Shown: positions 1-64,000 of the stretch, piece by piece | Layout of the letters: every line of letters starts with the position of its first letter | How positions within the stretch are numbered: the stretch's first letter is position 1 | Source of the DNA: a virus | Direction: 5' to 3' (one strand) | DNA length: 64,000 nucleotides | IMG/VR virus record: IMGVR_UViG_3300010376_000003 | Coordinates: 1-64,000 of that record | Made by a program: the position numbers and the translations under genes | The notes under the pieces: model-generated | Told to the model about the DNA's origin: nothing | Seen by the model: the letters and a program-made list of their open reading frames with translations, nothing else | Databases searched by the model: none

Positions 1-1682
1 AGGAGCGAGTTCGGGGCGACGACGAAGATGAACTGCTTGTGGAACCACTGCGCCCGCTGGTCACGGGTGGTGAGCCGCGCGTCCAGCTCCTGGGTGTAGC
101 CCGGCTGACCGGGTTGGAGAGCGGGCACGAACTGGTTCGGGTCGAAGTCGAATTCGTTGAGCATCTGCCCGCCCTGCCCGAGGATCTGCACGCGCTTGGC
201 TTCGGACAGGAACTGGAAGTAGTTGCACTTGATCATCTCGGAGAAGTCGCGCAGGAAGAGTTCGACCTGGCGCGCCTCGTTCCGGATCTCGGGGGTCAGG
301 GCCTCGTAGTATTTCTGGATCGTGTCAGCTGACGGCATCTGGCGAAGTTGGAGCAGGGCGGAGAGGTTCGCAGTGCCCGAGAGGTCGGCAAACTTCTGGG
401 TCAGCTTGTCCCACATCTCCAGGCCGAGTTGAATGACGGCCGGCGCGGGGCCTTCCTCTTTCTTCCACGGCTCGCCGAAGCCGGGCATGGTCTTGACCCG
501 CTTGCCAGGGCGGCGCGGGTCCATCAGCTTCATCGTGGACTCAGAGACCGCCGTGCGGTTGTAGGTGATGTCGGGATTCGTCCACTGCTGAATCGAGAGA
601 CGCACGTCGTTGACGGTGTCGTTGATGGCGTCCTGGATGGGCAGGAGGTCGTTGAAGAGCGGGATACCCAGAAACTGCCACGGCACCGACCAGAGCTTCA
701 TCCGGCAGAAGGGGAACATGCCGTGCCAGTACGTGTTGGGCCCGTCGTACACAACGGCGTCCTCGGTCGCGACGATGAGCCGGCCGCGGGGATAGAGTGG
801 CTGCTTGGGCTCGACCACATAGGCCCAGTTGCTGCCGGGCATCCCCATGGTGATCTTGTTCGGGGTGAGGTTCCGCGTGCGGTCGCGGAAGTAGGCGCGG
901 TAGAGGACCAGGGCGCCCGAACGCGCACGGCGGGTGGTGGCCGCGGTGCCGGGCCAGGCGACCGAGTCGAGCGGGTCCGCTGGCGAGATAAGTCGACTAA
1001 GTCCCGTGCGGAACCTGCCCATCACCTGGGTAAGTAAGGTGTCGCTGCTCGCCTTGAACAAATGAGCCTGCATCGGATACATGCCGCGCAGCACGTTCAC
1101 CGTGTGCTCCTCGCGGAAGCAGACGCCTTCCCACAGCTGGTTCGACCGACCGAACGATGGGCGGAGCGGGAGGGTGTCGCGCGGGTCGCGTGCGGTCAGC
1201 TGGTGCGCGCCGCCGAGCGGGGCGTGCGGATCCCAGTCGACCACGAGGTCACCGGTGCCGCCGGCCAGGGCGTACTTGACGCAGTCCCCCAGGTCGAGGT
1301 CCATCATCGTGGTGACCCACTCGGCGAGGAGATACTTGTTGAGGAGGTCGGCCTGGACGAGATACTCGGGGTTGCTCTTCCAGCCGGCGACCGGTTTGAG
1401 GTCGGTGATGGCACTGACGTGTGCCTGCATCGCCTTGCGGGTCTCGTTGACGACGACCTGGGGGAGGTACTTGCACCGCTGGTGCGCGGTGGTGAGCTGC
1501 ATCCCGGTGATGTAGTCCTGGCTGCGGGAGATCATGTCGTAGGAGGGGTCCTGGCGGTTGATGAGGTCGCCCTCCTGGATCCACTCGCGCAGCCACCCGA
1601 GGACACGCGGGTCGCCGCGCTGGAGCGACTCGGCGGATTGCCGCGGGAGGTCGAGGACACCGGAGGGAGACATGTCAGCCAT
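1..1682 (-). CDS. putative portal protein, N-terminal ~560 codons (C-terminus lies beyond the left window edge)
   Basis: The minus frame is open from ATG at 1682 to position 1 with no stop. It is absent from the supplied track because it is not closed. My translation starts MADMSPSGVLDLPRQSAESLQRGDPRVLGWLREWIQEGDL... and stays protein-like throughout. It is the last large gene of the terS-terL operon. The portal call rests on position and size, not on a proven motif. Confidence 0.5.
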   Translation of the reverse strand, partial: MADMSPSGVLDLPRQSAESLQRGDPRVLGWLREWIQEGDLINRQDPSYDMISRSQDYITGMQLTTAHQRCKYLPQVVVNETRKAMQAHVSAITDLKPVAGWKSNPEYLVQADLLNKYLLAEWVTTMMDLDLGDCVKYALAGGTGDLVVDWDPHAPLGGAHQLTARDPRDTLPLRPSFGRSNQLWEGVCFREEHTVNVLRGMYPMQAHLFKASSDTLLTQVMGRFRTGLSRLISPADPLDSVAWPGTAATTRRARSGALVLYRAYFRDRTRNLTPNKITMGMPGSNWAYVVEPKQPLYPRGRLIVATEDAVVYDGPNTYWHGMFPFCRMKLWSVPWQFLGIPLFNDLLPIQDAINDTVNDVRLSIQQWTNPDITYNRTAVSESTMKLMDPRRPGKRVKTMPGFGEPWKKEEGPAPAVIQLGLEMWDKLTQKFADLSGTANLSALLQLRQMPSADTIQKYYEALTPEIRNEARQVELFLRDFSEMIKCNYFQFLSEAKRVQILGQGGQMLNEFDFDPNQFVPALQPGQPGYTQELDARLTTRDQRAQWFHKQFIFVVAPNSL

Positions 1683-1684
1683 GG

Positions 1685-2062
1685 TTATTTGTCTTTCGGC
1701 GGCTTGCGATCAGTAGGAAAGATCTCCTCACCGGTCTTCGGGTCGATGTACCGATAGTGCCGCGTCACCGGCTTCAGTTGTTCGGCCGCCCACGTGTTGA
1801 CGGTCGTCATGTCGGGCCAGATGTCGTCGGTGACCTCAGGGTGTGCGCGCTTGTAGGCCACCATCAGCGTCGCCGCAGCTTTCTCGAAGAGCGCGAAGCT
1901 GCGCTGATAGTCCCGGTGCTCCTCCACCAGCGCCACGAGCCACGGACAGTCGGCGCGGTGCGCGGCCTGCTCGTCGCAGTAGCGGCACTCGACGTTGTGG
2001 TCGAACGGAGACTGAGACAGGTCGATCGGCGTCGTCGTCATCGGTGTCACCTCGGGCGACAT
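1685..2062 (-). CDS. hypothetical protein (125 aa)
   Basis: Track ORF packed tightly between the upstream stop (2064) and the portal ATG (1682). Its composition is balanced (W, Y, K, E), unlike the Arg/Ala-rich antisense shadow ORFs. Confidence 0.6.
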   Translation of the reverse strand: MSPEVTPMTTTPIDLSQSPFDHNVECRYCDEQAAHRADCPWLVALVEEHRDYQRSFALFEKAAATLMVAYKRAHPEVTDDIWPDMTTVNTWAAEQLKPVTRHYRYIDPKTGEEIFPTDRKPPKDK

Positions 2063-2063
2063 C

Positions 2064-2546
2064 CTACTTCTTCAGCGCGTCGAGCGCGCAGGGGATGTCG
2101 TCGGTGACGCCGGGGCCGTAGTCGGTGTCGGCGAGGTGGTCACCCTTGCCGATCTTGTCGGCGTTCGCCCGCACCCAGGCTGGGTCGGGCGCCTCGCCGC
2201 CCTGCCAGCCTGGGGCGAGGGTGTGGACGTCGCGGTTGCTGCTGTCCTGGGAGTAGCGGCGCCAGACCATCGGCTGTCCCTCGCCGTCCTTGTAGCGCTG
2301 CTCGGAGTCGCGCTCGATGTCGCGGAGCTTTTTCAGCGAGTCGACCAGGACCGGGCGGTTCATGGCGTCGAAGGTGGTGAATTCTTGAAACGGCTCGTAG
2401 GCGTCCATGCGGCCGACTTGGGGGATCCAGGCGGTCTTCTGCCCACAGTGCTCGGGCGCCCCGGCGGTCGCGCCGACCTCGATCGGGACGTTGACGTCGA
2501 CCAGGACCTGGCCGCAGCGGCGGCACCAGAAGTCATGCAAACTCAC
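2064..2546 (-). CDS. hypothetical protein with N-terminal CxxC zinc-ribbon-like motif (160 aa)
   Basis: Begins MSLHDFWCRRCGQVLVD...EHCG. ATGA start/stop overlap with the HNH gene at 2543-2546. Confidence 0.65.
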   Translation of the reverse strand: MSLHDFWCRRCGQVLVDVNVPIEVGATAGAPEHCGQKTAWIPQVGRMDAYEPFQEFTTFDAMNRPVLVDSLKKLRDIERDSEQRYKDGEGQPMVWRRYSQDSSNRDVHTLAPGWQGGEAPDPAWVRANADKIGKGDHLADTDYGPGVTDDIPCALDALKK

Positions 2547-3058
2547 AGGGTCATCTCCTGGATAGCGGCGTCGAGGCGGATCTCGTGCGGACAGTACCCA
2601 CGGTTCCCCAAGGCGCAGTTACAGTTGAAGCACAACACGCGAAAGCCTGCAGGAAACTGCATCCGGATCAGCCACGCGTAGAGCGACTGGCCGACGCGGT
2701 CGCCACCAACCCGTACACCACCATCGCTACGCTTGTCGACGAGGTGGTCAAGCGTCAGGAACTCTAGGATGTCCTCGCCGCAGCAAGCACAGAAGGGCGG
2801 ATCAGCCGAGTACGCACACAGGCAGGCGAGTCGCGTCTTCCAGTGCTTATCCTGCATGGCTACGATCCGTGTCGCCCGGTGCTTGTGGTACTGCTGACGC
2901 GTATACTCCCGCTTTTTGGTGAGGTAGCTCTCGTCGGACGCTCGCAGATGCGCGGCGCGAATACGCTCGCGCTCTATCACGGCCGCCTTCTGCTCCGGAG
3001 TCAGGCGACGGTACCGTGCCCGCTCGCGAGCGAGTTTCTCCGGCGAACTCTTCACCAT
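2543..3058 (-). CDS. HNH endonuclease (171 aa)
   Basis: Internal ATG at 3058 (MVKSSPEKLARERARY...) preceded by GGAGGAAGAGAGG. The C-terminal half reads CACCGEDILEFLTLDHLVDKRSDGG...LCFNCNCALGNRGYCPH, a Cys-rich H-N-H layout. The longer track ORF (to 3250) has an Arg/Pro-rich junk N-terminus. Confidence 0.75.
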   Translation of the reverse strand: MVKSSPEKLARERARYRRLTPEQKAAVIERERIRAAHLRASDESYLTKKREYTRQQYHKHRATRIVAMQDKHWKTRLACLCAYSADPPFCACCGEDILEFLTLDHLVDKRSDGGVRVGGDRVGQSLYAWLIRMQFPAGFRVLCFNCNCALGNRGYCPHEIRLDAAIQEMTL

Positions 3059-3267
3059 CGCTGCCTCTCTTCCTCCTTGCGAGCCTCCTGGGGACCGAGC
3101 GGGAGCGGCTGCTGGGCGCGGATGTCGGCGACACGACGGCCGGTGTGCTGCTCGCGAGCGCAGGAGCCGTGCGCGTAGCGCGGGTCGTCGTCGCGCATCG
3201 GGCGGCGACAGATCCAGCAGAGGCCGCGGGCGCGCTGCTGGGCGTACCACTCGGGATTGGTGCCCAT
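3052..3267 (-). CDS. small Cys-rich protein (71 aa)
   Basis: ATG at 3267 lies one nt after the TGA of 3269..3610 (TGAGATG). Sequence MGTNPEWYAQQRARGLCWICRRPMRDDDPRYAHGSCAREQH... It is the C-terminal part of track ORF 3052..3420. Confidence 0.45.
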   Translation of the reverse strand: MGTNPEWYAQQRARGLCWICRRPMRDDDPRYAHGSCAREQHTGRRVADIRAQQPLPLGPQEARKEEERQRW

Positions 3268-3268
3268 C

Positions 3269-3610
3269 TCAGGCCACCAGGGCAGAGACCAGGACGCCCT
3301 CAGTCGCGTTGTCCGCGTCGATGTAGAACTGCGTGATGAGCACCCCGTTGGCGGCCATCGCGGAGCCGCTGAGCGAGAAGCTCGGGATCGCGCTGGCGCT
3401 CGCGGGCGGCAGGACGTCAATGACGCCGACGAGCGTGCCTTTGTTCATCCCCGACACCCCGATGTAGATCTTTCCCGTGTTGGTCGGCAACGCGACGAGG
3501 CTGAGCGCGTTGACGCTTGACGGCTGCGGCGGGGGAAGGGACGGCAGCTGCACGGGTGTTCCCGGCGTCGCGACCTTCACGGGACCGAGGGCGAACATCT
3601 GACCGGCCAT
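3269..3610 (-). CDS. small virion-module protein, paralog 1 (113 aa)
   Basis: AAGGAGA sits 6 nt upstream of the ATG. It aligns end to end with 3745..4089 (TNTGKIYIGVSGMNKG vs TNTGNVYIGLANMNKD; both end (E/D)GVLVS(A/G)LVA). Confidence 0.7.
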   Translation of the reverse strand: MAGQMFALGPVKVATPGTPVQLPSLPPPQPSSVNALSLVALPTNTGKIYIGVSGMNKGTLVGVIDVLPPASASAIPSFSLSGSAMAANGVLITQFYIDADNATEGVLVSALVA

Positions 3611-3744
3611 GAGGAGTCTCCTTTGGCGAATCGACGGGCACAGTCGGCGACACGAGGAGGTCGCCGGTTGAATGAGAAAAGCCGCGATGCCCGACCTTAT
3701 GCACGATGCCGCGCTTCTTGGGTGTACTCATCACGCGACCTCCC

Positions 3745-4089
3745 TCAGGCCACCAGGCCGCTCACCAGGACGCCGTCGCCAGAGACGTCGGCATCGAACC
3801 AGAAGTCGGTCAGGCGGATCGCGTTCGCGCCCTGGACGACGGCGATCGAGAAGGTCGGGATCGAGGTCGAGGTCGGGATGGGGAGCACTTGGAGGACGTT
3901 GTAGAGGACTGACGAGTCCTTGTTCATGTTCGCCAGGCCGATGTAGACGTTCCCGGTGTTGGTCTGCAGCGCCGAGATGAGGATGGCGTGGACCGCAGGC
4001 GGGTTGATGTCGGGCGGCACCGGGAGAAAGACGGGAGTCCCGGCGGCGGGCACCACGACACGGCCGATGGCTTTGAGCGCGGCGGCCAT
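3745..4089 (-). CDS. small virion-module protein, paralog 2 (114 aa)
   Basis: Internal ATG at 4089 (MAAALKAIGRVVVPAAGTPVFLPVPP...), 5 nt after the TAA of 4094..4387. The upstream part of track ORF 3745..4380 is Ser/Arg/Pro junk overlapping that gene. Confidence 0.7.
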   Translation of the reverse strand: MAAALKAIGRVVVPAAGTPVFLPVPPDINPPAVHAILISALQTNTGNVYIGLANMNKDSSVLYNVLQVLPIPTSTSIPTFSIAVVQGANAIRLTDFWFDADVSGDGVLVSGLVA

Positions 4090-4093
4090 GGAC

Positions 4094-4387
4094 TTAGAAG
4101 GCGCCCACGCCCCAGATGTCGCGCACAAAGGTCCGGAAGTCGTAGGGAGTGGTCTGGGCCTGTGTGCCGGTCCAGATGGCGGCGAGCGTGGCGAGGTCGG
4201 CAAAGGCACTCTTGAGCGTCGTGACTTCTTGCTGTGTGTAGCCGAGCGCGACGAGGTCCGCGTCGGCGGTCTGGTCGAGAAACGCCTTGAGCGTCCCGAC
4301 ATCCCGGAACTGCTGTTGAAAGCCGCGGCAGATATCGCCCGCGCGACTGTCGAGTTCAGATTTGGAGATAGCCAGACCAACGGACAT
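4094..4387 (-). CDS. hypothetical protein downstream of the tail fibre gene (97 aa)
   Basis: Track ORF starting 13 nt after the fibre stop, with normal composition (MSVGLAISKSELDSRAGDICRGFQQQFRDVGTLKAF...). A fibre chaperone or assembly role is only a positional guess. Confidence 0.6.
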   Translation of the reverse strand: MSVGLAISKSELDSRAGDICRGFQQQFRDVGTLKAFLDQTADADLVALGYTQQEVTTLKSAFADLATLAAIWTGTQAQTTPYDFRTFVRDIWGVGAF

Positions 4388-4399
4388 AGCGGGCTCCTT

Positions 4400-6949
4400 C
4401 TAGGTCACTTCCAGGGTGCCGGTCCCGAAGAGATTCAACGACCCGAGCGGCCAGTTCCCCACGGCACCATCGTGAAGCACATTGATATTCGGGGCGCTGG
4501 CGCCCGCGAAGGGAGCCACGGCCACTCCCGCGACGGCGCCGCCAAGGGTCCCACCAATGGCACTCGCCACGGGGGTGTAGCCGTAACAGGTCCGCAGCAG
4601 CTGGGTACTGGCCGTACCGCCGATGGTCGTCGTCCCCAAATTCCACGCGAACTGCAGCGTGCGGCCAACGAGTCGGTACTTATCCACGGAGACATTCCCC
4701 GCCGCCACGGTCCAGGACATGCTCCCGGTGGCGGAGTAACTCGCCGCACTGAAGGCGGGCGTAATCCACGCGCCCTGTTCGTGCGCGGTCAACACCCAAT
4801 AATTGCCGTTGTTGATAAATGTCGCCGTTCCATGAGCCCCTACCGGCGTCGGCCCACTCGTCACATAGTTGTAAAACCGATTCCCGGCCAACGAGGACGC
4901 ACTCGAGTACGCAAGGTAGACATTGCCACCATTGCCGGTATTCAGGATGGTGAGATGCGACCCAACCACACCACCGGCAATACCCGTCAGGGTGAGATCC
5001 GAGGCGCCACTCCAGATGAGGAAGGTATGGCCCGCCACGCCCACAGCCCAATCATTGATGGCGCCAGTCTGTGTGCTCGTCAGATACGTGTCCACGGGAT
5101 AGGCAAAGGCGCCAGAGCCGTTCAGGAACTGCGCGGCGTTGTTCGGCAGCGTCGGCACCAACCCGCTAATCGCCACCGCACTCGCCGCCGTCAGCCGCCC
5201 TTTCACGTCAACCGTGACGCGCGCGACATGCGTACTGTCGCCATAGGCTGCCGCCGTCACTCCCGTGGTGAGCAGGACCGCATCGGGCACCGTCCCACTC
5301 GCGAGTTGGGAGGCATTGAGCGGCGTCGTCCCGAGCCCGGTCGCCTGCACGGTCCCCTGCACGGTCTGGGGCTGCGTGAAAGTGTTCGCGGCGCTGAGGC
5401 GCGGGATGTTGGCGCTGAGCGTCAGCACCTGGGACCCGCTCCCTGGGCCAGCCGTGCCGTCTCCCGTGAGCTGCGTGATGCCGGTGTCGGGCGGCACCGT
5501 GAACGCCCCCTGGCCGTTGAGGAACTTGGTGGCGTCGTTCGGGTAGGTCGGGACCAGCTGACTGATGGCGATGGTGCCGACTTGGGTGAGGCGCCCGTCG
5601 GCTCCGACCGTGACGACCGGAATGTGGGTGGCGTCGCCGTAGCTGCCGGCGCCCACGCCGGTGCCGGCGATCTGGGTCTGCCGGCTGCCGGCGGTGAAGA
5701 CCGGGCCACTGAGGTCGACGCCCTGGAGCACGCGGCCGTTGGGCGCGTTCTGCCAGCCGGCGAGCATCTGGGTCGCGGGGATGGTCGGGGCCGTGACGAC
5801 ACTCGGGTCCCAGGCGCCCGCCCCGTTGAGGAACTGGGTCGCGTCTTCTGGGTAGGGCGGAAGGGTGGCGAGCGGCTGGCCGACGCGCACCAGGATCGAC
5901 TCGTTGTTGGAGAGCGCGCTGCCGCCGGTCGAGAGGACCGAGACCGCGATGTCGACATAGCCTCCGGCGTCGACGGGGGCGGCGGTCGCCTGGAACTCCC
6001 CGTACTGCGTATGGTCGGTCGTGTTCTGCAGGACCAGGCGCGTGCCGACGGGCGCGAGCATGAGAGTCCAGTAGACATCGAGGTTGTCGGTGGTCTGGGT
6101 CGAGAGGTAGAGGTGCGCGGCGGTCGTCCAGGGATAGGCCTGGTCGAGACGCACCTGTGAGGTACTCGGCGGCGGGGTCGTTGAGGTCGAGAAGCGATAG
6201 GCGAGGTCGGTGCCGGCGCCGGTGGGGCCTTGGGGACCGGTCGGGCCGGTGGGGCCGGGGTCGCCCTGGGGACCCTGAGGACCGGTCGCGCCGGTCGCGC
6301 CGGGGATGCCCTGCGGGCCCTGGGGACCGAGCGCGCCGTCGGCACCAGCAGGTCCAGTGGCACCGGCGGGTCCGGTCGCGCCGGGGAGTCCTTGGGTCCC
6401 GTCGGCCCCTTGCGGACCCGTGGCGCCGGTCGCGCCTTGGGGGCCGGCGGGACCGGTGGCGCCGGTGGCGCCGATAGGACCTTGGGGACCGGTGGCGCCG
6501 GCTGGGCCGGCGGGGCCGGCGGGGCCTTGCGCCATGCCGGCGTCGACCCAGCCGGTCGAGCCCCAGACCCACATGTGCCCGGTGTCGGCGGCGATGTAGG
6601 CGTCGCCGGGCTGGTTGCCGGTGGCTGGGAGGTCGGCGGCGGTCGGGACGGTGCCGAGCACCGTCAGCCCGGTGCCCTGCGGGCCCTGGGGACCTTCGGG
6701 GCCGGTCGGCCCAGGGATGCCTTGAGGACCGGTTGGGCCGGTCGCACCGGTCGCTCCCTGCGGACCAGCGGGACCGGTGGCGCCGTCCGCACCAGCGGGG
6801 CCGGTCGCGCCCTGCGGGCCGGCAGGACCTTCGGGACCAGCGGGGCCAGCGGGGCCGGTCGGGCCGGGCGGCCCTTGCGGACCACTGCCGCCGGAGGCCT
6901 CCGCCTCCACCCCGAGGCCGCCGAGATTCCCGAGCCACGCGTTGGTCAT
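4400..6949 (-). CDS. collagen-like tail fibre protein (849 aa)
   Basis: Two Gly-X-Y blocks (about aa 23-92 and 142-244) are separated by [24 protein letters not shown]. Three copies follow of a fibre repeat, P(T/P)(Y/L)P(N/E)(D/N)A(T/A)(K/Q)FLNG.GAF plus YGD(A/S)TH..(V)VTV...GRLT....AI, then a C-terminal globular domain. Confidence 0.85.
6215..6895 (-). repeat. Gly-X-Y (GGN-CCN-rich) collagen triplet coding repeats, two blocks
   Basis: GGxCCx periodicity is directly visible. This region also generates several long spurious ORFs in other frames and on the other strand. Confidence 0.9.
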
Positions 6950-7104
6950 CGGTGGAAGGGCGACATGAGCCAGCGCCAGAGCCGGCGCAGGGCGAGCCGT
7001 AGGCGGTTCGGGCGGCGCGGCGGCTGGTGGCCGACCTCCAGCACCGGGACGCCCAAGGTGGGGGAACCGGTGCGGTAGACGACGTGGGAGGGTCCGAGCG
7101 ACAT
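6946..7104 (-). CDS. mini-ORF (52 aa) translationally coupled at both ends
   Basis: Hand-translated: [52 protein letters not shown]. Its ATG overlaps the TGA of 7104..7580 (TGATG). Its TGA overlaps the fibre ATG (ATGA). Below the track size cut-off. Confidence 0.45.
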
Positions 7105-7580
7105 CAGGCCCCCGGCGCGGTCGGTGCGCGGTGGAACAGTTCGTCCTGGATGCGGTCCACGACCGCCTGCATCTCGGCCTGGACCGTGCGGCCGCGCTTA
7201 CTGGCGCGGTGGGCGATCTCTTCGAGCTGCCCCGGCGTGAAGGGGACGCGAATGTCGCCGAAGCGCATCGAGGCCAGGCGGTCGACCGCGGCGAGGAAGA
7301 CCTCTGGTGAGCGGGTCGAGCCGAATCCGGTTATTTCCTCCAGGCGATTACAGTCGGCTGGCGAGAGCTGCAGGCCGGCGACGGGTGCCTCCTTGCCGGG
7401 GAGGCGCGCGAGCTGCCAGGCGAGCTTCTGGATCTCGGCCACTAGGGTCGCGGCGGTCTGATTCGGCAGGGCGACCCGACCCTGCTCTGGGTCAGGCGCG
7501 GCTGCGGTCGTCGAAGTAGAGCCCGGCGCTGTCGCTGTCCGCGCTGAGGGCATAGGGGTCGTCTGCGAGGGAGTCGGCAT
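7104..7580 (-). CDS. hypothetical protein (158 aa; start uncertain)
   Basis: ATG at 7580 is preceded by TGGAGG at 6-nt spacing, but it lies 89 nt inside the terL 3' end in another frame. An alternative GTG at 7442 has no SD. The C-terminal part ([39 protein letters not shown]) looks protein-like. Confidence 0.55.
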
Positions 7581-9792
7581 CGTCGGCCTCCAGGTCGTCG
7601 GCCTCTTCGGCCGTCGTGGGTGAATTCCGGTAGTCGGGGATCGGCTGGCTCTTCTCCTGGTTCAGGTGGTCGAGCGCGGCGCGGCGGCGGCGCCGCTCGG
7701 CGATCGGTTCGATCTCGCCGCCGGCCATGCGCCAGGCGACGTAGTAGCCGATGGCCGAGGCCATGACGCAGTCGTCGTGCTGCCCGCGCGCGGCTTCGGC
7801 CTCGCCGATGGTGGTCTGGGTGATGAAGTGGCGCAGCTCCCCGCGGGTGATGGGCGAATTCAGGATGAGGTCGGGGAGCTTGGAGATCTCGTCAAAGGCG
7901 GTGATCGCGCCGTGATAACTGGCGAGCAGGAGCGGCCGGGTGCGCGGCGAGGTCGACCACCCGATGCGCGTCGAGAAGCGCCGCTCGGCTGAGGCCGCGT
8001 CCGCGTATTCCCAGACGTAGAAGTGGGCGTAGCCCAGGTGGAGTTGGAGCGTGTCCTGGGTGGCGAGCCCGTGGTTGTTGGTCTCGATCGCCGCCATCGC
8101 CTCGACGCCGTCCTCGTCGCAGTAGTAGCGCCCGATCGCGTCGCAGATATAGGCAAGGGCTTTCGGGTCGAGCCGGTTGGTCACATACTGCGCGACCTGC
8201 TCGGCCGGCTCCTCGATCGTCGGGTGCCGAATGACGTCGATGACCGAGTAGTCGAGGCCGAGCCCGTCGGAGACGTCCACGCCCATGACGTAGCGCCGGT
8301 GGCCGCGCACCCGCGGGTACTCCCAGATGGCGAGCGCGGAGTGGCGCAGCGAGGGCATCGCCTTCAGCTGGGAGGGCGTGAGGCGGCGGAAGCCGTAGCC
8401 TGGCGGCACCGGGTTGGTGTCGTGCTGGATGGTGGTGCCGAAGCGCGACTCGTGCGGCGCGAGCGGCGGGATGACCCGCTTGGCTTGGAGATCGGGCGAG
8501 AGTCTGCTCTCGCCCTCGCCTCGGCGCAGCGCCGCGATCTCCAGCGCGGGCTCGACAGCCCAGACGTCGCGCAGCGGCCGGCGCGACCCAGCGCGGTCGA
8601 TCTGTTCGAGCTGGTCGAGGGTGAAGACCGAACGCCCCGCGTACTGGAAGCACTCCTGGTCGTCGGCTGGATACTCCTTCAGGAATTTGTATAACTGCCC
8701 CTTCTTCTCGTAGAAGGCGCGCGTACGCTCATACCAATAGAGCTGGTCGCGAGAGAGCGTGACCGTCTTCCCGAACCACTTCGGACTATCCCGCTCGCAC
8801 TTCTCGGCGTGCGCGGTGGTGGTGGAGCTAGGTGACCAGTCGATAGGTGCCGGCAGACTGTACTTACTCGGCTCCGCGCTCCAGGGGATGAAGATGTTAC
8901 TGAAGCGTCCCTCCCCTTCCCCGCTGGCGAGCCAGTGCTTGTGCCACCAGTCACCGGCAAACTCCGCGGTGGCTTCGTAGAGGACCAGCGTATCCGCCGA
9001 GTAGGGAATAGCCGGGAGGAGCGCGGTGTCGAGCTGCTCGGGGTTCTCCCAGGTGGGGAGTTCGGAGATATGGACGACCGAATAGGTCTGGCCGCGACCG
9101 ATCGAGCCCTTCGAGCCTTCCAGGCCGCTCACACTCTGGAGCGCCCCGCGGGTCGACTTCCCCCAGGCGGTTTTCAGGAAGCAGTCGTTGGTGAGGGTCA
9201 GCTCGCGGTTTTTGACGAAGTAGGTCTTCTCAGGCCGCAGGAACCAGGGCAGCTGGTCGTAGATCCGCACGACCATGCGAAAGAGATAGCCCGCCTGCTC
9301 CTCAACGTCCGCACCCGAGAGAGCGCGGATGTGCGGCCGGGTGACCAGGCGGTGCGCGACCAGGGCCTCGGCGAGGGTCGAGACCCCGAGCTGCCGCGCC
9401 TTGAGGACGTTGAGGAGCAGCCCGTCGGGGTTGTCGGTTTCGACGTGCGCCATCTCCAGGCGCGCGAGCTGGTCGAGCACCAGGCGCTGCGACTCCCACA
9501 GCGGGCAGAGGGGCCGGAGCCCGTGGCCTTCTTTGTCGATCCAGACGAAGCGCTCGGCGAAGTAGGGGAAGTCGTAGGCGATGCGGACCTGGGTCGAGCG
9601 AACGAAGTGGGTTTCCTCCTGGGTGAGGGGACGGATCTCTTTGCCCGCTTCCTCGTCGAAGGTCGCCATGACCTGCGCGGTCAGGGCGGCCGAGTCGGCG
9701 ACCGAGTAGCGCGGCATGGCGGTCTTGAACACCTTCTGGTAGGCGATCGAGACCTCCTCCTCGTCTTCGGCGATGAGGTCGGGATGGTACAT
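7492..9792 (-). CDS. terL: terminase large subunit (766 aa)
   Basis: Walker-A-like LKARQLGVSTL, Walker-B-like YSVVHISELPTW, and a C-terminal nuclease-like YVMGVDVSDGLGLDYSVIDVI. The size and its position directly after the small-terminase candidate also fit. Confidence 0.85.
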   Translation of the reverse strand: MYHPDLIAEDEEEVSIAYQKVFKTAMPRYSVADSAALTAQVMATFDEEAGKEIRPLTQEETHFVRSTQVRIAYDFPYFAERFVWIDKEGHGLRPLCPLWESQRLVLDQLARLEMAHVETDNPDGLLLNVLKARQLGVSTLAEALVAHRLVTRPHIRALSGADVEEQAGYLFRMVVRIYDQLPWFLRPEKTYFVKNRELTLTNDCFLKTAWGKSTRGALQSVSGLEGSKGSIGRGQTYSVVHISELPTWENPEQLDTALLPAIPYSADTLVLYEATAEFAGDWWHKHWLASGEGEGRFSNIFIPWSAEPSKYSLPAPIDWSPSSTTTAHAEKCERDSPKWFGKTVTLSRDQLYWYERTRAFYEKKGQLYKFLKEYPADDQECFQYAGRSVFTLDQLEQIDRAGSRRPLRDVWAVEPALEIAALRRGEGESRLSPDLQAKRVIPPLAPHESRFGTTIQHDTNPVPPGYGFRRLTPSQLKAMPSLRHSALAIWEYPRVRGHRRYVMGVDVSDGLGLDYSVIDVIRHPTIEEPAEQVAQYVTNRLDPKALAYICDAIGRYYCDEDGVEAMAAIETNNHGLATQDTLQLHLGYAHFYVWEYADAASAERRFSTRIGWSTSPRTRPLLLASYHGAITAFDEISKLPDLILNSPITRGELRHFITQTTIGEAEAARGQHDDCVMASAIGYYVAWRMAGGEIEPIAERRRRRAALDHLNQEKSQPIPDYRNSPTTAEEADDLEADDADSLADDPYALSADSDSAGLYFDDRSRA

Positions 9793-9793
9793 G

Positions 9794-10705
9794 TCAGGTT
9801 CGTCGGGTGGTCAATGTCTCGTCCTCCTCTTCGTTGTCGTCGTCGTTGCCGTCGGGGTCGGCCGGCTCTTCGCGCGGCAGGTCGATGACGTGCGGGTCGG
9901 TGTAGGGCAGCGGCACGTCCTCTTCCTGCGGGCGCGGTGGGTGGCTGCCGGGAGCGAGCGCCGGGCTCGCCTTGCGGCGCCGCTTCGGGTCGAAGAGCAG
10001 CTCGCCGACCGCCTGGTGCAGCTGTTCGAGCGTACCGGTGCTCTGCACGACGGCGGCGGTCGTCGCGGCCGGCGCGGAGATGGCGGTGTTCTGGTTCACG
10101 ACAATCCCTCGCTTCTCGATGAGCCCGGCGAGTTCGAGCGCGAGCCGCTGCCGGGCGATGTCAGGGTCTTTGAGCATCTGGCCTGTGCCACCACAGAAGG
10201 GACAGGCGGCGACCTTGGCCTCGTGGTCGCGACACTCGGGGCACGGGATGGCGATGGGCGCGGCCCGCATCATCACGTCCTCGACCACCGGGATGACCTT
10301 GCCGGCGATGATGTGAATCGCCTGGATGTGCGCCGCGACGATCGCCGCCTTCTTGTAGGCCGCCAGGAGGTGCGCGATGGTGATGCCGGCCTTCTCGCAG
10401 AGGCGCCGCAGGCTCAGGTGCTCGTACTCCGGGTTGAGGAGGAGCGCGATGATCTGGTCGCCTTCGCCGGTGGCATCGGCGAGGCTGAGGAGGTCGACCA
10501 GGCGCTGGCGCCCGCCGATCTGCGACACGAAGACGTCCACCCCGTCGCCTGAGAGTTCGCGCTCGATGGCGGTGAGGCGGGTTTCGAGCGGACGGGTGGT
10601 GGTGGCGGCCGGCGCCAGGCGCCGCAGGATCTGGCGGGTCGCGTGTGCCTTCGGCGGTTTGGGCTTGGCGCGGGGCGGAACGCCTTCGTGAGCCTGGATA
10701 GCCAT
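9794..10705 (-). CDS. terminase small subunit candidate with DnaJ-type zinc finger (303 aa)
   Basis: Internal ATG at 10705 (MAIQAHEGVPP...) preceded by GAGGAGGAG. HTH-like LSLRRLCEKAGITIAHLLAAYKK. CPECRDHEAKVAACPFCGGTG. Its stop is 2 nt before the terL ATG. The function call is positional. Confidence 0.5.
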   Translation of the reverse strand: MAIQAHEGVPPRAKPKPPKAHATRQILRRLAPAATTTRPLETRLTAIERELSGDGVDVFVSQIGGRQRLVDLLSLADATGEGDQIIALLLNPEYEHLSLRRLCEKAGITIAHLLAAYKKAAIVAAHIQAIHIIAGKVIPVVEDVMMRAAPIAIPCPECRDHEAKVAACPFCGGTGQMLKDPDIARQRLALELAGLIEKRGIVVNQNTAISAPAATTAAVVQSTGTLEQLHQAVGELLFDPKRRRKASPALAPGSHPPRPQEEDVPLPYTDPHVIDLPREEPADPDGNDDDNEEEDETLTTRRT

Positions 10706-10715
10706 CTCCTCCTCG

Positions 10716-11081
10716 TCACCAGTTCCGGTCGGCGGAGAGTCGAGCGAGTTCGGCGTCGCGCTCGGCGAGTCGGCGGTGGAGGTCGACGGTCTTCTCGTCG
10801 CCGAGGTGGACGAGGATCTCGTCGTCGTCGGGGATGTGGCCGGTGTCGCGGGTGGTGCGCTCGACGTAGTCCTGGGCGAGCTGGAGGTCGATCGGGTCCG
10901 CGAAGCTGACCTCCGTCTCGGCCTGGACGACGGTGCGTTCGGGCGGCGCTCCACTGTGCCCTGTGACGTGATCTGCCAGTCGTGTAAGCGCAGCGGCTTG
11001 GGCTTCGAGGGCGGCACGGATGGCGGTGACCTCACGGCTGAGCGCGCGGAGATAGAAGAAGCTGGTCAGGCGCTTCAGCAC
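10716..11081 (-). CDS. hypothetical protein (121 aa), first gene of the packaging operon
   Basis: Track ORF with a GTG start and no obvious SD. Coiled-coil-like sequence (EVTAIRAALEAQAAALTRLADHV...). Confidence 0.45.
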   Translation of the reverse strand: MLKRLTSFFYLRALSREVTAIRAALEAQAAALTRLADHVTGHSGAPPERTVVQAETEVSFADPIDLQLAQDYVERTTRDTGHIPDDDEILVHLGDEKTVDLHRRLAERDAELARLSADRNW

Positions 11082-11103
11082 GCGAGTAAGCTACGCACGG
11101 GGT

Positions 11104-11126
11104 GGGGGATCTTGTCTAGATCCCCC
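11104..11126. promoter_or_regulatory. 9-bp perfect inverted repeat GGGGGATCT-N5-AGATCCCCC in the divergent intergenic region
   Basis: Read directly. It lies in the ~50-bp gap between divergent genes 10716..11081 (-) and 11132..11551 (+). Operator candidate. Confidence 0.4.
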
Positions 11127-11131
11127 TGGCT

Positions 11132-11551
11132 GTGGAGACTCGTTCCCGGATGCTCACAACCCGCCTGTTGCCACCCGAGGAATGGGACAAGCTCGACGAC
11201 ATCGAGCCCTACAAGAGCAAGGGGCTCCCTGGCGACCCGAGCGAGTGGCGCATCGTGGTCGTCGAGCGAGGCGGCGCGGTGGTCGGCACCTGCGCCTTCT
11301 TCACCGCGGTCCACTGGGACAACTGGTGGATTGCCCCCGAGAGCCGAGGCAAGGGAAGCGTGCTCTTGGAGCTGCTCCGCGCCTCCGACAAGCTGCTCGA
11401 AGGGAGCGGCATCGAGACCGTCTACTGCGGCGCCGAGCAGGGGAACGACGCGGCGAGCGACCTGCTCGTCCATTTCGGGTTCCTGCCGACGATTGGGAAG
11501 CTGTTCGTGTTGGATGTGACTGCCGCGCTGCTGCGGCGCAAGGAGGCCTGA
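11132..11551 (+). CDS. GNAT-family N-acetyltransferase-like protein (139 aa; alternative start 11150)
   Basis: IVVVERGGAVVGTCAFF...WWIAPESRGKGSVLLELL matches the GNAT beta4-alpha3 R/Q-x-x-G-x-G/A motif. The size is typical. Confidence 0.6.
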   Translation: METRSRMLTTRLLPPEEWDKLDDIEPYKSKGLPGDPSEWRIVVVERGGAVVGTCAFFTAVHWDNWWIAPESRGKGSVLLELLRASDKLLEGSGIETVYCGAEQGNDAASDLLVHFGFLPTIGKLFVLDVTAALLRRKEA

Positions 11552-11552
11552 G

Positions 11553-12374
11553 ATGGGAACGCTGTCGACCACGATGGGCAGCCTGGCCGGGAGCGCCGGG
11601 AAGATGCCGGGGATGGGCGCCCTGACCGGCGGAGTGAACCAGATGGCGCGCCCGATGATGGGCGCCATGGGCGGGCTGCAGCCAGGCCAGACCAAGCTCC
11701 CCGCGGGTGCTGGCGGCGGCTTGCCGACCGCGATGTCGACGACGCCGGGTGCGGCGCCGGTCGCGGCAGCTGCGGGCGCGGTGCAGAACGCGGCTGGCGG
11801 GCAGGGTGGTCCGCAGACGGCGAAGCCGCAGCAGCCGGGGGCGCAGCAGCCGCCGACCGGATTTGCCCCGCAGACCGGGATGCAGGTCGGCCCCTGGGGC
11901 GGCTCGGTGGGCGCGGGCGGCATCTTCGGCGGGCTGCTGCGCGGCTTCCCTGGGAACGGGATGGGCGCGCCGCAGGTCCAGCCTGGCAGCCAGGGACAGG
12001 TCACCGGCCGCACGGCCATGGGCCAGGGCGCGCCGAACCCGCGGATGGGGTGGATGGGCGGCCAGCCGCAGGCGAAGACCGGGATGGGCTCGCCCTGGGC
12101 CCAGCCACCCCAGACGACGAGCGGGACACCGGTGACGCCGCCAGGTGCGGGCGGCGGGATGATCGGCGGCGGCGGTCAGCAGGGCGGCCCGGCAGCTGGC
12201 GGCGGCCAGCCCGGCGCGGCACAGTCAGGCGCGCTCGCCAACCCGTGGCAGCAGGCCAACCCCTGGCAGCAGCCGGGCGGAGCGCCCGTGCAGCATCTCT
12301 TCAGCGGGATGCCGGTGCAGGGGCAGCCGATGGCCGGCTTCACGCCGATGGCGCCCTCCGGTCAGCCGCAGTAG
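11553..12374 (+). CDS. low-complexity Gly/Gln/Pro/Met-rich protein (273 aa)
   Basis: ATG lies one nt after the upstream TGA (TGAGATG). The frame stays open to 5 nt before the next gene. No ordered domain is visible. Repeated ANPWQQ at the C-terminus. Confidence 0.5.
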   Translation: MGTLSTTMGSLAGSAGKMPGMGALTGGVNQMARPMMGAMGGLQPGQTKLPAGAGGGLPTAMSTTPGAAPVAAAAGAVQNAAGGQGGPQTAKPQQPGAQQPPTGFAPQTGMQVGPWGGSVGAGGIFGGLLRGFPGNGMGAPQVQPGSQGQVTGRTAMGQGAPNPRMGWMGGQPQAKTGMGSPWAQPPQTTSGTPVTPPGAGGGMIGGGGQQGGPAAGGGQPGAAQSGALANPWQQANPWQQPGGAPVQHLFSGMPVQGQPMAGFTPMAPSGQPQ

Positions 12375-12379
12375 GGCCG

Positions 12380-12739
12380 ATGCGTGTCGCCATCGTCGGG
12401 TCACGAAGCTGGACGGACCTCGCCGCAGTACAGCACGTCATCGAGACGCTGGAGCCTGACGACGTCGTCATCAGTGGTGGAGCGCGCGGAGTCGACACCA
12501 TGGCCGTCGAGGCGGCACGCGCCCGCGGGCTGGCCGTCGAAGTGTATCCGGCCGACTGGGATCGGTTCGGGCGGTCGGCTGGGTTCCGGCGCAACGCGAC
12601 GATCGTCGAGCGGGCTGAACGGGTGGTCGCCCTCTGGGACGGACTGTCGCGCGGCACCGCGCATACCATCCGGCTCGCCAAGTTAGCCGGAAAACCGGTC
12701 CTGGTCGTCCTGCCCACACCGAACACAGGAAGTTCGTAG
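12380..12739 (+). CDS. DUF2493 / SLOG-superfamily protein (119 aa)
   Basis: Internal ATG at 12380: MRVAIVGSRSWTD...VVISGGARGVDTMAVEAARARGL...PADWDRFGRSAGFRRNATIVERAERVVALWDGLSRGTAH. This matches the DUF2493 pattern (GSR...GGA.G.D...DW...AG..RN). Confidence 0.75.
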   Translation: MRVAIVGSRSWTDLAAVQHVIETLEPDDVVISGGARGVDTMAVEAARARGLAVEVYPADWDRFGRSAGFRRNATIVERAERVVALWDGLSRGTAHTIRLAKLAGKPVLVVLPTPNTGSS

Positions 12740-12744
12740 ACCGC

Positions 12745-12930
12745 ATGCCAGTCAATCCCCGCCTCGTCGAGCGGGTGCTTCGGAGGCGAATGATGGTGCT
12801 CTCAGTGACCGTGCTGCTGCTGCTCGCCGCCTTCGTGGTGACCGTGCTGTCGGCCATTGGCCGCGCGCCGCTCTGGATTGCGGTGCTGCTCCTGGTCGTC
12901 CTGGGACTGCTCGGCGTGCTTCCGCGGTAA
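12745..12930 (+). CDS. small membrane protein, two predicted TM helices (61 aa)
   Basis: MMVLSVTVLLLLAAFVVTVLSAIG and LWIAVLLLVVLGLLGVL are hydrophobic stretches. Starts 6 nt after the upstream stop. Confidence 0.55.
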   Translation: MPVNPRLVERVLRRRMMVLSVTVLLLLAAFVVTVLSAIGRAPLWIAVLLLVVLGLLGVLPR

Positions 12931-13035
12931 ACTCGGCACGCCGCGTAAAGGGAACTTCGCGCGGAAAAGAAGTGAGGCTCAGCTCTCGGGGGAGGCGGCT
13001 GGGCCTTTTCTCTGTACCGGCGTGGGTGCGCACGT

Positions 13036-13076
13036 GTGCCATGGCGCACTGTTGGCACTTGGATGGCACTTGGCAC
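13036..13076. repeat. cluster of TGGCAC motifs (3 direct, 1 inverted)
   Basis: GTGCCA at 13036; TGGCAC at 13053, 13064 and 13071. All lie in the 236-bp convergent intergenic region. Confidence 0.6.
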
Positions 13077-13166
13077 TCTGGCCGATTTGACATGGTTTTA
13101 CCCCTTCCGAGGCCCGGTTCGACACCGAAACCAGGGGGAAACCCACTGCGCCGGATTGTGCGGTCC

Positions 13167-13421
13167 TCAGCTCTCCCGCGGCGGGCGTGGCCTGTTGTCC
13201 CGCACATGCGTCAGCCAGGCGCGGTGTCCCGGGCTGAGCGCCTGCCACTCCTTGTTGGTGAGCCGCCGCAGACCGCCCTCGATGACCACGAGATAGGTTC
13301 CGCAGTAGGCGCAGATGGAGAAGTCCCCTGGCGCGGGCGCCTCGGGACCGCCGGCAAAGCCGGTCATCGGCTCTCCGCAGCTCGGGCAGCAGCCGAGGTC
13401 GAGGACGTGGAGGTCAGCCAC
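13167..13421 (-). CDS. zinc-ribbon protein (84 aa)
   Basis: Contains CPSCGEP...CAYCGTY. Last gene of a three-gene minus-strand operon. Confidence 0.6.
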   Translation of the reverse strand: MADLHVLDLGCCPSCGEPMTGFAGGPEAPAPGDFSICAYCGTYLVVIEGGLRRLTNKEWQALSPGHRAWLTHVRDNRPRPPRES

Positions 13422-13434
13422 AGTGCGGCTCCTT

Positions 13435-13836
13435 TCAAGAGGGCCAGCTGGTGCCGCGCGTCCCCTGACGGATCTCCCGCAGCTGCAGCAGCAGCCGTCC
13501 CTGGCCGGCGGCGTCCAGTCCGACTCGCTGGAGTAGGGTGACGAACATCTCGTCTGACATCGCGGCCTCGGCGGCCTCGATGAGCATCAGGCCAATCTCG
13601 CGCGCCTTGGCTGGCTCCATCTGCGACCGCTCATCGTTCAGGGTGAAGTCGACGTGTCCCTTGCCCGACTGCGCGCCGAAGCCGCTGGCGACCGTCACCT
13701 CGTCCAGTTCCCGCTCGGACTTGCGGTCGATGACCGCCTCGGCCTGCGCGCGGAACTTCTCGACCAGGCTGCGGCTGGCGCCGACGGCTTGGAGCATCCC
13801 GAGCACTTCTTCGAGGACGAGAACTTTGCGACTCAT
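13435..13836 (-). CDS. hypothetical protein (133 aa)
   Basis: Track ORF with balanced composition. Starts 2 nt after the upstream stop. Confidence 0.6.
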   Translation of the reverse strand: MSRKVLVLEEVLGMLQAVGASRSLVEKFRAQAEAVIDRKSERELDEVTVASGFGAQSGKGHVDFTLNDERSQMEPAKAREIGLMLIEAAEAAMSDEMFVTLLQRVGLDAAGQGRLLLQLREIRQGTRGTSWPS

Positions 13837-13837
13837 T

Positions 13838-14074
13838 TCAGTGTGGCTCCTCGGCCGAAGGGACCGACTGCTGTTTCCGCGCGTCGAGCTGCTGGCGTGC
13901 CTGCCGGATGACTTCGACCCAGTCGACCGTGGCGTAGTCGAGCGACTCCTCGCCCAGGGCGTCCTGGATGCGCCTGAGGAGTGCCAGGTCGTGGCGGCGG
14001 TTCTCGGCGGAGAGGCCGAGGAGCAGGAGGGTTCTGCCGTCTTTCAGTGGGGAGGTGGCGATAAACATATGCAT
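13838..14074 (-). CDS. hypothetical protein (78 aa), N-terminus paralogous to 25046..25291
   Basis: MHMFIATSPLKDGRTLLLLGLSAENRR resembles MFIANAHLDDDKLLLILGLSRRNRE. The start lies inside an ATGCATATG motif. Confidence 0.55.
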   Translation of the reverse strand: MHMFIATSPLKDGRTLLLLGLSAENRRHDLALLRRIQDALGEESLDYATVDWVEVIRQARQQLDARKQQSVPSAEEPH

Positions 14075-14725
14075 GTCAGGGTAGCCGAGAGCCGGCCGAC
14101 AGGTGTGAAAAAATTTTTCGGCACGCGCACCGCAGCGCCATGACCTGGTGTCATGTCACTGATTGACGTCATCCAGGGCGGTCGCGGTCTCCGTCTGGCG
14201 GCGGCCGCAGGATGCTCCAATTTTTCCGCAAAATTTTTTATTGCTGCGTCCGAACGGGCCCGTACACGCACCACGCCCTACGGCCTCGCGGACAATGACG
14301 CCGACATCGACGCCCTGAGGCGTCGCTGTCGCCCTCGCCGTCAGCTCCAGGCCCGCTGCAGCTGCAGGCGACGGCTGGCAGCGGCAGGCGGCCGGCAGCT
14401 GGTGGCGCTGCGCGCGGTCGTCGTTCCTGGCGCCTCCTGGCGCCGCTGGCGCGCCTCGACGCGCGTCCCTGGAGCGGTCGAGCGCCCTCGACGCCACCAG
14501 CTGAGGCGGCCCGCCGCCGGCAGCTGCAGGGGCTGAAACCGACCCGGTACAAGCGCCCTCTGTACAAGCCCTGCCGCTAACTGCTGCAGCTGCTGTACTT
14601 GCAGCCAGTGACCTCGTGCTAGCCAAGCACGAGATCGGTACACTCCAGGCCTGTTTTTACGGCTTCCTGACGAAACTAGACCAGCTCGACCACTACATGT
14701 CGTGGTGCCGCTACTGTTGTGCTAC

Positions 14726-14756
14726 CAAAGCTTGTAGCTTGCAAAGCTTCAAAGCG
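14726..14756. repeat. CAAAGC hexamer array (3 copies, spacing 16 and 8 nt)
   Basis: CAAAGCTT at 14726 and 14742; CAAAGCG at 14750. The complementary GCTTTG array is at 24142-24180. Confidence 0.6.
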
Positions 14757-15274
14757 TCAAACTACGATTGTCGTGTTAGTTCGGTGCGGCGGCGCGGCAA
14801 GGTAGGTAGCCGCCGGGTTTGGTTAGGCCAGCCCGAAGCCAGCCGATTGACAACAGAAGAGGCAAGCGAAGCGGGGAAGCCGCGATGGGCAGCTGGTGAC
14901 AGCAGCTGACCGGAGCAGTCGACCGCTGAGGCAGAGCTGCTAAACCCAGGCGATGACTGCAAACCCCCTGGAACCGTGGTCGGTGACCGGCAGCCAGCGA
15001 AGAGACCGTCAGGCCCCCTTGGGCTAAACCCGGTCCCCCTCAGCTGACAGACAGAGAGTGGATAGGCCCGCAGAGCGAACCGACGACCGGATGCCAGATA
15101 CCAGGGACGCACACCCCAGGCAGAGCACCACCGGCTGCTACGGCCAGCAATGGCCGACCCCCGACAGCCAGAGACGACGGCGAGCGCACGGCTGAAGCGC
15201 TCCAAGGCGGTTCTGGCACCCCGACTACGGCAGATGTTCTGCCGCCAGCCGCTGGGCACTCGACAGCAGCTGCC

Positions 15275-15296
15275 GGGAGCACATCCGCTCCGACCA
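15275..15296 (+). promoter_or_regulatory. conserved 22-mer GGGAGCACATCCGCTCCGACCA, copy 1
   Basis: Identical to 15603-15624. Contains the hairpin GGAGC-ACATCC-GCTCC. Lies 19 nt upstream of ATG 15315. Confidence 0.5.
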
Positions 15297-15314
15297 CGAA
15301 AGGACAGACACACC

Positions 15315-15542
15315 ATGACCGTAACGACCGTCGACCGTCCCTACTTGATGACCCTGCCGCAGCGCGGTTACGGGATCAGCTTCCCGCTGAGTTCGACCGA
15401 AGCGCAGGAAATGCTCGACCACAACCCGGTCATCACGGCCACCCGTGAGCGGGTGGTGCTGCACGACGTCAACAATGCCCGGTGGATCGAGCTGACGCCT
15501 GCCACGCTAGGCGGCGGCGCGGCGTTCGTCCTCACCCGCTAG
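15315..15542 (+). CDS. hypothetical protein (75 aa)
   Basis: Internal ATG of track ORF 15150..15542 with AAAGGA upstream. Sequence MTVTTVDRPYLMTLPQRGYGISFPLSSTEAQEML... Confidence 0.55.
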   Translation: MTVTTVDRPYLMTLPQRGYGISFPLSSTEAQEMLDHNPVITATRERVVLHDVNNARWIELTPATLGGGAAFVLTR

Positions 15543-15602
15543 ATCCTGAGGCAGACCACCCCCGGCGGGTGTCCTGCCCTGCCTCCCTCCTGAGGGCTGC
15601 AG

Positions 15603-15624
15603 GGGAGCACATCCGCTCCGACCA
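15603..15624 (+). promoter_or_regulatory. conserved 22-mer GGGAGCACATCCGCTCCGACCA, copy 2
   Basis: Identical to 15275-15296. Lies 52 nt upstream of ATG 15676. Confidence 0.5.
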
Positions 15625-15675
15625 GACAAACCAGTCAACCAGCCCCCTGAGGGGGCAGAAGAGAGCACAGACACC

Positions 15676-16725
15676 ATGGCTCACAACATCCTCAACATCA
15701 ACGGCCGCGACTCCATCGCCTACATCGACGCCACTCCGTGGCACGGCCTCGGCGCCAACATCCTGAGCCTGATGCTCAAGACGGCCCCGGCCGAGCGCGT
15801 CGACCTCGCCCTGGAGCAGGCCGGCATGAACTACCGCGTCGGCTCCGAAACCCTGCACCTGCCCGATGGCACTCCGGTCCCCAGCCACCGCGCCGCCGTG
15901 CGCTACAACGCCGATGGCACCGTGGCCGCCCAGCTGGGCGTGGTCGGCAAGGACCACGTCCACATCCAGAACAGCCGCGCCGTCGATATCGCCCGGGCGA
16001 TGTGCGAAGAATTCGACGTCGTGCCGGCCTGCACCGCCGCCCTCGGCAACGGCGAGCGCTGCTTCATGCTGCTCCGCATGAGCGACGCGACGATCACTCC
16101 GGTCCCCGGCGACGACGTGCGCGGTTACAACCTGCTCTACTGGGGTCATGACGGTCAGGTGGCGCTGCAGGACATGGCGACGGGCATCAGGGTGGTCTGC
16201 CAGAACACCCTGAACATGGCGATCAGCGCGGCCGGCGGCAAGCACGGCAAGCGCTGGATCAGCATCAAGCACACGTCGAGCGCCGACCAGCGCATCGACG
16301 AGGCGGCGAAGCTGATGAAGCAGCTGATGGCGACGATCAAAACGACCGGCGACACGTTCCGCAAGCTGGCCGAAACCCCGATGAACCGCAAGCAGCTGGA
16401 GGCGTATATCGCCGCCGTCATCCCGGCAGCGGCGCTCGACTCGACCGGCCGCATCAGCGACCGCTACCGGGCACGCCGCGACGCCATCGCCGCGCTGATG
16501 GCAGCCGGCAAGGGCGCCGACATGGCAAACCAGCTGGTCGGCAAGGGCGAGGTGTCGGCCTGGGGCGCCTACAACGCCGTGACCGAGTACTTCGACCACG
16601 TCCGACCGGCTGAAGCGCAGAGCGACGCCGGCAAGCGCAACGCGACGGTCGGCGCGATCTTCGGCGACGCGGCCGATGTGAAGCTGAGCGCGTTCACCCT
16701 GGCCCGCCAGCTGGTGGCGGCCTAG
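15676..16725 (+). CDS. DUF932-family protein (349 aa)
   Basis: The layout and the RVVCQNTLNMA signature are typical of DUF932 (phage/plasmid-like) proteins. N-terminus ...IAYIDATPWHGLG. Confidence 0.75.
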   Translation: MAHNILNINGRDSIAYIDATPWHGLGANILSLMLKTAPAERVDLALEQAGMNYRVGSETLHLPDGTPVPSHRAAVRYNADGTVAAQLGVVGKDHVHIQNSRAVDIARAMCEEFDVVPACTAALGNGERCFMLLRMSDATITPVPGDDVRGYNLLYWGHDGQVALQDMATGIRVVCQNTLNMAISAAGGKHGKRWISIKHTSSADQRIDEAAKLMKQLMATIKTTGDTFRKLAETPMNRKQLEAYIAAVIPAAALDSTGRISDRYRARRDAIAALMAAGKGADMANQLVGKGEVSAWGAYNAVTEYFDHVRPAEAQSDAGKRNATVGAIFGDAADVKLSAFTLARQLVAA

Positions 16726-16830
16726 GGCTGACGCTGCAGACGACCGGCAGGGGAGCGGACCACCCCTGCCGACGCGTGTCGCCGGAACTGACCGGCTGTG
16801 AAGTGCCCCGGCAGCCGCCGGGAGCGAAAC

Positions 16831-16860
16831 ACCAACCACGACCAACCACGACCAACCACG
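16831..16860 (+). repeat. perfect 3x tandem repeat ACCAACCACG
   Basis: Read directly. Located in the 5' leader immediately before AAGGAG and ATG 16876. Confidence 0.9.
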
Positions 16861-16875
16861 AAGGAGTGACCGACC

Positions 16876-17415
16876 ATGAAAACCACGAATACCGCGACCG
16901 CCGTTGCTGACTACGTCCCTGCCCCGCCCTTTGCCCGCCTCGACGGCGAGGCCCGCCCCCAGCTGGGACACCGGGCCCTGCTCTACCTGATGCAGCAGGG
17001 CTGTGTCGGGTTCTGGCGGCTCGACGATGAAACCCTCGACGCGGCAGGCTGGAGCCTGAGAGAGGCCATCGCCGCACGCGGGCTGAGCGGTCCGGCCGCT
17101 GAAGTGCTCGCGGCACTGGAACGGAGCTTCCGGCAGGAGCGCAATTGGCGGGAGGCGGAGGCGGCGAAGCTGACCGGCCCGGCCCTGACCCTTGCCGACC
17201 CGCCGAGCGCTCCGCCTGCAGCCCCCAAAGGCGGCGGCGGCAGCAAGGTGCCCCGCACGCCGAAGCCGCAAGGTCCGGCACCCTCGACGGCGAACCCGCT
17301 GCCCGTGCCGGCGGCGAAGCGGCAGCCTGCCCCGGTCCCGGTGGCGGCGCGGCCGACCGTGCCGGTGCTGCGCCCGGTGGCCGCGCCGACGCTGGCCGAT
17401 GCTGACCTGTTCTAG
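16876..17415 (+). CDS. hypothetical protein with Pro/Ala-rich C-terminus (179 aa)
   Basis: AAGGAG SD 9 nt upstream. Track ORF. Confidence 0.6.
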   Translation: MKTTNTATAVADYVPAPPFARLDGEARPQLGHRALLYLMQQGCVGFWRLDDETLDAAGWSLREAIAARGLSGPAAEVLAALERSFRQERNWREAEAAKLTGPALTLADPPSAPPAAPKGGGGSKVPRTPKPQGPAPSTANPLPVPAAKRQPAPVPVAARPTVPVLRPVAAPTLADADLF

Positions 17416-17433
17416 CCCCCCGACCGATAACCC

Positions 17434-17462
17434 GCCGGCAGCTGCTGAGGCTGCCGGCTTTT
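17434..17462 (+). terminator. rho-independent terminator-like hairpin
   Basis: GCCGGCAGC-TGCTGAG-GCTGCCGGC (9-bp stem) followed by TTTT. Lies 19 nt after stop 17415. Confidence 0.6.
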
Positions 17463-17480
17463 CCTTGGAGAGACGGACTC

Positions 17481-17699
17481 ATGAAGCACCCCTACGACAG
17501 CCAGTGTGAGTGCCTCCGCTGCCGCCGTGAACACGGCCGGCGCCTGCAGCAGGCCAAGGCCGACAACACGCGCCGCCTGAGGGCTGGCGACTACCAGCCC
17601 CGGTTCAACAACCGAGCGCGCACCGCGATGGAGCGCTGGGCGCGCAGCTACTACGAGACCGAGGGCGGCTGCGACCAGTTCAACCTGGACGACCGCTAG
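17481..17699 (+). CDS. small Cys-containing protein (72 aa)
   Basis: Track ORF containing CECLRC. Confidence 0.5.
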   Translation: MKHPYDSQCECLRCRREHGRRLQQAKADNTRRLRAGDYQPRFNNRARTAMERWARSYYETEGGCDQFNLDDR

Positions 17700-17761
17700 A
17701 CCAGACAGGAAAACCGGCCCCCGGCAGCTGCTGGGGGCGCCCTTTGAGGAGTGATACGACC

Positions 17762-18052
17762 ATGACCAAGCGAACCCCGATCCGTGTCCACGCGCAGCTG
17801 GCCCTCGATATCGCCAGCATGCTGGAGAACGAACGCGACAATCCCGGCGAGTTGAACACCGCCGGGTGGCAGGACATTGCCGACACGGCCACCCGCATCG
17901 CGAGCTATGCCCGGCTGCAGCTGCACGCGCACCCGCAGCTGCACCCTGACGCACCAGCGGTACCGCCCGGCATGCGGCCCAAGCCGGGCGTGGAGTATGG
18001 GTGCGGGCTCGCGACGTGCGAGCAGTGCTACGAACCGGACACGCACGAGTGA
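17762..18052 (+). CDS. hypothetical protein (96 aa)
   Basis: ATG at 17762 with GAGGAG 10 nt upstream. The track ORF begins at TTG 17744. Confidence 0.5.
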   Translation: MTKRTPIRVHAQLALDIASMLENERDNPGELNTAGWQDIADTATRIASYARLQLHAHPQLHPDAPAVPPGMRPKPGVEYGCGLATCEQCYEPDTHE

Positions 18053-18197
18053 GATGAGCCCGGAGAAGTACGACCTTGACTGGCGCGACTAACTGACCGG
18101 TCGAAACTGCCCACGCGGACCGTGGGCGGGTATCGGGGCGTGAGGCCTCGACTGACGATGACCAGACCAGCCATCACCCACAAAGGAGCGAACGACG

Positions 18198-18587
18198 ATG
18201 AAGACGACACGACCGCGTTACTACGTCTGCCCCGACTGCTCTGCCAGCTTCCAGCTGGTGGACGGCAAGCTGCCGATCCACCTGTTCAACCAGAGCGACT
18301 GCCCGTCGAGCGGCTTGGAGGTGGACGAGCGCCCGACCCGCGACGATCTGCTCGACCGCGCCCGGCGCCGCCAGCGCACGACGCACAAGACGATCTCCCA
18401 GCAGTTGGAGGCGCTCGCCATGGCCGTCGAGTTGACGCTGGCGACGGCTTGGGCACTGGGCGAGGAGTACGACAGCCCCCGGCTGCAGGCCGCGACGGCG
18501 AGCCTGAGCGAGGCCGCGAGCGAGCTGCATGAGGCGGCGAGGGTTCGCAAGGCCGTCTCTGCCGAGGGGCAGGATAGCGGCGAGTGA
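18198..18587 (+). CDS. hypothetical protein with N-terminal CPDC motif (129 aa)
   Basis: AAAGGAG SD upstream. Track ORF. Confidence 0.55.
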   Translation: MKTTRPRYYVCPDCSASFQLVDGKLPIHLFNQSDCPSSGLEVDERPTRDDLLDRARRRQRTTHKTISQQLEALAMAVELTLATAWALGEEYDSPRLQAATASLSEAASELHEAARVRKAVSAEGQDSGE

Positions 18588-18606
18588 GCGCCAGCAGCTG
18601 CTGGCG
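18587..18606. promoter_or_regulatory. 20-nt perfect palindrome GCGCCAGCAGCTGCTGGCGC
   Basis: Read directly. It starts at the stop codon of 18198..18587 and has no T-run. Two GCATATGC motifs (18617, 18637) and GGTAGACT follow. Confidence 0.5.
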
Positions 18607-18714
18607 CCTAGAGGTTGCATATGCGTGTGCCGCGATGCATATGCAAGGTAGACTGAGCGGCACGCCCCGCCGGAGGGCCATCCGGCACCCACGAACAGGA
18701 CAGCAGAGGACACC

Positions 18715-19356
18715 ATGGCAACCAAGACGAGAACCAAGACGACCGACCAGCCGCTCTATCTCGCAGTCAGCGAGGAGCGGGGCAACGGCTATTTCCACCT
18801 GCGCGTACGTGTCAGGGGCCAGCAGTACGACCAGTCGGCGCACCAGCACGTCCCGGTCTACGTGGACGACGACTATAGCGCCGGGTTCAAGTACTCCGGC
18901 CTGCAGCTGACGGCACAAGGCGACGAGCGCACGCAGCGGGCGACCGACCGGCAGAGCGCCGTCTACGGCTGGAGCATCGAGTATCACGACGTGTTCCGGC
19001 TCGACCTGCAGCAGGTCACCCGGATGCAGAAGACCCTCGCGACCATTGACAAGCGGCTGGAGAAGCTGCGCGAGCAGCGGGGCGAGCCGGGGAATTTCGG
19101 GACGCTCGTCGGGCGGCTCGCCGAAGCGCTGGGCTGCGAGGGCATCGCGTGCGAGCGCACGAGTAGGCAGCAGCAGGTGAGCGGCTACCGGTGGGACTGG
19201 GGCAGCATCGGTGAGGGCGTGGACAGCGTCAACCGCATGGTCTGGCGGTGGCAGCAGGAAGCGGTCGAGGCCGAGCGCCAGCGGCTGGAGGCCGAGCAGC
19301 CCCGGCAGCTGCCAGCGGCGACCGTGGACGGCGATGTGGTCGAGGAGGCGCGCTGA
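18715..19356 (+). CDS. hypothetical protein (213 aa)
   Basis: Track ORF with balanced composition. Confidence 0.6.
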   Translation: MATKTRTKTTDQPLYLAVSEERGNGYFHLRVRVRGQQYDQSAHQHVPVYVDDDYSAGFKYSGLQLTAQGDERTQRATDRQSAVYGWSIEYHDVFRLDLQQVTRMQKTLATIDKRLEKLREQRGEPGNFGTLVGRLAEALGCEGIACERTSRQQQVSGYRWDWGSIGEGVDSVNRMVWRWQQEAVEAERQRLEAEQPRQLPAATVDGDVVEEAR

Positions 19357-19574
19357 TGCCGAAGAACACCATCGACCGCAGCGCGGTGCGGCTGACACCG
19401 ACGCATCGGTACTGGATGTGCCCGCTCTGCAATACGCGAGTCTCAGTCAGGCGCCAGGGCCGCAACGCCCGAGCGGCGACCAGCATCTTGACCGGCATGG
19501 TCAACAAACATCTGGCCGATTGGCACCCTGAGCCACCGCCGGCAGCTGCAGGCAGCAGCGAGGAGGAGCAGTAA
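19356..19574 (+). CDS. small zinc-binding-like protein (72 aa)
   Basis: ATG overlaps the upstream TGA (TGATG). Sequence MPKNTIDRSAVRLTPTHRYWMCPLCNTRV... Confidence 0.5.
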   Translation: MPKNTIDRSAVRLTPTHRYWMCPLCNTRVSVRRQGRNARAATSILTGMVNKHLADWHPEPPPAAAGSSEEEQ

Positions 19575-19768
19575 TGGCGCTCCACCCCTCGATCACCCTA
19601 GAGCGCATCGAAGCGCTCGTCCGGGCCGACCAGCAGCAAGGCCTCTGCCTCCAGTGTGGGGCAGAGGTCGACAATGTGGAGCCCGACGCGCGCCGCTACC
19701 CGTGCCCCGTGTGCGAGGCGCGGCGCGTCTACGGGGCCGAGCAGCTACTGTTGATGCTGGCACCCTGA
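19574..19768 (+). CDS. zinc-ribbon protein (64 aa)
   Basis: TAATG overlap with the upstream gene. Contains CLQC...CPVC. Confidence 0.5.
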   Translation: MALHPSITLERIEALVRADQQQGLCLQCGAEVDNVEPDARRYPCPVCEARRVYGAEQLLLMLAP

Positions 19769-19874
19769 GTGCCGGGCAGACTGCTGGGACGCGAGACAAC
19801 CGACCGATACACTGAGAGAGGCACGACCGACGCCGGGCGGTTCCCCGGCACCATCGATAGAACAGGACACGACC

Positions 19875-20513
19875 ATGGCTGACACGCCCGAGAGGCAGCA
19901 CCGCTACTGCGCGGTCTGCAAGAGCTATCACTACCCCGACAACAGCGAGTGCGACGGGTTGCGCGGCGGCACGACCGACACTAACCCGGCCTTCACGCCG
20001 CCAACTGCTGCAGCGACACCCCAGCACACGCAGCAGAGCAACACGACGGCCCGTCCGGCTGGGCGCTACAGCGTGCCTGACGCGCCGCCAGCAGCGGCGG
20101 CGGCACCGAAGCCGGAGCGCAAGCTGCGCACCATCACCCTGACCGGCCGACCGCCGGTGCGTATCGCCGAGGACGACTGGCCGGTGCTGGCCGAGGCGTC
20201 GACGTGGACCGGCGGCAACGGCTACGAGGCCAACGCGACCCGGCACTGGACCCTCAAGGTCCGGCAGCACCAGACAGACGGCCGCACGATTGTCTACGGG
20301 GCGTACCGCACCAGCTGGCAGGGCGAGCGCGACGCGCGCGGCGGCCAGCTGCTGGCGGCTGGCGCTCACGGGCGCCTGCCGCAGGCCATTCAGGAGGTCT
20401 GCACGGCAATCGGCGCGAGTCCCGTGCTGGCGCAGGACTGCCTCGCCGACCTGCCGCCTGAAGACCTGACCGGCGGGGCGCCTGCGGCGGGCGGCGAGGG
20501 AGGGGCCCGATGA
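19875..20513 (+). CDS. hypothetical protein (212 aa)
   Basis: Track ORF with an N-terminal CAVC motif. Confidence 0.55.
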   Translation: MADTPERQHRYCAVCKSYHYPDNSECDGLRGGTTDTNPAFTPPTAAATPQHTQQSNTTARPAGRYSVPDAPPAAAAAPKPERKLRTITLTGRPPVRIAEDDWPVLAEASTWTGGNGYEANATRHWTLKVRQHQTDGRTIVYGAYRTSWQGERDARGGQLLAAGAHGRLPQAIQEVCTAIGASPVLAQDCLADLPPEDLTGGAPAAGGEGGAR

Positions 20514-20749
20514 GCGCCCCGCCGGTCGCGCCGCCCTTCGACCGCACGACCTGCGCCTGCCCCGAGTGCGTCAGCTGCTGCACCCGGCAGCCCGGCAGCT
20601 GCGTGCCCGGCGACATCGAGGCGATCGCCGCCTACCTGGGAAAGCCGGTGCGCGTGGTGCTGGCCCGCTTCTGCGCCAGCCCCTCGTCTGGGCCCAGAAC
20701 CTCGCCAAGAAAGCCGAGCGGCGCCCCCGGCCGCCCATCGCGGATTTAG
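20510..20749 (+). CDS. CxxCxxCC (YkgJ-like zinc/iron-chelating) N-terminal domain protein, apparently truncated (79 aa)
   Basis: CACPECVSCCTRQPGSCVPGDIEAIAAYLGKP fits the first half of the CxxCxxCC family. The second Cys cluster is missing and the C-terminus is Pro/Ser/Arg-rich. Confidence 0.4.
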   Translation: MSAPPVAPPFDRTTCACPECVSCCTRQPGSCVPGDIEAIAAYLGKPVRVVLARFCASPSSGPRTSPRKPSGAPGRPSRI

Positions 20750-20750
20750 A

Positions 20751-20864
20751 CTAACCCTCGTGTCGGCGTCCCCGTCTGGCGCCCGCCGCTGCGACAGTCG
20801 GCTGGCCCGACCAGCCCGCGACAGCAGCGGCGGGTCTGCAGTCCAGGCGGGGCAACGCCGACAC
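20751..20864 (+). ncRNA. structured repeat element, copy A (long irregular hairpin)
   Basis: P1 is GTGTCGGCGT (20760-69) paired with ACGCCGACAC (20855-64). P2 is CCCCGTCTGG (20770-79) paired with CCAGGCGGGG (20843-52). The apical hairpin is CCGCCGCTGC/GCAGCGGCGG. It starts 2 nt after stop 20749. The ncRNA type is an inference. Confidence 0.45.
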
Positions 20865-20875
20865 ACCTGCTAACG

Positions 20876-21181
20876 ATGACGACACCGAGAAAGGTAGATC
20901 CGTGTATGAGTGTCATGGTGACCGAGCTATACCGTGCGCTGCGTGACGCGCACGTCTCTGAGGAGGTCGCGGTCAAAGCGGCCGAAGCGGTCGTGCCGCG
21001 CAGCGAGGCGGCGACGCGAGCCGACCTCGCGGACCTGCGCGTGCTGATCGAGGGCCTGCGGGGCGACCTGCGGGCCGATATCCAGAAGGCCAAGAACGAC
21101 CTGATCATCTGGGCCGTCGGGTCGGGCATCGCCCTGACTGGCCTCTTCGCGTGGATCGTCAACGCGCTGGTGCGGCGATGA
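20876..21181 (+). CDS. DUF1640-like coiled-coil protein with C-terminal TM helix (101 aa; alternative start 20906)
   Basis: MSVMVTELYRALRDAHVSEEVAVKAAEAV...DLADLRVLIEGLRGDLRADIQKAKNDLIIWAVGSGIALTGLFAWIV resembles the DUF1640 pattern. Confidence 0.55.
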   Translation: MTTPRKVDPCMSVMVTELYRALRDAHVSEEVAVKAAEAVVPRSEAATRADLADLRVLIEGLRGDLRADIQKAKNDLIIWAVGSGIALTGLFAWIVNALVRR

Positions 21182-21300
21182 CTGGCCTGCTCGACGCTCT
21201 CACCACCCCTGGCAGCTGGCATGACGCCATCCTCGTCGGCCTCGCTGTCTTCGCTTACCTGCAGCTGATGGACGCCATCGAGCGGAACGGCAAGCGCTAA
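21178..21300 (+). CDS. mini membrane protein (40 aa)
   Basis: ATGA overlap with the upstream stop. Hand-translated MTGLLDALTTPGSWHDAILVGLAVFAYLQLMDAIERNGKR. Below the track cut-off. Confidence 0.4.
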   Translation: MTGLLDALTTPGSWHDAILVGLAVFAYLQLMDAIERNGKR

Positions 21301-21387
21301 ACTCTCGACAGCCCGGCGTCCCAGTCTGGCGCCTGCCTGGGCATTCCCCAGGTCAGGTATGCAGTCCAAGCTGGGCAACGCCGGGCT
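21301..21387 (+). ncRNA. structured repeat element, copy B
   Basis: P1 is AGCCCGGCGT (21310-19) paired with ACGCCGGGCT (21378-87). P2 is CCCAGTCTGG (21320-29) paired with CCAAGCTGGG (21366-75). The apical hairpin is CCTGGG/CCCAGG. TTT follows. It starts right after stop 21300. Confidence 0.45.
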
Positions 21388-21446
21388 TTCGTACGTACCG
21401 GTAGGTACACAGGATCCCCACTTATTCGGGAGACCACGTCTCTGTT

Positions 21447-21472
21447 CGCGTACGTGCTGCCGGCTGGCGGCG
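21447..21472. repeat. 26-bp direct repeat, copy 1 (CGCGTACGTGCTGCCGGCTGGCGGCG)
   Basis: 25 of 26 nt identical to 21994-22019. Confidence 0.85.
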
Positions 21473-21507
21473 TGCCACCAGGGGCAGCTCTGCTGATGAC
21501 ATACCCG

Positions 21508-21745
21508 CTGAGCTGGCTACTGGCTGAGCTAGGGGGTACCCCTCCTACTCACCGGATTTAGTGAGCTTTCGGGCTAACTGCCCTGTTCCCCATACCTTGG
21601 ACTGTTTCAGTACCCTGAGCTTTCGGTGAGCCTTGTACCGCCGGAGGCTCGTAGGCTCACGGCTCGGGAGATCGTGAGCTTTAGTTTAAATATATGTACG
21701 TACAGGGGATAACCCCTGTAGAGGGGGTATTTCCAGGGGGATATA
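21508..21745. repeat. iteron-like (C/G)TGAGC(T/C) array plus AT-rich patch plus AGGGG(G)(A/T)AT repeats
   Basis: Motif copies at 21508, 21524, 21561, 21615, 21626 and 21674, plus an inverted copy at 21654. AT-rich TTAGTTTAAATATATGTACGTAC at 21681-21703. Palindrome-like CAGGGGATAACCCCTG at 21703-18. AGGGGGTAT at 21722 and CAGGGGGATAT at 21735. Confidence 0.6.
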
Positions 21746-21794
21746 CCGTCTCGCGGAACCGTCTCTTCGCATCAGCTAGCAGGAGGGAGCGCAC

Positions 21795-21992
21795 ATGAAG
21801 CGGTTCGACCAGGGTGTCATCGCGGAGCTGGAGGCCATCGAGGAGCTGCTGCTGAAGCGGCGCGCCGAGGTGGTCGGCCGGGGCGTCAGCACCGACGAAG
21901 CGTTCGGGCGGGTGTTCGCTTTGGGCGCGGTCGATAGTGCTGTCTGGCGGCTGCTGCGCCGGGCGAAGGGCGAGGAAGTCGCTGACGGCTAG
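21795..21992 (+). CDS. hypothetical protein (65 aa)
   Basis: AGGAGGGAG SD 6 nt upstream. The 3' ends converge and overlap by 4 nt with 21989..23047. Confidence 0.5.
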   Translation: MKRFDQGVIAELEAIEELLLKRRAEVVGRGVSTDEAFGRVFALGAVDSAVWRLLRRAKGEEVADG

Positions 21993-23047
21993 TCGCGTAC
22001 GTGCGGCCGGCTGGCGGCGCTCTGCTCGGGCATCAGGTAGCGTAGAGCGCCGCCCTCGAAGTACAGCTCGATTGCGCGGACCACATCGGCCACCGTCACC
22101 AGGTGCATGCAGCGCGGCAGCACGCGCGACGTCTTGGCGTAGCGGTGCGTGACGAGCGGGTCTTTCATGCTCGGGTCTTCCAGCTCGACCACATCCACGC
22201 AGCGCTCCTCCAGGCGGTCGCGGCTGTCGCCGTCGCCGAGGGGGACAACCCGGTTCTTCCAACAGCCCCCGTCGTCACAGCAGCGCAAGGCGCCGACGCG
22301 GTGCAGGAACTGGTGGTGGGGATAGGCGACCCAGTGCGGCGGCTCCCGGCCGCCGGCAATGACCACACACGGGCGGTTCTTCGGGCCGTAGGGGTCGCAG
22401 GGCACGGCAGCGGCCAGGTGCATCAGGAGCGAGATCGGGCTGACGCAGCCCTGACAGTGATAGACCAGGCGTACCAGCTGGCGCAGGTCGGTCTGGCCGC
22501 GCAGGTCGACCACGCCCCTGAGCGGCGGATGCTCGTCCCCCGCGTTGCCGACCTGCACGAACAGGATGCGGCCAGCGAAGTGGTCGATGACCGCCTGGTG
22601 CCGTTCGGCAGCCCACCACTTGACGGTGACATCGAGCTTGCCCCCACTGACCAGCAGCCAGTAGGGCACCTTCTGCCCGACGACCTCCTCGACCTGGGTG
22701 CGCTGGCCCTTCTCTGCCTCGGTCAGGTAGATGTCGCCTCTGTGCGCCGTCGTGCGAATGGTCAGCCCCAGCTTCTCATTGAGGTAGTCGCTGAACCCGT
22801 GCACGAAGTGCCAGGGCTCGTGGTTCGCTTTCCAGATGAGCGGGTAGTCGCACTGGAAGAGTGGCGCCTCGGAGTTAGCCAGCGGCGTGATGTAGGGGTT
22901 GTGCGCCCACAGCTGCGGGCAGGGCGTACGCACGTCGGTGAGGAACTGGCCGGGATAGCTCAGATGCAAGTCGCGCACGGCGGCTGTCATCATCACGATG
23001 TCGCCGGGGCATTGCCAGTTGCGCAGGATCAACTTGCGCTGGGGCAT
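21989..23047 (-). CDS. glycosyltransferase family 9 (heptosyltransferase-like) protein (352 aa)
   Basis: N-terminal KLILRNWQCPGDIVMMTAAVRDLHLSYPG and central LRGQTDLRQLVRLVYHCQGCVSPISLLMHLAAAVP...VVIAGG match GT9 hallmarks (R..GD...P.....P; G.T.L..L..L......D(S/T)G..HLAAA). Confidence 0.65.
   Translation of the reverse strand: MPQRKLILRNWQCPGDIVMMTAAVRDLHLSYPGQFLTDVRTPCPQLWAHNPYITPLANSEAPLFQCDYPLIWKANHEPWHFVHGFSDYLNEKLGLTIRTTAHRGDIYLTEAEKGQRTQVEEVVGQKVPYWLLVSGGKLDVTVKWWAAERHQAVIDHFAGRILFVQVGNAGDEHPPLRGVVDLRGQTDLRQLVRLVYHCQGCVSPISLLMHLAAAVPCDPYGPKNRPCVVIAGGREPPHWVAYPHHQFLHRVGALRCCDDGGCWKNRVVPLGDGDSRDRLEERCVDVVELEDPSMKDPLVTHRYAKTSRVLPRCMHLVTVADVVRAIELYFEGGALRYLMPEQSAASRPHVRD
21994..22019. repeat. 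26-bp direct repeat, copy 2 (CGCGTACGTGCGGCCGGCTGGCGGCG)
   Basis: See 21447-21472. This copy lies in the last codons of the GT9-like gene. Confidence 0.85.
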
Positions 23048-23054
23048 TACCCGC

Positions 23055-24068
23055 TCACTGCACCGTCGTGCGCCGGTAGGCTCCGCGGCGGCTGCGGACG
23101 ATCCGCTCGCGCTCCAGCAGGGTCTGCAGCACGCGCTTCAGGGTCGCAGAACTGAGTGGGATGGCCGCCGCCAGCCGGCGCAGCTCGATGTAGGTGATCT
23201 CGTCACCGTTCTCCGGGACGAGCGCCAGGACGCGCGTGCAGTTGCCTTGGTCGGAGGTGCCGGCATACGGGACGAACAGCCCGCGCTCGTCCCTGGACAG
23301 GTGGAAGGTCTCGGGCCGTGCGCCGTGCGGATGCCACAAGAAGGCGTAGTAGGGCTCGCCAATCTCCTCGGGGCCGGCGAGATACATCTGGGTATCACTG
23401 AACCCGAAGATCGCTGTGCTGCCCAGGATCTGGTCCTGCAATCGCATGTAGCGCTCGCGCGGGTCGGCTTTCAGCTTCGCGGAGTGCGCGAGGCCCAGCA
23501 TCGTCAGCGAGCGGTCGCGCAGCATCACCCGGATCTCATGACAGGCGACACCGCAGGTGTCGTAGTCAATCAGGTTGCCACCGAGGAACAGACCGATCGG
23601 GTCAGGGCACACCAGGCTGCCAGCTGGCAGCTTCAACCGGTCGACCATCTCCATCAGCCGCTGGGTGCGCTCGAAGCGGCGCCGGAGCGACCTGGGGTCG
23701 AAGCTCTTGTCGTCGGCCATGGCGTAGTGCAGCACCTCGGGGTAGCCGATCCGGTCGAACCAGAAGCCGGCGCCCCGCTCCCAGCGGCGGTCGGCTGCGA
23801 TGACCGCGATGGCCGGCAGCGGATTGGGCTGATGCCCAAAGATGGGCGTGCCGTCGCGCAGCGACTTCAGGAGCCAGGCCAGGAGCGCCGTCTTGCCCAC
23901 GTTCGGCGCGCCGGCTAAGAGGCTGATCCCGCCGGCCGGGATGACGACCGGAATGGGGTCGAGCAGCACACCAGCTGGAGGGGGAGCAGGAGGGTCAGCT
24001 GGGGCTGTTTGGGGCATAGCAGGCACCTCAGAATTCGGAGTTTTTGTTCGGGAAAGGCGCCACTTCAT
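23055..24068 (-). CDS. RepA/AAA_25-like P-loop ATPase with C-terminal winged-helix-like region (337 aa; likelier start 24017)
   Basis: Walker A is LLAGAPNVGKTALL and Walker-B-like is SLVCPDPIGLFLGG. The C-terminus is ITYIELRRLAAAIPLSSATLKRVLQTLLERERIV. GAGGTG lies 8 nt before ATG 24017. Confidence 0.65.
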   Translation of the reverse strand: MKWRLSRTKTPNSEVPAMPQTAPADPPAPPPAGVLLDPIPVVIPAGGISLLAGAPNVGKTALLAWLLKSLRDGTPIFGHQPNPLPAIAVIAADRRWERGAGFWFDRIGYPEVLHYAMADDKSFDPRSLRRRFERTQRLMEMVDRLKLPAGSLVCPDPIGLFLGGNLIDYDTCGVACHEIRVMLRDRSLTMLGLAHSAKLKADPRERYMRLQDQILGSTAIFGFSDTQMYLAGPEEIGEPYYAFLWHPHGARPETFHLSRDERGLFVPYAGTSDQGNCTRVLALVPENGDEITYIELRRLAAAIPLSSATLKRVLQTLLERERIVRSRRGAYRRTTVQ

Positions 24069-24141
24069 ACCCTCAGCAGGGGCCGAGTCAAGCCTCCCCA
24101 GTGGTGGGGGGCGCAGCGAAAGATGACACCAGCTGGAGCCC

Positions 24142-24180
24142 AGCTTTGTAGGCTAGAAGCTTTGTTGCTTTGTTGCTTTG
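24142..24180. repeat. GCTTTG hexamer array (4 copies, spacing 16, 8, 8 nt)
   Basis: GCTTTG at 24143, 24159, 24167 and 24175, in the divergent intergenic region. TGTTAGGGT (extended -10-like) follows. Confidence 0.6.
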
Positions 24181-24218
24181 CATGTTAGGGTGGAGCGTCC
24201 CGAAGGAGGGGACCGACG

Positions 24219-24551
24219 ATGCCGAAGAAGATGCAGACCGAATATTCAGGAGACCCGGTGTTCGATGTTGACCAGCCGGTCTACGAAGCGGTGAAGGAGC
24301 GGAAGGGACGCCCGATCCGCATCCGCCTCCAGCCGCAGATCCTGCGCACGCGCGAGGGCGAGGGCTACACCACCAGCTCGGCGTACTACCAGTTCTGGAA
24401 GGAGGTGCGCTGGACGATTGAGTGCGGAACGCCGAAGGAGGTGTTCCAGCTGAGAGATGCGCTGCGGGCGTTCTTCAAGGCGCTCGGGCGCGGCGGGGTG
24501 AAGGCGACCATGGCGGCGCTCGACACGGTGCCGGAAGAGGAGGCCGCATGA
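24219..24551 (+). CDS. hypothetical protein (110 aa)
   Basis: GAAGGAGGGG SD upstream. Track ORF. Confidence 0.6.
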   Translation: MPKKMQTEYSGDPVFDVDQPVYEAVKERKGRPIRIRLQPQILRTREGEGYTTSSAYYQFWKEVRWTIECGTPKEVFQLRDALRAFFKALGRGGVKATMAALDTVPEEEAA

Positions 24552-25036
24552 ATCTCGCACCAGCCATCCTCGGTTCAACGGCCGTCAAACAGCTGCAGGA
24601 GAACCAGACCGGCGCGGTCATCGTCATCGGCAGCGACCTCCTCACCCGGGGGCAGCTGGCGGCAGTCGGCTGCTTCAATTTCCTCGCGGCCAGGCGCCTG
24701 GGAGCCATCCTGAGCGACCAGTTCCAGGTGCCCAACTTGCGATACGTCTACGACAAGGTGCCGCCGCCTTCGCTGGTGGTGCCCAGGCTCGGGGTGTTCA
24801 GCCTCGCGGTGCTCGGGGCGTGTTTCGAGGCCAAGAACCTGGGGACGCTGGAGACCTACGTAGCGAAGCATCGAGCCGAGGGGGTGCGGCAGGTCAGCTT
24901 CCCCTCGATGAAGCACCAGGAGGCCCAGGAAGCGGCCAGGGAGGCCAAGGAGAAGCGACGCCGGCAGCGGCAGCGGCGAGACCAGGCGCACCAGCTGCGG
25001 GTGGCGCGGTTCGACGAGCGGCAACAGACGGTATAG
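24548..25036 (+). CDS. hypothetical protein with basic C-terminal tail (162 aa)
   Basis: ATGA overlap with the upstream stop. Internal start of track ORF 24422..25036 (MNLAPAILGSTAVKQLQ...). Confidence 0.55.
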   Translation: MNLAPAILGSTAVKQLQENQTGAVIVIGSDLLTRGQLAAVGCFNFLAARRLGAILSDQFQVPNLRYVYDKVPPPSLVVPRLGVFSLAVLGACFEAKNLGTLETYVAKHRAEGVRQVSFPSMKHQEAQEAAREAKEKRRRQRQRRDQAHQLRVARFDERQQTV

Positions 25037-25045
25037 GGGTGGGCG

Positions 25046-25291
25046 ATGTTCATTGCGAACGCTCACCTCGACGACGATAAGCTGCTCCTCATCCTCGGGC
25101 TCTCCCGCAGGAACCGCGAGCTGCTGGAGAAGGGCCGACCCATTGATCTGACGCGTGAGTCACACGGCATGGCGATCCCGGCCAACCTGAAGATCGTGAT
25201 CTTCGCAGGCGAGACCGAGGAGACCATGCGGCAACAGATGGCGGCGCTGATCGGGCCGACCACGGTGGTCGACCAGAAGGCGCCGCAGTAG
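25046..25291 (+). CDS. hypothetical protein (81 aa), N-terminus paralogous to 13838..14074
   Basis: Track ORF beginning MFIANAHLDDDKLLLILGLSRRNRE... Confidence 0.55.
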   Translation: MFIANAHLDDDKLLLILGLSRRNRELLEKGRPIDLTRESHGMAIPANLKIVIFAGETEETMRQQMAALIGPTTVVDQKAPQ

Positions 25292-25303
25292 GAGACGACG
25301 ACA

Positions 25304-25723
25304 ATGACAACCTCGTTAGGAGACAAGCTTCGCGCCCAGGCGGCCACGCTCCGCACGCAGGCCGAGGCGCTGGAGATCGCGGCGAAGGTGATGGACGCGC
25401 TCGGCACCAGCGAGAAGCAGCGCACCGCTGAGCGCGCATACAGCCAGGCGGCTGAGATGCGCGCGAGCCAGCGCGACAACGGCAACGGCGCCGCCCCGAG
25501 CCAGCAGCGGGTACTCACCCAGCAGGAGCGGCACACGCTCCTGCGCGAGGCGATGGAGGAGGGCCCGCGCAGCAGCGCGGAGCTGCACCAGGTATTCGAG
25601 CAGCACGGCATCCACCTCACCAAGTCGCGCATCGCGCAGATCCTCGGCACCATGGAGGGGCTGCGCAAGGTGGGCAAAGGGAACATGACCCGCTGGATGC
25701 TGCACCGCCGGCCGGAAGCGTAG
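25304..25723 (+). CDS. hypothetical protein with C-terminal winged-helix-like segment (139 aa)
   Basis: Contains SSAELHQVFEQHGIHLTKSRIAQILGTMEGLRKVGKG. An 8-bp-stem hairpin at 25734-25764 follows the stop. Confidence 0.55.
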   Translation: MTTSLGDKLRAQAATLRTQAEALEIAAKVMDALGTSEKQRTAERAYSQAAEMRASQRDNGNGAAPSQQRVLTQQERHTLLREAMEEGPRSSAELHQVFEQHGIHLTKSRIAQILGTMEGLRKVGKGNMTRWMLHRRPEA

Positions 25724-26042
25724 GCACGCACACTCGGGGGCTGCCGGCGCGCGGTGGCCCCCGATGAACCGTATAGAAGTCACGACACACGCACTATAGG
25801 GAATGTCCCTAGATGACCCAGAAAGTCCCAGAAAGCTACAGAGAGCGCTGTTTTTCCCTACAGTTTTGCCGACCTCGGCTGATGTCCCACAGCAATACAC
25901 CACCCCAAGCCCTTGGGTATAGTGCCTGAAGCATATCCGACCAGGCGTAGCAGGCAATTACCCTAAGTCATCGCCCGTCTAGCAATTACAGCCAGACATC
26001 GCCTCCTCCGAACCCTCGGAGCTGTGAAGAAACTGTGACGTC

Positions 26043-26073
26043 TTGACAGCACCGGATGACTGCGAAGTAAATT
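26043..26073 (+). promoter_or_regulatory. sigma70-like promoter candidate for the XRE gene
   Basis: TTGACA (26043-48), then an 18-19 nt spacer, then GTAAAT/TAAATT (26067-73). Lies ~30 nt upstream of ATG 26103. Confidence 0.4.
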
Positions 26074-26102
26074 GCGTCTCCGCCGTCAGGGGGGGTAACC
26101 CG

Positions 26103-26363
26103 ATGGCGAAGCGGCGGAGGAGCAGCGTGCCGAAACTCACAGAGCTGGCAGCCCCGACCCTGCGCGCGTATCTCAGGAAGAGCGGCGAAAGCCAGCACGA
26201 CCTGGCACGGCGAGTCGGGGTGAACCAGTCGACGATCTCGCAACTGTGCAATGGAGGGAGAAACCCCAGCGGGAGAGTAGCGCTTCGGATCTCGAAAGCG
26301 ACCGGCGTCCCCGTCGAGGCGATCCTCAAGCCACGACGGCGCCGGAAGGCAGGCGGCACTTGA
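26103..26363 (+). CDS. XRE-family (Cro/CI-type) HTH transcriptional regulator (86 aa)
   Basis: LRAYLRKSGESQHDLARRVGVNQSTISQLCNG is a classic HTH_XRE motif. Internal ATG of track ORF 26043..26363. Confidence 0.75.
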   Translation: MAKRRRSSVPKLTELAAPTLRAYLRKSGESQHDLARRVGVNQSTISQLCNGGRNPSGRVALRISKATGVPVEAILKPRRRRKAGGT

Positions 26364-26400
26364 CCGCCTCCTGAGTTCTGGGCCTAGGTTCAGGCCCACC

Positions 26401-26445
26401 GACAACGACGACAACGACGACGACGCCGACGACCACGACGACAGC
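26401..26445 (+). repeat. imperfect (GAC/AAC)n trinucleotide repeat, 15 units
   Basis: GACAACGACGACAACGACGACGACGCCGACGACCACGACGACAGC. It is intergenic and in frame with the downstream nuclease gene, but I found no in-frame ATG/GTG/TTG start upstream of 26476. Confidence 0.8.
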
Positions 26446-26475
26446 GTAGCTCTGTCTTCCCAGCGGAGGCCTGCG

Positions 26476-27906
26476 ATGACGACGATGGCGACGGATCAGG
26501 GAACCCCTGCGCCTTCTACGATCTGGCTCACCGACCGTTCACGCTTCAAGCTCGGCACCAGCCGCTGCGCCAGGGCTCGCTACCTCGGGTACCACTTCGG
26601 CCCCACTGGCTACGGCATCACCGCGCGCCGCGAGTCGCTCCCGCTGGTCACTGGTATCTCGGTGCACCAGGGGCTGGAAGCGTATACCCGCATCCTCGCC
26701 GAACACGACCGCCTGCCCGATGTCGGCGAGACGCGCGGCATCGTCCACGGCATCTGCAACGCCTATCTGAACCGCGTCGAGGGGCGCGGCTTCCGCGGCA
26801 TCCTCTCCGGCCCGCAGACCGACGAGACGATCAACGAACAGGTCGCGCTGATCTCAGGGCTGCTCTGGGCGCTGCGCTTGAAGTTCCTCCCCTGGCTGCA
26901 CGCGGCCTACCAGGTGCGCGCCATCGAGGAGGAGCGGCTGCACTTCCTCTCCTGCAGCTGCGGGGCACCCCCGCTCGACACCGCTGAACACATCCGCCGA
27001 AGCTGCGCCGGTAAGGCGCTGATGATCCGGACGGATCTCCTGGCGCAGCGGCGCGGCGGCCAGACCTTCGCCTACCTGGAATGCAAAACCACCGGCTGGG
27101 ACAGCGACGCCTGGGCCGAGCAGTGGGAGACCGATGCGCAGCTCGCGCTCGGGACGCTCGACGTCGAGGCGAAGTACGGCCACGAGGTCACCGAGCTGTA
27201 CATCATCGGGCTGAACAAGGGCGGGCGGAAGCGCGATCGGTATAACCCGGATGACATCCGCCGGCAGCAGAGCGCGCTCTGCTACGGGTATCGCCGGCCT
27301 GGCAATCCCCCACTGGCGAAGGACGACTGGCTGCCGGCCTACGAGTGGACCGACAACGAGGGCGAGACTCGGCGAGCGAGCCGTGCGCACAAGCGCACCG
27401 GCATCTGGCTGCTCGATGAGAGCGACTGGCCGACCTGGCGCGCGTATCAGGGCAGCGACCCGAGCCTGGGCGCGTATGAGTTCTGGGTGCGGAACCTCCC
27501 GGCGAGCATCCTCGACCGGGTGTGCTTCATCCTCGGGCCGATGAACCGGCAGGACCAGCAGCTGCGGGCGCTCACCACCAGCATGGCCGGCGAGGAGAGC
27601 CGCTGGCAGGCGCACCTCTGGGAGCTGTACGAGCTGCAGGCGAACGGCTACGCCTGGAGTAGCCCCGAGTTCCAGGAGGCGCTCGACCTGCGCATCCCCT
27701 GCAGCTGGGCGTGCCGCCCCTTCGGGAAAGACCACCAGTGTGAGTTCGTGCCGGTGTGCCACCGGCACCAGGGCTGGGACGACCCGGTCGGCAGCGGCCA
27801 GTATCAGCCGCGCCTGCCGCATCACGACCCCGAGCTGCGACAAGCCATCGACCGTGGCCTGCTCCCGAAGGAGGCCGCCGAGGCCGAGGAGGAGGACGAG
27901 CGATGA
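26476..27906 (+). CDS. PD-(D/E)XK (RecB/Cas4-like) nuclease with C-terminal Cys cluster (476 aa)
   Basis: RTDLLAQRRGGQTFAYLECKTTG gives the D...E-x-K motif. An early Cys (TSRCARARYLGY) plus C-terminal CSWACRPFGKDHQCEFVPVC resemble a Cas4/AddB-type Fe-S arrangement. Confidence 0.7.
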   Translation: MTTMATDQGTPAPSTIWLTDRSRFKLGTSRCARARYLGYHFGPTGYGITARRESLPLVTGISVHQGLEAYTRILAEHDRLPDVGETRGIVHGICNAYLNRVEGRGFRGILSGPQTDETINEQVALISGLLWALRLKFLPWLHAAYQVRAIEEERLHFLSCSCGAPPLDTAEHIRRSCAGKALMIRTDLLAQRRGGQTFAYLECKTTGWDSDAWAEQWETDAQLALGTLDVEAKYGHEVTELYIIGLNKGGRKRDRYNPDDIRRQQSALCYGYRRPGNPPLAKDDWLPAYEWTDNEGETRRASRAHKRTGIWLLDESDWPTWRAYQGSDPSLGAYEFWVRNLPASILDRVCFILGPMNRQDQQLRALTTSMAGEESRWQAHLWELYELQANGYAWSSPEFQEALDLRIPCSWACRPFGKDHQCEFVPVCHRHQGWDDPVGSGQYQPRLPHHDPELRQAIDRGLLPKEAAEAEEEDER

Positions 27907-28109
27907 GCCCGAGGCGGGTCGCGAAGCCCTTCGATCCGATGGTGCTGAAGCTGGCCGACCGCTTCCTCAACGAGGACGACGAGGTACGGAGATACGGGTT
28001 CGACGTACGCGAAGCACGGCGCATGCAGCTCGCCCAGGCTATCCAGGACGCGATCGAGGTCTGGTTCCGCGAGCATCCGCTGCCGCCGACGCGAGAGGAG
28101 GAGTGGTGA
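27903..28109 (+). CDS. hypothetical protein (68 aa)
   Basis: ATGA overlap with the nuclease stop. Sequence MSPRRVAKPFDPMVLKLADRFLNEDDEVRRYGF... Confidence 0.5.
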   Translation: MSPRRVAKPFDPMVLKLADRFLNEDDEVRRYGFDVREARRMQLAQAIQDAIEVWFREHPLPPTREEEW

Positions 28110-28225
28110 CGACGACGATGACGATCCTGCTGTGGGTAGCTGTGGTAGTCGCCTGGTGCATTCCGTACTCGCGGGTGCCGCACACCTGGCGCGAGGTGTT
28201 CACGACGCAGTGGTGGAGGCGGTGA
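28106..28225 (+). CDS. mini membrane protein (36-39 aa)
   Basis: GTG at 28106 overlaps the upstream TGA; an ATG at 28118 is an alternative. Sequence MTILLWVAVVVAWCIPYSRVPHTWREVFTTQWWRR. Its stop overlaps the next ATG. Confidence 0.35.
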   Translation: MTTTMTILLWVAVVVAWCIPYSRVPHTWREVFTTQWWRR

Positions 28226-28434
28226 TGGCGTGCCCAATCTGCGGAGCGACATGCATATGCAAGCGGCGGGGGCCTGGCGGCCTCTGCTGCGGCTGTCACA
28301 AGCACAAGGCGACCAAAGGGTTCACGCGGCAGGACCTGGATAAGTGGCGCGCTGAGCACCAACTGCCCCCCGTGAGCGACCGGGTGTGGAAGCGCTCCTA
28401 CGCGCGCGACGTCGAGACGAGGCCGGGGCTGTGA
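28225..28434 (+). CDS. Cys-rich small protein (69 aa)
   Basis: MACPICGATCICKRRGPGGLCCGCHKH... TGATG coupling to the upstream gene. Confidence 0.5.
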   Translation: MACPICGATCICKRRGPGGLCCGCHKHKATKGFTRQDLDKWRAEHQLPPVSDRVWKRSYARDVETRPGL

Positions 28435-28964
28435 GCCCGATCGATAGCGGCAGCCGCCACTACGCCGCCGGGTCGAGTGACATCGAGGCCTGGACCTGCC
28501 CGGCATGCGGTACCGAGAACCAGGGCGACTTCACCAAGGGCTGCCCGCACTGTGGCGCCGGTCGCGCTCAGGCCTATCACGTCGACCAGGCGTCGCGAGC
28601 GACGAGCGCGCCACCGCCCAGGCCGCCGGTCATTCAGCCGGCGACACCGCTCTCAGCAGCGGCGCAGCAGTTCGCCGAGATGAACCCGCACGTCGGCATC
28701 GACCAGGCCTGGCTCGCCGGCTACGAGGCGGGTGTGCTCGCCGCACGCCAGGCGCTGGTGCAGCACGCCGCACGGGAGCAGGAGGCGCACACCGTGAGCA
28801 ACCAGGGGCGCGCCGCTCGGACCATCGCCGCCGCGCTGGAGTACTTCGCGAGGAACGTCCTCGACAACAACCCCGAGGAGGTCGACGCGGGCGAGTGGTG
28901 CAGCGCCGAGGAAGTCAAAGAGCTGATCGCACACTTCCGACCGATGGGAGGGGTCCATGCCTGA
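28431..28964 (+). CDS. hypothetical protein with N-terminal zinc ribbon (177 aa)
   Basis: GTGA overlap start. Contains CPACGTEN...CPHCGAG. Confidence 0.5.
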   Translation: MSPIDSGSRHYAAGSSDIEAWTCPACGTENQGDFTKGCPHCGAGRAQAYHVDQASRATSAPPPRPPVIQPATPLSAAAQQFAEMNPHVGIDQAWLAGYEAGVLAARQALVQHAAREQEAHTVSNQGRAARTIAAALEYFARNVLDNNPEEVDAGEWCSAEEVKELIAHFRPMGGVHA

Positions 28965-29166
28965 ATTTGCCACCGACGCGCTGACGCTGCGCTATGTGGC
29001 CTATCGGCGAGCGCTCATCGTCCTCGCCTCGGACCACACGACGGTCGCCGAGCGCAAGGAGCTGCTGAGGGTGCGCGACCAGTTCGAGGCCGACCTGCGC
29101 GACGGACTGCTCGACCCCCTGTTCGGCATGCGCGTGGTGACGCGCGAGGAGAAGCCCCGTGCCTGA
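28957..29166 (+). CDS. hypothetical protein (69 aa)
   Basis: Track ORF with an 8-nt overlap with the upstream gene. Confidence 0.5.
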   Translation: MPEFATDALTLRYVAYRRALIVLASDHTTVAERKELLRVRDQFEADLRDGLLDPLFGMRVVTREEKPRA

Positions 29167-29365
29167 GCGAATGCTGCAGTTCTTCGTCGCCGAGCACTTA
29201 CCGAACCGCTTGCGCGATGCGAGCCAACCGTTCTGTGACCTCGCACGGCAGGTCATCGAGAAGTATCCCGAAAACCCGGAACGCACGGTGGTGCTACGCA
29301 AGCTGCTCGAAGCCAAGGACGCCGCGGTGCGCTGCGTCATCGAGGGGGCGGTGCCCCGTGGCTGA
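29159..29365 (+). CDS. hypothetical protein (68 aa)
   Basis: GTG start with GAGGAG 7 nt upstream. Confidence 0.5.
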   Translation: MPERMLQFFVAEHLPNRLRDASQPFCDLARQVIEKYPENPERTVVLRKLLEAKDAAVRCVIEGAVPRG

Positions 29366-30857
29366 GACGCCAGCCGCCGCCAAGCGCATCTTCACGGCGA
29401 CCTTGATCCTCGGCGTTCCCGGAGCTGGCAAGACGAGCCTGCTCGCGAGCTTCGCCCGCTATCTCTGGGAGACCTACCACAAGGTGCTGCTGCTCTACTC
29501 CTGGGACGGCGGCGCCGTACCGACTGAGTTACAAGCCCTGATGAAGCAGGGGTTGATCAGGTTCTGGCGCGCGAGGACCCGGAGCGCCGAAGGGCTAGGC
29601 ATTGAGACCCTCTATCTCGCCACGCGCGGCTACTGGCCCAGGAAGATCAACGTCGAGACGGGGGAAACCTCGCCGGCCGTGGAGCTGGTGGCGCCCGTGA
29701 CGACGCAGTATGACGTGCGCTGCACCAAGACCGGTAACCTCCTGGCGCTGCTGCCGACGCGCGCCCAGATCACCCCGACCTTCTGCGCCAGCTGTAAGAA
29801 CATCCACACGCTGCCGGAGCTGACGGTACGGGAAGACGTGCATCGGACACGCGGCTTCGAGATGGTCGGCGGCGTCGCCTACGACGGGATGACGAGCATG
29901 ACCGGCGTGGTGATGGAGCACATGGACCACGCGCGCGGCTCGGGCCAGATAGGCGGCGAGAAGCCGGCCTTCGGCGGCGTCGTCGTCAGTGGCTCGGTGA
30001 AGTTAGGCGGGAACAACAGAGCCGACGTCGGCTTCGGCCAGTCGCGTGGGCAACAGTTCGTGAATAACTCGCTCTCGATCCCCTACCTGGTCGAGGGCCC
30101 CGTCTTCACCGCGCTGAGTATGGAAGCGACCGACGAGGGCGGCCTGCCCATCGTCGGTGCCAAGCTCCCCGGGCGCGCCGCGACCGACGAGGCCTCGGCC
30201 TGGTTCGGCAACGTCTTCGAGATGGGGCGCGACGTGGACGAGGCTGGCAAGGAGCACTACGCACTCTACCTGCGTCCCTTCGTCGACCCGCAGAACCGCC
30301 GGCACTTACTCAAGACGTCTGCCTCGCCGACCGGACTCCCCGATAAGTTAGTCGACCCGATCGGGCAGCCCTGGGCGATGGCGAACCTGGGGAAGGTCTT
30401 CCAGCTGCTCGATGCCGACCTGGCGTCGAGCCTCGCGAAGGAGATCCCTGGCGCACCAGGCCTCGCCGGCACGCCGAGCGACTACGGCGAGAGCTATCTC
30501 GTCACCGAACAGAACGTCGAGGTTCCGGGGCCAGCTCCCGCGGGGCTACCCATGCCACCGCTGCAGCCGCCGGCTGCCCAGGCACCCGGAGCCCCACCGA
30601 CGGCCGTCGCAGCTGCGGGCAATGGTGGCGCACTGGCGGTCCCCGCACCGGTCGCTACCGCCCGCAAGCGGACGGCTCGCGTGGAAGCCCCAACTAACTC
30701 GACACCGACGACGACGACGACGACGACTCCGATGACGACGATGACGACGACTCCGCCGCCGCCTGGCATGAAGCCACCGGCGAGAGTGCCGACTGATGTC
30801 AAGGAGTCAAGTGATGGGAAAGACACTAACGGAGCTGGCAGGGCAACTGAAGGATGA
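29358..30857 (+). CDS. P-loop ATPase, AAA_24/Sak4-like recombination ATPase candidate (499 aa)
   Basis: GTG at 29358. Walker A is near the N-terminus (ATLILGVPGAGKTSLL). The C-terminal tail is Pro/Thr-rich and low-complexity (TPTTTTTTTPMTTMTTTPPPP). The N-terminus of track ORF 29217.. is junk. Confidence 0.6.
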   Translation: MAETPAAAKRIFTATLILGVPGAGKTSLLASFARYLWETYHKVLLLYSWDGGAVPTELQALMKQGLIRFWRARTRSAEGLGIETLYLATRGYWPRKINVETGETSPAVELVAPVTTQYDVRCTKTGNLLALLPTRAQITPTFCASCKNIHTLPELTVREDVHRTRGFEMVGGVAYDGMTSMTGVVMEHMDHARGSGQIGGEKPAFGGVVVSGSVKLGGNNRADVGFGQSRGQQFVNNSLSIPYLVEGPVFTALSMEATDEGGLPIVGAKLPGRAATDEASAWFGNVFEMGRDVDEAGKEHYALYLRPFVDPQNRRHLLKTSASPTGLPDKLVDPIGQPWAMANLGKVFQLLDADLASSLAKEIPGAPGLAGTPSDYGESYLVTEQNVEVPGPAPAGLPMPPLQPPAAQAPGAPPTAVAAAGNGGALAVPAPVATARKRTARVEAPTNSTPTTTTTTTPMTTMTTTPPPPGMKPPARVPTDVKESSDGKDTNGAGRATEG

Positions 30858-31479
30858 GGTACTCCCGACCGCAGGACAGGACTTAGAAGACCTCCCGACC
30901 TTCGGAGGATGGGCGCCGCCGCCGCCAGCTGGAAGCTATCGCTTCAAGTTACCCAGTGACTTGAACGCCGTGTGGGACCTGTTCGACGTGCCGGATAAGA
31001 CGCCGCCGCAGCGCGTGCGCATGGTGCTCGACCGCGACCATCCGCTGCTCATCGTGCAGTCGCCTGGAGGGAAGAACAACAACGAGCCCTTCGAGACGCG
31101 GCTGACGAACAACGAGCGGCCTCGCGGTAAGGACCGGTCGGTCGTGGCGAGCGAGCTGGATTATCTGCTCCGCGCGCTTGGCGAGAAGGGCAAGCCGAAG
31201 AGCAACCGCGAATACATGACGATGATCCAGAAGCACGCCGGCCGGGAGTTCGGGGCCGACATCCGCTACAGCTGGACGTGCAGCAAGGAGCGCGAGAAGC
31301 GCGCGAAGGACCAGAACGGCGCCTTCACGAAGATCGAGGGCAGCCACGGCTGCGGCGAGAAGTACTACCAGGAGGACGTCCCGAAGGACGCCAACGGCCA
31401 GGTGCCCTTCGAGGTGATGTGCAGCGCCTGCGGGAACTGGATGAACGCCTGGGCGAACCTGGACAACCTGAGGAGCTGA
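30814..31479 (+). CDS. hypothetical protein with C-terminal CxxC (221 aa)
   Basis: AAGGAG sits 7 nt before ATG 30814. The gene overlaps the ATPase 3' end by 44 nt. An ssDNA-binding partner role is only a positional guess. Confidence 0.55.
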   Translation: MGKTLTELAGQLKDEVLPTAGQDLEDLPTFGGWAPPPPAGSYRFKLPSDLNAVWDLFDVPDKTPPQRVRMVLDRDHPLLIVQSPGGKNNNEPFETRLTNNERPRGKDRSVVASELDYLLRALGEKGKPKSNREYMTMIQKHAGREFGADIRYSWTCSKEREKRAKDQNGAFTKIEGSHGCGEKYYQEDVPKDANGQVPFEVMCSACGNWMNAWANLDNLRS

Positions 31480-31484
31480 GCTGA

Positions 31485-31799
31485 GTGGGCATGGCAAAGG
31501 TGGGGAAAAGGAGCAGCCCGACGCGCGCGGTCATCAACCAGTGGGCGCTGGACCACGACGTCGAACTGATCCTCCTCGACCCGCCCGAGCACTTCGACCA
31601 GGCCATCCTCGGCCTGGTCGAAGGCTACGGCCAGGAGCTGGCGGTGGTCTACGACGAGGCGAAGGTGCTCGCGGCGCTGAAGAAGGCCGGCATGACCGAC
31701 GAGGACGCGCGCGAATGGTTTTCCTACAACACCCTTGGGGCCTATCTCGGGGAGGCGACACCGCGCTTCCTCCTGCGGCCCTGGGAGGAGGACGAGTAA
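31485..31799 (+). CDS. hypothetical protein (104 aa)
   Basis: GTG start with GAGGAG upstream. Track ORF. Confidence 0.5.
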   Translation: MGMAKVGKRSSPTRAVINQWALDHDVELILLDPPEHFDQAILGLVEGYGQELAVVYDEAKVLAALKKAGMTDEDAREWFSYNTLGAYLGEATPRFLLRPWEEDE

Positions 31800-32062
31800 T
31801 GCGAGCCCAAGTGCGTGGTCGTGCGGTGACTGTCGAGCCGCCAGCGGAGGTTGGTGGCAAGCCGTTCCTCGTCGTGCAGCTCCTCATCGAGTGTGACATC
31901 TGCGGTGAGCACGACTATGTCATCGCCGGCCACCACCTGCGGCCGATCGTGAGCCTCCTCCAGGAGTTCATCCAGACAGAACCGGAGCTGACCGCCGAGG
32001 GCGAGGTCGAGGCGGTCGGCATGACGATGAAGCGAATGCGCTTCGATCCGGACAGCAACTGA
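31799..32062 (+). CDS. hypothetical protein (87 aa)
   Basis: TAATG overlap with the upstream gene. Sequence MRAQVRGRAVTVEPPAEVGGKPFLVVQLLIECDICGEHDY... Confidence 0.5.
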   Translation: MRAQVRGRAVTVEPPAEVGGKPFLVVQLLIECDICGEHDYVIAGHHLRPIVSLLQEFIQTEPELTAEGEVEAVGMTMKRMRFDPDSN

Positions 32063-32073
32063 GGAGGACAGCC

Positions 32074-32349
32074 GTGGGGGTCAGCAACAGCAGCAACAAG
32101 ATGGTCACGCCCGACGACGACGTGCCGGTCGTACCGAGTGCGCGCGGACGCATCTACCGGGTCTATCCCGAGCGAGGCTTCGGCTTCATCCGCTGCACCG
32201 AGGGCGGCGATGTGGGGAGTGACTATTTCTTCCACCACAGCGGCCTGGACGACTGCCGCATCGAGGAGCTGGAGGAGGGGAGCGTCGTGAAGTTCGAGCC
32301 CAGGACAGTGGCGAAGGGGCTGCGCGCGGAACATATCCAGAGGACGTGA
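32074..32349 (+). CDS. cold-shock-domain protein (91 aa)
   Basis: RGFGFI (RNP1-like) and YFFHH (RNP2-like) occur with CSD spacing: GRIYRVYPERGFGFIRCTEGGDVGSDYFFHHSGL...EGSVVKFEP. Confidence 0.7.
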   Translation: MGVSNSSNKMVTPDDDVPVVPSARGRIYRVYPERGFGFIRCTEGGDVGSDYFFHHSGLDDCRIEELEEGSVVKFEPRTVAKGLRAEHIQRT

Positions 32350-33821
32350 TGCTGCGCCAGGCTACCCCTCCTGACCCGAGTCTGAGCTTCGGGCTGCGCC
32401 CGCCTACGCCGGTGGCTGATGTACCCCGGCCGGCTGTCGTACCCAAGGAGACGGTACCGGCGCCGGTCAGCCCCGACACGCCGCTTGTCACTGCAGGCGG
32501 GGACAGCGGACTCTGGCCGTCGCCGGTGCCGACCTTCACCTACTTAGCTGGCGCCGCTGGCAGCGGGAAAACCTTCGCGACCAAGGAGTGGGCGGCGCGT
32601 GAGAGCGGGCTCCTCCTCTGCGCGACGACCGGCATCGCGGCCATCAACCTGGGCGGCGAGACAGTCAATTCGATCCTGGGTTACTTCGACACCGCCAGCC
32701 TGCAGGAGAGTTACGTCAACGGCTTCCTCACCGCGAAGCTGGGGAAGCTGTGGCGAGCGGGGGTGCGCCGGCTGATCCTCGACGAGGTCTCGATGCTGGC
32801 CGGCGACCAGCTCACCTACATCGTCAAGGCGATCGAGGAGGTGAACGGGCGGGGGTATGTGCTGGGGAAGTGGACTGCCGACGATGAGGACACGCCGCCA
32901 CCGGCCATGGGCCTGACGCTGGTCGGCGACTTCCTCCAGCTCTCACCGGTGAAGGCGACCTACGCCTTCGAGAGTAGCGAGTGGGGACGGTTCACCCCGA
33001 ACGTGATCACCCTCACCGAGATCCGCCGGCAGGCCGACCCCGAGTTCATCGAGATGCTGCGGGCCGCCAGGAGCGGCAAGGGCCAGGTCGTGGCCGACTA
33101 CTTCCAAGCGCGCAACGCCATCCAGCAGGAGACCGACCAGCACTTCGACGGGCCGACCATCTTCGCGAAGAACGAGAGCGTCGACCGGCACAACTACCTG
33201 CGGCTGGCTGCGGTCACCGGGCGGGAGGTCGTCTTCCCGAGCACCCGCTTCGGCAAGCTGCGCAGCGAGTGGGGGCAGCTGGAGAAGCCCGAGCACACCT
33301 GGGGCATCCCGAAGACGCTCACGCTGAAAGTCGGCGCGCTGGTGATGATCCTGGCGAACGAGCGCGACACCGAGAGTCACCAACTGGTGTATGTGAACGG
33401 CGACCTGGGGACGATTGTCGACGCCGAGGACGGCTGCGCGCATGTGCGACTGCAGCGCACCGGCGAGGTGGTGAAGGTGACGCCGGTCGAGCGGGCGGTG
33501 CGCGTGCCGTGCGACTCGGCGCGCAGGACCGAGCTGCGCAAGCAGGGCAAGGGCGACTTCATCGACGGGAAGTGGGAGATCGTCGGGGGGATTATCTACA
33601 TGCCACTGCGGGTTGCATATGCAAGCACAGTCCACAAGAGCCAGGGGCTGAGCCTGGACAAGGTGCAGATCAACGTCCGCGATCCTTTTTTCAGAACCGC
33701 CGGCATGTTGTATGTCGCCCTCTCGCGGGCACGTACGGCCGAGGGGCTGCGATTGGTGGGGAGCCCGCAGGCGCTCGACGAGCGCGCGACAGTCGATCCA
33801 CGGGTGAAGCAGTGGCTGTGA
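32346..33821 (+). CDS. PIF1/RecD-family ATP-dependent DNA helicase (491 aa)
   Basis: Walker A is GAAGSGKTF and Walker B is LILDEVSML. The C-terminus reads YASTVHKSQGLSLDKVQINV...LYVALSRARTAEGLRLVG. Confidence 0.85.
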   Translation: MMLRQATPPDPSLSFGLRPPTPVADVPRPAVVPKETVPAPVSPDTPLVTAGGDSGLWPSPVPTFTYLAGAAGSGKTFATKEWAARESGLLLCATTGIAAINLGGETVNSILGYFDTASLQESYVNGFLTAKLGKLWRAGVRRLILDEVSMLAGDQLTYIVKAIEEVNGRGYVLGKWTADDEDTPPPAMGLTLVGDFLQLSPVKATYAFESSEWGRFTPNVITLTEIRRQADPEFIEMLRAARSGKGQVVADYFQARNAIQQETDQHFDGPTIFAKNESVDRHNYLRLAAVTGREVVFPSTRFGKLRSEWGQLEKPEHTWGIPKTLTLKVGALVMILANERDTESHQLVYVNGDLGTIVDAEDGCAHVRLQRTGEVVKVTPVERAVRVPCDSARRTELRKQGKGDFIDGKWEIVGGIIYMPLRVAYASTVHKSQGLSLDKVQINVRDPFFRTAGMLYVALSRARTAEGLRLVGSPQALDERATVDPRVKQWL

Positions 33822-34395
33822 TCAGGGCGTGGCAAGCGATGGTCGGGCGAGGCGCGGGTTGGCTTGGCAAGGTGCGGCCCGGCGGGGTATGGCCTGGCTA
33901 GGTGTGGCGAGCTTGGGTGAGCTGCGGCAAGGAAGGCCTAGGCTTGGTCGGCTTAGGCGGGGCGTGGCGAGGCGCGGTCTGGTGCGGCTTGACTTGGTCT
34001 GGCACGGCGAGGCGGGGTCTGGTCCGGTGGGGTCTGGTGTTGGTGGGGCTCGGCATGGTCTGGTGTGCTGAGGCTAGGTTGGGAGGGGCGTGGCAGGGCT
34101 TGCCATGGTTGTGCGACGGCGAGCTTGGGCAGGGTCGAGTGGGGCGTGGCGCGGCGAGGCACGACACGGTTCGGTGTGGCTCGGTCAGGCTTGGCTTGGT
34201 CGGCTAAGGCACGGTATGGCTGGATTTGGTCAGGCTAGGCACGGCGTGGTGTGGTGAGGAGAGATCTGGTCAGCCGCGCTCGGGTGGGCAGTGACGCGGC
34301 TTGGCGTGCCGGGGCTTGGCGGGCCGAGGCGGGGCGCGGTAAGTCGGGGCAAGGTCCGGTGTGACGTGGTGTGGTCAACGCAGAGAAGAGGAGCT
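33822..34395 (+). repeat. G+T-skewed, A-poor degenerate repeat tract (GGCNTGG-type words)
   Basis: Read directly, e.g. 4 A in the 60 nt at 33961-34020. Recurrent words are GGCGTGGC and GGCTTGG, GGCTTGGTCGGCT(T/A)AGGC (33943 and 34195) and GGCGAGCTTGGG (33909 and 34118). Only short W/G/R/L-rich ORFs cross it. Confidence 0.75.
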
Positions 34396-34401
34396 ACGAC
34401 G

Positions 34402-35031
34402 ATGGCTAAGAAGACAACGATGCCGACAGCGATTGGTCCCGTGAGCAACGGCGCAACCGCGTTCATCCAGGCGCGGGCGCCTTATCTCGCATCCGTTGAA
34501 GTTACAGGGGTCGCCGACATGCTGTTCCACGGGTGGAACGTCGAGGCGATTGCGGAAGGCGCCGACAGGCCGAAGGGGTCGAAGGAAAAGAAGACCGACA
34601 ACCTGGAGTCGTACGTCTACCGGGACGCTGACGGCTACATCGGTATCCCCGGCAACTACCTCACCGCGACGATCATCAATGCGGCGAAGTATCGACAGGA
34701 CCCGCGCAGTCCGCGCAAGTCGGCGATGGACCTGTTTCGCGCGGGCGTGCTGCCGATGACCCCGATCGCGTCACTCGGTACCAAGAAGTGGGACTACGAG
34801 CACCGTTGCCGTGTGACCATCCAGCGCAACGGCGTCACACGCTGCCGACCAGCATTCAAGGCGGGCTGGAGGGCGCAGTTCGAGTTGCAGGTGATCCTCC
34901 CTGAGTACATCCCGCCGGATGTCCTGAATACCACGATCACCGAGGCCGGTCGGCTCTGCGGCCTCGCGGACTTCCGACCGACCTACGGGCGCTTCCAGGT
35001 AACGCACTTCGAGATGGTGAGCTTGTCGTGA
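34402..35031 (+). CDS. hypothetical protein (209 aa)
   Basis: ATG at 34402 with AGAGGAG upstream. The N-terminus of track ORF 34291.. lies in the repeat tract. I recognised no family. Confidence 0.6.
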   Translation: MAKKTTMPTAIGPVSNGATAFIQARAPYLASVEVTGVADMLFHGWNVEAIAEGADRPKGSKEKKTDNLESYVYRDADGYIGIPGNYLTATIINAAKYRQDPRSPRKSAMDLFRAGVLPMTPIASLGTKKWDYEHRCRVTIQRNGVTRCRPAFKAGWRAQFELQVILPEYIPPDVLNTTITEAGRLCGLADFRPTYGRFQVTHFEMVSLS

Positions 35032-35088
35032 GTGAACCGCGACCGCGACAAGTCGACAGCGACCGTGTAACCAACAAAGGAGGAACAG

Positions 35089-35553
35089 ATGGCAGCGATC
35101 CCAGTCATTCTCAACGGCACCTTCACCCAGGACAACGGCCAGAGCTTCAACGGCACGTTCCAGGGGGTGATGGGCTACAGCAACCTCGCGATCGGCGGCG
35201 GCCCGATCCCGGCGCCGCCGGGCGTCCCGACGCATCCCATCGTCCCGCCGGGTGGCTATCCCGAGCCTGGGCACCCGATCGTCCCGCCGGGTGGCTATCC
35301 GCATCCAGAGCACCCGATTGTGTTGCCGCCCTACCCACCCGGCGTGCCGACACACCCGATCGTGTTGCCGCCGGACCAGCCGGGGCACCCGGCGCACCCG
35401 ATCGTCATTCCGGACCCGCCGGTGGACGTGCCGCCGGATGTGCCGCCCGGGACGGTGGTGAAGCCGCCGCCCGAGAGCGGGGGCTGGGGCTGGATCGCGC
35501 CCTACGGCTGGGGCTATTTCCCGGCCGTGGGTGACGCCGGCCCGAAGAAGTAA
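35089..35553 (+). CDS. Pro-rich protein with five HPIV(P/L/I)P repeats (154 aa)
   Basis: AAAGGAGGAA SD. Repeats at aa ~44-108 (nt 35218-35412): PTHPIVPPGGYPEPGHPIVPPGGYPHPEHPIVLPPYPPGVPTHPIVLPPDQPGHPAHPIVIPDPP. The C-terminus is Trp/Gly-rich (GGWGWIAPYGWGYFP). Confidence 0.6.
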   Translation: MAAIPVILNGTFTQDNGQSFNGTFQGVMGYSNLAIGGGPIPAPPGVPTHPIVPPGGYPEPGHPIVPPGGYPHPEHPIVLPPYPPGVPTHPIVLPPDQPGHPAHPIVIPDPPVDVPPDVPPGTVVKPPPESGGWGWIAPYGWGYFPAVGDAGPKK

Positions 35554-35665
35554 GCCCGCGGGCTCCTGGGACACCGGTCAGCCGCTGATCGTTCCGCCTG
35601 ACCACTTGTCCAAACCACCCGTGTGGCCCCGAGCGGGGAGGAGGCTTCGGGGCACTCTTCTGGAG

Positions 35666-36289
35666 ATGCATATGCTACTGTCGCGCACGCTCGACCCGAG
35701 TGACTACCAGCACCTGGGGGCGATGCTGGAGGCGGTCGACTGCTACCAGCTGGAGGGCGAGCCGCCGCACCGGCGGTGGGAGTATGCCCTGGCGCTGCAG
35801 GCGATCGGGGAGTGGCACGCGACCGGGCGCCCGTTGCGGGACCCGGTCTACGACGTCACCGACGGGGCGACGCCCTTCCAGCAGCTACTCACGCAGGGTA
35901 CCGGTTGTGCCGTGCGCGTCTGGGACGCCGACATCACCGCCATCCTGGGCCTGAGCACGGGCGCGCAGCTGGCGAGCGTGGTGACCTGCCTCTCGACGAT
36001 CGATCGCGTGCCGCAGCTCGACGACTTCCTCTACTACCTCTCCTGCCTGGTGGCGCCTGGCGGCCTGCTGGTCCTGACGATGCCCTTCTGGGACCGCTGC
36101 GGGCCTGACACCGCACACGGGCACGAGGCGCGCCAGCGAATCTTCTGTCCCAAGACCTACCTGCAGCTGCGGAACACGGCGGTGATGCGGTATCACCTGG
36201 CACCGTTCGGTGGGGTCGACCCGACCTATCACGGCGCGCAGGTCGAGGACCACTCGGTCGCCAGCCTGGTCCTGGAGAAGCGTCGGTGA
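35666..36289 (+). CDS. class I methyltransferase-fold protein, divergent SAM motif (207 aa), paralog 1
   Basis: RRWEYALALQAI...VYDVTDGATPF (degenerate motif I)...VRVWDAD...CLSTIDRVPQLDDFLYYLSCLVAPGGLLVLTMPF. Ends EDHSVASLVLEKRR, like its neighbour. The start ATGCATATG is uncertain. Confidence 0.55.
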   Translation: MHMLLSRTLDPSDYQHLGAMLEAVDCYQLEGEPPHRRWEYALALQAIGEWHATGRPLRDPVYDVTDGATPFQQLLTQGTGCAVRVWDADITAILGLSTGAQLASVVTCLSTIDRVPQLDDFLYYLSCLVAPGGLLVLTMPFWDRCGPDTAHGHEARQRIFCPKTYLQLRNTAVMRYHLAPFGGVDPTYHGAQVEDHSVASLVLEKRR

Positions 36290-36852
36290 GACTCGGCCTC
36301 AGCCTCTCGCTGTCGCGGACCTGCGACCTGGAGGACTTCGCCTCCTCGACGGTCGTCGACTGGCAGCAAGCGCTGGCCGAGCACGCGTGGCAGCAGTGGG
36401 AGATTCGGCACGCCGTCCTGCGGGGCGAAGCCGCCCTGGTCATCAACCAGGCAGGCGTGCCGTTCGTGGCGCCGGGCTACCTCGATGCGCGCTATCACGG
36501 TCAGCTGGAGGCGCTCGCCGACGACCCGCCGGCCGGTCCTGGCCCGGCCCTCTACGGGCTGCACGTCCTCGACCACATCGAGGCGCCGGTGAAGTTCCTC
36601 GCAGGCGCCGGCCGGCTGCTGCGCCCGGGCGGGTTGTTGTTTCTGACCTTCGCCTACTGGAACGCTGAGGGGCAGGACGCGGCGGCGGGCGCCGCCAGCC
36701 GCACGCGCATCTACAGCGCCGACAGCTTGAACAAGCTGATTGGCGAGGCGCGGCGGCTCGGGTTCAGCACGTTCGGCGGCATCGACTGGACCTACCACGG
36801 CAACACGGTCGACGACCATACGCTCGCGAGCCTGGTGCTCGTGAAGCGGTGA
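36286..36852 (+). CDS. class I methyltransferase-fold protein, divergent SAM motif (188 aa), paralog 2
   Basis: GTGA overlap start. WQQWEIRHAVL...ALVINQAGVPF...GLHVLDHIEAPVKFLAGAGRLLRPGGLLFLTF. Ends DDHTLASLVLVKR. Confidence 0.6.
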   Translation: MRLGLSLSLSRTCDLEDFASSTVVDWQQALAEHAWQQWEIRHAVLRGEAALVINQAGVPFVAPGYLDARYHGQLEALADDPPAGPGPALYGLHVLDHIEAPVKFLAGAGRLLRPGGLLFLTFAYWNAEGQDAAAGAASRTRIYSADSLNKLIGEARRLGFSTFGGIDWTYHGNTVDDHTLASLVLVKR

Positions 36853-36862
36853 GAGGAGAGGC

Positions 36863-36967
36863 ATGTGGGAACTAGAGATCGGCTCGCGGTTATTGAGTGC
36901 GGTGGTCGTCGGCCTGCTCGCCGTCCTGGTCGTCGAGTGGTGGAAGTTCCGCAGCGGCCGGCGGTGA
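36863..36967 (+). CDS. mini membrane protein (34 aa)
   Basis: AGGAGAGG SD directly upstream. Hand-translated MWELEIGSRLLSAVVVGLLAVLVVEWWKFRSGRR. Below the track cut-off. Confidence 0.4.
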   Translation: MWELEIGSRLLSAVVVGLLAVLVVEWWKFRSGRR

Positions 36968-36987
36968 CGACAGGGATAGACAAGCAT

Positions 36988-37194
36988 ATGCATGCTGAGG
37001 TAGACTCAGACCCGTGGCTGACGACCGCGGACGTGGAGGCGCGGGTGCAAGTGGGCAGGAAGTTGATCTACCGGGCGATCCGGCGCGGCAAGCTCCGCGC
37101 GGCGCAGATCGACGGGCGCGGCGACTACCGCTTCAGGCGAAGCTGGGTCGACGGGTGGGTGGAGAGTTGTGCGGAGCCGGTGAGAGTCAAGTAG
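36988..37194 (+). CDS. xis: excisionase-family DNA-binding protein (68 aa)
   Basis: WLTTADVEARVQVGRKLIYRAIRRGKLRAAQIDGRGDYRFRRSWVDGW fits the excisionase/MerR-like HTH pattern. It lies immediately upstream of the integrase. The ATG lies within a GCATATGCATG motif. Confidence 0.65.
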   Translation: MHAEVDSDPWLTTADVEARVQVGRKLIYRAIRRGKLRAAQIDGRGDYRFRRSWVDGWVESCAEPVRVK

Positions 37195-37213
37195 GAGCAG
37201 GAGGAGAGCGACG

Positions 37214-38644
37214 ATGACGATGACGACGACGACAAAGAAGGACCATCACGGGGTGCAGAAGACCTGCAAGTGCGGGCGGGAGGCGTGGGCGCACTGCCCC
37301 CACAGCTGGTACCTGCGGTGGAGCTGGAAGGGCCAGTACTGGCAGGTCAAGATCGATGACTACAACGGCGGCACGCACGTCGTCGCCGAGCGCACCGCGC
37401 GCCAGCTGGCCGCGGAGGTTCAGGAGCGCATCAAGGCAGGGACGTACGAGAAGCCGAAGCCGAAGGCGCCGGAGATCGCCGCCATGGCGGTCGACGCCGG
37501 CTTGACGATGGCCGACCTGGGCGCGCTGTTCTTCAAGCACGCGAAGAACGTACGCACCAGCCGCTCCCTGAGCAAGGGGCAGCGGGACAAGTGGGCTGCC
37601 CTGATGGTGACCAAGGTCGTCCGCGCCGGCACGACCACGCCGGTCGCGGTGGGCGACATCCTCGCCAACAGCCTCACCGTAGCCGACATCTCGCGCGTGC
37701 GTGACGCCTACGCGGAGGAGCGCGTCGTGCGGATCGTCGACAAGCGCGGGCGCAGCTACGAGCGGGAGATCGGCGGCACGCGGGCGGCCAACCGCACGCT
37801 CGGCCTGTGGCGGCGGGTCTACGCCTGGGCCGTGCCTCGCGGGGACGTCACGGTGATGCCGTTCATCGAGAAGGGTGTCCCGACCGTGAAGAAGTTCGGC
37901 GAGAAGGGGCGCGAGCGCCGGTTCGCGGACGACGAGCAGGAGCGGCTGGAGGCGGTGATTGCCACCAGCCGGGTGGCGGAGTTGTTCCAGGACGCGTTCG
38001 ACTTCGCGCTGGGGACCTGCTGTCGCAAGAGCGAGGTCTGGAACGTGCGCTGGTACCAGGTTCGTTGGAGTACCAACGAGATCGCGCTGGAGGCCAGCCA
38101 GACCAAGAACGGCCAGGCGCGGGTGGTCCCGATGCTGAAGGAGATCCGCGCGATGCTCGAACGCCGCAAGCTCGACCCGAGCGGCAAGCCGTGGGGGCAG
38201 CTCCAGTACATCTTCCACGATGGCACGGGCGGCAAGCGCGGCGAACTGAAGCGACCCTGGACGCGGGTGCGGCTGCGCGCGGCGGGCTTTACGGGCCAGA
38301 TCTGGGAGCCAGGCACCGGCCGCTTGACGGCCGAGGCGAAGGCCGTGTCGAAGGAGCTGAAGGAGAGCGGCAGGCGGGTGACATGGCACGACATGCGGCG
38401 TGAGGGTGCATCGAGCATGGTCGATGACGGGCTCGACCCGCGCGCCGCGCAGATGCTGCTCGACCACGAGAGCCTGCAGACGACGAGCAAGTATCTGAAG
38501 CTGGGGCGGAAGGCGCTGCACGGCGAGATGCAGCGTATGGAAGAGCGGCGGAAACTAGTACCGGCTAGTACCGGGGAGGGGTCGGAGCAGAAGACGGGCG
38601 AGGGGACCGCTGAGAGCGATCCCGCTAAGTTGAAGGCCTCGTAG
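37214..38644 (+). CDS. int: tyrosine integrase (476 aa)
   Basis: C-terminal catalytic region: ...ALGTCCRKSEVWNVRW...VTWHDMRREGASSMVDDGLDPRAAQMLLDHESLQTTSKYLKLG (R...H-x-x-R...H...Y). Adjacent xis and tRNA-like att core. Confidence 0.9.
   Translation: MTMTTTTKKDHHGVQKTCKCGREAWAHCPHSWYLRWSWKGQYWQVKIDDYNGGTHVVAERTARQLAAEVQERIKAGTYEKPKPKAPEIAAMAVDAGLTMADLGALFFKHAKNVRTSRSLSKGQRDKWAALMVTKVVRAGTTTPVAVGDILANSLTVADISRVRDAYAEERVVRIVDKRGRSYEREIGGTRAANRTLGLWRRVYAWAVPRGDVTVMPFIEKGVPTVKKFGEKGRERRFADDEQERLEAVIATSRVAELFQDAFDFALGTCCRKSEVWNVRWYQVRWSTNEIALEASQTKNGQARVVPMLKEIRAMLERRKLDPSGKPWGQLQYIFHDGTGGKRGELKRPWTRVRLRAAGFTGQIWEPGTGRLTAEAKAVSKELKESGRRVTWHDMRREGASSMVDDGLDPRAAQMLLDHESLQTTSKYLKLGRKALHGEMQRMEERRKLVPASTGEGSEQKTGEGTAESDPAKLKAS
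38555..38574. repeat. tandem CTAGTACCGG x2 (putative integrase arm-type sites, left arm)
   Basis: Perfect 10-nt tandem duplication inside the last codons of int. The same 10-mer forms the palindrome at 38792-38807. Confidence 0.6.
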
Positions 38645-38653
38645 GGGTTAGGG

Positions 38654-38722
38654 TGGTGGGCGCTGCAGGACTCGGACCTGCGATCTCGTGCGTGTGAAGC
38701 AGGGGTTCTGTGGCGTCCCACC
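38654..38722 (-). other. tRNA 3'-part-like sequence, putative attP core
   Basis: Minus strand reads ...CCTGC-TTCACAC-GCACG-AGATC-GCAGG-TCCGAGT-CCTGC-AGCGCCC-A-CCA. That is an anticodon-arm-like segment (CAC, one mismatch), a variable loop, a perfect T-arm, the acceptor 3' strand and CCA. There is no D-arm or matching 5' acceptor strand, so it is not a complete tRNA gene. Confidence 0.6.
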
Positions 38723-38791
38723 GGTTTTATTGGGGTTTTTCAGGCCTGTTTTCGCTTAAGTAGCCCGTTCTGGGCCCCCGTTCCCCGAAAA

Positions 38792-38807
38792 CTAGTACCG
38801 GTACTAG
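38792..38807. repeat. 16-nt palindrome CTAGTACCGGTACTAG (inverted pair of the arm 10-mer, right arm)
   Basis: Read directly, ~70 nt to the right of the tRNA-like core. Confidence 0.6.
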
Positions 38808-38892
38808 GCCTAAGCAAGCCATAAGGTCTGTAAGGGACTTGTAAGAGTGACCCCGTGCCACACGCGCATGGGGTCACTGAAGGAGGGGGGCG

Positions 38893-39156
38893 GTGACGAC
38901 AAAACCGACACAAGACAGCGGCTGGGACACCCCGATCGACGAACGGCAGAGCGAGTGGTACCGCTTCCTCCAGGAGATCGAGCAGCTGCTGCCTGATGCG
39001 CAGTGGGCGGCTGAGACGCTCGAAGGCATCCAGGAGACGGTCGAGCGCACCAGGACGGTGAGTGAGGGGCAGCGGCGGGCGGTCAGGAACATCGAGGCGG
39101 CGAAGGACCGGACGCCGCGGGGCAGCCGGCGGCGCTACGAGGGCTGGCGGCGCTGA
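38893..39156 (+). CDS. hypothetical protein (87 aa)
   Basis: GTG start with GAAGGAGGGGGG upstream. Preceded by an 8-bp-stem hairpin, GTGACCCC...GGGGTCAC (38848-38878). Confidence 0.55.
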   Translation: MTTKPTQDSGWDTPIDERQSEWYRFLQEIEQLLPDAQWAAETLEGIQETVERTRTVSEGQRRAVRNIEAAKDRTPRGSRRRYEGWRR

Positions 39157-39368
39157 TGCGGCGCAAGGAGACCGAGACCATCCTGGTGCCGCACGAGTAC
39201 ATGCTGCTGGCCGACCGGCGTACCGACGCGATCGTGCGCCGCTGCTGCGCGGACCAGAACATCGTCGAGAGCGTCGCCAGGAGCTGCTACCTGCAGGGCG
39301 TGTGGGACGGGGTCCAGGTGGCTATCGCGTACCCGGAGCTGCTGCAGCTGTTGAAGGAGCAGAGCTGA
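39156..39368 (+). CDS. hypothetical protein (70 aa)
   Basis: TGATG coupling at both ends. Confidence 0.5.
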   Translation: MRRKETETILVPHEYMLLADRRTDAIVRRCCADQNIVESVARSCYLQGVWDGVQVAIAYPELLQLLKEQS

Positions 39369-42300
39369 TGCGGCTCCCACACCCTGCCGGCTGCCGCGGG
39401 TGCGTGCTCGACCAGAAGGGCGAGGGCTTCGCGCCGGCTGACGGGCCGCCCGAGAGCTGGCTCCTGTTGGTTGGCGAGAGCCTCGGCTACACCGAGGCCC
39501 TCACAGGTCGCCCGTTCATGGGCGATGCGGGTGGCATGCTGACGCGTCTGCTCAACCTCCTGGGTTGGCGGAGAGACGCGATCCGCGTTCACAACGTCGT
39601 CAGCTGCCACCCGCCCGGCGATTGGTTCGACGAGAGGGCGCCCTGGTACTACCCGGCGATGGGGCACTGCCCCTACCTGCGGGAGACCCTGAAGGAGCCG
39701 CACCGGGTCGTGGTGCCGATGGGGATGGCGGCGCTCAGGCGAGTGATGCACCTGGAGCACCGGAAGAAGGTCAGGGTCCAGGACTTCCACGGGGCCAAGC
39801 TGCGCGACCCGAAGAACCGCTTCTGGGTCGTGCCGACCTTCCACCCGAGCTACCTGCAGCGGGGCGCGCACAACCTCATTGGCACCGTGCTGTGGGACCT
39901 GCAGCGAGCTGAGGAGCTGCGCGAGCAGTTCACGGTGCCGGTGGAACCAGGGAACCTGGTGATTGACCCGCCGGTCGAGTGGTTCAAGGCCTGGGTCGAC
40001 CAGGTGGTCGCCGCGAGGACGGCAGACCCCGCCGCCTACCCGATCAGCAGCGACGTCGAGACACCGGACAAAGCCGGCGGCCAGGACGAAGGGGAGATCG
40101 GCGCCGACGACACCTCCTTCCAGCTCCTGCGGCACAACGTCGCCTGCCACCCGGATGAGGGCATCACCGTCCCGCACGACGGGCTGTACCTCGACCACCT
40201 GCAGCGGCTGTATGCGAGCCCTGGATGCATATGGATGTGGAACAGAGAGTACGACTTCGCCAGGCAGGTCAGAGCCGGCCTGATGAAGGAGGAGGACTCG
40301 ACGCGGGTGGTCGACCTCATGTGGCTGTGGCACTTCCTGCAGAGCGACGTGCCGCGGGGGCTCGGGTTCGTCGCGCCCTTCTACAGCAGCTGGGGACCGT
40401 GGAAGCACCTGGCCGATACCGACCCCGCGAGGTACGCCGCCATCGATGCGCTGCAGACGCACCGGGTCGGCTTCGGGGTGACGAGAGACCTCTACAGCCA
40501 GGGCATGTACGCCATGGCGATGCGGCACACCCACGAGCTGCTGACGAAAGTGCTGAGGCCAGCGCAGCTGGTGGGGCTGGAGGTCGACCGGCAGCAGCTG
40601 GCGGTGTTCCACGGGGAACTGGCCGGGAAGGCGCGCCAGCGGCTGGGGACGCTGCAGGCGTGCATCCCGGAGGCGCTGCAGCCGCTGACGCCGAAGGAGG
40701 GGCTGAAGAAGCCGCCGGCTGCCGAGATCCTGCACGTCAAGGCGAGCGCGTTCACCAGGAAGGGAAAACTGCGAGCCGGGAAACCGGTGAGCGAGATCAA
40801 ACAGGAGCTGTATGCCAAAGCGCAGGTTATCGAGAAGATCGTCCTCCGGGAGGTCCTCGTCTGCCGACGCTGCGGAGCTGCAGAAGTTAGTCGACGCCAT
40901 CGCTGTGATCGACTGCCTGGTGGACATGGCGAGCCACGGGGCGAACAACATCCTGATGCAGCTGGAGAACTGGATCTCTCCGTTGCCTCCGTCACGCGCT
41001 GGTTCTGGAAAGAACCATTCAACCCTGACTCGGTCCCCCAAGTCCTCGCCTACATCAAGCACCGGAAGCACAAGCCAGGGCGGGCAAAGAAAACCCAGAG
41101 TGAAGAAAGCACCAATCGTGAAACATTAGAGCGGCTCGCGAGAACGACCGGCGACCCGTTCTACTCGGCGCTGCTCGACTACCGGGCGATCGGCAAGGTC
41201 CAGGGGACGTATGTCGAGGGGACGCTGCGGCGGCTCGACGACGAGGGCCGGCTGCACCCGGTACCGACCTTCCGCCCGAGCACCATGCGGCTGAGCTATC
41301 ACTCCCCGAACATCACCAACGTCGTGGCCGATAAAGGCGGCGCCGACGGCCTGGCCGCAGGCTTTCGGAAGTGCATCCGCGCCAACGCGCTGTGCCGGCT
41401 GCTGGAGGTCGACTTCGCGGCGATCGAGGCGGTCGAGACGGGGTGGTGCGCCAGGGACAGGGAGTACTACCGGCTGGCGAAGCTGGGCGTCCACGCGGCC
41501 CTGGTGACGCACGCGATTGGCAAACCGTACGACCCGGCGGCGAGCGACGAGGAGCTGCGGGAGCTGTTCCAGAAGGTGAAGAAGGAGCACCCGCAGGTCT
41601 ACGACCCGGCGAAGCGCTACGTGCATGGCCGGAGCTACGGGCTGACCATCGCCGGGATGCAGCTGCAGTTCCCGCACCTGTTCCCGACGCAGGCAGTGGC
41701 CGAGAAGTACGCCAGGCTCTTCGAGAAGATGGCGCCGGGGGTGAGCAGCTGGCAGCAGGCGCAGCAGCAGCTGGCGAGCCGGCAGCACTACCTGGGCGGG
41801 GAGACGCACCCCTTCAGATATAAGCACTGGTTCTGGAGCGTCTACACCTACAAGCGGCTGACGGTGACGCAGTACTACCGGCTGGTGGCGAAGTTCCACA
41901 GGCTAGGACAGCCGCCACCGGTGGTGGACATCAACGGCCAGTGGTTCCGCGTCAGCCTGGGCGAGGATGGGAAGCGGGTGTTGGCATTCGACCCGCAGTC
42001 GATCGCAGCCGGCGTGCTGAAAGAAGCGATGCTGCGGCTGTTCGGGGACAAGACCGCGCCGAACTACATCGGGGATGCGTATTTCGGGAAGACGCCGCTC
42101 AGGGCCCCGATCCACGACAGCCTGCTGCTCGAAGTGCCCGACAGCCAGTGGGACCGCGTGTTCACGGCGGTGTGTACCGAGATGCAGCGACCGGTCGTGC
42201 AGCAGCCGCTGCCGGCGAGCTGGGGAGAGGGCGCGGCGGGCGGGTATGTGGCGATCGGGATTGCGGCGAAGGCGGGGCCGAACTGGGCGAAGATGGAGAC

Positions 42301-42394
42301 GCTCGCGGTCCCGAGCTACGGCGAGGAGTGGCACGCCGAGCCGGTCGAGGAGGAGGATGGGGAGGACTGGAGTGACCTGCAGCGGGTGATATGA
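39368..42394 (+). CDS. polA: family A DNA polymerase with N-terminal family-4-UDG-like domain and 3'-5' exonuclease domain (1008 aa)
   Basis: UDG-like: CRGCVLD...LLVGESLGYTEALTGRPFMGDAGGML...VHNVVSCHPPG...TFHPSYLQRG. Exonuclease: ISSDVETPD, WMWNREYDF, RYAAIDAL. Polymerase motif A is LLEVDFAAIEAVE, motif B is KRYVHGRSYGLT and motif C is PIHDSLLLEV. The start at 39368 overlaps the upstream TGA. Confidence 0.88.
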   Translation: MRLPHPAGCRGCVLDQKGEGFAPADGPPESWLLLVGESLGYTEALTGRPFMGDAGGMLTRLLNLLGWRRDAIRVHNVVSCHPPGDWFDERAPWYYPAMGHCPYLRETLKEPHRVVVPMGMAALRRVMHLEHRKKVRVQDFHGAKLRDPKNRFWVVPTFHPSYLQRGAHNLIGTVLWDLQRAEELREQFTVPVEPGNLVIDPPVEWFKAWVDQVVAARTADPAAYPISSDVETPDKAGGQDEGEIGADDTSFQLLRHNVACHPDEGITVPHDGLYLDHLQRLYASPGCIWMWNREYDFARQVRAGLMKEEDSTRVVDLMWLWHFLQSDVPRGLGFVAPFYSSWGPWKHLADTDPARYAAIDALQTHRVGFGVTRDLYSQGMYAMAMRHTHELLTKVLRPAQLVGLEVDRQQLAVFHGELAGKARQRLGTLQACIPEALQPLTPKEGLKKPPAAEILHVKASAFTRKGKLRAGKPVSEIKQELYAKAQVIEKIVLREVLVCRRCGAAEVSRRHRCDRLPGGHGEPRGEQHPDAAGELDLSVASVTRWFWKEPFNPDSVPQVLAYIKHRKHKPGRAKKTQSEESTNRETLERLARTTGDPFYSALLDYRAIGKVQGTYVEGTLRRLDDEGRLHPVPTFRPSTMRLSYHSPNITNVVADKGGADGLAAGFRKCIRANALCRLLEVDFAAIEAVETGWCARDREYYRLAKLGVHAALVTHAIGKPYDPAASDEELRELFQKVKKEHPQVYDPAKRYVHGRSYGLTIAGMQLQFPHLFPTQAVAEKYARLFEKMAPGVSSWQQAQQQLASRQHYLGGETHPFRYKHWFWSVYTYKRLTVTQYYRLVAKFHRLGQPPPVVDINGQWFRVSLGEDGKRVLAFDPQSIAAGVLKEAMLRLFGDKTAPNYIGDAYFGKTPLRAPIHDSLLLEVPDSQWDRVFTAVCTEMQRPVVQQPLPASWGEGAAGGYVAIGIAAKAGPNWAKMETLAVPSYGEEWHAEPVEEEDGEDWSDLQRVI

Positions 42395-42404
42395 TTGCAT
42401 ATGT

Positions 42405-42626
42405 ATGCGTCGCCTGAACTCCTATCCTCTCCGTGTCGGTCGCGCGGACGCGATCGCTCGCGTGAACCGCAACCAGGACTACCCCGTCCATGCCGCCACG
42501 CGGATCGGCCAACGGGTCTACACGGCTTGTGGACGAGACCTGTATCTCCCACTGGAGCTGGAGCTGTCGACCCGTGTGAGCTGCCAACGGTGCCGCCGAA
42601 TCCTGGAGGTCGGCCAGGACGACTGA
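42405..42626 (+). CDS. hypothetical protein (73 aa)
   Basis: Track ORF with no clear SD. Ends with CQRC. Confidence 0.4.
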   Translation: MRRLNSYPLRVGRADAIARVNRNQDYPVHAATRIGQRVYTACGRDLYLPLELELSTRVSCQRCRRILEVGQDD

Positions 42627-42658
42627 AAGGCAGCGGGTGGTGTGACAGGGTGTGCAAG

Positions 42659-42687
42659 TTGACAAAGCATATGCGAGTGTGTATCAT
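42659..42687 (+). promoter_or_regulatory. sigma70-type promoter TTGACA-N17-TATCAT
   Basis: TTGACA at 42659-64, an exact 17-nt spacer containing GCATATGC, and TATCAT at 42682-87. Lies ~45 nt upstream of ATG 42732. Confidence 0.6.
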
Positions 42688-42731
42688 GTATATGCAAGTC
42701 GGGCATGTCGCCTGACTGCAAGGAGTCTCCG

Positions 42732-43175
42732 ATGTCCGAGGTGCAATCGTCCCCCGTGCTCCCGACCGACCAGTTCGACAAGCTGCTCTCCAAGTTGATC
42801 GGCCTCCCCAATGGCTCGCACGTCCAGCCGACGGTGGTGCAGTCGGTCGACTACTACGGCAACGTCACCAGCTACATGGTGCAGACGGTGAAGACCGACG
42901 AGGGGCCGCATGTGTTCCTCGCGGTGGTGAACGCCCAGGGCAGTCAGCGCTTCATTTTGCCGCCCTCGGTGATGCGCTTGATTGACCGCCAGCGCGACAC
43001 GACGACCAGCCTGGTGCGGCGCCGGCACGGCAAGCGGCTCGCCGAGGAGCGCAAGGCCAACGGGGCGGGTGGGCCGGTGTTCACCGCCGAGATGCGGGAG
43101 AAGGCGCGGCAGACGCGGATGGCGAATGCGGCCAAGCGGCGGGCGCAGCGCGCGAAGAAGGCGGCGAGGGGCTGA
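42732..43175 (+). CDS. hypothetical protein with basic C-terminal tail (147 aa)
   Basis: AGGAG sits 6 nt before ATG 42732. The track ORF begins at 42705. Confidence 0.55.
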   Translation: MSEVQSSPVLPTDQFDKLLSKLIGLPNGSHVQPTVVQSVDYYGNVTSYMVQTVKTDEGPHVFLAVVNAQGSQRFILPPSVMRLIDRQRDTTTSLVRRRHGKRLAEERKANGAGGPVFTAEMREKARQTRMANAAKRRAQRAKKAARG

Positions 43176-43336
43176 TGCCGCGCGTGACCAAACAACAACT
43201 GTCCCTGGCGCAGGAGTTCCTGCGCCAGTTCGACCGGCTCGAACGCAAGGCCTGCTCCGAGGTCGAGTGGCTGATGCTGAAGCTGTCGTGCGACGAGCAG
43301 CGCGCGACCGAGCTGGTGCGGAAGGCGAGGGCGTGA
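43175..43336 (+). CDS. mini-ORF (53 aa)
   Basis: TGATG coupling at both ends. Hand-translated MPRVTKQQLSLAQEFLRQFDRLERKACSEVEWLMLKLSCDEQRATELVRKARA. Confidence 0.45.
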   Translation: MPRVTKQQLSLAQEFLRQFDRLERKACSEVEWLMLKLSCDEQRATELVRKARA

Positions 43337-43485
43337 TGACCAACCTGCACGCCTGTCGACTGGCGAACGAGTACCGCGCGCTGGCGCGGTACTACACCAC
43401 GAACAGCGCACGACTCACCGCCATCCTGCGGGAGCTGCGGGAGGGCGGCTGGAAGCGGCTAGCCGAACTGCTGGAGGCCGAGTAA
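43336..43485 (+). CDS. mini-ORF (49 aa)
   Basis: MTNLHACRLANEYRALARYYTTNSARLTAILRELREGGWKRLAELLEAE. TGATG at the start and TAATG at the end. Confidence 0.45.
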   Translation: MTNLHACRLANEYRALARYYTTNSARLTAILRELREGGWKRLAELLEAE

Positions 43486-43727
43486 TGTCCATCGTCAAGC
43501 AAATCGGCGGCGGAGGTGACGAGGTGTTCGTCGTCTTCGTCGAGCTGTCCGAGGGCTGGGGTGCCGACGAGCAGAGCCCCGGGCGTCGGCACTCCTACTC
43601 GGCGGAGCTGTTCCGCCGCAACGAGGTGCAACGGCTGGTGAAGAGCTGCGGGCACGACCACCGGGAACAACATACAGCGGAACGCTGCGGACGGCGACTG
43701 CTGCGCGAGGCGAAGAAGGGGGCGTGA
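43485..43727 (+). CDS. hypothetical protein (80 aa)
   Basis: Track ORF coupled to both neighbours. Confidence 0.5.
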   Translation: MSIVKQIGGGGDEVFVVFVELSEGWGADEQSPGRRHSYSAELFRRNEVQRLVKSCGHDHREQHTAERCGRRLLREAKKGA

Positions 43728-43924
43728 TGGCGAAGCGCCCCTACTCCTACAACTACACGGCGCGGGCCAACCCGCGCCGCTACCTGCTGAGCGGCATCCC
43801 GCCCACCCTGTGGAACCAGGTGCGGGCCAAGGCGAAGCGCGAGGGCATCGCCGTGCGGCAGGTTATCCTACAGTTGCTGGAGCAGTGGCTCGCGGCCGGC
43901 GCTCCAGAGGGAGATCGACGGTGA
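43724..43924 (+). CDS. ribbon-helix-helix (Arc/CopG-like) protein (66 aa)
   Basis: RYLLSGIPPTLWNQVRAKAKREGIAVRQVILQLLEQWL shows a beta-strand plus two-helix pattern. Confidence 0.55.
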   Translation: MMAKRPYSYNYTARANPRRYLLSGIPPTLWNQVRAKAKREGIAVRQVILQLLEQWLAAGAPEGDRR

Positions 43925-44217
43925 AGAAGAAGAAGACGACGACGACGACGGAGCCGGAGAAGCCGAAGACCTTCGCGGAGTACCGGGAGCGCTACCGGCG
44001 GCGCAACGGACGCCCCAGCGCCGGCTACTGGCGCTGGAGCATCGAGCGCGCCCGCATCAGCCAGGCGTGGAAGTGCCGGAACGAGGGGGACGAGGCGGGG
44101 TACGAGAAGTGGATGGCGGCGGCGGCGGCGGCCCCGACGATGAGTCGGTCCCTTGGGCCACCCGTTGCCATTGCTGATAGGCGGCCATACCAGCCCCCGT
44201 CGACAGAACCGACGTGA
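43921..44217 (+). CDS. hypothetical basic protein (98 aa)
   Basis: GTGA overlap start: VKKKKTTTTTEPEKPKTFAEYRERYRRRNG... Its last 161 nt overlap the 3' end of the convergent gene 44057..46459, so its true extent is doubtful. Confidence 0.35.
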   Translation: MKKKKTTTTTEPEKPKTFAEYRERYRRRNGRPSAGYWRWSIERARISQAWKCRNEGDEAGYEKWMAAAAAAPTMSRSLGPPVAIADRRPYQPPSTEPT

Positions 44218-46459
44218 GCAGCTCGGCGTGACCGTTCCGGAGGAGCCACTTGAATTCCGGAACGGTCACTCCCCAGTCGGCCGCCTTCTCGGCGATCATG
44301 TCGTTGAACAGCTTGGCGAACCCCCCAGCCTCGTCAGGAATGGCGCCCGCCGGAAACTTCATCCCGAACAGCTCGCCCGTCCGCTTGATCGTGTCGCGAA
44401 TGCCCTCCCAGACGTAGGCGCTGTACTGGCGCAGCGGCATGTTGTTGCGCTTGGCGCCGTCCCGCACCGCGTTCTCGACCATGGCGTAGCTGCCGACATC
44501 CCCCGAGACCATCGAGCCCTGGAGCTTGTTCGGGGTGGTCTCGGCGTAGACGCCGTTGGCCCAGTCCTCGGCGGTCTTGGCGTAGTGCCGGTCATACACG
44601 CCGATGTCCTCGCCGACCAGGGCGTGGAACATGTCGTTGACCTTGTCCTCCTGCAGCTTGTCGTACTGACCCGCCGCGACCTTCTGGAGATTACCCTTGC
44701 GGCTGTCTTCCATCGGCATCAGCGTCCCTGGGGAGTTGAAGCCGCCGCCGACATCGGGGCCGCTGCCTCCCATGTAGCCTTTCTTCCAGCCGACCGCCGT
44801 CTCGGGAATGCGGAATTCCGGCTGGATGATCGGCTCGTCCATGATCAGGCGCCGCAGATACTCCGAGGCCGCACGCAGGTTGTGAACGGGCTGGCTGGCC
44901 GGTGAGGTCGAGGCGAGGAAGCCCGCGAGCGGTTTGATGCGCTCCTTGCCGTACACCTCTTCGAGCACGGTGCCATACAGCTTCCACCAGTCCTCCCCGT
45001 TCATCACCTTGGCGCCAACGGGCAGCATCGCGTCGAGCCGCTGCTGGAATTCTGGACTGTTCAGGAATTCGTGGAGGTTACCGACCGGGCGCGGTCGGTC
45101 CTCGGCGAGGTCGTAGATCGCGTTCTGTGGCTTGGGCCACTGGCCGACCTTCGGGTCGACGCCTGGAGGAAATTGGCGCGCGGTCCCCGCTGGCTGCTTC
45201 TGGTAGGTGGCCTTCAGGGTGGCCTTGCGCGGGTCGCTGATGTTCTGTGAGACGTCGAGATACGTGTTCCCATCCGGATCGTTCCAGGTGCCGACCGCCA
45301 GCTCGGGGTGGTCAGCGTAGGTCTTGGCGTTCTGCTCGATGAACTGCCGAACGTGCTTGGGGGAGAAGTCCTGCGTGGGCACCGCCATGGTGGTGCCGCT
45401 CTGGTTCGAGTACTTCCCCACCATGAAGCCTTCCGACTCCCCCCCGATCTGCATCTCGCCGCTCATCGGGTGGAAGGTCGCCCCGCTGTTCACGCCTGCG
45501 CGCTGGGTCGCGGCGTGGATCTCATTCGCGGCCCGGTCGAGCGCGAGCGCGGGTCGCCCCGCGTCGCGCAGGGTCAGTTCGCCCCCAGTCATGCCGGCGC
45601 GAGTGAGCGCGCGGGTCATTCGCGGCCAGCGAGTCGCCATCGCCTGGGCGGCGCGCTCCGCGGCGGGCCCGGTGAGGTCTTTGATGAGGGAGAGCGCCTT
45701 CGGGCCGAGGAGCATCCCGGCCTCGGCGAGGTGCGCGCCGGCTGGCTCGCCACCGCCGACCAGGTTCGTCGGGTCGCCCATGAGATTGAGCGCGAGGTTG
45801 GCGGCCAGCGGCACCTGGATCCCGTGCTGCTCCAGCGGCGTGGTCGGGCCAGGGACTTGGCTCACCGACTGCGCGAAGGGAGCGGTGCGCGCGGTGTTGA
45901 AGGCGGCGCGGCCAGCTCCGGCGAGGTCGCCTGGGTTGTCCATGAGGTAGTTGATGCCCGAGTACATCACCCCGACAGGCGTCGCGGCGACGGCCATCGG
46001 ATTGGTCATCGGGGTTGGGCGAGCGTTCGGGTCAGGCGGCGCCGGTGGTCGGGACCAGGGATACGAGCCAGCCTGCGGCGGCTGCTGCGGGTAGGAGAAC
46101 TGCCCGAGGGTCGAGGGGTCCATGCGAACAGACGAGGGCGGCGTGGGCGGCGTGGGCGGCGGCGCGTCGGTGACTGCGCCTGGAGGGACGGCGCCGCGAG
46201 GGACGATGTTGGCTGGGAAGCTGGGGCCTCGCGGCGGGGCCGGCGGCGTCTCGATCCGGGTCGAGGGCGCGACGGCTTCACCTGGCGGCGTGTAGGGTGC
46301 GTCGGGCGGGGGCGGCGGCGGCGCTGCGCCGACGAAGGTGATCTGCCCGTCAGCTCCCGTGACCGCGCGCATCGAGGGGCGGAAGTAGCCGGGTGGCGGC
46401 GGCGGCAGATTCGCGTCGTCGTCAGGCGGCAGCTGCGTGGGGTCTTGGGGGTCAGGCAT
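44057..46459 (-). CDS. large virion (ejection/internal) protein with Pro-rich N-terminus (800 aa)
   Basis: Last gene of the virion operon. TAA/ATG spacing of 3 nt to the upstream SLT protein. I recognised no catalytic motif. Confidence 0.75.
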   Translation of the reverse strand: MPDPQDPTQLPPDDDANLPPPPPGYFRPSMRAVTGADGQITFVGAAPPPPPPDAPYTPPGEAVAPSTRIETPPAPPRGPSFPANIVPRGAVPPGAVTDAPPPTPPTPPSSVRMDPSTLGQFSYPQQPPQAGSYPWSRPPAPPDPNARPTPMTNPMAVAATPVGVMYSGINYLMDNPGDLAGAGRAAFNTARTAPFAQSVSQVPGPTTPLEQHGIQVPLAANLALNLMGDPTNLVGGGEPAGAHLAEAGMLLGPKALSLIKDLTGPAAERAAQAMATRWPRMTRALTRAGMTGGELTLRDAGRPALALDRAANEIHAATQRAGVNSGATFHPMSGEMQIGGESEGFMVGKYSNQSGTTMAVPTQDFSPKHVRQFIEQNAKTYADHPELAVGTWNDPDGNTYLDVSQNISDPRKATLKATYQKQPAGTARQFPPGVDPKVGQWPKPQNAIYDLAEDRPRPVGNLHEFLNSPEFQQRLDAMLPVGAKVMNGEDWWKLYGTVLEEVYGKERIKPLAGFLASTSPASQPVHNLRAASEYLRRLIMDEPIIQPEFRIPETAVGWKKGYMGGSGPDVGGGFNSPGTLMPMEDSRKGNLQKVAAGQYDKLQEDKVNDMFHALVGEDIGVYDRHYAKTAEDWANGVYAETTPNKLQGSMVSGDVGSYAMVENAVRDGAKRNNMPLRQYSAYVWEGIRDTIKRTGELFGMKFPAGAIPDEAGGFAKLFNDMIAEKAADWGVTVPEFKWLLRNGHAELLTSVLSTGAGMAAYQQWQRVAQGTDSSSGPPPPPPSTSRTPPRPPRSGTSTPG
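44228..44269. promoter_or_regulatory. 14-bp perfect inverted repeat GTGACCGTTCCGGA-N14-TCCGGAACGGTCAC
   Basis: Read directly. It lies inside the 3' coding region of 44057..46459 and 11 nt beyond the stop of the plus-strand block (44217). Confidence 0.5.
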
Positions 46460-46462
46460 GGG

Positions 46463-49243
46463 TTAGCGTCCTGGAGGCGCGGGCGGCGGCGTGCCGACAC
46501 CGACCATCGGGTGACTGGAGACGACGCTCTTGCCGAGCAGGGCGGCGGTGGCGTTGCCGAGCGGGCGCTGCCAGCCGGCGGCCAACCGCTGCCCGACACT
46601 CGCGCCTGCGCCTGGCGCGCCTGCGCCGTAGAGCGTCCTGACGATGCCGGTGAGCTTCGGGGAGTAGGCGGCGTACTTGATCAGGTCTGCGTCGGAGGCT
46701 TTCCCCAGGCGCCCCAGGATGCCCAGAGCGATGCCGATCGGCCCGAACAGGCGATAGCCCTCGGCGGAGATCGCGCCGCGGGTGACGTGCGCCAGCATCC
46801 GCTCCGCCTGACTACGGGGGTCGGCGAAGGTCGAGGCCTTGAACGCCTGCGCCTCGGGGGAGCCGGCACGGGCCGCGCGCATGTCGGCGCGCACCTGACG
46901 GATCTTGCCGGAGATGTCCATCCGGGTGGCGGCGCGGTTCTGGGCGTGCGCTTCGAGCGCGGTGTCGGCGGCGGTGCGAGCGGTGTCGAGCTTCCCCTCG
47001 GCGGCGCGGCGAGCAGCCTCGACGGCGGTGCTGCCCTCCTGCTCGGCGCTCTTGACGCCGATGTCCATGGCGGCCTGGGCGCTCTTGACATTGCCGGCGT
47101 GCTCTGCGACGAGCTGGTTGAAGAGGTCGCCCTGGTTCTCGATGCTCTTGAGTGTGGCCTGCGCTCGGCTGTCGCCGAGGAAGGCCTGCACGAATTCCGG
47201 GGCGGATTGGCGCAGCTGTGCGACGCGCTCCGAGAGCGTGTCGAGCGGGCCGGAGAGGATGTCCCGGTGCAGCCAGGCGCCCTGGACGGCGCCCAGGGCC
47301 TGGTCCCCAGCCTGTTTGCCAGCCGCTCCGCCGCCGTTGGCAGCCTCGTCGGTCAGGACCGAGACGAGCATCTTGGCCGCGCTTGGGCTGTCGGGGCTGA
47401 TGGCCTGGATGAGCTTCTCGGGCTCGGTGCGCGCGATGTCCGCGATGATCGGCGCATAGCCCTTGGTGAAGAGCTGCGCGACGTTCTGGTAGGCGTCAGA
47501 CGCCAGCCGGTAGGGCTCGTGCTCGTCGAGCTGCTTAGACATCATGCCGACGATCTTCTGGATGATGTTGGTCGACTGCGGCTTGATGACCTGGCCGAAG
47601 CTGCCCTGGATGCTCTGCGACAGCTCGGACTTCATCAGGTGCAGCGCCTCCATGGGGATCTTCTGCCCCTGCTGCGCCGCATTGAGGAGCCGGGTCAGAA
47701 CCGGCATCGCCGGGTGCTTGATCAGTCCTTCCTGCTGCGCAGCGGCGACCTGCTCGGAGAGGTCGCCCAGGGCGGAAGGCGGCCTGGGCGGTCCCGACGG
47801 CGCGAAGGGTCGGTTGGTGGTCGGGTCGATGATCGTCGAGGGCTCGGGCTCGGCGACGCGGGACGGGAACGCCGCCGCGGGCGGCCCCAGCTCCTGGTTG
47901 ATGATCTTCTGCGCTTCGGCCCCGAGCGCGCTGACGTCCTGGTCAGGCCCAGCCTTGGCGACGTTCTCCAGCGCCTTCCCCACCAGGTCGCGCGAGGCGT
48001 CGCCAGGGCCCTTGAAGACGTCACGCACAGCCTGGCCGGCAGGGATCGCCTGGGCCGAGGGGCTCTTGGCGAGGGCCGCGTCATACGCAGCGCGACGCTC
48101 GTTGAGCGCGGCTTCAGCAGCCGCCTTGGCCTGGTCGACGCCAGCCTGGCCGGCGGTCCTGGCTCCTTCGAGGTGCTGCGCGGCGGCCTGCTGCGCGGCG
48201 GCGACGGCAGCGTCGTTCTCGCGCCCGACTGTTCGCAGGGCGGCCTCTTTGTCTCGCCCCAGCTGTCGGCCCGTCGCCCCGAGGCTCGTCATCAGCGCGT
48301 CTTTGCTCGCGCCGATCTTGTCCAGGGTCGAGTTGAGCATGTCGAGCGCAACTTGCTTCTGGTTCTCGAAGTAGCGCCCCGCCGCCTTGCCGATGGGCCC
48401 TTCGAGCAGCGGCTTGGCGCCGATGCGCAAGGCCCCCATGAGCGCCTGGCCGCCGATGTCGTACTCGCCCTGCTGCTTTGCTACCCGCCAGGCGCGGTCG
48501 AGCGCGGTCTCGCCAGGCTCGGCGGCGGGGGTGGGTGTGGTGCTGTCCTGGCCGGGCAGGAAGTGCGCGAGGAAGGGTGCCAGGCCGGTCTCTTCGCCGA
48601 GGAGGTCTTCGAGCCCGCCGCCGATGCCAGCGCCGACGACCGAGCCGATGCGCGTGCCCCAGGGGCCGAGGAGTTCGTCGGCCAGGGAGCCGACCGCGCC
48701 GCCGACGGTGGCGCCCGCCATGCCGGCGAGGTTGCGCCGCCCCTCCAGCTCGTGGGGGTTCATCCCCTGCTTGATCTTGCCCCAGAGACTCAGCTCGGGC
48801 TGCGGCTGCGGGGAGCTGCCCACCGAGGAGGTCGAGGTCGCTGCGATCGAGGAGTCGGGCGGCGGCTCGGCGGCCTCGAACGTCGACATCCGCTGCATCA
48901 CCTGCGGCACGTAGTCCTTGTCGTGGACGACGCCGCCGTAGGTGGAGAAGACCTGGTTGAGGTCGCCGTTGTGCTGGTCGAGCAGCATCCGGAGATACTT
49001 CACGCCGCCCTGGATGTTCTGGACCGGGTCGTTCGGGTCGACGCCGAGCATCTTGGCGGTCGAGGGCGTCAGCTGCATCGTGCCGATCGCCTGCTCGCCG
49101 GTCGAGGGGATCTTGGGCCCGATGGCGGTCGGGTTGAAGCCTGACTCCTGCTGGCCGATGGCGAGCGCCATCGAGGGCGGGATGCCCTGCTTGACCGCTT
49201 CCTCGCGAATGAGGTCGGGGATCGTGATGGTCTGCTGCGGCAT
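46463..49243 (-). CDS. internal virion protein with N-terminal SLT (lytic transglycosylase) domain (926 aa)
   Basis: GIPPSMALAIGQQESGFNPTAIGP...AIGTMQLTPSTAKMLGV...GGVKYLRMLLD carries the SLT catalytic E-S motif. The remainder is long and Ala/Gln-rich helical. Confidence 0.85.
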   Translation of the reverse strand: MPQQTITIPDLIREEAVKQGIPPSMALAIGQQESGFNPTAIGPKIPSTGEQAIGTMQLTPSTAKMLGVDPNDPVQNIQGGVKYLRMLLDQHNGDLNQVFSTYGGVVHDKDYVPQVMQRMSTFEAAEPPPDSSIAATSTSSVGSSPQPQPELSLWGKIKQGMNPHELEGRRNLAGMAGATVGGAVGSLADELLGPWGTRIGSVVGAGIGGGLEDLLGEETGLAPFLAHFLPGQDSTTPTPAAEPGETALDRAWRVAKQQGEYDIGGQALMGALRIGAKPLLEGPIGKAAGRYFENQKQVALDMLNSTLDKIGASKDALMTSLGATGRQLGRDKEAALRTVGRENDAAVAAAQQAAAQHLEGARTAGQAGVDQAKAAAEAALNERRAAYDAALAKSPSAQAIPAGQAVRDVFKGPGDASRDLVGKALENVAKAGPDQDVSALGAEAQKIINQELGPPAAAFPSRVAEPEPSTIIDPTTNRPFAPSGPPRPPSALGDLSEQVAAAQQEGLIKHPAMPVLTRLLNAAQQGQKIPMEALHLMKSELSQSIQGSFGQVIKPQSTNIIQKIVGMMSKQLDEHEPYRLASDAYQNVAQLFTKGYAPIIADIARTEPEKLIQAISPDSPSAAKMLVSVLTDEAANGGGAAGKQAGDQALGAVQGAWLHRDILSGPLDTLSERVAQLRQSAPEFVQAFLGDSRAQATLKSIENQGDLFNQLVAEHAGNVKSAQAAMDIGVKSAEQEGSTAVEAARRAAEGKLDTARTAADTALEAHAQNRAATRMDISGKIRQVRADMRAARAGSPEAQAFKASTFADPRSQAERMLAHVTRGAISAEGYRLFGPIGIALGILGRLGKASDADLIKYAAYSPKLTGIVRTLYGAGAPGAGASVGQRLAAGWQRPLGNATAALLGKSVVSSHPMVGVGTPPPAPPGR

Positions 49244-50542
49244 CTACGGACTCGGCCTCGTCACAGACCAGACCTTGGTCTTGGGGTCCATCTGTACGAC
49301 CGGTGACGCCTGAGCGCCGCCCGCAGGGCCGGCACCGGGAGCCGCTGGACCCGCGCCTGCCGGCTGCACCTCGGTGCCCGCCGGATAGGGCGTCTCCCGC
49401 ATCGCGTTGGGCTCTTCGTTCAGGAGGTCGACCGCCATCTGGCGAATCTGCCGAAGCTTCTCCACCGCGAGCTGCGGAGAGTCCCAGCCGTCTTTGTCGC
49501 TGCCGAAGGGCCAAGTGCGCGAGCGCTCGTTGATCACCTTCGGGTCGACCCCGAAGTCCTTGTAGAGCGCGATCTGGTTTGAAGTCGGAATGCGCGGGGC
49601 GTGCTGGCGCCGGTCGCCGAAGAACTGATAGGAGCGCGACGCGGTGCCGCCGGTCAGTGAGCTGGCTGCGGACTGGAGCCCGGCGAGGTCCAGCTGCTGA
49701 ATGACGTTGCCGATCGGGTCGGATTCGCCCGCCCGGTACTTGGAAGCGAGGTCGAGCATGTGGCCGACGTCGTTGTCCTTGTCGTAGCCCGCGGCGGTCA
49801 TGGCGGCGAGCCCTCGGTCGATGAGGTCGATCTGCGCCTTGACCTGCATCCGCTTGTCGGCCTGCTCGTTCGAGAAGGGCTTGTTGGTGAGCCTCGACCG
49901 TTCGGCGAAGGGGATCTGCTGAGCGGGCCGGAGGCCGGGCTGCTGCGGGACGTTGAGCTGGCCCATGGTCGACGGGTCGATGCGAACCGAGGGCGGCTTG
50001 ACGCCCCCGCCTGCGGCTGGTGGCGGGGTCGGCGGAGGACCAGCGGACGGCGGTGCGGCAGCGGCCGGCGGAGTGGTGCTGCCACCGGCTGGCGGCGGAG
50101 TCGTGGCTGGGGGCTGAGTCGTCCCACCAGCCGGCGGCGCGGTGGTCGGCGGCGCAGGCGGCGCGTTCGCGTCTGGGGGGCCAAACACCCGCGTCGACTC
50201 GGAGATCAGGTACTGCGCCAGCTGGTCCTGCTCGCCGACCGTGCCGTAGGGGAGCAGGTTGGCGGCTCGCGCGCGAGCCTCGTTCGACGTCATCCGGTTC
50301 TTGCGCGCGTAGTTGAATTCGTTGCCGATGTTGACGATCTGGGTGATCTGGTCGGGCGAGGCGGCCGAGGCGCGCGGGAGCCCGAGGAACTTCGCCGCCA
50401 GCTCCGCGTCGGGGCCCATGCTGACGAATTCCTGCGGGCGGAAGGTGTGGTCGGGGTTGCCGTACTCGTCCTCGTAGGCGCCCGTCCCAGGGTTGAAGTT
50501 CCGGAAGACGTAGCTCTGCGTGCCATCAGGGTTGGTCGTCAA
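49244..50542 (-). CDS. virion protein with Pro/Ala-rich linker (432 aa; TTG start)
   Basis: Track ORF. Shares the PPSVRIDPSTMGQLNVPQQP motif with 44057..46459 (PPSSVRMDPSTLGQFSYPQQP). Confidence 0.65.
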   Translation of the reverse strand: MTTNPDGTQSYVFRNFNPGTGAYEDEYGNPDHTFRPQEFVSMGPDAELAAKFLGLPRASAASPDQITQIVNIGNEFNYARKNRMTSNEARARAANLLPYGTVGEQDQLAQYLISESTRVFGPPDANAPPAPPTTAPPAGGTTQPPATTPPPAGGSTTPPAAAAPPSAGPPPTPPPAAGGGVKPPSVRIDPSTMGQLNVPQQPGLRPAQQIPFAERSRLTNKPFSNEQADKRMQVKAQIDLIDRGLAAMTAAGYDKDNDVGHMLDLASKYRAGESDPIGNVIQQLDLAGLQSAASSLTGGTASRSYQFFGDRRQHAPRIPTSNQIALYKDFGVDPKVINERSRTWPFGSDKDGWDSPQLAVEKLRQIRQMAVDLLNEEPNAMRETPYPAGTEVQPAGAGPAAPGAGPAGGAQASPVVQMDPKTKVWSVTRPSP

Positions 50543-50545
50543 CCC

Positions 50546-51457
50546 CTACTTCGACTTCGGGAGGAGCGCGGTCATCATCCGGCTCATCCCGCCGTGCTGC
50601 ACGGCGTAGAGCTGGAGGGCGCGCTGCTGGGCATCGGCGTCGGAATAGCCGGCCTCCTTGAACATCTGCGCCATGCCGCCGATCTCGCCGCGCACCTTCG
50701 CCTGCTCGCCGGCCACCATGGACTCCAGCCCCGAGGGAATGATCTCCGGGTAGGCCTGGTAGGTCTCGGCGTGCATATGCGGCTGGGTCGGCGGAGGGCC
50801 GCCCAGGCCGAACATGCTGAGCATCCCCCCACCCGGCGGCCGGGGCGGCGGCGTCGAGGCGATTGGGGCTGGAGGCGTCTGCGGGGTCGGGGTCACCTGG
50901 GTGGGCATGGCCGACCCAGGCGTGGTCGTCTGGTTGGCCGACTGCGCGAGTGAGCCGCCGCCGGTGCCCGCTGGGGGCGTAGGGATAGCCGTGGTGCCCT
51001 GCGCGGGCGCGACCGAGGTGTCAGGCACACCCCCGGTCGTTGTCGCGTCTTGGGGGCTCGTAGGCAGCGAGAAGCGGGCGGTTGAAGGGAGGGGTGGCTG
51101 GCCGCCGCCGATGTCGCGCACCGCCTGGCCGATCTGGTTGGCAGTCTGGTCCGCGTCGGGGACCATGTGGGTGTAGGTCTGCGGCGTGTTGGCGTACTGG
51201 GCGACCTGGTTCCAGACCGGGTTCTGCTCCATCTGCCCCATGAAGCCGGCCAGGCCTGACTTGCGACGCAGGGGTGCAGCGGCGTTCAGCATCCCGACCC
51301 CGCCGAGCGTGCGAACGTAGGGGTCGGGCGAGTTGAGCATCGCCTCGTAGACCTTGCTCTCCCGCTCGTTGGCGAGCATCTGCTGCTGCATCTGCTCCTG
51401 CCAGAGCTGCTGGTTGCGGTCGTTGTAGCCGGAGAGGAGGCCTGCGAGCCAGCCCAT
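50546..51457 (-). CDS. virion protein (303 aa)
   Basis: TAGGAGA SD upstream of ATG 51457. Track ORF. Confidence 0.7.
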   Translation of the reverse strand: MGWLAGLLSGYNDRNQQLWQEQMQQQMLANERESKVYEAMLNSPDPYVRTLGGVGMLNAAAPLRRKSGLAGFMGQMEQNPVWNQVAQYANTPQTYTHMVPDADQTANQIGQAVRDIGGGQPPLPSTARFSLPTSPQDATTTGGVPDTSVAPAQGTTAIPTPPAGTGGGSLAQSANQTTTPGSAMPTQVTPTPQTPPAPIASTPPPRPPGGGMLSMFGLGGPPPTQPHMHAETYQAYPEIIPSGLESMVAGEQAKVRGEIGGMAQMFKEAGYSDADAQQRALQLYAVQHGGMSRMMTALLPKSK

Positions 51458-51466
51458 GGTCGTCTC

Positions 51467-53500
51467 CTAAGCGTAGGGAGTCTGCGCCGACCCGTAGGAC
51501 GGGTAGCGAGGGATCTGCGGATTCGCCAGGCCGCCCCCGGTCGGCGTCCCGCCCGTGGGCGCCGGGGGTGCCGTCTGGTAAGCCGGCGGCCGGTTGCCAC
51601 CAGGGAGAGCGTTGCCGACGTCGCGCACCGTCTGGCCGATCGCGCTGCCGGTCTGGGTGCCCACGTCGTTCGCGAAGACGCGCTGGTTGTAGGCCTGGTT
51701 GCCCATGGTGCCGTAGATGCCGCCACCGACCTGATAGAGACTGGGCGTCAGGTTCAGCTGGTTCTGGCCCATGCCGGTGAGCGCCGAGGCCGCGCCCGGC
51801 TGCACGCCGGTGATGAGGCTGCCGATCTGGCCGGCGCGCTGGCGAGTGAGGTCGCTCATGGCTTGGGCCTTCTGCGCCCCCTGGACGCCGGCCTGGTCGA
51901 GGCCGCGGATGGCGCCCCGGTAGGTGTCGGTCAGGGCGGCGATGCCGGGCGCCACCGCCTGAGTCATCGCGGCGCGGTTGCCCGAGAGCAGCGCCTGGTA
52001 GTAGTTCGAGGGGCCAGAGAGGAGCTGCTGGCCCTGGGTGTAGAGCTGCTGCGCGCCGCCAGCGGCGTTGCCGGCGACCTGCTGCTGACCGTTCCACACG
52101 GCCTGCTGGTTCGGGTTGAGCTGCTGGGCGGCGTCCTGGGCCTTTTTGGCGGCAATCATGCCGGCGACGCCTGCGCCGCCCTGGAAGATGGCGTTGCCGT
52201 ATTTCTGCCAGAAGGTCTGCGGCTGGTTCCCTGTGATCGGGGTGCCCGGTGCGGACATGGGCGTGTTGACCATGTTCGGGTTGACCGGGGCCAGCCTGGG
52301 TGACGCACCGCCTGGAGGACCGCCCTGGTAGGCGCCGCCCGCTGGGACAACACTCCCGCCGGAGCCGAGATCGAACCATGGTTCCTGGCTGGGAGCGCCT
52401 GTGCCAGCGCCGCCGCCGGTGTCGACCAGGTTGCCAGCATCGTCATAGGCGCCGTAGCTGTTGCTGGCGCTGCCGTCTGGCTGGAAGCCGAAGCTGTAGT
52501 TGCCGCCTCCGCCCCCGCCGAAGAGACTGCTCCCGGAGCTGTTGCCGTAGGTGGGCGTGCCGCCCCCACCGCCGCCGCCGGTGAGGGACATCCAGGTGCC
52601 TGGAGGCGCATAGGGCGGTGTGCCGCCACCCGGCTGGTTCCCGCCGCCGCCTGCGGGCCGCTGGGGTTGCTGCTGCCCCTGGCCGAGGAAGCCCTTCCCG
52701 GCGCCGAGCGCCGCGCCCGTCCAGCCGCCGCCGCCGGAGTAGCCCTGCGCGGCGCCGATGCCGGCGTTGATGAGGTTGCCCCAGTTGACACCCATGGAAT
52801 TGCCTCCGCCGCCCATGGCGGCGCTGTAGAGGTTCGGCGAGGTCGCGACCTTGCCGGGCTGCGGGACCGAGCCGGGCATGAAGTTGAAGGCGTTGCTGAG
52901 TGCCCCGGACTCAGCGCCCTGGAGCGCGCCCTGCCCGCCGCCCGTCAGCGCGCCTTTGCCGGCGCTGAGGCCGGTGTTCACCAGGCCACGTTCGAGGTTG
53001 TTGTCGATGCCGCCGGTGAGGTTGCTCCCGAGCCCCCCGAGCGCGCCACCGGTGAGCGCGCCCTTGACGCCGCCGCCCTGCAGCGCGCTGCTGCCGGCCC
53101 CGATCCCCGCGTTGAGCGCCGTGCGCCCGAGCGCGCCGGTGACGGCGCCGCCCGCCATCTTGCCGAGGCCCGGGATGGCGCCCAGGCCCGCCCCTTCGAG
53201 CGCGCCCTTCCAGCCGCCGCCATTGAGCAGACCGCCGAGCGCCCCCGAGCCCCCGCCGATGAGCGCGAGCGAGAGCCCGCCGGTGAAGGGCGCGGCGACG
53301 ATGGGCGCGGCGACCGAGGCCACCTTGCCGAGGGTCTTGAAGTAGTCGCCGACGCTGTGAGGCTGGACCCAGTTCTGCGGCTGGCCCGACCCGTTCGTGG
53401 GTGCCGCCTGCGGAGCCATGTCCTGACCGGCGTCATCGATCGGCTGCAGGTAGGAGCCGTGCGTCCGGTCGCCCTGGACGAAGCGGTACTGCTGCGCCAT
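51467..53500 (-). CDS. Gly-rich internal virion protein (677 aa)
   Basis: Track ORF with long G/A/L/N-rich tracts (GGLSLALIGGGSGALGGLLNGGGWKGALEGAGLG...). Confidence 0.7.
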   Translation of the reverse strand: MAQQYRFVQGDRTHGSYLQPIDDAGQDMAPQAAPTNGSGQPQNWVQPHSVGDYFKTLGKVASVAAPIVAAPFTGGLSLALIGGGSGALGGLLNGGGWKGALEGAGLGAIPGLGKMAGGAVTGALGRTALNAGIGAGSSALQGGGVKGALTGGALGGLGSNLTGGIDNNLERGLVNTGLSAGKGALTGGGQGALQGAESGALSNAFNFMPGSVPQPGKVATSPNLYSAAMGGGGNSMGVNWGNLINAGIGAAQGYSGGGGWTGAALGAGKGFLGQGQQQPQRPAGGGGNQPGGGTPPYAPPGTWMSLTGGGGGGGTPTYGNSSGSSLFGGGGGGNYSFGFQPDGSASNSYGAYDDAGNLVDTGGGAGTGAPSQEPWFDLGSGGSVVPAGGAYQGGPPGGASPRLAPVNPNMVNTPMSAPGTPITGNQPQTFWQKYGNAIFQGGAGVAGMIAAKKAQDAAQQLNPNQQAVWNGQQQVAGNAAGGAQQLYTQGQQLLSGPSNYYQALLSGNRAAMTQAVAPGIAALTDTYRGAIRGLDQAGVQGAQKAQAMSDLTRQRAGQIGSLITGVQPGAASALTGMGQNQLNLTPSLYQVGGGIYGTMGNQAYNQRVFANDVGTQTGSAIGQTVRDVGNALPGGNRPPAYQTAPPAPTGGTPTGGGLANPQIPRYPSYGSAQTPYA

Positions 53501-53542
53501 CGTTCTATCCTGCCAGCTGTGACAAGATCCCCCCGCGCGGCA

Positions 53543-54172
53543 TCAGGTCCACCCTCCCGTCGGATAGCCAGAGGGAACCGGGTCCTGATGGACAGCCGGG
53601 AGCGGCAAGAGGGAGTGGTCCGCACTCCCGGGGTCACCGGGGGACGCGCGGGCCTCGAAGTACGCATCCCAGCCGACGTACCAGTTGCTGTCGCCCCCCT
53701 GCCAAGGCGTCATGCTCGGGATGTGGATCTGCGCAGACCAATAGCCGTAGTCGGTGCGCCCCCAGTAGGCGAGGCTGCGCTTGACCTGATCTTCCGCGGT
53801 TACCGGGTCCGCACTCATCGGCACAATGGGCTCGCCGGGGGAGCCCGGTCCAGACGTGGGGCCGCCACCGCCAGTCGCGCCGCCGCCGCTGCCAGGCGCG
53901 GACCCCTGGCTCGTGCCGCCGGCCCCGAGCAGCCCCTGGGCGATCGAGAGCGCCTCGTCGGCCGAGGCCTGCGCGGTCTGCAGCAACTGCGCGTGGCTGG
54001 CCTGCGTCGCGCCGAGCGAGGAGGTGCTGCTCTCGTTCGCGCCGACGCGGTCCTGCAGCCCGAACACCTGATCCCAGAGCAGACGGATCGATTGCTGAGC
54101 GTGCCAGTCCTCGATCCCATCGACGTGGGGATAGGTGCGCGGGGCGCCGGGCTTGGGAGGCGTCTGAGCCAT
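53543..54172 (-). CDS. virion-module protein (209 aa)
   Basis: TGATG coupling to the lipoprotein gene stop. Confidence 0.65.
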   Translation of the reverse strand: MAQTPPKPGAPRTYPHVDGIEDWHAQQSIRLLWDQVFGLQDRVGANESSTSSLGATQASHAQLLQTAQASADEALSIAQGLLGAGGTSQGSAPGSGGGATGGGGPTSGPGSPGEPIVPMSADPVTAEDQVKRSLAYWGRTDYGYWSAQIHIPSMTPWQGGDSNWYVGWDAYFEARASPGDPGSADHSLLPLPAVHQDPVPSGYPTGGWT

Positions 54173-54627
54173 CAGCGCCGCCAGGTTCCCGAGGCGGTGA
54201 CGCTCAACACGCCCGCGCCCTGCGTGTAGTCCTCACGAAAGACGGTCCCGTTCACGAAGATTTGCACCTGCAGGAGGCCGGTGCTCCCGGTGTTGCTGTA
54301 GGGCACACTGCACGAGGCGGAGATCGAGACAAAGAAGTTGGTCGCCGTCGACTGCGTGGTCCCGAAGTAGGGCAGCTGCACCGCCGGGAGGATCGTCGTC
54401 CCGTTGACGTCGTCCTGGGTGATGACCTGTACGGGGTTCCCTCCGCAGTTGCCGGTGGCGCGGTACTCGATCTTGTCTGGCGAGCCAGGCGTGGGCAGCG
54501 GCCCGCCTGGTCCGGTCGTCGTCGGGATGGTCGCGTTCGCCGGGATGGGCGACGGCTCGGTTTCGTTGTTGTTGCACGCGCCGGTGAGTAGCGTGACGGC
54601 GAGCACAGCGAGAAGGGTCCGCTGCAT
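54172..54627 (-). CDS. lipoprotein (151 aa)
   Basis: Internal ATG at 54627: MQRTLLAVLAVTLLTGAC, a signal peptide plus lipobox (L-T-G-A-C). The mature part is Thr/Pro/Gly-rich followed by a beta-rich domain. Confidence 0.7.
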   Translation of the reverse strand: MQRTLLAVLAVTLLTGACNNNETEPSPIPANATIPTTTGPGGPLPTPGSPDKIEYRATGNCGGNPVQVITQDDVNGTTILPAVQLPYFGTTQSTATNFFVSISASCSVPYSNTGSTGLLQVQIFVNGTVFREDYTQGAGVLSVTASGTWRR

Positions 54628-54640
54628 AGGCACTCCAGGG

Positions 54641-57600
54641 TTATGAGGCGGCTTGCGCGACGCCTCCGCTCGCTTCCGCCGCGAGCACGGCATGGGTCAT
54701 GGGTCGACTCGGGTCGAGGTCGTCGTTGCCGAACGGCTGGACGGTGATCGACTGGTAGTTCCCCCAGGGCTGGATAGTGACGGTGGTCTCATCGCGGTAC
54801 AGCCAGAAGGGATCGGACGAGGTGAGGATGTACTTGATGAGGACGCCCTTGCCGGCGAGGAAGCCCGGGAGGAAGCGGCGCTGCTTGACGCCGCCGGTCG
54901 CCGAGATCGTGTAGCTGTTGGTGGTCGTGTCGCCCTGCTGGTTGTGCTGCATCACGGTGGTGAGCGTGACGTCGGCGGTCGACTTCAGCACGATCTGGGC
55001 GTAGAGCGGGTAGAACCAGCCGGGGAGGCTGTGATTGGTCTCCTGGGTCTCCCAGCGGGTCAGGGCGAAGGGCTCTTCATCGAAGACCGGTTCAATGGAA
55101 TAGAGCCGGCCAGGATTACTGTCGACTGGGAAGACTCGCCAGACCCGACCCAGCTGCTGCTGGGAGAGGGCGAGCTGCACGACGGTGCGACCAGTGGTGT
55201 TGACGGTGAGAGTCTCGACCACCACCTGGTCGGCCTCAATGTTGACGGACTTATCTTGTCCATAGGTATCGCACTCGAAGATCACCGCCTTGAGCCACTT
55301 ATCCGCGCGCGTGCCGAGGATGGAGAAGTTCTGGTTCCAGTTGGCCTGCTCGGACGGTTCGTGGTCGAGGAACCACCGGTGGGTGTAGAGCAGGCCCGGG
55401 TTCTCGTCGGTGGCGAGGAAGCGGAAGACGTGCCCGCGCCCCCAGGGGAGGGTGAGATGCACCACGCGCCGGCCGTTGGTCGTGACCGGCCAGTAGGTGA
55501 TGTTCCCCGCCAGGGTATTGACTAAGCGGACCTCATCGACCCACACCTCGATTTGCTTGGTCGCGCCGAAGGTATCGCAGTAGAGGTCGAGGCCGGTGTA
55601 GTACTGGTCCCAGTTGTTCTCGTAGTGGATATCCCAGTGGGCGATGCGCGGCGGCTCCTCCTGGTAGATCCAGTCGGCCCGGTAGAGGAGCCAGGGCACG
55701 CAGTCGCCCTCGTCGGGGCGGATCCGGACCATGTTGGCCGGGACCGCCGGCCAGGAGAACTTGACCTTGTGCCGGTTGGCGCAGTTGACCGTGACGGCGT
55801 CGACGTCGAAGCGCTGGCCGGCGAAGTCGCGCTCGATGTGGATCTCTTTGTCGAGTCCGCCGGTGTCGCAGTCGAGCGTGAGGCCGGTGAGCCACACTTC
55901 GTCGGGCGAGTTCAAGTCGTCCCAGTTGGTGACGCGCGTGTTGGTGAGGTCAGGCTGCAGCGTGATGGCGTAGCCGATCTGGTAGATGGTGGGCGGGGCG
56001 CCGGAGGTGGACCAGGTCAGCTCGGTGGCGATCGAGTGCGCCTTCTGCGGGTTGTCGCCGAAGGCGTGGACGAGGAAGCGCTGCCGCCCGCTACTCGCGC
56101 TGCCGATGGCGATGACACTGTTGGCGACACTCTCCTCGTTGAGGAACACCTGGAGGGAGAGTTCGTTCCCGTTCGGGTCAGCGTCGAGGAAGATGTCGCC
56201 GAAGAGCTTCTCCTCGCGTCGGCCGCCACTGGCGCTGCCCGTGCGGATGGTGCAGGGGATAGCCGCGCCGCTGTCGCTGGTCCCGCCGAGGGTGTAACTC
56301 GCGCCCGCGCAGCCGAGGAGGAGCAGGTCGGCATCCGCCTCCCCTTCGAGAACCGAGGGAGATTGAGCGAACGAGTAATGCCGCCAGAACTGCAGCAGGA
56401 GCGAGTAGACCAGGACGTTACGGTGCCCGGCGGTGTCGTCGTACTGGAAGTAGAGACAGTTCTGATAAGTCGTCAGCCGGATGGCGTTGACGTGGGTCTT
56501 GTCGATCGGCTGGTAGCCGTTGACCGCGACGCCGAGGAAGAGCGGGTTGATCTTCTCTGACAGCCAAGATTCGGGGCCACCGCTGGTCGAGAACACCCCG
56601 TCGGCCGCGACGAAGAAGATGAGCCCGCCAGGACCGGTGCAGAACGCCCAGCGGCCGAGGGGTCCGCGCGTGCATTGCGACGGCGCCGAGACCAGGGTGC
56701 CGGCCGAGCCGCCGAAGCCGGGATAGCCGCCCAGGCCGGGATAGAGGAAGTAGAGCCGCTGGCGCGAGAAGACGAACGCCTGCTGGCCGGAGACGCCGCC
56801 GTTGAGCAGCTCCTCGGACGGTGAACAGACCTCGACGACGCCGAACGCGTCCCAGTGATCCGGCTGACCGGCGATGCAGTAGTAGACATGCCCAGGGCGG
56901 TGCGGGTCGCCACAGGCGAAGAGAAGCCCGGCGACCGGGCCCCAGAGCGCGGGCACGGCCTGCGCGAGCACCTCGTTGCCGGCTTCGTCGACCGTGGGGA
57001 CGGGCTGATAGTGGTTGATGGCGACCGTGCCGGCGGCGGTGACGTCGTCGTCGGTGTTCGTGTCAGTGAACACCCCGCCGTCGGAGGTGTTGGTGCCGCA
57101 GTAGTACCAGTCATCGAAGAGCGCACCGCCGCGCCGGTAGACGCGTTGCCGGATGGCGCCGTCCCCGTAGGCTGGCGGTGAGACGAGGATGTCCCGGCGA
57201 GACGAGTCGAGCGGCGCCTGCTCGTTGGTCAGGCCGGTGTCGTCGCTGCGGATGTTCGGCTGCTCCTTCGAGGGGTTCGACTCACATCCGGTGCGCGGGT
57301 CGTAGTTAGTCACCCGGTAGTCGTACGAGAGCGCACCAGGCTGGATCGAGTCGGGCCCCGAGCCGCCGGTGATATACAGCTCCGCCATGGCGATGGCGAC
57401 CGGCTGCGGGGGCGAGGCACCCACGCTGGAGGAGCTGCCGCCGGAGGCGGAGCTGCCGGCGGAGCCGACCGGGTCCAGGGTGCGGACGTAGAAGATGATC
57501 CCGGTGACGGTCGACCAGTCGCGCCCCTCGGTCGAGCCGATGCGCTGGAAGTCCATGCGGCGGAGCGAGCTGCCGGTGACGCCGTAGACGAACCACTGCT

Positions 57601-58732
57601 GATTGCCCACACCCATCGTGTAGCTGCGAGCGCGGGCCGGGTCGGACTGCGCGCGGAGGTCTTCCCAGGAGACGCGCGTGTCGTCGAAGCCGCGCGACTC
57701 GCTGTCCTTGTCGCGCAGGGCATTGATGCGCGCAGCTTCTGCCGCGTCGACCTGCGCCTGGTTCGCCTGGACGAACTGCACATAGTCGGACGGGCGGAAG
57801 GCCTTGACATATGCATCTGAGTTGGTGAAGAAGTCCATCCCGGTCGGCGGCACCGTGCCGGGGAGGATGCGCGGGTCGAACGTCGCCGAGACGACGATGT
57901 AGATCCGCATCTCGGCGAAGAGCGCGGGCTTACTGCCCTTGAGCAGGACGTGGATGATGTCGTTGTCGACGACGTCGTTGCCGTCGTCGAACTTCGTGAG
58001 GTCGCGGCTGACGCCGATGCCCCACCAGCTGTCGTAGCCGCGCGTGACCTTGCCGGGCACGGTCTCGCAGTAGATGCCGGGCGAGGAGGGGGGACGCTCG
58101 GTGTTGATGCCTGGCGCGGTGGGGACACCAGTCGGGACGCCGTTCGCATCCTTGCCGGGGACGCCGGTCCAGGCGGCGGAGGCGGTGCCATCCGAGCTGT
58201 CGCACATGGCGATCGACTTGCGATGCTCGGTCCCGAGCTGCGTGGAGACTGGGGAAGAGGGCGCGGGCAGGCCGATGGGGATGACCAGGCCGTCGCCGCG
58301 GACCTTGATCATCTTGTTCGAGTCGCCGACAAACATCCACGGCTCGCCGGTCAGCGGCGGGCGGTGCGGGAGGAGCGCGAGCGGGTTGCCGGAGAAGCCG
58401 GAGGCGACCGTGCCGCCGCCGCTGGCGCCCATCTCCAGGTGAGAGTCGACGCCCCAGAAGCGCGTGAGGGTGCCAGCCTCGGGGTCGCGCATCTTCTTGA
58501 TCGAGTGGCAGGTGCCGGAGTGGCTGGCGAGGCTGGTCTCGCCCGGGCGCGCGGTCGCCTCGCCTTCGTGCTCCTGCCAGACGTTGGTGTGCCGCGACCA
58601 CCCCTCCATCGCGTCGAGGGAGTCTTTGAGGTTGAGGGTGCCGCTGCCGTAGCGGATGACCGAGGTCTCGAAGGCCCCCTGGAAGTCAACGCCGGTGACG
58701 TTGTTCGCGCGCCGCGACTGTTGTTCTGCCAT
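54641..58732 (-). CDS. large tail/virion structural protein with 3-4 internal ~100-aa repeats (1363 aa)
   Basis: ATG at 58732 overlaps the upstream TGA. The C-terminal third carries repeated modules anchored by (D/Y/E)CDT(G/F/Y)G..K and (L)LY...W/F...EP. Confidence 0.8.
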   Translation of the reverse strand: MAEQQSRRANNVTGVDFQGAFETSVIRYGSGTLNLKDSLDAMEGWSRHTNVWQEHEGEATARPGETSLASHSGTCHSIKKMRDPEAGTLTRFWGVDSHLEMGASGGGTVASGFSGNPLALLPHRPPLTGEPWMFVGDSNKMIKVRGDGLVIPIGLPAPSSPVSTQLGTEHRKSIAMCDSSDGTASAAWTGVPGKDANGVPTGVPTAPGINTERPPSSPGIYCETVPGKVTRGYDSWWGIGVSRDLTKFDDGNDVVDNDIIHVLLKGSKPALFAEMRIYIVVSATFDPRILPGTVPPTGMDFFTNSDAYVKAFRPSDYVQFVQANQAQVDAAEAARINALRDKDSESRGFDDTRVSWEDLRAQSDPARARSYTMGVGNQQWFVYGVTGSSLRRMDFQRIGSTEGRDWSTVTGIIFYVRTLDPVGSAGSSASGGSSSSVGASPPQPVAIAMAELYITGGSGPDSIQPGALSYDYRVTNYDPRTGCESNPSKEQPNIRSDDTGLTNEQAPLDSSRRDILVSPPAYGDGAIRQRVYRRGGALFDDWYYCGTNTSDGGVFTDTNTDDDVTAAGTVAINHYQPVPTVDEAGNEVLAQAVPALWGPVAGLLFACGDPHRPGHVYYCIAGQPDHWDAFGVVEVCSPSEELLNGGVSGQQAFVFSRQRLYFLYPGLGGYPGFGGSAGTLVSAPSQCTRGPLGRWAFCTGPGGLIFFVAADGVFSTSGGPESWLSEKINPLFLGVAVNGYQPIDKTHVNAIRLTTYQNCLYFQYDDTAGHRNVLVYSLLLQFWRHYSFAQSPSVLEGEADADLLLLGCAGASYTLGGTSDSGAAIPCTIRTGSASGGRREEKLFGDIFLDADPNGNELSLQVFLNEESVANSVIAIGSASSGRQRFLVHAFGDNPQKAHSIATELTWSTSGAPPTIYQIGYAITLQPDLTNTRVTNWDDLNSPDEVWLTGLTLDCDTGGLDKEIHIERDFAGQRFDVDAVTVNCANRHKVKFSWPAVPANMVRIRPDEGDCVPWLLYRADWIYQEEPPRIAHWDIHYENNWDQYYTGLDLYCDTFGATKQIEVWVDEVRLVNTLAGNITYWPVTTNGRRVVHLTLPWGRGHVFRFLATDENPGLLYTHRWFLDHEPSEQANWNQNFSILGTRADKWLKAVIFECDTYGQDKSVNIEADQVVVETLTVNTTGRTVVQLALSQQQLGRVWRVFPVDSNPGRLYSIEPVFDEEPFALTRWETQETNHSLPGWFYPLYAQIVLKSTADVTLTTVMQHNQQGDTTTNSYTISATGGVKQRRFLPGFLAGKGVLIKYILTSSDPFWLYRDETTVTIQPWGNYQSITVQPFGNDDLDPSRPMTHAVLAAEASGGVAQAAS

Positions 58733-59364
58733 CAGGCCCACCCGCCGAGAATGATCTGCGTCACGGTTTCCGCCAGCTCGTAGCGCCGGTCGCAGTAGTC
58801 GGCGCGCTCGCTGTCGAGCAGGCGGCCCATCTTTCGCAGGAGCCAGGCCAGAGCGTCGTACTTGACGGCGGAGGTCAGCTCCTCGGGGATCGGGAGTTCA
58901 GAGCCGTCACCCAGGATGAGCGGCGGCACCTGGACGTAGAGCAGCTCGACGACGCCGTCAGCCGCGGGCGTCGGGCAGAGCCGCGTGATGAGCGAGGTGC
59001 CGTCGAGCGGAACGTAGGCGAGCGGGAGGCCTGGGGAGACCTCCCAGCCAGGGACGGCGAGGTCGGCCTCGAAGCTATCGACCTTGCCGAGCGGCGTGCG
59101 CACGCTGGTGGCGGCGTCGCGCCAGACCATCGCGGCGGTCGCCACCCAGTCAGCTGGGAGGATGAACTGCAGCGTGCCGGCGGAGACGGGGAGTTCGACC
59201 CGCTCGACCGCCAGGTGACAGTCACGCGTGATGCGCTGCACGCCGCCGTCCAGGGCGTCCAGGACCTCCTGACGCGTCCAGATGAGCGAGGGCCAGGTGT
59301 CGCCGCCGTCGGGGGGCTCGATGAGGACGTACTGCAGTTCGGAGAGGAGGTCGCGGTCGATCAC
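58732..59364 (-). CDS. virion protein (210 aa), paralog of 59605..60393
   Basis: GTG at 59364 with GGGAGG 6 nt upstream. The track ORF starts at TTG 59397. Confidence 0.65.
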   Translation of the reverse strand: MIDRDLLSELQYVLIEPPDGGDTWPSLIWTRQEVLDALDGGVQRITRDCHLAVERVELPVSAGTLQFILPADWVATAAMVWRDAATSVRTPLGKVDSFEADLAVPGWEVSPGLPLAYVPLDGTSLITRLCPTPAADGVVELLYVQVPPLILGDGSELPIPEELTSAVKYDALAWLLRKMGRLLDSERADYCDRRYELAETVTQIILGGWA

Positions 59365-59604
59365 GAGGTGCCTCCCGCTGCAGCTATCTGCAACCAACGA
59401 GAGCTATCTAGCTCTGTTTGCAACGTGGAGAGGAGATCGCGGCTGGTCATGGACGCCTCCAGCGCTGCCACGCGAAGGCCAGCGGTGACCAATAGCGCAG
59501 CCAGAAGAGCCAGCCACGCCAGGTGCGAGGCCGGAAGCCGAGGGCGATGGCTTGGTATTCGGTCATGTTCTCTGTGCGAGCCAGACCGGTGAATTTCGCC
59601 GCTC

Positions 59605-60393
59605 TCATTGGAGCCCCTGCTGACCCGGCTGGGTCGCGTGCGAGGCGAAGTTGGCGGCCACCTGCTCCATCTGGCTGGGCGCACCGGTCGAGGGCTGGAG
59701 GTCACGACGGCGGTCGAGCCCGGCCCAGCGGCGGTAGGCCTGGTTGGTCTTGAGCAGCGAGTTCTCTTCCGCCGCCGCGTCGAGGAACGCGTCGAAGTAG
59801 GGCCGGGTCGCGCGCCACCGCTCGGCCGCTTCCTTGAACGCGACGACGTGCAGTGCCATGTCGACCAGCGTGTAGAGGATCTCCTCACCGATGTCGACAT
59901 AGTCGCCTGGGTTGACCAGGACGGGGGTACGCATCACCCCGTCGAGGAGCAGCGTGCCGGGGTCAGCCGGCCAGACCGCCAGGCGCGTGAGCGACACGGG
60001 AGCCCAGAGCGTGGGCACGGTCGGCACGTCGCCGCCTGAAGCGGTTGCCTCCAGCCGCCAGGAGGGGCGCCCCAGGTCGAGTTCGGCCAGCGAGGTCGGA
60101 ATGAGCGGCGCGCCCGCGGCGGTGGTGAGGCGCATCGCGTAGGACATCACGCCAGGGATGGCGATCTCAGGGCTGCCAGCGGAGGGCGTCAGGACGACCC
60201 GGCGCGAGCGCCAGCGGCCGGTGAGGAGGTTCCACTCCCGGAGGGATTCGTTGATCGCCAAGCGCGCTTCCTCCGGCGTCCAGAAGACGACCTGGTCCCA
60301 GCGCTGCTGCATGAGGGATTGGAGGTCGGCGAGGCTCGTGTACTGGTAGGCCACCTGCTCACCCCAGTCCTGCCGGAGGGACCGGGCAGGCAC
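59605..60393 (-). CDS. virion protein (262 aa; alternative GTG start 60354)
   Basis: Collinear similarity to 58732..59364: VFWTPEEARLAINESL vs LIWTRQEVLDALDGGV; VDIGEEILYTLVDMALHVVAFK vs LPIPEELTSAVKYDALAWLLRK. Confidence 0.65.
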   Translation of the reverse strand: MPARSLRQDWGEQVAYQYTSLADLQSLMQQRWDQVVFWTPEEARLAINESLREWNLLTGRWRSRRVVLTPSAGSPEIAIPGVMSYAMRLTTAAGAPLIPTSLAELDLGRPSWRLEATASGGDVPTVPTLWAPVSLTRLAVWPADPGTLLLDGVMRTPVLVNPGDYVDIGEEILYTLVDMALHVVAFKEAAERWRATRPYFDAFLDAAAEENSLLKTNQAYRRWAGLDRRRDLQPSTGAPSQMEQVAANFASHATQPGQQGLQ

Positions 60394-61867
60394 CCCCGGT
60401 GGTGACCAGGTCGACGCCGAAGCTGCCGCTGGTGCAGCCGGTCGGCGCGGGCGGGGCGAGCAGGGTCCCGAAGGCGAAGAACATCACCCGGCGGGGCGTG
60501 CCGTCGGTCATCGTCCAGTTGCCGGTGATGGCGTGGTTGGCGAGCGAGGTGACGTTGAAGGTGCCCACCTGCTGAATCGTGTTCAGGCCGGCGTTGTCGG
60601 CGAGGCCGATCGAGTTGTTGTTGCCCCAGTTGGCGCCGCCGTAGCCAGCGGTCGAGGCGCCGTTGGCGGCGGTGCGCATCCCGTGCCAGAAGCTGCGCGA
60701 GCGGACGCCGTCGAAGCCGCCGACGGCCCAGGACTCGTTGGTGGTGATGGACTCGCCGGCCGGGCGGGTCGCCCCGACCGAGGCGAGGAGGATGCCCGAG
60801 GGGAGCATCCCGGTGACGTCGAGGGATTGATAGGAGGGCGCGGTCGGCTCGTCGAACCCGCCAACCACCGTGCCGCAGCCGCCGAAGACGAGCGCGGCAA
60901 TGCTCGGCGCCGTGTCGCCGCCGTTGAGGTTGATGCCGGTGAAGCCGTCGGCGTCCCAGGAGGTGACCTGGAAGAGGTTGGTCGCGGTCGAGCCCCAGCC
61001 GTCCTCGATGGCGTTGAGGGCGTTGCTGTTGTCGACAAAGGTCACCCCGGGGTGGAGGGAGCGCATCGACCCGGTCTGCCCGTCCAGCCCTCCGCTGTTC
61101 ATGCCGGATTGGCGGTAGAGCGAGTCGCAGAAGCCGATGTTCAGGTTGCCGCCATTGGCGTCGTTGTAGGTGCCCTCGTTGCCGCCGGGCGTGGTGTGGT
61201 TGACGAAGATCGCCCCGGTCGGCGTGAAGCCGAGACCGGTGTGGACGTAGGTCGAGGCGCCGTCGGGATAGATGGGGGCGCCGGAGCCTTCGGTCGGCGA
61301 GACCACCTTGGCGGAGAGGCCGGCGCCGCCAATCGCCATGAAATTGTAGACACGCGGGCCGTCGCCGTTGACGTCCAGGGTGTAGGTGAAGCTGCCCGAG
61401 GCGAACGAGGAGACGTAGCCCTTGGTGTTGTAGCCGGCGGAGAAGATCGGATGCACCGAGGTGATCGAGTGCAGGCTCGACATGCCGACCCCGGTCCAGG
61501 GGCCGCCGACGAACCACTGGCGCACGATCGAGTTGCCGCAGTGGGTCACACCGTCGTCGATGCCGAAGCTGTCGGCTTCGTACTGGTCGGTCCCGGGATT
61601 CGGGTTGCCGTCGAACATGCCCCAGATGACGACCGCCTTGGGCTGGAAGGGCGCGCCGGTCACGTCGACGATGCCGGTGACGGTCTGCGCGCCGGTCGTG
61701 CCGGAGGCGGGCGTGGTGAAGCTGCCGACGCAGACCTGGGGCGGCACGGCGCCAGGGACGGGGGTCCAGCCGGTGCCTGGGGTGGAGGACTCCAGCAGGA
61801 GATCGTCGGTGCCGTCTTCCAGGAGGAAGCGCCCGCCCTCTTCGAGGAGGAGGTGATCAACCGACAA
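60359..61867 (-). CDS. tail fibre/spike-like protein (502 aa; TTG start)
   Basis: N-terminal LLLEEGGRFLLEDGTDDLLLE motif, then a Gly/Thr/Asn/Ser-rich beta-type sequence. Confidence 0.7.
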   Translation of the reverse strand: MSVDHLLLEEGGRFLLEDGTDDLLLESSTPGTGWTPVPGAVPPQVCVGSFTTPASGTTGAQTVTGIVDVTGAPFQPKAVVIWGMFDGNPNPGTDQYEADSFGIDDGVTHCGNSIVRQWFVGGPWTGVGMSSLHSITSVHPIFSAGYNTKGYVSSFASGSFTYTLDVNGDGPRVYNFMAIGGAGLSAKVVSPTEGSGAPIYPDGASTYVHTGLGFTPTGAIFVNHTTPGGNEGTYNDANGGNLNIGFCDSLYRQSGMNSGGLDGQTGSMRSLHPGVTFVDNSNALNAIEDGWGSTATNLFQVTSWDADGFTGINLNGGDTAPSIAALVFGGCGTVVGGFDEPTAPSYQSLDVTGMLPSGILLASVGATRPAGESITTNESWAVGGFDGVRSRSFWHGMRTAANGASTAGYGGANWGNNNSIGLADNAGLNTIQQVGTFNVTSLANHAITGNWTMTDGTPRRVMFFAFGTLLAPPAPTGCTSGSFGVDLVTTGGACPVPPAGLG

Positions 61868-62084
61868 AGCCGGTGTTCCCTTGGGAGGAGGCGCCGCCGG
61901 TGGCGGAGGTGCCGCTCACCCACGAGAGCGCATTCTGCTGGAAGCCGACGGAGAGGAGGGTGGCGATGCCGCCTCGGGCCGTCGTCGTCGACAGGGTGAA
62001 GGTCGCCGAGGTGGGGATCGGCGGCCAGTTCAGCACGAAGGGCCGCAGGAAGACGAGCGCCGAGAAGTTCGGGAGGGTCGGCAT
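61857..62084 (-). CDS. small virion-module protein (75 aa)
   Basis: Internal ATG at 62084 overlaps the upstream TGA. Sequence MPTLPNFSALVFLRPFVLNWPPIPTSATFTLSTTTARGG... The rest of track ORF 61857..62654 is a shadow ORF. Confidence 0.5.
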   Translation of the reverse strand: MPTLPNFSALVFLRPFVLNWPPIPTSATFTLSTTTARGGIATLLSVGFQQNALSWVSGTSATGGASSQGNTGFVG

Positions 62085-63301
62085 CAGGGCGTGACCAGGA
62101 GGAGCTGGGCGCGCGGGCCGCTCTGGTTGTTCCAGCTCGTCATGTCGGTCAGGACGATCCAGTTGTGCGTGTCGAAGGTGGTGGTGGCGCCGAAGCCGAA
62201 CTGGCCGCCTCCCACGACGACCGCGTCCCAGATGTAGCCCCGGTAACGTCCCGTGTCGCTGGTCGCGGTGATGCCGTAGGCGATGAGGGCGTCCACGAGG
62301 TGGACCGAGCCGTCGTGCCACTGGACGCCGCTGGAGACGCCGTTCGCCAGCTGGGTCGGGGCCATGAAGACCTGGCAAGCCGGGAAGTTGTTGCCGTAGC
62401 CCGTGATGCTCAGGACCGCGTTGTTGAGGAGCATCTGCTGGTTGGCCGAGTTCGCGAGGGCGCTCGCCGCATTGTTGAAGGCGAAGCCGACTGAACTCTG
62501 GTCGGTGTCCCCCGCCGAGGCGCTCTGGATGTAGGCGCCGTCGGTGATGGTCCCTTGGAGGAAGGCCGGGAGGGCGACGCTGCCGAAGAGGGCGTACTGC
62601 TTGAGGCCGTAGTTGCCGGTCGAGGTCCGGATGGCGGCGCCGTACTTGTGGCAAGTGAAGACCCAGGTGCGCCCGGCGGCGGGGTTGAGCGAGACCCCAT
62701 GGGTGGTACTGTTCGCGGCGGCGACCGTGCCGGCGACGTTCTCGATGGAGAGCTGGATGCCGTTGCCGGCGTTATCCCGCACGCGCAGGCGGTAGACCAG
62801 CTCCTGGCCTGGCGGGGTGAGCGCGGATTCAAGCAGGAGGTTGGTCGTGCCTGAGCCGGAGACGGTGCGCCAGCCGACGGCGTCGAGCTGGGTCTCGATC
62901 TGGTTGATGAGTTCCTGCTTGGTCCCGGTGGACTGGGTCCAGCTGGTGTGCGCGCGGGAGGCGCCGCTGTAGCTGGTGCCGAAGCCGAGGGTGGCGGCGG
63001 CATTGTTCGAGGGGGCGCCGAAGGTGACGGTGGAGGAGGCGCCATTGGCCGAGGCCGTGCGGAGGCGCACGCGGCCGCCGTAGCCGCCCGCGACGACCCC
63101 CGAGGCGGTCGCGCCGAGGATGACCGCGTTGATGTCGGTGGCGACCTGGGCGGCGGTGCGGGAGCCGGTGGTGAGGGTGATGGTCTGGGCCGAACCGCCA
63201 TCGATGGTGATCGCCAGGGTGTTGTTGGTGCTGCTGATGGTGAAGGGGCCGGCGAGCGAGCCGACCGCGTCGCAGTTGGCGTCGACGTATTGGATCGCCA
63301 T
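62084..63301 (-). CDS. tail fibre/receptor-binding-like protein (405 aa)
   Basis: TAG-ATG adjacency to the collagen-like gene. Ala/Gly/Thr/Ser-rich beta-type composition. Confidence 0.7.
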   Translation of the reverse strand: MAIQYVDANCDAVGSLAGPFTISSTNNTLAITIDGGSAQTITLTTGSRTAAQVATDINAVILGATASGVVAGGYGGRVRLRTASANGASSTVTFGAPSNNAAATLGFGTSYSGASRAHTSWTQSTGTKQELINQIETQLDAVGWRTVSGSGTTNLLLESALTPPGQELVYRLRVRDNAGNGIQLSIENVAGTVAAANSTTHGVSLNPAAGRTWVFTCHKYGAAIRTSTGNYGLKQYALFGSVALPAFLQGTITDGAYIQSASAGDTDQSSVGFAFNNAASALANSANQQMLLNNAVLSITGYGNNFPACQVFMAPTQLANGVSSGVQWHDGSVHLVDALIAYGITATSDTGRYRGYIWDAVVVGGGQFGFGATTTFDTHNWIVLTDMTSWNNQSGPRAQLLLVTP

Positions 63302-63952
63302 CTAGGTCTCCACCTGCACCGTGAACTGCCAGGAGGGGTCGCCCGCGACGATCTGCAGCGAGAAGAGGTCGTCCTGGGCGACCGTGCCCGAGGCGGTGTA
63401 GGTGCGCACCGCGCCGACGGTGGCCGAGGGCGGCAGGGTTTGGACGCCGCCCAGGACCGAGGTGCCGTTCTTGAGGATGTTGAAGGTCAAGGTCGTCGGC
63501 CCGAGGGTGAGCGGGATGAGCTTGCAAAGCGAGAGCGTCGCGCCGCGGGGCGCGATTTGGTACGGCCCGGCGGGGTTGGCTGACTGGCCGTTCAGGACAT
63601 TCCAGCCCACGACGATGATCGGCGGGTAGGTGCCAGCAGAGCCGGGAGGACCCTGAGGACCGGTCGGACCCGCAGGACCGGTCGGGCCCTGAGGACCGGA
63701 GGGCCCCTGCGGGCCGGCGGGACCCATCGCGCCGTCCGCACCAGCGGGGCCGGTCGCCCCCGTCGCACCGGTATTGCCTTGGGGACCGGTGGCCCCGGTC
63801 AGCCCAGTCGGGCCTTGGGCGCCGGTCGGACCGAGGACGGCGAGTTGGCTCGCCGTCATCTTCATGGTCACCCCGCCCTGGTTGACCGGGATCTCGTCGG
63901 TCGGCTGGCTGGCGGCGATCGCCGGCAGTTGCGAGATCTTGCTGTCGGCCAC
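63302..63952 (-). CDS. collagen-like tail fibre protein (216 aa)
   Basis: GTG start with AGGAGG upstream. N-terminal [36 protein letters not shown] fibre-type motif. Gly-X-Y block at aa ~41-107 (nt 63632-63832). Confidence 0.85.
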
Positions 63953-63964
63953 TGGCGAGGCCTC

Positions 63965-64000
63965 CTACTTCTTGTCGATCGTGCCGGGTGTCGGCCGGTC
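63965..64000 (-). CDS. 3' end of an upstream virion gene (partial)
   Basis: Reads ...DRPTPGTIDKK then TAG at 63965-63967. The open frame runs off the right window edge. Confidence 0.4.
   Translation of the reverse strand, partial: DRPTPGTIDKK

Follow-up and report, generated by a model that had tools for sequence, protein, structure and literature searches.

What does a temperate phage do with 1.24 kb of DNA that holds no gene? The question is raised by a stretch at positions 14,075 to 15,314 of the DNA analysed here (the window, 64,000 nt), which covers bases 1-64000 of a metagenomic IMG/VR virus record of 69,818 bp. The two ends of that record overlap by 123 nt. This "direct terminal repeat" we read as a circular or concatemeric assembly overlap, not as mapped genome ends. 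The G+C content of the genome is 68%, and neither the near nor the distant search mode found a nucleotide relative among 50,697 cultured phage records. An earlier note had offered four candidate roles for the stretch: a large structured non-coding RNA (ncRNA), a lysis-lysogeny control region, a replication origin or a decayed gene. The control region has stood up for one sub-part, whereas the large structured ncRNA and the decayed gene have not. The stretch and its neighbours are as follows.

13167-14074, minus strand: the minus-strand genes to the left of the gap.
13838-14074, minus strand: left flanking gene, 78 aa, whose start at 14074 is the left gap boundary.
14075-15314, no strand assigned: the entire non-coding gap, with the minus-strand genes (13167-14074) on one side and the first early gene of the plus strand on the other.
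15315-15542, plus strand: the first plus-strand early gene, on the right flank, 75 aa.

The right boundary is given by ATG 15315, which is the true start of the early gene because three relatives have full-length homologs of the 75-aa protein whose alignments begin at residue 1-3. The same alignments exclude an upstream ATG at 15150 as the start. The leftward 766-aa gene encodes the large terminase (TerL; phrog_2, 8e-12), which places the gap with the packaging/structural side on its left and the early genes on its right. The genes for replication (AAA_25, PIF1 helicase and PolA) are 8-25 kb from the gap, AAA_25 being the nearest at ~8 kb. Among the intergenic regions of this temperate ~70-kb phage, the gap is the main hub.

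It is clear that this is genuine non-coding DNA. Coding DNA in a GC-rich genome gives a strong codon-position GC pattern. From ~14020 to 15300 the codon-position GC spread is below ~0.2 in every interval scanned, compared with 0.4-0.55 in the flanking genes. The description of the stretch as ORF-poor over 1.24 kb is thus confirmed by the lack of a codon-position GC signal, of a frame conserved in relatives and of a match in Rfam. The Rfam search of the window returned only a chance-level hit to c4-a1b1 (E = 0.97, well under the gathering score), and that of the loci of nine relatives returned no match. A search of the gap for tRNA and tmRNA genes found none, and a consensus promoter scan of the gap gave 0 promoters. 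The consensus terminator scan gave one minus-strand terminator-like site (14119-14132), which is within chance expectation, and none on the plus strand.

The gap also belongs to the family as a whole. An uncultured family of ~70-kb phages has, at the equivalent place, a stretch of 0.55-1.24 kb (554-1135 bp in the relatives) without genes, and such a gap is present upstream of DUF932 in all relatives examined. Members of the family were gathered with the conserved motif described below as a probe, together with TerL and DUF932 searches. DUF932 homologs with 47-62% identity occur on 69-72-kb contigs in a large protein database, and a metagenome scan with a DUF932 alignment yielded mostly distant proteins and one additional family member. 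These contigs and the IMG/VR relatives have a common layout: a minus-strand gene of ~766 aa, small minus-strand genes, the gap and then DUF932 on the plus strand. Beyond the core element discussed below, the gaps of the relatives share composition only, with ~100-250 nt at 73-87% G+C followed by a low-GC patch. The enrichment of the GC-rich stretch in CAGCTG is also seen in several relatives.

The family has no cultured member. One clue to its hosts is that the closest cultured TerL, with 24.5% identity, is found in phages that infect the acidobacterium Tunturiibacter. Another is that DUF932 has prophage relatives in Vicinamibacterales and Polyangia assemblies. The hosts are probably Acidobacteriota or other hard-to-culture soil bacteria, and the host of this phage is probably Gram-negative.

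How, then, should the gap be read? As phage control regions go it is of an ordinary kind, apart from a conserved motif that is new, and it is not a new RNA gene. As an explanation of the whole, it is on balance probable that the gap consists of separate modules (a core, a GC-rich spacer, an operator patch and a leader) and is not one element.

The motifs that the earlier note had listed all exist, some of them offset by 1 nt. The A/T tracts are at 14107 and 14226, the 12-nt palindrome CTGCAGCTGCAG is at 14356, the two copies of GTACAAGC are at 14547 and 14562 and those of GCTAAACCC at 14939 and 15023. The perfect 8-bp hairpin is at 14613-14633, CAGGCCTGTTTT is at 14646 and 38741, and the CAAAGC array is at 14726, 14742 and 14750. 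Three CTGGCGC repeats are present too, but at 14427, 14437 and 14446 and not at 14437-14468; this word occurs 62 times in the window, and its repetition in the gap is near chance. Two of the three A/T-only runs of at least 9 nt in the 64 kb are in the gap. CAGCTG is fivefold denser there than in the window (7.3/kb versus 1.45/kb), and a CAAAGC cluster of at least three copies arises in 1/600 shuffles. Two of the listed features are needed in more than one place below.

14104-14121, no strand assigned: A/T tract 1, GAAAAAATTTTTCGG, overlapping a weak DnaA-box-like TGTGAAAAA at 14104-14112.
14613-14660, plus strand: the perfect 8-bp hairpin (14613-14633) and CAGGCCTGTTTTTAC (14646-14660).

Tract 1 forms an inverted pair with tract 2 (pair I10), and the tract-1 copy is specific to the window. 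The local fold at the hairpin (14613-14660) has a z of -1.4, below significance, and no plus-strand terminator was called there. The 12-mer common to the gap and the attP region is near chance (estimated p ~0.05), and a shared 13-mer is seen in 1.5% of shuffles. As a side observation, the attP-arm similarity of 14646-14687 comprises this 12-mer and AAACTAG only (p ~0.05) and is a weak lead.

Missing from that list was the conserved CGCGGACAATG core beside the second A/T tract. The earlier note had named a lack of conservation among related phages as one ground for refuting it. Most of the gap is not conserved in them, whereas the core is. The conserved part is ~75 nt long, lies at the left end of the gap only and is made up of an A-rich block, a box, a C-rich spacer and CGCGGACAATG.

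14226-14257, plus strand: left half of the core, with the A-rich block at 14233-14242 and a diverged copy of the TGAnGTCGGGnGCG box at 14244-14257.
14258-14286, plus strand: C-rich spacer of fixed length from box to motif, with a C-run conserved at -16 to -9.
14287-14297, plus strand: the invariant motif CGCGGACAATG, in family form C[G/C]CGGACAAT, which occurs once in the genome.

Pairwise BLAST of the gaps revealed one shared segment, near their left ends, and its alignment led to the invariant CGCGGACAAT. The core profile is an anchored, ungapped alignment of 21 non-redundant sequences, with positions given relative to the motif. In this profile the A-rich block is at -54 to -45 and the TGAnGTCGGGnGCG box at -43 to -30. 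Motif positions 0 and 2-9 are identical in 21/21 sequences, the next base is G in 20/21 and conservation falls off abruptly at +10. RNAalifold predicts no conserved hairpin in the core, and the mean folding z of the spacer is -0.25. A hairpin between box and motif was considered and rejected, as the palindromes there (e.g., ACGGGCCCGT) are out of register and not above shuffles. The CGCGGACAATG core is a newly defined, family-specific motif.

The core is carried by 24 distinct phages; its orientation never varies, and TerL lies 1.3-6.1 kb downstream of it. The motif is found in every family locus with enough upstream DNA; it occurs wherever the family TerL (41-79% identity) does and persists in members whose TerL is down to 41-49% identity. 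Phages whose TerL is 26% identical do not have it. It is also absent from ~43-kb phages and from Vicinamibacterales prophages, in which DUF932 is as similar as in the most distant motif-bearers.

Cargo genes are tolerated on either side of the core. The core of the window is 3.2 kb away from its ancestral left neighbour, with additional genes between the two, among them a plus-strand cluster. This neighbour is a conserved gene of ~120 aa, and its homolog in the window is at 10716-11081 (47% identity). In one relative (L040) the genes adjoining the core point toward it. Perhaps the core is a leftward late promoter? This idea was rejected, since cargo genes intervene, some of them on the opposite strand, and the late operon has a conserved signal of its own. 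That signal is GGGGGATCTAGACA, which lies 45-50 nt before the start of the ~120-aa gene in the window and in 15/18 relatives with a homolog. It is single-copy in the window and is the packaging operon's own conserved upstream signal. Given the tolerance of flanking cargo genes and the inward-pointing neighbours in L040, a DNA site fits the core better than a late promoter. It is also unlikely that the core is an ordinary early promoter, because the relatives have canonical sigma-70-type TTGACA-N17/18-TAnnnT promoters elsewhere, 60-260 nt upstream of the first early gene and on the rightward strand only, and because the core has no -35 element.

The leading guess, and it is a tentative one, is that the core is a putative terminase recognition site for packaging, of the cos or pac type. 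This reading is ranked first because the core is single-copy and fixed in orientation, tracks the TerL clade, extends toward the packaging side, includes an A-rich block and tolerates insertions nearby. What would be expected of a packaging site is one copy per genome, common to phages with the same TerL and on the upstream side of the packaging genes, and this is what is seen. The core would act as a single-copy DNA site in fixed orientation relative to the packaging genes. It would mark the genome for recognition by terminase, and the A-rich block and box, on the terminase-gene side, would provide bend and binding sites. After the core comes a very GC-rich, CAGCTG-rich spacer of ~250 nt.

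Some observations fit the packaging reading less well, among them the distance of 1.3-6.1 kb from the core to TerL. The A-rich block and box are conserved on the terminase-gene side, but no repeated binding sites and no small terminase were recognised. The abrupt end of conservation after ...ACAATG also matches what is expected of a promoter -10 element, and this counts against packaging. No contig breaks at the motif and independently assembled contigs span it, although bulk metagenome assemblies are a weak test of this. Contigs do end 34 nt ahead of the motif in L298 and 87 nt past it in L240, and a record with the class linear and complete has the motif in its interior. Predicting the type of genome end from the terminase was tried and abandoned, as the nearest cultured TerL is so distant (just 24.5% identical) and the paper on those phages contains no packaging data.

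What if the abrupt end of conservation does mark a -10 element? In this scenario the core would be a specialised rightward promoter with GACAAT as the -10, and the box and A-rich block would serve as sites of an activator or UP-like kind. Transcription from it would run through the GC-rich region and make a long early leader or a non-coding RNA, possibly with an RNA of the antitermination type. There are points in its favour. About 55 nt upstream are conserved and the stop after ACAATG is sharp, as at a -10 element; GACAAT retains the critical A (position 2) and T (position 6); the orientation is always toward the early genes; and the 249 nt that come next in the window fold strongly (z -3.8). 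However, there is no -35, that zone being the variable C-run, and ten invariant bases exceed the need of a -10. Clear TTGACA-N17/18-TAnnnT promoters are found elsewhere in the gaps of relatives, near DUF932. Furthermore, neither the sequence nor the structure downstream of the core is conserved, and the consensus scan finds no promoter at the core. The specialised promoter is therefore an unlikely reading.

There is also an outside chance that the core belongs to a class of cis-acting sites that has yet to be described in tailed phages. It might, for one, be an oddly built terminase recognition site, kilobases from the terminase genes. A second possibility is an assembly point that might link packaging, Xer-type recombination (by way of the dif-like sites in 10/24 relatives, see below) and early transcription in phages of Acidobacteriota-like hosts. 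For such hosts, to our knowledge, almost no molecular genetics exists.

The second part of the gap with a candidate role is a low-GC patch, for which a counterpart was found elsewhere in the genome.

14726-14768, plus strand: candidate early operator/promoter patch, with the 24-nt block CAAAGCTTGTAGCTTGCAAAGCTT at 14726-14749 and the third CAAAGC at 14750.
TTGCAA 14739-14744, N18, TACGAT 14763-14768, plus strand: weak promoter in the patch, with 8/12 matches, overlapping the array.
24141-24164, minus strand: second copy of the CAAAGCTT block, in the middle of a divergent region of ~150 nt that has the AAA_25 operon (ATG 24068) on one side and a small gene of the plus strand (~24219) on the other.

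The patch is the lowest-GC 100-nt interval of the genome. Judged by its sequence features, it is likely to be an early operator/promoter, which is the best reading of it. One clue is that the 24-nt block has two copies only in 69.8 kb, the second being inverted, 9.4 kb away and identical at 20/24 positions. This second copy is in a typical operator position. The region around it (24069-24218) is non-coding, with a coding signal from 24219 onward, and a Pfam search with the genes near 24.2-26 kb gave no match. A third copy of the operator word, at 63519, is inside a gene and was therefore dismissed as chance. As the same block is found at a second divergent promoter region, a phage regulator would probably bind both 24-nt copies and thereby control the weak early promoter. 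It is on account of this recurrence of the CAAAGC block that the suggestion of lysis-lysogeny or transcription control in the earlier note holds for one sub-part of the gap.

In the corresponding low-GC patch of each relative there are short repeats peculiar to that phage. The repeat word of one of them (L007), CTGATAGCG, has one distant extra copy, which is compatible with chance. What speaks against an operator is that the words are direct repeats and not dyads. In those relatives that have clear promoters, most of the gap is upstream of the promoter, and several hundred nt are without explanation.

To the right of the operator patch, the remainder of the gap contains two features.

14775-15314, plus strand: T-poor, A-rich stretch, with an AT skew of +0.28 to +0.67, no ORF conserved in relatives and no excess structure.
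15275-15296, plus strand: exact 22-mer GGGAGCACATCCGCTCCGACCA, repeated at 15603-15624 (D2, D8), each copy upstream of a similar ribosome-binding context.

The A-over-T skew of 14775-15314 resembles that of the coding strand of the early plus-strand genes. Because its plus strand is T-poor like the early coding strand, this stretch of ~540 nt is probably transcribed, as an untranslated 5' leader of the early operon. Two copies of the 22-mer were obtained in 0/100 shuffles.

Could the gap, or a part of it, be a replication origin? The A/T tracts would then unwind, the phage-specific repeats would act as iterons and the host initiator would be brought in through DnaA boxes. The gap does contain two of the three longest A/T-only runs as well as the lowest-GC 100 nt of the genome, and every phage has its own direct repeats in a low-GC patch. 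In addition, 6 relatives have exact copies of the DnaA-box word TTTTCCACA in their gaps, 8 in total against an estimated expectation of ~0.04. However, the window has one weak DnaA-like word only, TGTGAAAAA, and its repeats are 8-mers in three copies and not 17-22-bp iterons. An iteron array (at least 3 copies of 17-22 bp beside an AT-rich element and an initiator gene) was not found in the window. The replication genes are 8-25 kb off, other control regions are equally AT-rich and the CAAAGCTT block recurs at a promoter region, which is a better fit to an operator. An origin in this gap is accordingly doubtful.

A related finding in the relatives is a 28-bp dif-like site, G(C/T)GTCYGATAA-N6-TTATGTTAAC(C/T), which is present in the gaps of 10/24 of them in either orientation. 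Compared with E. coli dif (an XerCD site, as is plasmid cer), a comparison that serves as a lead only, the right arm has 9-10/11 matches, and one relative has the same central TGTATA. A dif/cer-type 11 + 6 + 11 site (...ATAA-N6-TTATGTTAA...) was found nowhere in the genome of the window, with a match threshold that gives 0.35 hits per shuffled genome. L007 has two more dif-like sites upstream of PolA, where the window has an integrase and attP, and it has no tyrosine integrase. The idea that dif-like sites substitute for an absent integrase was rejected, as two other genomes have both and there is no consistent pattern. For the family, though not directly for the window, the DnaA boxes and dif-like modules sustain the readings as an origin and as a recombination site.

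The segment between the core and the operator patch bears on the proposal of a large ncRNA.

14297-14545, no strand assigned: segment rich in G+C (~78%) and in CAGCTG, containing a long imperfect palindrome (inverted repeats I1 and I2) whose arms are at 14353-14420 and 14479-14532.

That the gap encodes a large structured ncRNA is very unlikely. The attraction of the idea lies in the length of the region without ORFs and in the fold of 14297-14545, which reaches -156.5 kcal/mol with a z of -3.8 as RNA (z -2.5 as DNA). The excess folding is limited to 14200-14530, and none is found in 14560-15300. It is equal on both strands, as expected of a DNA palindrome. Moreover, the long hairpin is confined to this phage: folding z is near zero in most relatives and the sequence is not shared. 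Rfam offers no match for the window or for the nine relatives' loci. Neither conserved block shows consensus structure or covariation, and outside the core the sequence is not conserved. RNAalifold predicts no pairs in the core or in module 2, and module 2 was rejected as an RNA structure for this reason. For all of these reasons the large structured ncRNA of the earlier note finds no support.

Finally, the proposal of a decayed gene, or of an atypical Arg/Ala-rich gene masked by composition, is highly improbable and was rejected: although the GC-rich part has long open frames on both strands and six-frame translations of the gap do match the gaps of relatives in tblastn, those matches fall in all frames on both strands and appear only when composition is left uncorrected, none is left in the composition-corrected search, codon-position GC signal is absent and each motif-registered frame is interrupted within 12-35 codons in at least one relative (minimum open stretch 36-105 nt), so that none is open family-wide.

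Long gene-free regions of phages are usually left unannotated. Here, comparison over 24 uncultured relatives has yielded testable parts. The first is the 11-nt motif with its ~75-nt core, which characterises an entire family of soil phages with genomes of ~70 kb and provides a concrete candidate for their packaging signal. The second is the operator-like word common to two control regions. A defined packaging or control site would help to spot complete genomes and their ends in metagenomes and to build genetic tools, which would be useful because the hosts are probably hard-to-culture soil bacteria.

How does the locus compare with known systems? For the core, the comparison is with cos of the lambda type (cosQ-cosN-cosB, upstream of Nu1). 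Lambda cos has repeated R-type sites, and none are recognised here on the terminase-gene side. Nothing is conserved here on the far side, where cosQ would lie. The core is also 1.3-6.1 kb from TerL with several genes between. Nevertheless, both are single-copy sites that stand at the head of the packaging genes in DNA free of genes, with a short invariant core common to phages with related terminases and with more variable binding or bend elements (putative ones in this phage), A/T-rich ones included, on the terminase-gene side of that core.

For the operator patch, the comparison is with OL and OR of lambdoid phages, where the same operator word is used at two separate early promoter regions. 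The words here are direct 6-8-mers spaced 16 and 8 nt, not 17-bp dyads, the promoter that they overlap is weak and the array is ~550 nt upstream of the first gene. On the other hand, the word array is found at two control regions only (14726-14757 and 24141-24180), each array faces an operon, and the words of the relatives differ at the equivalent place, as expected for immunity specificity.

For the gap as a whole, the comparison is with the L5-type cos mycobacteriophages, in which a non-coding region at the right end, close to where the genome stops, carries the early promoter P-left and sites for repressor binding. The two are unrelated in sequence and in proteins, and the host here is probably Gram-negative, given the hints of Acidobacteriota. 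The likeness is one of layout: in both cases a non-coding stretch of nearly a kilobase lies between the packaging/structural arm and a divergent early arm and is scattered with repressor-binding words, which in this phage would be the candidate operator words.

Several features of the window lie on the packaging side of the core element, the family-conserved segment at the left end of the gene-free gap:

11104-11126, minus strand: GGGGGATCTAGACAAGATCCCCC, within the 11082-11131 gap, 45 nt 5' of the GTG start of a 121-aa gene (10716-11081)
within 11082-14074, minus strand: three apparent cargo genes of 84, 133 and 78 aa
within 11082-14074, plus strand: an apparent cargo cluster of GNAT, low-complexity, SLOG and 2-TM genes

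The signal at 11104-11126 is probably the promoter of the late/packaging operon, with TAGACA the probable -35 element and (C/T)ATCCT or TAGCTT about 18 nt downstream. Its GGGGGATCTAGACA portion is conserved, at an unchanged distance from the gene start, in 15 of the 18 relatives examined, and occurs only once in the window. Between the conserved ~120-aa gene and the core element stands the ~3.2 kb of 11082-14074, which appears to be inserted cargo when compared with the other family members.

At the other end of the gap, the start of the early genes carries a duplicated sequence. The GT9 gene and the small gene lie further downstream:

15275-15314 and 15603-15675: a 22-mer that contains a 5-bp hairpin, together with a GA(A/G)AG(G/C)ACAGACAC ribosome-binding context, ahead of each of two consecutive genes
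21989-23047: a phage-borne GT9 heptosyltransferase-like gene
24219-24440, plus strand: a small gene starting with ATG at 24219; its ribosome-binding site (GAAGGAGGGG) is good and its codon-position GC signal clear

The early gene order of the window seems to be the product of a rearrangement in which the leader was copied, because the 75-aa gene is placed downstream of DUF932 in the relative L297 and has further homologs in L246 and L258. The small gene adjoins the second CAAAGC control region and has a homolog, 38% identical, in the genome of L007.

There are hints that the host is among Gram-negative soil bacteria. The nearest cultured TerL belongs to phages that infect Tunturiibacter, an acidobacterium, assemblies of Vicinamibacterales and Polyangia contain DUF932 prophage relatives, and the GT9 gene is counted among these hints. 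In the divergent member L022 (record G002, 33748-36029) the TerL homolog is matched as two pieces of 41% and 49% identity, the second with one in-frame TGA; this homolog may be split, frameshifted or interrupted.

The gaps of relatives hold two further kinds of site. A dif-like site of 28 bp, G(C/T)GTCYGATAA-N6-TTATGTTAAC(C/T), is carried by 10 of the 24 family members, in one orientation or the other, and is absent from the window's genome; examples from the gaps, and further sites elsewhere, are:

L132:6860-6984: dif-like site (GAGAA-TGTATA-TTATGTTAACC)
L007:5660-5764: dif-like site
L200:926-1030, minus strand: dif-like site
L304:1180-1500 (G001, the complete genome of L007): two further dif-like sites, together with a half-site in inverted orientation, within ~300 nt of intergenic DNA 5' of the PolA operon

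The position corresponding to this intergenic DNA of G001 holds the integrase and attP in the window. No PF00589 integrase is found in G001, nor in the genome of L022. The exact DnaA-box word TTTTCCACA occurs in 8 copies, against an estimated ~0.04 expected, in the gaps of L004, L036, L236, L239, L241 and L298. In L036 it sits within a 22-nt tandem unit, TTTTCCACAGGAGTTCAACAGG, present in two copies.

In the window itself, AAACTAGTACCGG is the arm-type repeat beside attP. The order CAGGCCTGTTTT then (G)AAACTAG is common to the gap (14646-14687) and the attP flank (38741-38803), a match that is statistically weak (p ~0.05). Weak as it is, this match recalls excisionase and repressor proteins that bind both attP and a switch region.

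Follow-up and report, generated by a model that had tools for sequence, protein, structure and literature searches.

Several related hairpins lie between the cistrons of the polycistronic early mRNA of phage T7. REP and BIME elements are likewise stable intergenic hairpins; they stand 3' of stop codons, where they can block 3' exonucleases and influence the expression of the upstream gene. The attC sites are imperfect hairpins of 57–141 nt that follow cassette ORFs, with paired boxes, extrahelical bases and a variable centre, and their structure is more conserved than their sequence. In phage HK022, the structured RNA copies putL and putR are paralogues with compensatory differences, each a two-stem-loop element directly downstream of an early promoter. 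The T7 RNase III sites, for example R1.1, measure about 60 nt and combine upper and lower helices of at least two turns with an asymmetric internal loop. RNase III substrates need approximately two helical turns, which may be built by coaxial stacking of short helices, and internal loops, in T7 as well, restrict the enzyme to cleavage of one strand, leaving a protective 3' hairpin (PMC1540722). The PeSLs of T4-type phages are a repeated short non-coding stem-loop motif that flanks small accessory ORFs in a plastic region. They are composites of a strong sigma-70 promoter and a terminator, are present in many copies per genome and could mediate gain and loss of the genes between them (PMC2839356, PMC4122927).

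Here we analyze two related hairpins, A and B, which bracket two small genes of a temperate tailed phage. We tentatively read them, at somewhat less than an even chance, as intercistronic T7-style RNase III processing hairpins or 3'-end-protecting hairpins.

Results and Discussion

The window, by which we mean the whole 64 kb stretch analyzed, belongs by its gene content to a temperate tailed phage with a full genome of about 69.8 kb. It encodes a large terminase (7492–9792, minus strand), tail fibres, a DNA polymerase (39062–42394), a Dda-like helicase and a cold-shock-domain RNA-binding protein. A phage-type tyrosine integrase of 476 aa (37214–38644), 16 kb from the hairpins, is the sole recombinase- or integrase-like gene seen. 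The ENA metagenome contig ERZ27264385 (69,836 bp) matches the window and is circularly permuted relative to it. Since a second, independent assembly has both copies identical, we rejected an assembly artefact. Both hairpins are found within a block of small co-oriented early genes on the plus strand. The features are the following, with stems and loops taken from the fold.

20510–20754, plus strand: upstream Cys-rich small gene, called with 79 aa and ending at TAG 20747–49, possibly frameshifted to TAA 20754
20751–20759, plus strand: conserved 5' lead of copy A (9 nt, CTAACCCTC); its TAA 20752–54 closes the GC3-favoured frame
20760–20864, plus strand: hairpin A, 105 nt (131 bits with covariance model R1)
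20760–69/20855–64, plus strand: P1 of hairpin A
20853–54, plus strand: CA bulge of hairpin A
20770–79/20843–52, plus strand: P2 of hairpin A
20780–81 (CG) against 20835–42 (TCTGCAGT), plus strand: internal loop of hairpin A
20782–92/20824–34, plus strand: P3 of hairpin A
20793–20823, plus strand: variable tip of hairpin A
20906–21181, plus strand: bracketed gene 1, 91 aa from ATG 20906 (101 aa from 20876)
21178–21300, plus strand: bracketed gene 2, a 40-aa hydrophobic mini-protein whose stop TAA 21298–21300 lies inside the lead of copy B
21297–21309, plus strand: conserved 5' lead of copy B (13 nt, CTAAACTCTCGAC), holding the stop codon of gene 2
21310–21387, plus strand: hairpin B, extendable by 3 bp to 21391 (108 bits with covariance model R1)
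21310–19/21378–87, plus strand: P1 of hairpin B
21376–77, plus strand: CA bulge of hairpin B
21320–29/21366–75, plus strand: P2 of hairpin B, with a C·A mismatch 21326/21369
21330–31 (CG) against 21358–65 (TATGCAGT), plus strand: internal loop of hairpin B
21332–41/21347–57, plus strand: P3 of hairpin B, with T21353 bulged
21342–46, plus strand: apical loop of hairpin B

Copies A (20751–20864) and B (21297–21391) are direct repeats 550 bp apart. They have in common a 24-nt 5' core, CGGCGTCCC(C/A)GTCTGGCGCC(C/T)GCC, at 20764–20787 and 21314–21337, and a 28-nt 3' core, GGT(C/A)TGCAGTCCA(G/A)GC(G/T)GGGCAACGCCG, at 20833–20860 and 21356–21383; shuffles of the window give 0.00 expected chance matches for the latter. 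The sequences beyond the two hairpins are unrelated. A first-pass annotation of this DNA had described two related plus-strand hairpins, each with a P1 and a P2 of 10 bp, an internal loop and an apical stem, and this holds. Both copies form one extended hairpin in which P1 is followed by a 3' CA bulge, P2 with one U·G pair in each copy, the internal loop, P3 and the tip. The P1 strands read GTGTCGGCGT/ACGCCGACAC in A and AGCCCGGCGT/ACGCCGGGCT in B, and in B the CGA 21306–08 of the lead pairs with TCG 21389–91, which adds 3 bp at the foot of the stem.

Some details of the earlier description had to be redrawn. The internal loop is indeed conserved, but not to the extent of 5' CGCC and 3' GT(C/A)TGCAGT given for it: the CC and GG pair into the apical stem, so that the loop becomes 5' CG / 3' T(C/A)TGCAGT, an asymmetric, conserved 2x8 loop in which CG faces U(C/A)UGCAGU in the RNA. 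We rejected a K-turn or loop-E motif in this loop by inspection. The apical hairpin is not replaced entirely; its tip differs and is unalignable between A and B, but the first six pairs of P3 are conserved and include a compensatory C-G to T-A change. The shared lead CTAA(C/A)C(C/T)CTCG is real as well, yet its alignment needs a 1-nt indel (CTAACCCTCG in A vs CTAAACTCTCG in B). A start right after a stop codon is true of B, while the gene called upstream of A stops at TAG 20747–49 and not at the TAA in CTAAC. After about 20660 the signal of third-codon-position GC content, GC3, shifts in this 79-aa gene to the frame that closes at TAA 20752–54, which suggests an indel, suspected near 20680, or frameshift. 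Depending on the stop, 5–10 nt separate the gene end from hairpin A.

As had been proposed, the elements bracket a cassette of two genes, the 91-aa gene 1 and the 40-aa hydrophobic gene 2, which overlap by ATGA. The product of gene 1 has a coiled coil and a C-terminal transmembrane segment. The label "DUF1640-like" given to it found no such Pfam match even at E <= 5. Gene 1 starts 41 nt after the end of hairpin A, and no promoter of its own is visible.

The minimum free energies are −81.4 kcal/mol for A and −56.7 kcal/mol for B (z = −6.7 and −6.9), and 0/200 shuffles fold as well. When 110-nt windows were slid along both strands of the 64 kb window and their fold energies regressed on G+C, A and B emerged as the two most stable G+C-corrected local structures of the plus strand, with residuals of approximately −24 kcal/mol, or about 4.4 sd. 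The minus strand reaches −74.7 (A) and −55.1 kcal/mol (B), so the plus strand folds slightly better; direct reading gives three G·U wobbles on the plus strand vs one on the minus strand. Folds of the single-stranded DNA are strong on both strands and as significant as the RNA folds.

Six of the 26 pairs in the two-sequence alignment are changed on both sides with pairing kept: P1 has four of them at its foot, and P2 and P3 have one each, a C-G to A-U change in P2 and a C-G to U-A change in P3. Copy B carries two uncompensated defects, a C·A in P2 and a C·U in P3. Sliding the 3' partner by 1–3 columns lowers pairing from 96% to 26–47%. We then placed random substitutions, equal in number to those observed, on copy A in 200,000 simulated trials. 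With all 26 pairs, at least six compensated doubles arose in 0/200,000 trials (P < 5e-6, for two sequences). The conserved CTCG is spaced 3 nt from the core in A and 6 nt in B, so the four outer P1 pairs are maybe not strictly homologous, and the value for the conserved core of 22 bp (P = 0.0045 with 6 substitutions and 2 compensated doubles, again for two sequences) is the safer one. The compensatory changes noted in the first-pass annotation are thereby statistically supported, and pairing appears to have been maintained between these two sequences.

The annotation had seen in this pattern selection on structure rather than on sequence. Pairing is kept, but A and B agree at about 90% of the bases in the lower stem, the CA bulge and the 8-nt loop strand, while the base of the stem and the tip differ completely; the outermost stem, with 0/8 identical bases, is the least conserved part. 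This points to a sequence-specific core as well as to structure. We rejected a coding role for the hairpins, because A and B read the conserved core in different frames and the GC3 excess of the flanking genes is absent from every frame; both are non-coding.

Maintained pairing could also arise without function, if a duplicated palindrome were kept self-complementary by template switching or by gene conversion between its arms and tolerated in intergenic DNA. The occurrence of two copies in one genome only, the lack of a family in the collections searched and the DNA folds, which match the RNA folds in significance, would all fit. Such a palindrome should not diverge in the sharply mosaic manner seen here, with a core about 90% identical between an unalignable base and tip, which argues for constraint on the core. 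Nor would it readily account for two structures that are the most extreme on the plus strand of the 64 kb window, or for a placement relative to stop codons that is precise and repeated. We regard this explanation as very doubtful.

The conserved unpaired nucleotides suggest a further possibility, namely that the elements are protein-binding regulatory RNAs or recoding signals. As regulatory RNAs, they would offer their U(C/A)UGCAGU loop strand and CA bulge to a protein of the phage or the host, with antitermination or control of translation as the outcome. As recoding signals, hairpins 5–10 nt after a stop would act on the gene before them by modulating read-through, termination or the stalling of ribosomes. 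It is in keeping with the regulatory idea that unpaired nucleotides are conserved while neighbouring parts of the stem vary, that both hairpins begin within the ribosome footprint of a stop codon and that the phage encodes a cold-shock-domain RNA-binding protein; the loop conservation may, however, simply reflect recent common ancestry. For recoding one can point to the 79-aa ORF, hairpin A and the 101-aa ORF, which by direct reading share one frame interrupted solely by TAG 20747. Yet we estimate that at the G+C content of the window a frame stays open across 126 nt by chance in about 50% of cases, and the peptides encoded by the two hairpins differ in frame, so no product is conserved. A put-like role had also been suggested. 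Like putL and putR, A and B are two paralogous structured copies in one phage with compensatory differences, but both their architecture and their position are different: each is a single long, extended hairpin preceded by coding sequence and not by a promoter, one of them at the end of the operon, and the promoter-proximal position of put or nut is missing. Taken together, we consider a role as regulatory RNA or recoding signal highly improbable.

In the genome of about 69.8 kb, a search with covariance model R1 and all filters off detects two copies and no more; the part of the contig beyond the window gives nothing better than E = 0.07. A possible third copy at 21942 (12/13 bases of a 13-mer) was rejected, as it lies inside a coding region and has no hairpin. 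Rfam 15 gave 0 matches at the gathering threshold over the whole window, and at E <= 10 between 20650 and 21800 it returned only noise (12–18 bits vs thresholds of 38–100). A tRNA/tmRNA scan found none. Exact-pattern scans of IMG/VR with both halves and with each half separately gave chance matches only, after inspection. The JGI metagenomes gave 0 exact matches with both halves and 79 loci with the 3' core, the best upstream 5'-half match among these agreeing at 13/18 specified positions. In GTDB, searched as one genome per species (185,579 species), the exact 3' core occurs at 61 loci, none of which the covariance model accepts (best E = 0.11). A Planctomycetales MAG with a 23-mer present three times was rejected as chance, because the matches lie in the 5' UTR of duplicated protease genes and show no fold (z = +0.84). 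blastn against GenBank phages and PLSDB plasmids returned only 24–37-nt chance matches within coding genes.

The neighbouring genes led to no relatives either. Protein searches with gene 1 and the upstream gene found essentially self only, a search of IMG/VR for relatives by two neighbouring proteins gave none, and there is no close relative of the phage in IMG/VR or among the GenBank phages. Eight loci in seven distinct contexts, one of them a Phycisphaeraceae MAG, hold homologues of the upstream 212-aa gene; none contains the hairpin according to covariance model R1 with filters off. The sole non-self homologue of gene 1 (69% identity) is on a 1-kb soil contig, where A+T-rich sequence stands upstream instead of the hairpin and the downstream gene is a different one; on this contig the model, run with default filters, gave no further copy. 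Further homologues that keep the pairings were thus found in none of the collections, by searches with exact patterns or a small model in an undersampled lineage. The scans of public collections required an exact match to 17–25 specified bases and the lineage is barely sampled, so diverged relatives could be missed. Within the collections searched, the hairpin most likely stands outside any described family.

We asked whether the pair could represent a previously undescribed class of phage cis-element, more specific than a nuclease substrate, and consider this quite improbable. Such a class would be defined by the 10-bp helix between the CA bulge and the conserved 2x8 internal loop. It might serve as the binding site of a phage protein that governs translation, termination or read-through at the neighbouring stop, as a self-processing RNA, or as an attC-like folded single-strand recombination site for swapping small gene cassettes. 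If so, the pair would look unique because its phage lineage, whose hosts are possibly Planctomycetota, is unsampled.

The described DNA-level elements resemble the pair in part. Like REP and BIME elements, A and B are stable intergenic hairpins just downstream of stop codons. REPs, however, are about 35 nt long, carry a conserved 5' tetranucleotide, exist in hundreds of chromosomal copies and are mobilised by RAYT transposases, whereas A and B measure 80–105 nt, are phage-borne in two copies and are absent from the bacterial genomes scanned; none of the 61 GTDB loci with the 3' core matches the covariance model. With attC sites they share the imperfect hairpin after an ORF, paired parts split by unpaired bases and a variable central part. 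The attC boxes R'' RYYYAAC and R' GTTRRRY are absent, and direct reading shows no AAC/GTT pair; the GACTAAC upstream of the stem lacks a GTT partner. Nor is there an adjacent integron integrase or cassette array, the context being a phage early operon with two sites only. As in PeSLs, a repeated stem-loop flanks small ORFs, but a sigma-70-like promoter match is absent between 14 and 27 kb (the consensus may not be that of the host), the flanks of the hairpins are unrelated, and the whole genome holds two copies, where PeSLs are numerous, cluster in hyperplastic regions and coincide with indels between related phages. An origin as MITE or IS-derived element was rejected on the 0/8 identity of the outermost stem and on the CTAAC that flanks A on both sides (20751, 20870) but not B.

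A role as module-boundary or recombination sequences that mark the arrival of the two-gene module would operate at the DNA level and is compatible with an RNA role. In one version, the repeats would be homology patches for exchange or loss of accessory genes, like the PeSLs of T4-type phages; in another they would be cruciform or single-strand recombinase sites, or a small mobile palindromic element. In its favour, two small genes of accessory appearance lie between direct repeats 550 bp apart, and gene 1 has its one non-self homologue in another setting where the hairpin is missing. A natural variant contig also shows a stop codon, apparently a TAG at 21050, within gene 1, which suggests that the gene is dispensable. 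An adjacent segment likewise looks inserted (see below), the ssDNA folds are strong on both strands, and PeSLs provide a precedent (PMC2839356, PMC4122927). Against this stand the missing promoter half, the limit of two copies in the genome and none in the genomes of 185,579 species, and the absent attC consensus. In a mobile element the ends of the stem would have to be the terminal inverted repeats, yet they are conserved least, and a consistent target duplication is lacking, as CTAAC flanks A only. The sole recombinase seen is the tyrosine integrase 16 kb off, and simple homology patches need no compensatory changes. We judge the DNA-level proposal distinctly unlikely.

Transcription termination or attenuation is possible but still unlikely. 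It is most plausible for B, which would end the rightward early operon: B is the last feature of the plus-strand gene block and is followed by about 400 nt of non-coding, partly A+T-rich DNA, then by a 65-aa ORF and the convergent minus-strand block. A 27-nt direct repeat (21446–72 / 21993–22019) encloses a 547-bp segment and suggests that this segment was inserted later and that only about 60 nt originally separated B from the 3' end of the 352-aa gene that converges on it. If so, B could once have been a bidirectional terminator between convergent genes, and both strands do fold. Copy A, in this view, would terminate only in part and so reduce what is expressed from the two genes behind it. 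What follows the stems (ACCUGCUAACG after A, UUUCGUACG after B) speaks against the canonical form of the terminator role that had been listed for these elements. There is no U-tract after A, and the TTT after B provides only three U, one of them paired; without a U run after either stem, neither has the form of an intrinsic (Rho-independent) terminator, and the terminator scan calls neither copy. The same scan finds a canonical terminator hairpin at 17434–17458, followed by TTTTCC, between two plus-strand genes of the same region. The long hairpins are thus not the ordinary terminator type of this phage. In addition, stems of 35–45 bp with internal loops are far longer than those of intrinsic terminators, termination has no use for a conserved internal loop and bulge, and A would terminate only 41 nt ahead of a gene without a visible promoter.

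Of the roles listed in the first-pass annotation, RNase III-type processing or mRNA stability is the best fit to the anatomy. Two features agree with a T7-type RNase III site: the length of the helix, where P1 and P2 give 20 bp with a 2-nt bulge and P3 adds 10–11 bp, and the intercistronic placement of both hairpins on the sense strand. We favour an RNA-level reading because of this sense-strand position 5–10 nt after stops, the better plus-strand fold, the looped two-turn helix and the missing U-tract. Each hairpin also has an asymmetric internal loop, the conserved 2x8 loop, which would be the candidate cleavage region. There is, on the other side, no sequence or Rfam relationship, and A and B are longer (78–105 nt), far more G+C-rich and present in only two copies.

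In the reading that we tentatively prefer, A and B would be paralogous cis-acting RNA hairpins in the rightward polycistronic early mRNA, each forming once the ribosome leaves the upstream stop codon. The coaxial lower helix of approximately 20 bp (P1 and P2) together with P3 would offer two or more turns of dsRNA, with the 2-vs-8-nt loop in between. By analogy with the T7 sites, host RNase III, or another double-strand-specific factor, might cut once in or beside the long loop strand. The upstream message would be left with a protective 3' hairpin and be separated from the downstream message. The 91-aa and 40-aa membrane-protein pair could in this way be expressed and degraded as its own unit, and copy B may also close the operon. 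What the sequence shows is a paired, exceptionally stable, non-coding structure with compensatory changes, its place behind stop codons and the missing U-tract; action as RNA, cleavage or protection, the identity of the nuclease and any effect on expression are what we infer. Three observations weigh against processing. The covariation of two copies is compatible with palindrome maintenance at the DNA level too, the minus strand and the ssDNA also fold well, and the paired core positions are more conserved in sequence than a generic dsRNA substrate requires. Moreover, the RNase III of E. coli discriminates against certain G-C-rich box sequences, and cleavage of these hairpins is hence not guaranteed.

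Conclusion

The practical use of the element is small for now: its two copies come from a single genome, neither a cultured host nor a relative is available, and this is as yet too little to define a family or to answer a general question. Should A and B prove to be signals for processing or stability, an unrelated hairpin would serve a high-G+C soil phage, of a lineage hardly sampled so far, to punctuate its early mRNA in the fashion of T7. The pair also lies at both edges of an accessory two-gene module and would thus offer a small example, open to testing, of how regulatory hairpins and the shuffling of genes go hand in hand in phages.

Results and Discussion

The 212-aa protein encoded upstream of the hairpins (window 19875-20513) has about 80 homologues of its C-terminal half, 115-150 aa in length, which come from soil and freshwater metagenomes and from one Phycisphaeraceae MAG. 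Because Pfam holds no family that covers this half, it represents a widespread and uncharacterised phage domain. Between this gene and hairpin A lies the 79-aa Cys-rich ORF (window 20510-20754), in which GC3 falls from about 1.0 to about 0.75 past roughly 20660. Over the same part, the +2 frame, which terminates at the TAA at 20752-54, reaches a GC3 of 0.85-0.89. This switch of frame suggests a 1-nt indel or a frameshift near CAGCCCCTCG. If such an event is real, the true stop codon opens the short 5' lead of both hairpins.

Over 21 kb, we found that an ENA metagenome contig (L004) departs from the window at just two bases, window 21044 and 21050 (L004 12004 and 11998), with the changes C>G and G>T. 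One of them gives a TAG stop within the 91/101-aa gene that the two hairpins flank, showing either an assembly error or that the gene is dispensable in the population. For contig k141_7794997, the coordinates of window 1-64000 are shifted by minus 1870, so the start of the window precedes the first base of this contig. A second assembly of the phage genome measures 69,818 bp. The genome is probably complete at about 69.8 kb and circularly permuted or terminally redundant.

The phage also uses ordinary terminators, since an intrinsic terminator of canonical form is present at window 17434-17458, 19 nt past the end of a + strand gene; it consists of GCCGGCAGC-loop-GCUGCCGGC and then UUUUCC.

In a Planctomycetales MAG (CAZTQK010000182.1, locus L019, 4959-7194), genes for PEP-CTERM trypsin-like proteases form a tandem duplication, and an identical 5' UTR with TTGCAGTCCAACAGGGGCAACGCC precedes each copy. 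We rejected this TTGCAGTCCAACAGGGGCAACGCC as a relative of the 28-nt 3' core common to both hairpins; it is a chance match and unstructured (z = +0.84).

Downstream of hairpin B, window 21540-21795 is non-coding and A+T-rich (GC about 52%), with possible regulatory features. The features in and next to this stretch are:

21561, 21615 and 21674: three occurrences of GTGAGCTTT
within 21540-21795: run TTTAGTTTAAATATATGTACGTAC
21703-21718: perfect palindrome CAGGGGATAACCCCTG
21795-21992: 65-aa ORF, preceded by a strong AGGAGG ribosome-binding site

The stretch may serve as an operator/promoter region or as an origin of replication adjoining the AAA_25 gene.

A 27-nt direct repeat is found at window 21446-21472 and 21993-22019, with 26 of 27 bases identical. 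The second copy forms the final nine codons of a 352-aa glycosyltransferase-9-like gene on the - strand. The 547 bp separating the copies look like a module that was inserted separately. With this segment taken away, hairpin B would lie between convergent genes.
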